Source of the DNA: Candidatus Sigynarchaeum calidifontis
GTDB lineage: Archaea > Asgardarchaeota > Lokiarchaeia > Sigyniarchaeales > Sigyniarchaeaceae
Reading direction: 5' to 3'
Assembly: GCA_030587475.2 (NCBI GenBank)
Contig: JAUQYZ020000054.1
Span: 1-11,829, forward strand
Length of the DNA: 11,829 nt
Shown: positions 1 through 11,829 of the stretch, in pieces
Position numbering within the stretch: position 1 is the stretch's first letter
How the letters are laid out: each line of letters starts with the position of its first letter
Made by a program: the position numbers and the translations under genes
Notes under the pieces: generated by a model
Told to the model about the DNA's origin: nothing
Seen by the model: the letters and a program-made list of their open reading frames with translations, nothing else
Database searches by the model: none

Positions 1-2
1 AG

Positions 3-257
3 GAGAGTCAATTTAACAAGCTCAAGACATTCGTGTATCAGAAACTCGCGATCATGAAGATCGACCCGAGGGTCGTGACGCTCGGTCTCCACCGCAAGGA
101 GGGATTTCAAGACAACACGTTGACCGGCTATTTCGGGGAAAACTTTTTCCACGACCCGCTATTGAAGGATTTGATTGCAAGATTCGGACCACCTGGCGAA
201 TTGCGGCCAGAGGATCTCGTGAAAAGCAGAAAACATGATGACGATCCCGTGTCATGA
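3..257 (+). CDS. 3' end of a hypothetical protein running in from the left edge
   Basis: The frame is open from position 3 (ESQFNKLKTFVYQKLAIMKIDPRVV...KHDDDPVS*) to TGA at 255-257, with protein-like composition. No motif recognised. Confidence 0.6.
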   Translation, partial: ESQFNKLKTFVYQKLAIMKIDPRVVTLGLHRKEGFQDNTLTGYFGENFFHDPLLKDLIARFGPPGELRPEDLVKSRKHDDDPVS

Positions 258-438
258 ACGAGGATCGTGCGGTGGAGGATCCGGGCAGCTCGAGGATCGA
301 CGGGCTTCTTTTCCTTGTCCTCGCGGGCTCGTGGACCGGCTTGAAATCCCGGGCATTCGCCTTTCTTGAAATCATGCTCTCTGACGAAATCATTTCCCTT
401 GAAATCGAGCCGTCATGGTTCCCTTTCCTCGCGCAACG

Positions 439-445
439 TTTAAAT
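439..445 (+). promoter_or_regulatory. Putative archaeal TATA box (TTTAAAT)
   Basis: AT-rich island about 25 nt upstream of ATG 470, the spacing expected for a leaderless archaeal transcript. Confidence 0.5.
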
Positions 446-469
446 CTCGGAACCAGGCAATGTTTCATC

Positions 470-1276
470 ATGGCCATCATAAACCCGGACAAGTTTGTTG
501 CCGGCGGGATCCACGACATCATCTGGAGTTGCCTGGAACTCGGCATTTTCATCATCTTCATCATCTTTGGCCTGTATTACTTGAGATCATGGGTGAAAAC
601 GCGGGCGAGCAACGTGATCCAGGGCCATTTCAACCTCGCCTACACGCTGTTTTTCCTCATCTTGTCGGTCAACCAGCTGTTCTACCTCGCCGATGCCGAC
701 GTGATGTTCACGGAACTCGGTCCTTTCCTTTCCGCGCCGATGCAAATCGTCCTGGTCGTCATCGGGGTCGGTATATACGAGCCAGCCTTCCAGATCGTTT
801 ACATGTTTCTATTGTTCCTCTTGCCATTCTTCTGCATCATGTTCCCGACCGAGAGATACTTGTTGAACCGCAAGAAATGCCCGATCTCGATCCTCATGGC
901 GATCACGATCGTCCTCGTGAGTGCAATGCTCGTCATCGCACATCTTGTCCCGGACGTGACCCTGGCCGGGGACGCCTTGTATAACACCCTCGTCGTCCTG
1001 CATCCCGCGGTCGTGCTGTGCGTGCTCCTCTCCTTCGCCATCGGGTTGATCGGCGGCGTCTGGATCTACATCATGCTCGGCATCAAAACGACCGGCGAGC
1101 TCCGGAAGAAATCGTTCGCCACCGCCGTCGGGTTCATCGTCTGGTTCTTGTCGGTCGTCGTCGGCAACTTGCTCAAGGGCGAGCTTTCGAAATGGTCGCC
1201 GTTCGCGATACTGCTCGGGCCGGCCTTGTTCTACGCGGGCACGTTCCTGCTGATGTATTCCTTCATGAAAAAGTGA
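470..1276 (+). CDS. Seven-transmembrane membrane protein (268 aa), Asgard-type uncharacterised 7TM
   Basis: Within ORF 254..1276; start moved to ATG 470 because of the TATA box at 439. About 7 hydrophobic helices (WSCLELGIFIIFIIFGLYYL ... FAILLGPALFYAGTFLLMYSF) with basic cytoplasmic loops (KTRAS, NRKK, KTTGELRKKS). Confidence 0.8.
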   Translation: MAIINPDKFVAGGIHDIIWSCLELGIFIIFIIFGLYYLRSWVKTRASNVIQGHFNLAYTLFFLILSVNQLFYLADADVMFTELGPFLSAPMQIVLVVIGVGIYEPAFQIVYMFLLFLLPFFCIMFPTERYLLNRKKCPISILMAITIVLVSAMLVIAHLVPDVTLAGDALYNTLVVLHPAVVLCVLLSFAIGLIGGVWIYIMLGIKTTGELRKKSFATAVGFIVWFLSVVVGNLLKGELSKWSPFAILLGPALFYAGTFLLMYSFMKK

Positions 1277-1305
1277 TCGAGCCGACACATGACGGTGAAC
1301 GAACG

Positions 1306-1950
1306 ATGCCACCCGATTTTTTCACGAGGTTCGCGGTCATTATGGCATTCCTGGGCGTCGGCCTGTTCATCCTCCTCATCTCCACCGCGGTGGTGCTGTT
1401 CCCTTTCCCGTGGAACGCGGTGGACGATTCATTCAGCGACCTGGGCAGCATCTTGACAGGAAACTACGCCGCCGGGTTCTTCGCCGCGAGCTTGTCCCTC
1501 GGTGCCGTGTCGTGGATGCCCGTCGTCCTGGTATACGTGAGGGCGCTCCTGGCGAATTGGAAGGGGTGCAAGCAGGTATGCGGGTTGCTTGGCTTCATGT
1601 TCCAGCTCGCCGGTCGCGCGATCGCGGTCGTCGTCTGCATGTTCCCCACGCAGCCGTGGCACAAGGTACACGATTACATCGCCGCGGCATGGCTCGGTTG
1701 CGAGATCGTCGGGCTGGTATTCATCGCGATCGAGATGTGCCGCGGAAGGAAGGACATGGCGTGGGGTTTCATCCCGTTCGTGTTGATCTTCGTGGGCGTC
1801 GCTTTTTGGCTGCCATACGTGCTCGGAATCTGGGGCGGCATCGCGATCCCCGAGATCGCGTCCATGGTCCTCGTGTATTCGTATTCCATGGCACTCTGGG
1901 CCAGGGCATGGCAAGGGAAGGTAGCTATCGGGGTTGCAAGGACCAAATGA
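1306..1950 (+). CDS. DUF998 / Frag1-DRAM-Sfk1-like membrane protein (214 aa)
   Basis: GGTGA SD at 1294-1298, ATG 1306. About 6 TM helices, SDLG motif after TM1, FP...H...A pattern (MFPTQPWHKVHDYIAA) and a C-terminal PE, all typical of DUF998-like proteins. Confidence 0.75.
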   Translation: MPPDFFTRFAVIMAFLGVGLFILLISTAVVLFPFPWNAVDDSFSDLGSILTGNYAAGFFAASLSLGAVSWMPVVLVYVRALLANWKGCKQVCGLLGFMFQLAGRAIAVVVCMFPTQPWHKVHDYIAAAWLGCEIVGLVFIAIEMCRGRKDMAWGFIPFVLIFVGVAFWLPYVLGIWGGIAIPEIASMVLVYSYSMALWARAWQGKVAIGVARTK

Positions 1951-2150
1951 CGCATGAAGGTATCGCGCGTGATGATGCCAAAGAGAGACCCGGACACAAG
2001 CGGCACGGAAAGGTCTCATGCAAGGACCATATAATGTATACAGTTAATGGTGATGATGTTAGAGAAACCTCGATGCGCTCGTAAAAGGTTCGAGCACGTC
2101 GGGAGCGTGATGGGATACCGATTCACGAGAAATGGCAAATTTGAAGGCGT

Positions 2151-3098
2151 ATGAGCTCGCACGTGAACAACGAGAAAAGGATGGTGATGCGCGTGTTCAT
2201 TTCGATACACGCGGCTTGCATGATTCTCTATCTCGTTACCCTCCTTTACAGCGCGCTGGGCACCCATCCACCCGCGCTCGTTTTGCGGGCCTACCGGTGG
2301 TACACCGAGCCCGTGTTCCCGACGGAACTGGTCGAAGGAACCGCGAACGCGGTGTTTTTCGTCGCTGCTACGATGATATCGTTCAAGGCAAGGAGAAAGC
2401 ACGTGGAAAATAAGAAGATAGCACCGCTCCTCCTGTCGATGACTTTTTTTTCATGGGCAGTCGCGATCGGGTTCCAATTATTCGGTTCGATATTCACGTG
2501 CGAGATCGCGGATGCAACATCCCAGGTATTAGAAACGGCTCTGAAATTTGCCCCGTTTCTCTTTCTTTCGGTAGGTGTTCTCTTCGTCGTTCTTTTCGTC
2601 ATTGAAATTTTCGAGGGCGGCGTTTTCGTGGGAAAAAACAGGGCCAAGATCGGTTTTTTCTCGGTGATCAACATCGTTTTGATCTGCATGCTCGGCTTGA
2701 TCGTGCTTGGCCGCATGTTCGTCCCGATATCGAGCGAGATGGCGAGCTCGATTGCGCCGGTACTCCTCATCGCGGCCGTGGGATTAGGTGGCATTGGTTT
2801 TCTCGCATCGTCCATCATCCAGGTAAAATCGAGCGTTTCCTTGCTGAAAAAGACCCGAGAACCAGCGACACGAAGAGGTATCATGCTCATCGGCATCGCC
2901 GGGTTGATATTGATCGGCTGGTTCGCATCGGAATTGACCGAAGCTATACTCTGGATGGTTTACCCCGACACCGCCAACCGATGCTTCGCGATCGACGTTT
3001 TCATGATTACCAGTTCCGTATTACTTGTTCTCGGTGGCATTCTCGTGTATTCCGGATACATATATCCCGCGATGCGGACGAGGGACAAGAACAATTAA
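2151..3098 (+). CDS. Polytopic membrane protein (315 aa): an N-terminal helix plus a 7TM-like core
   Basis: About 8 hydrophobic segments; basic loops (KARRKHVENKK, KKTREPATRRG) and a C-terminal YSGYIYP. Layout resembles 470..1276. Confidence 0.8.
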   Translation: MSSHVNNEKRMVMRVFISIHAACMILYLVTLLYSALGTHPPALVLRAYRWYTEPVFPTELVEGTANAVFFVAATMISFKARRKHVENKKIAPLLLSMTFFSWAVAIGFQLFGSIFTCEIADATSQVLETALKFAPFLFLSVGVLFVVLFVIEIFEGGVFVGKNRAKIGFFSVINIVLICMLGLIVLGRMFVPISSEMASSIAPVLLIAAVGLGGIGFLASSIIQVKSSVSLLKKTREPATRRGIMLIGIAGLILIGWFASELTEAILWMVYPDTANRCFAIDVFMITSSVLLVLGGILVYSGYIYPAMRTRDKNN

Positions 3099-3099
3099 C

Positions 3100-3226
3100 G
3101 TGTCCATCCCTGTCCTCATCGAGATCGTTGGAAATCAAGCCACGACAAAGAAGAAGGCTGGCAATAACCGTGCTAATGAGGATCGATACCTTTCTTGGCT
3201 TCTGTTTTTTTGGATGAGGCGTTCAT
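3100..3226 (-). pseudogene. Possible 5' stump of a secreted/membrane protein gene (signal-peptide-like)
   Basis: On the minus strand: TATA-like TTTTTTATTT (3290-3281), GAGGAG (3241-3236), ATG 3226. Removing one A from the A7 run (plus-strand T7 at 3205-3211) gives MNASSKKQKPRKVSILISTVIASLLL, a basic n-region plus hydrophobic h-region. Confidence 0.3.
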
Positions 3227-3395
3227 TAACGAGATCTCCTCTTTTGGACTAACTATTTCCCATTATTCGGCATGATTATCAAATAAAAAAGTTTCTCGCT
3301 CGGGCGATGAAACCTACATGCCTCCCTCAGCATGTTCGAGCCGCAAAGCGCACAAATCTCGTGGGCTTGTAACAGGAGACGACGAGCCCATCATG

Positions 3396-3530
3396 CCCGT
3401 TCGACATCGACAACGTAACCAACTGCGAGTTCGCAAACTGGAGATCAATGCCGAGCGCATGGCGAAGCACCCGTTCGACATCACGAGGCAACCAACTGCG
3501 ATGGAGGCCAAAATCCGCCCCGCAGCGACA
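3396..3530 (+). repeat. Degenerate tandem duplication, period 74 bp
   Basis: CCCGTTCGACATC at 3396-3408 and 3470-3482; AACCAACTGCGA at 3417-3428 and 3490-3501. Weaker similarity continues downstream (TGGAG..CAA..CCG...GCGA). Confidence 0.8.
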
Positions 3531-3542
3531 CGTGGTGAACGA

Positions 3543-3556
3543 ATAAATCCTTAATA
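3543..3556 (+). promoter_or_regulatory. Putative BRE/TATA promoter (ATAAATCCTTAATA)
   Basis: AT-rich element with TTAATA at 3551-3556, about 22-27 nt upstream of ATG 3578. Confidence 0.4.
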
Positions 3557-3648
3557 CACCAGACTTGAAAGGATACCATGGCAGGAAAAAATCAAGCCGT
3601 TGATGGTGCATTATCACGGGAAAAAAAACGATCGCCTTACCCTTCGTC

Positions 3649-4704
3649 TTGATGTTCGCCTTGCTCGCTATCGACACCTTGAATCTATTCCAACATGCCA
3701 GTGCCCAGAGCCCGGGCCAGGAAAAGGTCCCGACGCCGAACATCATGCAAATCCACCACTACAACAACGATGCCGGGAACGAGTTCCAGCACGAGTATTG
3801 GTCACTCACGATGCGATGTGGAGACACGCTGTTGAACTTGATCGCTGACAATGCGACCCGAAAGTCGGAAGCTCGCGTGTCGGTCACCTACCAGCAGAAC
3901 ACGCAATATTTCGTCGGGGGCATCAACTACATCGCGAGCCTCCAGATCGTGGACATTGCATTCGTGATCGGGAACCAGACGGTCGCCACGAACTTGACAA
4001 ACTGCGCCGGGTTCGTGTTAACGTACACGCCGGTTACATACAACGGCCCGGTGCCGGGGTTTGATTGCAACATCACGTTCGACCACGTCCAGGTCTATCC
4101 TGGCACCGGTCGCGATTCGACGTTCGACCTGTCGGTGATCCACCACGTCAACGTGGACTGGACGCGATCGACCATCATCACGGAGGCACTTTTCAATTTC
4201 ACGAACACGCGCTTGTACGGGTCCAACGGCAGCGAGTTTGCCCCGGCCACCCCCTTTTGCACGGAAATCCATTATGGCATGTCATTGAACGATCAAACCC
4301 ACGACATCGGGATTGCCCCCTCGGGGCACACCGATACCCGCTTGGAATACAACATCACGCGCGAGAACGGCGCTCCATTGAACGTGGCGAGATTGAACAT
4401 GAACAACAACTTTACCGTGCGCAACGCCAGCGGGAGCTTCGGCCAGATCGGGTATTCATCGATGGCAGTGGGGCCGCAATCGGCGACCGCGACGCACGGC
4501 TTTCCGGGGCTACAGTACAAGAACGTCGCCTCGATCAAGAGCGACCCGGATCTCCAGGTCACCTACGACCGGATCGGCGTGCCGCTGGATCCCCTCGCCA
4601 TTGCCTTGATTATCTTGGCAGCCGGCGCCGCTGCAGCGACATGCGTGATTCTCGTTACAAGGTGGAGAAAGATGAGGGCAAGAACAAGGTCGATCACTCG
4701 ATAA
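3649..4704 (+). CDS. Secreted cell-surface glycoprotein with C-terminal membrane anchor; the true start is probably upstream (3578 or 3603), across an A8 frameshift
   Basis: Signal peptide ending ASA|Q; Asn/Thr-rich beta-type ectodomain with 9 N-x-S/T sequons (NAT, NQT, NLT, NIT, NFT, NGS, NIT, NFT, NAS); C-terminal TM helix (PLAIALIILAAGAAAATCVILV) followed by a basic stop-transfer tail (RWRKMRAR). Confidence 0.8.
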   Translation: MMFALLAIDTLNLFQHASAQSPGQEKVPTPNIMQIHHYNNDAGNEFQHEYWSLTMRCGDTLLNLIADNATRKSEARVSVTYQQNTQYFVGGINYIASLQIVDIAFVIGNQTVATNLTNCAGFVLTYTPVTYNGPVPGFDCNITFDHVQVYPGTGRDSTFDLSVIHHVNVDWTRSTIITEALFNFTNTRLYGSNGSEFAPATPFCTEIHYGMSLNDQTHDIGIAPSGHTDTRLEYNITRENGAPLNVARLNMNNNFTVRNASGSFGQIGYSSMAVGPQSATATHGFPGLQYKNVASIKSDPDLQVTYDRIGVPLDPLAIALIILAAGAAAATCVILVTRWRKMRARTRSITR

Positions 4705-4933
4705 TTACTTGTTTTCATCCCTTCTGCGCGCGCACCCGTGAAAACGCTCGTGGGGCATCACGCGCCACGTCCAAGACTCGATCGACGAGCGCCGCGTCGC
4801 ACGTGCTGGTCGACCTGGAAGACCGGCGCATCCCCTATCGCGAAGCCTGGACGGCTCCGCCGGCCGTCATGGCTCCGATAATCGTCGCGATCGCCGGCAC
4901 GTGGTCACGTGCACGTTTTTACGGCAGAATATC

Positions 4934-4940
4934 TATATAA
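4934..4940 (+). promoter_or_regulatory. Putative TATA box (TATATAA)
   Basis: Consensus-like TATA in GC-rich intergenic DNA upstream of the microprotein and DENN-like genes. Confidence 0.4.
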
Positions 4941-5087
4941 GTCGTGACCAACCAGGTACAATTGCTGCCAGTTGGTGGGAAAACGGCAATGGTGTTGGCT
5001 TGGTTGGCTCGCTGCATCGGTAAGGATATAACCGATTTCCTGGGAACCTGCCCTCAGACGAAACCGATATCTCGAAGGGAAAGAAAG

Positions 5088-5234
5088 ATGAGGCTTGTCA
5101 AGCATTCCACGACGGTCTATTGCCCGCGATGCGGCGCGGGGGCGCGCATGACATGGCAAGACGGGAATGACGAGTATTGCATGGCATGCCGGAAAGAATT
5201 CAAGACGGGCAAGGAGATGGCGAGCAAGCGCTGA
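5088..5234 (+). CDS. CPxCG-type zinc-finger microprotein, copy 1 (48 aa, intact)
   Basis: MRLVKHSTTVYCPRCGAGARMTWQDGNDEYCMACRKEFKTGKEMASKR: two CxxC knuckles. Start is fixed by colinear alignment with two paralogs in this window. Confidence 0.8.
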   Translation: MRLVKHSTTVYCPRCGAGARMTWQDGNDEYCMACRKEFKTGKEMASKR

Positions 5235-5400
5235 GCGGTGGCTGGTGGCCGGTGCATGGCAAGAGAACGCGTCGCGTCGCGGTTGAAAAAACGGCGTGAT
5301 CGTGGACGGACGCGTGCCTCGCGATGGCGGGTCAACCCAGGCCCCGATTGCTGCAGTCTCCGAGCTGAGCAAACATCGATAAGCGGTCCTGGTGATGCCG

Positions 5401-6189
5401 ATGGACGACAATGGCCGAAAATCAATCCATGTCCAATGCCCGGCGTGTGGCCTGAAACAGGAAGTGGACGTGCCGGCGGCTCTCATCAAGGAGAACATCA
5501 AGGGCGTTTCTACCATAGCGATACGTGCGCGATGCGGGCATGGCTTCCACATTTACGTCGACAAGAATTTCGCGATCCGTGGCTACCAGCGAAGTGATTA
5601 CGATGTCATGGCAATCGATGTCGAGACGAACCCGGTGCAGAACTACAGCCTGCCCGGCATCGTCAAGATGTTCGGGGAGGAGCCGTTCGCCCTCGCCATG
5701 CGCGCGATCTTGTTGAACCAGAAAGCCATCATCATCGGCAGCGACCAGCAGATTCTCAAGTCGCTTTTCATCAATTTCATCTCGCTCTTCGAGAAAGAAC
5801 TCCAGGACTCCGCGGAAACCATCGAGATCATGTCAAAGGAGGAATTCGAGCACCAGAATCCCCTGCAATACCAGGGCATCCTCGTGATCGACCTCGATTT
5901 CTCGGTCGTGAAGAACAACCCCTTCCAGAACGAGAAGGCAAAAATCGAGAGAGAACTCCTGAAACAATGCTTGAACATCAAGAACGTCGAGAAACAAAAG
6001 GACGAGTTCAAGGAACGCATCTCCAGGATCTTCTTGTACGCCAACGTCATGCTGAATTTCATCTACCAGGGGATGGACAACTTCAAGGACATCAAGAACA
6101 CGATGAAAAAGAAGGACAAGAACATCTCCCAGGACGAGCTCGACCTGGCATGGATGGTCGCGACCTCGCGCTATAAAAGGCTGTTGTAG
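5401..6189 (+). CDS. N-terminal zinc finger (CPAC...CGH) fused to a DENN-core-like domain (262 aa)
   Basis: GGTGA SD at 5391-5395, ATG 5401. CPACG...CGHGFHIYVDKNFAIRGYQ zinc module, then FGEEPFALAMRAILLNQKAIIIGSDQQILKSLFINFISLF and LVIDLD, which resemble cDENN patterns by eye. The CDS is solid; the domain call is inference. Confidence 0.75.
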   Translation: MDDNGRKSIHVQCPACGLKQEVDVPAALIKENIKGVSTIAIRARCGHGFHIYVDKNFAIRGYQRSDYDVMAIDVETNPVQNYSLPGIVKMFGEEPFALAMRAILLNQKAIIIGSDQQILKSLFINFISLFEKELQDSAETIEIMSKEEFEHQNPLQYQGILVIDLDFSVVKNNPFQNEKAKIERELLKQCLNIKNVEKQKDEFKERISRIFLYANVMLNFIYQGMDNFKDIKNTMKKKDKNISQDELDLAWMVATSRYKRLL

Positions 6190-6202
6190 GTGATCAGAAC
6201 CA

Positions 6203-6264
6203 GGGTCGCGCCGTTGCGAGAGTCGTAATTCGTGCGAAAAACGCGGCGCGCCCATAACTTTTTT
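6203..6264 (+). terminator. Stem-loop plus oligo-T, terminator-like
   Basis: GGG(T)CGCGCCG (6203-6213) pairs with CGGCGCGCCC (6244-6253); T6 at 6259-6264; starts 14 nt after stop 6189. Confidence 0.45.
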
Positions 6265-6438
6265 AACACGTTTTTGTAAGGGAGGAAGAGAAGTGGACAC
6301 GGATCGGGTATTAACGATCGAATAGCGGATCTCGGTGACCCACGAGCGCACGATGTCGTACCGGGACGGACACCCCCACGACGTCCGACCGACCTGCTGG
6401 CCAGAATTTCGACCGATAGCGAATAATAACGAGATGTT

Positions 6439-6620
6439 CCAAAAAAAACAAACCACGGGTGGAACACCGGTTTCGGCCAGGGTTCCTTTTTTTATAGCGA
6501 GCCCTCATGGCCGCGCCCCTTGGCTAAGCCGTGAGGCCTGTTGTCGCTACATCGCCCTCCCCTCTCCCCTCAAAGAACCGGGTGTACCGCTTCTTGGGAA
6601 ATTTTATTTGTTTTTCCTGG
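6439..6620. other. Nested inverted-repeat element (candidate structured RNA or MITE-like remnant)
   Basis: Four nested arm pairs: 6439-6452/6607-6620 (12/14), 6459-6474/6575-6590 (imperfect), 6495-6500/6544-6549 (6/6), 6503-6511/6528-6536 (9 bp with one GU). Confidence 0.4.
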
Positions 6621-6978
6621 CGTGCTCGTGTTCTACCCGCTCTACCCTTTTCAAGCAAATTCGCTTGCAATGGATGACGCTCACGCCCGCGATGGCATTG
6701 GTGATTCATCGCACAGATCTCGCGCCAAGCCAGGCGCCAATTTGGCCCGTAATATGGGCATTCACGCTCGAGGCCCACGTTCGCGTCGATGCCGGCGCCA
6801 GCAGCGCGGCACAGCCCTATCCCGGCTCGTGTCATGTTGCTGCCCATGAAGATCCACGCTGGTCGAGAGGCTTTGATCGGGATCGATCGCGTGGTAACAT
6901 CAAATGCTGCAAAAGCGATCCGGTGACATTGCCATGGTTACCAACCCGGCCAAGCCGGAGCCATGCAGGTGACGAACC

Positions 6979-7119
6979 ACGCGATATACACGTCATTCAA
7001 AGATCGTTCGCTGCCCCTGGTGCCACGTGGGGTCGACGATAACGCGCCAGGACGAGGGCGGCGAGTATTGCATCTCGTGCAAGCGGGACTTGAAGACCGG
7101 GAAGCCGATGGCGCGGTGA
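6979..7119 (+). CDS. Zinc-finger microprotein, copy 2 (46 aa), with ACG at the start position
   Basis: (ACG)RYTRHSKIVRCPWCHVGSTITRQDEGGEYCISCKRDLKTGKPMAR* aligns to copy 1 without gaps. GGTGA SD at 6968-6972; the in-frame TGA at 6970-6972 rules out an upstream start. Absent from the ORF track. Confidence 0.7.
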   Translation, partial: TRYTRHSKIVRCPWCHVGSTITRQDEGGEYCISCKRDLKTGKPMAR

Positions 7120-7143
7120 CGGGTCGCGGCCGGCGGATGTGCA

Positions 7144-7167
7144 ACGCCAGCCGGTTATGGCTGGCGT
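7144..7167 (+). terminator. Perfect 9-bp hairpin downstream of microprotein copy 2
   Basis: ACGCCAGCC-ggttat-GGCTGGCGT. No T-tract follows, so a terminator role is uncertain. Confidence 0.35.
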
Positions 7168-7180
7168 GGTCAGCCAGGCG

Positions 7181-7384
7181 GTGATGGATGTCATGATGCC
7201 GGGCATCGACGGGATCGAGGCGATCAAGCGCATCAAGGGAATGAAACCTGGCGTCAAGGTCATCCTCATGACCGCGCATGCTTCCAGCGCCACGGATGTC
7301 GCGGCCAATGAGGAAGGGGCGGCGGCCATGCTCTACAAGCCGGTCGACCTGGATCGGATAGCGGCATTGCTGAGGACGGGGTGA
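7181..7384 (+). pseudogene. N-terminally truncated CheY-like receiver domain
   Basis: VMDVMMPGIDGIEAIKRIK...VILMTAH...MLYKPVDLDRI keeps the phospho-Asp, Thr and KP but lacks the beta1 acidic pair and alpha1-beta2-alpha2. Confidence 0.75.
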
Positions 7385-7387
7385 TGG

Positions 7388-7547
7388 ATGATCATCGCCA
7401 AGCATCGCAGTACCATCTTTTGCCCCCGGTGTGGTGCCAACGCGCATGACGTGCCTCGACGGGACAGGCGAGTACTGCATGGCTTGTCGTGGCAATTCCA
7501 TGACCGGAAAAGAAATGCCGGAGCGACCGGCGAGTGGCAAGCAATAA
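7388..7547 (+). pseudogene. Zinc-finger microprotein, copy 3, frameshifted
   Basis: MIIAKHRSTIFCPRCGANA, then a 2-nt loss at about 7445 (GCG C ATG versus GCG CGC ATG in copy 1), then MTCLDGTGEYCMACRGNSMTGKEMPERPASGKQ* at 7446-7547. GGTGA at 7380-7384. Confidence 0.8.
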
Positions 7548-7676
7548 TCAATAGCTGCCAGAATGTACGATGGTGCACGGACCGGGCAGGCCAGTCCCAA
7601 TCGTTTCAAGGTGTCTGGATGACGAGTTGTGGTACCGACCGACCTGGAGGTTGGATGGAAAAATGGTGACGCGACC

Positions 7677-8636
7677 ATGAACAAGTACGCCTTGAAGGGC
7701 GTGCTGCTCGATGCGAATCCCCCGGCCAGGGTAACGCCGTTGAAAGGCCAAGTCTTCAGGGCTATATCCTTCCCGGGATTCGGTACATCCATGTATGACC
7801 GGATCGGCATTGATTTCGGCCTCGGCATCATGGAATTGCCGCGCCGCAATCCACCAGCGATCGTGAAGCTCCAGGTCTGGAACGTGAACGAGCAAAGGAA
7901 CGTCATGCTCGACTGGCGCCATTTTCTCAAGGGAAGCATGTTCGGCATCATCACGGCGAACCAAACGGGGAGTGGCGACCTCGCCAGGCTCGAAGCGATG
8001 CTCGGGGACTGCATCGATGCCTGCCCGGGCATGAACATCGGCATCGTCATGCAGCAAGGTGACGGCGAAACGACGTGGCCGGCGGGGATGGCGGCTATCG
8101 AATCGTGCCAGGCCATCATCGGGAGGAAATTCAACGTGTTCGCGACGATCGACGAGGATCTCGATACCATGGTACTAAAGCTCGTGGAACAGGTCCTTGA
8201 CGGTGCACGCGCCATTCATGTGCTATCCATCCGGGATACTGCTGACCTGGCGCACGTCCCTTCCATCCAGGACCCGTCCTTCAACTACCACGCCCCCGTG
8301 TCGAATAACTTGCTCCGGTTCCTGGAGCAGCAAGAGATCCGCATCGATGGTGGCCACGCGATACTGGAAACCAAGGATCACGTCTGCCGCATCGACCTGG
8401 CAAATGCGTCGCTGCACGTGGCTCCCAAGCAGTGCGCCTCGTGTAACAGCGCCTTCACGAGGGTATGCGTGGTGCTCGACTCGGAGATCAAGCGCGGCTA
8501 TTCCTCGGAAAGCCTGGGCTTCACCACGCCCGATCTCTTCGTCTTGTCCATGATATTCGCCATCCAGAACGGCGAGCTGCCCCCGTCCGTGTCGAGACAG
8601 TTTCCGAGGGTTAAATCGTTCACGCGACAGCGGTAG
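7677..8636 (+). CDS. Rab-like small-GTPase-fold protein with degenerate G-boxes plus a C-terminal Cys-containing domain (319 aa)
   Basis: GGTGA SD at 7665-7669, ATG 7677. YALKGVLL ~ beta1; IGIDF ~ RabF1 IGVDF; KLQVW ~ RabF2 KLQIW; FLKGSMFGII ~ YYRGAxG; IGIVMQQGD ~ LVGNKxD. C-terminal CASC...C segment. Confidence 0.75.
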   Translation: MNKYALKGVLLDANPPARVTPLKGQVFRAISFPGFGTSMYDRIGIDFGLGIMELPRRNPPAIVKLQVWNVNEQRNVMLDWRHFLKGSMFGIITANQTGSGDLARLEAMLGDCIDACPGMNIGIVMQQGDGETTWPAGMAAIESCQAIIGRKFNVFATIDEDLDTMVLKLVEQVLDGARAIHVLSIRDTADLAHVPSIQDPSFNYHAPVSNNLLRFLEQQEIRIDGGHAILETKDHVCRIDLANASLHVAPKQCASCNSAFTRVCVVLDSEIKRGYSSESLGFTTPDLFVLSMIFAIQNGELPPSVSRQFPRVKSFTRQR

Positions 8637-8696
8637 ACAGCATTCACGCGGCGCAGCGTGCTACGCGCATCCGCGGCTCAACGGCAGAATCATCCC

Positions 8697-8739
8697 CCGA
8701 ACACGATGACATTCCAGTAGTCGATGGCCTCGTGTTCGG
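8697..8739. repeat. Perfect 10-bp inverted repeat
   Basis: CCGAACACGA (8697-8706) pairs with TCGTGTTCGG (8730-8739); 23-nt loop; 60 nt after stop 8636. Confidence 0.5.
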
Positions 8740-8834
8740 TTCGATACAAGCGGAGCAAACACTCCACTCAAGCTCCCCGCGCGGTGGCATGGACCCTACG
8801 TTCCGGGATCGTGAATGTATAATCGTATCTCGTC

Positions 8835-8848
8835 GAAACATTTATAAT
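8835..8848 (+). promoter_or_regulatory. Putative BRE/TATA promoter (GAAACATTTATAAT) for the receiver gene
   Basis: Purine-rich BRE-like GAAA followed by TTTATAA at 8841-8847. Confidence 0.5.
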
Positions 8849-9041
8849 CTCATTCGCGACGGATCTCATTGACGACAGAGATGCGGTTCGAACCCGCCTC
8901 GTGTCATGCATTTCCAACCGCATCCAATATCCCTCGTTATTATCGATCATTCATATTCTTGCACGACCCATACCATCGGAAAGCATTGTTTCGATAATAG
9001 AACTCGCACGCTGGACCGGTTTCGGTCACACGGTGCATCGT

Positions 9042-9416
9042 ATGCCAGATCTCCTCATCGTTGACGACGACGTGGATTGCCTCGAGTTCCTCTCTCGCGT
9101 GTTGAGGGCGAGGTTTCCATCACTCTCGATCGATACGGCCCGGGACGGCACCAGTGCCTTGCAAAAAATCGAGAACGCCGAGCCATCGCTCGTGCTCACG
9201 GACTTGCAGATGCCCGGCATCGACGGGCTCGAGCTCAGCGCCCGATTGAAAGCCCGGCCTGGATCGAGCGTTAAAGTGGTGCTCATGACGAGCAAGAATG
9301 CCAACTTGATATCCTTGGGCCATGTCGACAAGATCTTGTACAAGCCATTCTCCCTCGAGGCATTGTACAAGCAAGTGGCCCGGTATAGCAAATTAGAGGG
9401 CAATAACGGAAATTGA
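9042..9416 (+). CDS. Stand-alone CheY-like response regulator receiver (124 aa)
   Basis: LLIVDDD acidic pocket, LVLTDLQMPGIDG phospho-Asp, VVLMTS, LYKPF; no output domain. Start at ATG 9042 within ORF 8901..9416. Confidence 0.92.
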   Translation: MPDLLIVDDDVDCLEFLSRVLRARFPSLSIDTARDGTSALQKIENAEPSLVLTDLQMPGIDGLELSARLKARPGSSVKVVLMTSKNANLISLGHVDKILYKPFSLEALYKQVARYSKLEGNNGN

Positions 9417-9571
9417 ATCCCGATCGAGGCATCTCGATGCAGATCGGTCGAGATCGACGACTTAGAAGTGCCTGCGTGATGGTATCTAAATCACAAAGGT
9501 TAAAGGCCAGCTCCCGTTCGACTTGAAATCGAGAGACCCGATTCGCAAAAGTAACGGATATACACGAGTAC

Positions 9572-11503
9572 ATGAGCGCTGAGAACGAGAAGGGTGATCA
9601 CGTGCCCGATCGGTTGTACCCGATTGAAGAAAGGGAAGTCCAGTGGCGATACCGCGAGCTGTTCGAATCGAGCGTGGACGGAATCGTCTTGGTCGGCATG
9701 GATGGCCGCATCCTCGATGCGAACCGCTCGTACCAGGCCATGCTGGGCTATTCCATGGACGAGCTCCGGTCGATGACCTATCAACAATTGACGCCGGGGC
9801 GATGGCATCCCTTTGAAACATACGTCGTTCAAGGGCAAGTAACCAGTAAAGGATACACGGATGAACACGAGACGGAACACATCAAGAAAGATGGCACGGT
9901 CCTGCCCGTCTCGGTCCGGGCGTGGATCCACAAGGATTGGCAGGGAAATATCGCGGGCACGTGGCGGATCATCAGGCCCATCACGGAGCGAAAGGACTTC
10001 GATGAAACACGATCACGCGTAGAAGCGCGGTACCGCGACACGCTCGATTGCTTGATGGAAGGATGCCAGGTCATCGGAACGGATTGGCGGTACTTGTACC
10101 TCAACAACGCCGCGGTCGTGCATGGCCACCAGTCGAGGGAGGATCTGGTTGGCCACACGATGATGGAACGATATCCCGGCATCGAAAGGACCGAGTTATT
10201 TAAGGCACTCCGCGAATGCATGGAAAACAAGGTCCATCGCCAGCTGGAGAACAAGTTCACCTATCCGGATGGTACCGAGGGCTGGTTCGAGCTCCGGGTG
10301 GAACCGGTTCCCGAGGGGATTTTCATCATGTCGATCGATATCACCGAGCGGAAGAAGGCAGAGATGGAATTGCAGGAACACAGGCAACACTTGGCCCGGC
10401 TCGTCGAGGAGCGAACCAGGGAACTCGATCACCAGTTCCGGACACTGCAAGGGATCCTGGAAAGCTGCAAAGACCCGGTATTTTCGGTCGATTCGAGTCT
10501 TCGCTATACTGCATTCAACAAGAGCCATGCCGCGATGATGAAAGCGCTTCATGATGCGAACATCGAACTCGGCAAGAGCGTTCTCGGATATCTGACCGGT
10601 GAACGGGATCGCGTGAAGGTGAAAGCCACCTTCGACCGCGCGTTGCAAGGCGAGCGGGTGGTCGAGGAATCATGCACGGGCGATGATGGGCAGATGCAGT
10701 CGTGCTTCGAGGTCACGTACAATCCGATCAAGGACGTGGACGGGACAGCGGTCGGCGTGGCGGTGTTCGCGCGGGACATCATGCCCGAAAAACGGCTGAA
10801 GGAAATGCAAGAACGGGTCATCCGGCAAGAAAAACTCGCGCTGGTCGGGAAGCTCGCCGCGAGCGTCAGTCACGAGCTCCGCAATCCGCTCGGGGTGATA
10901 TCGAACGCGATCTACTACCTGGACATGAAAATTCCAAAGACAGACGAGACGATCACCAAGCATTTGAAGCTCGTGAAGGACCAGGCAACAAGAGCGACCA
11001 AGATCATCACCGATCTTCTTGATTTCACCCGGATAAAGCCTGGAGAACCTCGTCTGGTTTGCATCCACGACGTGCTGAACCAGGCCCTGGCGCTGTCAAT
11101 CATCCCGAAGCACGTCGTCGTGAAAACCGATTATGCAAACGACCTGCCGGGCGTCTATTGTGACCCGATGCGAATGCAGCAAGCCTTCATGAACATCATC
11201 ACGAATGCCATCCAGGCAATGGAATCGGGTGGGCAATTGGAAATCACGACGACCAGTAATGATGACATCGTCCAGGTATCGTTCAAGGATTCGGGCGCGG
11301 GAATCCCGAAGGAAAACATGCCACGGCTGTTCGAACCCCTGTTCTCGACCAAGATCACCGGGATCGGCTTGGGGCTCTCGATCGCCAAGGAGATCATCGA
11401 GCAATACCAGGGACGGATACATGTAGAAAGTTCCGAAGGTGCCGGCACCACGGTCGTGATCCAGCTTCCGAAGGGGAGCCAACTCTTGAAAGACGGTCGA
11501 TGA
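9572..11503 (+). CDS. Soluble PAS-PAS-coiled coil-PAS sensor histidine kinase (643 aa)
   Basis: Three PAS/PAC units ending PITERK, DITERK and DIMPEK; LVEERTREL helix; H-box SHELRNPL, N-box NIITNAIQAM, G1 DSGAGI, F-box FEPLFSTK, G2 GIGLGL; no TM segment. Confidence 0.95.
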   Translation: MSAENEKGDHVPDRLYPIEEREVQWRYRELFESSVDGIVLVGMDGRILDANRSYQAMLGYSMDELRSMTYQQLTPGRWHPFETYVVQGQVTSKGYTDEHETEHIKKDGTVLPVSVRAWIHKDWQGNIAGTWRIIRPITERKDFDETRSRVEARYRDTLDCLMEGCQVIGTDWRYLYLNNAAVVHGHQSREDLVGHTMMERYPGIERTELFKALRECMENKVHRQLENKFTYPDGTEGWFELRVEPVPEGIFIMSIDITERKKAEMELQEHRQHLARLVEERTRELDHQFRTLQGILESCKDPVFSVDSSLRYTAFNKSHAAMMKALHDANIELGKSVLGYLTGERDRVKVKATFDRALQGERVVEESCTGDDGQMQSCFEVTYNPIKDVDGTAVGVAVFARDIMPEKRLKEMQERVIRQEKLALVGKLAASVSHELRNPLGVISNAIYYLDMKIPKTDETITKHLKLVKDQATRATKIITDLLDFTRIKPGEPRLVCIHDVLNQALALSIIPKHVVVKTDYANDLPGVYCDPMRMQQAFMNIITNAIQAMESGGQLEITTTSNDDIVQVSFKDSGAGIPKENMPRLFEPLFSTKITGIGLGLSIAKEIIEQYQGRIHVESSEGAGTTVVIQLPKGSQLLKDGR

Positions 11504-11529
11504 AATTGGCGACCAAGGCTTCTTAGCCT

Positions 11530-11829
11530 TCATGAAATGCTCGTGGAAGAGAAGTAAATAACGATCAACAAGTAATAATTGCATCGTGATTGCATATCAT
11601 CATTCTGATTTTTCAGTTTTTTAAAGAACTTGCGTAATATGTCCTTTAAATCTTGGAATAGATGATAAATGTATTGTGTGTGACGGTTTCACGCATATAT
11701 TTCCATACTTGTTCCATCGGGGTTAATTCCGTTGAATAAGGTGGTATGCAGAGAAGCTCTATCATGTGGCTTATGCTTGCTAGTGCCTTTATCATTTGAA
11801 ACGGAAATCATTCGATCTTAAATACTCTT
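11530..11829 (-). mobile_element. Decayed IS630-family (DDE_3) transposase, C-terminal remnant
   Basis: Minus strand from 11795 reads MIKALASISHMIELLCIPPYSTELTPMEQVWKYMRETVTHNTF, matching the IS630 signature LPPYSPELNPIExxW. After a 1-nt loss at about 11667 it continues YHLFQDLKDILRKFFKKLKNQNDDMQSRCNYY... to a stop at 11530. In-frame stop upstream at 11808-11810; abrupt shift to AT-rich composition. Confidence 0.85.

Follow-up and report, generated by a model that had tools for sequence, protein, structure and literature searches.

Zinc-ribbon microproteins at a Candidatus Sigynarchaeum locus: a narrowly distributed family represented by one intact gene and two broken copies

The closest described counterparts of the proteins analyzed here are the C(P)XCG one-domain microproteins of Haloferax volcanii, such as HVO_2753 and HVO_0758, and Brz of Halobacterium salinarum (PMC6562870, PMC10716476, PMC11241148, PMC2253796). 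Also comparable are the lineage-specific output domains of archaea, which were described by Galperin et al. (2018) as mostly stand-alone, multi-copy, and genus-restricted, and as present also in viruses (PMC5847659). HalOD1, NitrOD1-5, and TackOD1 are stand-alone output domains of archaeal two-component systems; TackOD1, of about 200 residues, carries five CXXC motifs and one HXXC motif, with 11 Cys (PMC5847659). Annotation routinely overlooks small zinc-ribbon proteins or calls them wrongly, and almost nothing is known of them in Asgard archaea.

We analyzed an 11,829-nucleotide stretch of the genome of Candidatus Sigynarchaeum calidifontis (hereafter, the window), in which a family of zinc-ribbon microproteins of 46 to 60 residues is represented by one intact gene and two defective copies. 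As noted in the initial annotation, the copies are embedded among signaling genes; those nearby encode a DENN-like protein, a receiver, and a histidine kinase with a PAS domain:

5088..5234, plus strand: copy 1, intact subtype B (48 aa); working member of the family in the window
5392..6189, plus strand: DENN-like protein, 265 aa, in which a DENN-like core follows a zinc ribbon at the N terminus; conserved 3' neighbor of subtype B
6979..7119, plus strand: copy 2, subtype A, ACG for ATG, without a start codon; probable pseudogene
7139..7384, plus strand: truncated receiver (REC), covering only positions 45-110 of the 111 of PF00072, with the strand 1 acidic pocket missing
7388..7547, plus strand: copy 3, subtype B, with a frameshift; recently inactivated pseudogene
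7629..8636, plus strand: 335-aa protein with no Pfam match
8901-9416 (ORF; domain from ~9045), plus strand: intact receiver (Pfam); signaling context
9572-11503, plus strand: PAS-HisKA-HATPase histidine kinase (Pfam); signaling context

All three copies lie where the initial annotation had placed them, and the three different states that it had assigned to them also stand: copy 1 is intact, copy 2 has ACG where every relative has ATG, and copy 3 is about 2 nt short. The coding sequence of copy 1 spans 5088-5231, with the stop codon ending at 5234, and the protein is 71-89% identical to four relatives (P0003, P0004, P0005, and P0007). The frame of copy 2 is open across 6979-7119 (translation TRYTRHSKIVRCPWC...KTGKPMAR) and is preceded by TGA at 6970-6972, the first listed start codon being GTG at 7027, within the first knuckle. 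In copy 3, the N-terminal 17 codons share the frame of the ATG at 7388 and the remainder (RMTCLDGTGEYCMAC...) is in the +1 frame; the register is recovered only by adding 2 nt around 7441-7445. With this repair, the claimed gap-free alignment of the three copies holds for residues 1-44, and copies 2 and 3 retain all four Cys and most of the conserved residues. To test the reality of the copies, we used copy 1 as the query against the six-frame translation of the 4.99-Mb genome. Copy 2 was recovered at E = 1.1e-10 and copy 3 as two halves, at E = 5e-6 and 3.5e-3, together with a fourth copy, which is intact and resides on a different contig (C250; E = 3.4e-15). The remarks made initially on the ORF track proved accurate: ORF 4944-5234 over-extends copy 1, as judged from homology to relatives, which begins at 5086-5088, at the ATG, whereas copy 2 is listed only as a 30-aa GTG ORF and copy 3 as a 93-aa read-through. 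The description of the family as unannotated stands in part, in that copies 2 and 3 and an A-type gene on a related contig (L018) are uncalled, whereas copy 1 is already called in a public record as a 48-aa CDS, its close relatives being named hypothetical protein. Minus-strand ORFs overlapping the copies (6938-8215 and 4905-5552) gave no family match and were taken as spurious, and the window gave no match in Rfam or tRNA scans.

The family consists of basic proteins with a single C4 zinc ribbon and splits, with 100% bootstrap support, into subtype A (CPWC...MTFQD...KTGKPM) and subtype B (CPRC/CPWC...RMTWQD...KTGKEM plus a short tail). Both cysteine pairs, C12-x2-C15 and C31-x2-C34, are conserved without exception across 21 sequences. 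The first knuckle reads CPRCG once, in subtype B only, and CPWC[KNG]A in subtype A; the second reads C[MI][AS]C[KR]. The consensus given in the initial annotation is correct for copy 1. The AF2 model of copy 1 (pLDDT 84) contains three strands, at 2-11, 18-25, and 28-30, and two CxxC knuckles, and the predicted fold is that of a zinc ribbon, with the two knuckles bracketing a short antiparallel beta-sheet. No entry of Pfam, NCBIfam, PHROG, PADLOC, or PDB matched the family above threshold, in agreement with the novelty originally proposed. Copy 1 scored 21.8 bits with DUF7573 (PF24458; gathering cut-off 30.2), for which sub-threshold matches were found in 4 of the 21 members, whereas Lar_restr_allev (PF14354) scored 16.9 and 16.4 bits with copies 1 and 2, respectively (cut-off 28.6), with sub-threshold matches in 7 of 21 members and a best E of 2e-4. 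Zn_ribbon_Brz was also below its cut-off (14.9 versus 27.9 bits), as was the best NCBIfam match (16.6 versus 108 bits). The best E-values were 5e-4 in PHROG, to families of unknown function, 2e-3 in PADLOC, and 0.017 in the PDB sequence search; the latter yielded only generic zinc-ribbon noise, as did the Foldseek search of the microprotein model against PDB, with no match at E < 1. TackOD1 (PF18551) is absent among the Pfam matches listed at E <= 1, and the two CXXC motifs in 46-60 residues place the family outside this domain.

Related contigs carry a parent cassette in the order ZF-A, REC, ZF-B, DENN-like, in which ZF-B overlaps the REC stop by 4 nt and ZF-A has its own conserved promoter-like element upstream:

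L018: ZF-A 6962-7102, REC 7630-8004, ZF-B 8001-8186, DENN-like 8198-9001
L020: ZF-A 660-800, REC 2243-2605, ZF-B 2602-2763, DENN-like from 2808

These arrangements establish the order as the ancestral unit. The DENN-like protein of the window is 82% identical to that of L018, which is encoded downstream of ZF-B, as is the one in L020; the AF2 model of the window protein (pLDDT 85) matched DENND1B, folliculin, and C9orf72/SMCR8 in Foldseek (probability 1.0, TM 0.40-0.45). The truncated REC, a partial PF00072 match (E = 7e-16), aligns at 63% identity with residues 49-121 of the cassette REC in L018 and is the best match of that REC genome-wide; the genome assembly yielded no cassette REC of full length. 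The intact receiver of the window is only 35% identical to the cassette REC. In a genome of the same genus (G001), the DENN-like orthologue is 85% identical and has neither ZF-B nor REC upstream, and two genomes of the same family (G002 and G003) have neither; the pairing of ZF-B with the DENN-like gene is therefore not obligatory. Subtype A copies on C250, G001 C172, and L019 stand alone, and their neighbors are not shared. A homologue of the 335-aa protein sits inverted between ZF-A and REC in L020 (984-2006, opposite strand; 70% nucleotide identity, pN/pS 0.44). A link between this protein and the family was rejected, as its paralogues on C59 and G001 C275 are on contigs that yielded no zinc-ribbon copy in the family searches, and the L011 ORF of 338 aa that adjoins the G001 copy is not related to the protein. 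A conserved upstream peptide was likewise discarded: the MTIEYVIDG extension of P0006 and P0008 is non-coding, as neither its ATG nor its frame is conserved. An ISL3-like element 1.2 kb downstream is polymorphic.

We tentatively suggest, as a mechanism that is possible but by no means probable, that the microprotein is a small binding subunit stabilized by zinc, and that subtype B would cooperate with the DENN-like protein (and the receiver, if one is present) as a detachable accessory or output module. A parallel would be provided by the lineage-specific stand-alone output domains thought to serve archaeal REC-only regulators. That subtype B couples a phosphorelay receiver to a DENN-like GTPase regulator, within a family seeded from or shared with Asgard viruses, is a bolder proposal to which we give little credence; if true, it would constitute a physical bridge from bacterial-type two-component signaling to eukaryote-type small-GTPase signaling in an Asgard archaeon. 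An alternative that we regard as unlikely is that the microproteins are Brz-like nucleic-acid-binding regulators, which would control the transcription or translation of neighboring genes instead of binding the DENN-like protein. The sequences of 46-48 residues carry a net charge of about +5, which is in line with such a role, as are the absence of a fixed neighbor for subtype A, with its own conserved promoter-like element, a weak resemblance, below threshold, to the ribbons of Zn_ribbon_Brz, TFIIB, and RNA polymerase, and the regulatory phenotypes of Brz and several Haloferax microproteins (PMC2253796, PMC6562870). However, none of these matches reaches a curated cut-off, zinc ribbons match one another non-specifically, no target or operator was identified, and subtype B is operon-linked with signaling proteins.

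A survey of 400 genomes from the phylum gave clear matches to the family in just 2, each of them from Candidatus Sigynarchaeum (public names), and 21 matches at E <= 1e-3 were found among 1.84 billion representatives. The 3 distant members with contexts examined (P0016, P0017, and P0019) are in virus-like contigs whose ORFs are short, overlap, and run in one direction, and which encode several DNA methyltransferases and have a G+C content resembling that of the host. The large proteins preceding the zinc-ribbon gene in 2 such contigs (L036 and L037) are mutually unrelated and have no Pfam match, and were rejected as a shared partner. These contexts raise the alternative, in our view distinctly unlikely, that the family is virus or plasmid cargo, perhaps a Lar-like anti-restriction or host-takeover factor, with chromosomal copies as transient leftovers; their coming and going would account for the high decay rate, about one-third of the close members seen family-wide being defective (e.g., P0012, which has lost three Cys, P0024, P0018, P0020, and P0022). 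The sub-threshold Lar_restr_allev matches and the polymorphic ISL3-like element also fit this alternative. Yet no virus hallmark gene was seen in the three contigs, in which the PHROG matches were methyltransferases only, and scanning IMG/VR with the family alignment, as well as with two of the distant members, turned up no relative. Scores with Lar peak at about 17 bits, far short of the 28.6-bit cut-off, and the close members occupy ordinary chromosomal settings and a conserved cassette and show long-term purifying selection.

All selection estimates use 44 codons. Pairwise tests of intact copies gave pN/pS values of 0.18-0.30 (p from 3e-5 to 2e-3), and copy 1 compared with its orthologue in L042 gave 0.10 (p = 3e-6), each pair having a significant synonymous excess; the protein-level selection proposed in the initial annotation is thereby upheld over the whole range of 0.10-0.30. 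Upstream of the L042 orthologue there are only scraps of REC, and a recognizable REC is absent upstream of copy 1. Copy 1 is thus still under strong purifying selection although REC is gone. The terminal branches of copies 2 and 3 are 0.49 and 0.41, respectively, compared with 0-0.18 for the intact copies; the G001 copy in L015 is also on a long terminal branch. The pN of copy 2 is 0.23-0.28, versus 0.10-0.13 for intact A pairs, and pN is also raised in the truncated REC and, to a lesser degree, in copy 3; pN/pS is 0.35-0.55 for copy 2, 0.25-0.32 for copy 3 (significantly below 1), and 0.54-0.64 for the truncated REC. The promoter-like element 5' of copy 2 is degenerate. A sister assembly (L017), 99.8% identical, differs from the window at six sites in 2.7 kb, of which two are within copy 2, namely, a D-to-A change and a 1-nt insertion that shifts the frame. 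The copy 3 frameshift is common to L017, which may not be a fully independent assembly.

Copies 2 and 3 combine a disabling lesion with constraint relaxed relative to their intact relatives and hence qualify as probable pseudogenes. Since the constraint is relaxed yet not absent, inactivation was recent, and since pN/pS of copy 3 is still significantly below 1, its break is young relative to the divergence of the copy; values below 1 may reflect residual function or very recent loss. The "locally expanding" family of the initial annotation is not supported by these data: 2 of the 3 copies are defective, lie on long branches, and adjoin a receiver lacking its N-terminal half, and copy 2 is further frameshifted in L017. 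The family is decaying here rather than expanding, with copy 1 and the DENN-like gene forming a cassette that lost REC, and copy 2, the half receiver, and copy 3 forming a second, paralogous cassette in decay. It is very improbable that all three copies are functional, with copy 2 starting from ACG and copy 3 relying on programmed +1 frameshifting, or with its frameshift being an assembly error. The retained Cys and conserved residues, along with pN/pS below 1, would suit this explanation, but the break in copy 3 (GCC AAC GCG CAT GAC) has no slippery or homopolymer sequence and recurs in the second assembly, where copy 2 gains another frameshift, and the truncated receiver, long terminal branches, and degenerate promoter-like element all point to decay. 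Chance similarity or non-coding repeats in G+C-rich DNA, conceivable in a window where long spurious ORFs abound on both strands, are refuted by E-values reaching 1e-31 in the genome itself and 1e-25 among public sequences, the significant synonymous excess, and the C4 spacing invariant across 21 sequences.

The family is thus a real, selected protein family that matches curated models nowhere above threshold. Taken together, a narrow family, an ancestral cassette, and a decaying unit probably provide the best explanation of the locus, to which the small binding subunit is a tentative addition. The family represents a clean case of genus-restricted microproteins with demonstrable purifying selection, and the proximity of its working and decaying copies offers a natural experiment, on a small scale, in how genes arise and are lost. 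The conserved neighborhood of receiver, zinc ribbon, and DENN-like gene suggests a testable partner for the Asgard DENN-like protein. 

Like the haloarchaeal C(P)XCG proteins, the members of the family are archaeal, shorter than 70 residues, built of a single zinc-binding module of two Cys pairs, often overlooked by annotation, and thought to be small regulators or binding partners. The comparison with these proteins drawn in the initial annotation survives as analogy, not homology: the size fits the class, but CPxCG is read only in the first knuckle of subtype B, as a single CPRCG; there is no detectable homology (the best related Pfam families, DUF7573 and Zn_ribbon_Brz, score 21.8 and 14.9 bits); and the phylum and the setting, a receiver and DENN-like cassette, are different. 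Prophage Lar (PF14354), involved in restriction alleviation, is likewise a short zinc-ribbon protein, and the distant members of the family adjoin DNA methyltransferases on element-like contigs. Unlike Lar, which is bacterial and prophage-borne, the family is archaeal, and its matches to the Lar model are all sub-threshold (best E = 2e-4, about 17 bits versus 28.6). With the archaeal output domains, the family shares small modules, a very narrow phyletic range, and several, mostly free-standing copies per genome, which adjoin REC or, among the output domains, are fused with it; further likenesses are the presence of HalOD1 in viruses and the construction of TackOD1 from CXXC zinc-ribbon motifs. 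The family differs in having 4 Cys in 46-60 residues, compared with 11 in about 200 residues of TackOD1, and in that our search for longer, fused forms, a weak one, found none, including REC-zinc-ribbon fusions. It differs also in that ZF-B persists under selection after the loss of REC, and is therefore not simply a receiver output.

Translation of the window and a six-frame search of its genome bore out the three zinc-ribbon microprotein copies of the initial annotation, at the places and in the states proposed there, and the consensus drawn from them is correct:

5088-5234: copy 1, an intact 48-residue ORF
6979-7119: copy 2, the family pattern in an open frame, preceded by TGA and with ACG replacing the ATG of every relative
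7388 (ATG): copy 3, first 17 codons in frame, after which about 2 nt are missing near 7441-7445 and reading moves to the +1 frame

The window is the entire contig C85 of a 4.99-Mb MAG (89% complete), in which copy 1 as a six-frame query retrieved copy 2 (1e-10), the halves of copy 3 (5e-6 and 3.5e-3), and an intact fourth copy of 46 residues on contig C250 (3e-15).

The microprotein family is real; no curated family model matched it, and it therefore represents a new family within a well-known class; the previously invoked haloarchaeal CPxCG proteins are an analogy and not fellow members. No curated family scored above cut-off in Pfam, NCBIfam, PHROGs, PADLOC, PDB sequences, or Foldseek: the top Pfam match, DUF7573, reached 21.8 bits where 30.2 are required, Lar_restr_allev gave sub-threshold Pfam matches in 7 of 21 members, and the other resources returned generic zinc-ribbon noise only. 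The 13 close sequences align without internal gaps and share invariant H6, P13, C15, G18, T22, D25, Y30, C31, and C34, with C12 substituted solely in a degraded copy (L015); an AlphaFold model (pLDDT 84) confidently predicts a three-stranded zinc ribbon. The nucleotide tree separates two subtypes at 100% bootstrap, namely, subtype A (CPWC...MTFQD...KTGKPM, 46 residues), including copy 2 and the C250 copy, and subtype B (CPRC/CPWC...RMTWQD...KTGKEM plus a tail), including copies 1 and 3. Across 400 genomes of the phylum, clear matches were confined to the window's genome and one same-genus genome; three further matches (E ~1e-4) were unrelated zinc ribbons. A word-indexed comparison with 5.8 billion clusters yielded 7 proteins, and an HMM search run exhaustively over 1.84 billion representatives yielded 21 matches at E ≤ 1e-3. 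Close relatives are publicly named hypothetical protein, from Candidatus Sigynarchaeum springense or Sigynarchaeota, and copy 1, of a family presented earlier as unannotated, is already called as a CDS in a public record.

The parent arrangement is visible in two related contigs (L018 and L020) as a cassette comprising a subtype A gene (ZF-A), a receiver (REC), a subtype B gene (ZF-B), and a DENN-like gene. L018 carries:

6962-7102: ZF-A, uncalled
527 nt: spacer between ZF-A and receiver
7630-8004: stand-alone receiver, 124 residues
8001-8186: ZF-B, with an ATGA overlap with the receiver
after ZF-B: last cassette gene, a 267-residue protein 82% identical to that of window 5392-6189

The order in L020 is the same, with an inverted homologue of the window's 335-residue gene (984-2006) between ZF-A and REC. 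The window contains two derivatives of this cassette, one consisting of copy 1 and the DENN-like gene and the other of copies 2 and 3 with a receiver fragment between them. Homology to the cassette starts precisely with the copy 1 ATG; the receiver fragment, which lacks profile positions 1-44 and shows a pN/pS of 0.54-0.64, is the best match of the cassette REC in the entire assembly. The resulting order (ZF-B, DENN, ZF-A, REC, ZF-B) permutes the cassette circularly, and the simplest reading is a putative tandem duplication followed by differential loss. Rather than the local expansion claimed in the initial annotation, a duplicated cassette that is decaying is the better description.

Past selection at the protein level had been inferred, rightly so, because intact pairs show pN/pS of 0.18-0.30 (Nei-Gojobori, 44 codons) at pS of 0.5-0.66, with a significant synonymous excess in each. 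For copy 1 and its counterpart in L042, a related contig with mere scraps of REC upstream, pN/pS is 0.10 (p = 3e-6), and selection on ZF-B therefore persists without its receiver. The pN of copy 2 (0.23-0.28) is twice that of intact A pairs (0.10-0.13), with pN/pS of 0.35-0.55; the pN/pS of copy 3 (0.25-0.32) is still clearly below 1. Terminal branches reach 0.41-0.74 in the three disrupted members (copies 2 and 3 and a Cys-less copy of the sister genome) versus 0-0.18 in intact ones. Constraint on the disrupted copies is therefore relaxed and the lesions are young, above all the frameshift of copy 3, which is common to the window and its sister assembly (99.8% identical). The two assemblies differ at six positions over 2.7 kb, two of them within copy 2, one being a new frameshift. 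Defects affect about one-third of the close members seen across the family. Damaged public relatives (P0012, P0024, P0018, P0020, and P0022) include a full-length copy with 3 of 4 Cys lost, a Cys-less N-terminal remnant joined to a 116-aa frame of unrelated sequence, and three copies whose calls begin only at the internal Met, suggesting that decay is frequent throughout the family.

No convincing gene was seen in the 790 nt that separate copy 2 from the DENN-like gene (6190-6978), where the sister assembly calls a minus-strand 107-aa ORF (6524-6847) that matched no family. Related genomes instead have an AbrB-like protein (419-456 aa) after the DENN-like orthologue. No Pfam family matches the 335-residue protein (7629-8636), and contig C59 carries a paralogue with 55% identity to it. 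At 8710-8717, the window is the empty site of a 1.6-kb insertion in the sister assembly (L017 2693-4304), flanked by the 8-bp duplication CATTCCAG and encoding a 340-aa product whose ISL3 transposase and zinc-ribbon matches are weak and fall below threshold; the difference resembles an active insertion-sequence polymorphism.

The 265-residue window protein (5392-6189) has a predicted structure (pLDDT 85) that Foldseek aligns with DENND1B, folliculin, and C9orf72/SMCR8 (probability 1.0, TM 0.40-0.45); Asgard DENN-like paralogue families were published earlier (bioRxiv 10.1101/2020.10.19.343400). Its N-terminal stretch of ~70 residues is shared by many paralogues, several per genome, in 41 of 41 genomes of the order searched, with differing C-terminal parts attached. 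Subtype B is translationally coupled to a REC-only regulator, lies 5' of the DENN-like gene in three lineages, and outlasts loss of its REC; the DENN-like orthologue occurs without subtype B in the same-genus genome and two same-family genomes. Our tentative best guess is that the microprotein would be a small binding subunit acting together with the DENN-like protein and also with the receiver wherever one exists.

A nucleic-acid-binding regulator is a slightly more doubtful reading. The microproteins are basic zinc ribbons, and subtype A genes, with variable neighbors, share a conserved promoter-like element ~60-85 nt 5' of the ATG, a TATA-like AATAAATAC followed by ACCATAGAATACGTCATAGACGG, of inconsistent coding status and degenerate before copy 2, which may combine a promoter with an operator or serve as a 5' UTR signal. 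The upstream regions are:

L039 9731-9880, minus strand
L018 6812-6961
L019 4889-5038
L013 1351-1500
L011 1639-1788

Mobile-element cargo is improbable. Distant members (CPWC..SSLVF..EYCLAC), which align convincingly with the family, lie, in the three contexts examined, on contigs of virus- or plasmid-like layout (short, overlapping, co-directional ORFs and several DNA methyltransferases), with G+C of 54-58%, matching the host genome, and no relatives of these contigs or of the family were found in IMG/VR. Two of them, with members at L036 1833-1982 and L037 3618-3764 and N6/N4 and C5 DNA methyltransferases, possibly represent Asgard viruses or plasmids not yet characterised. The small binding subunit tentatively preferred here would resemble in kind those output domains of archaeal two-component systems that are lineage-specific and mostly stand alone (PMC5847659).
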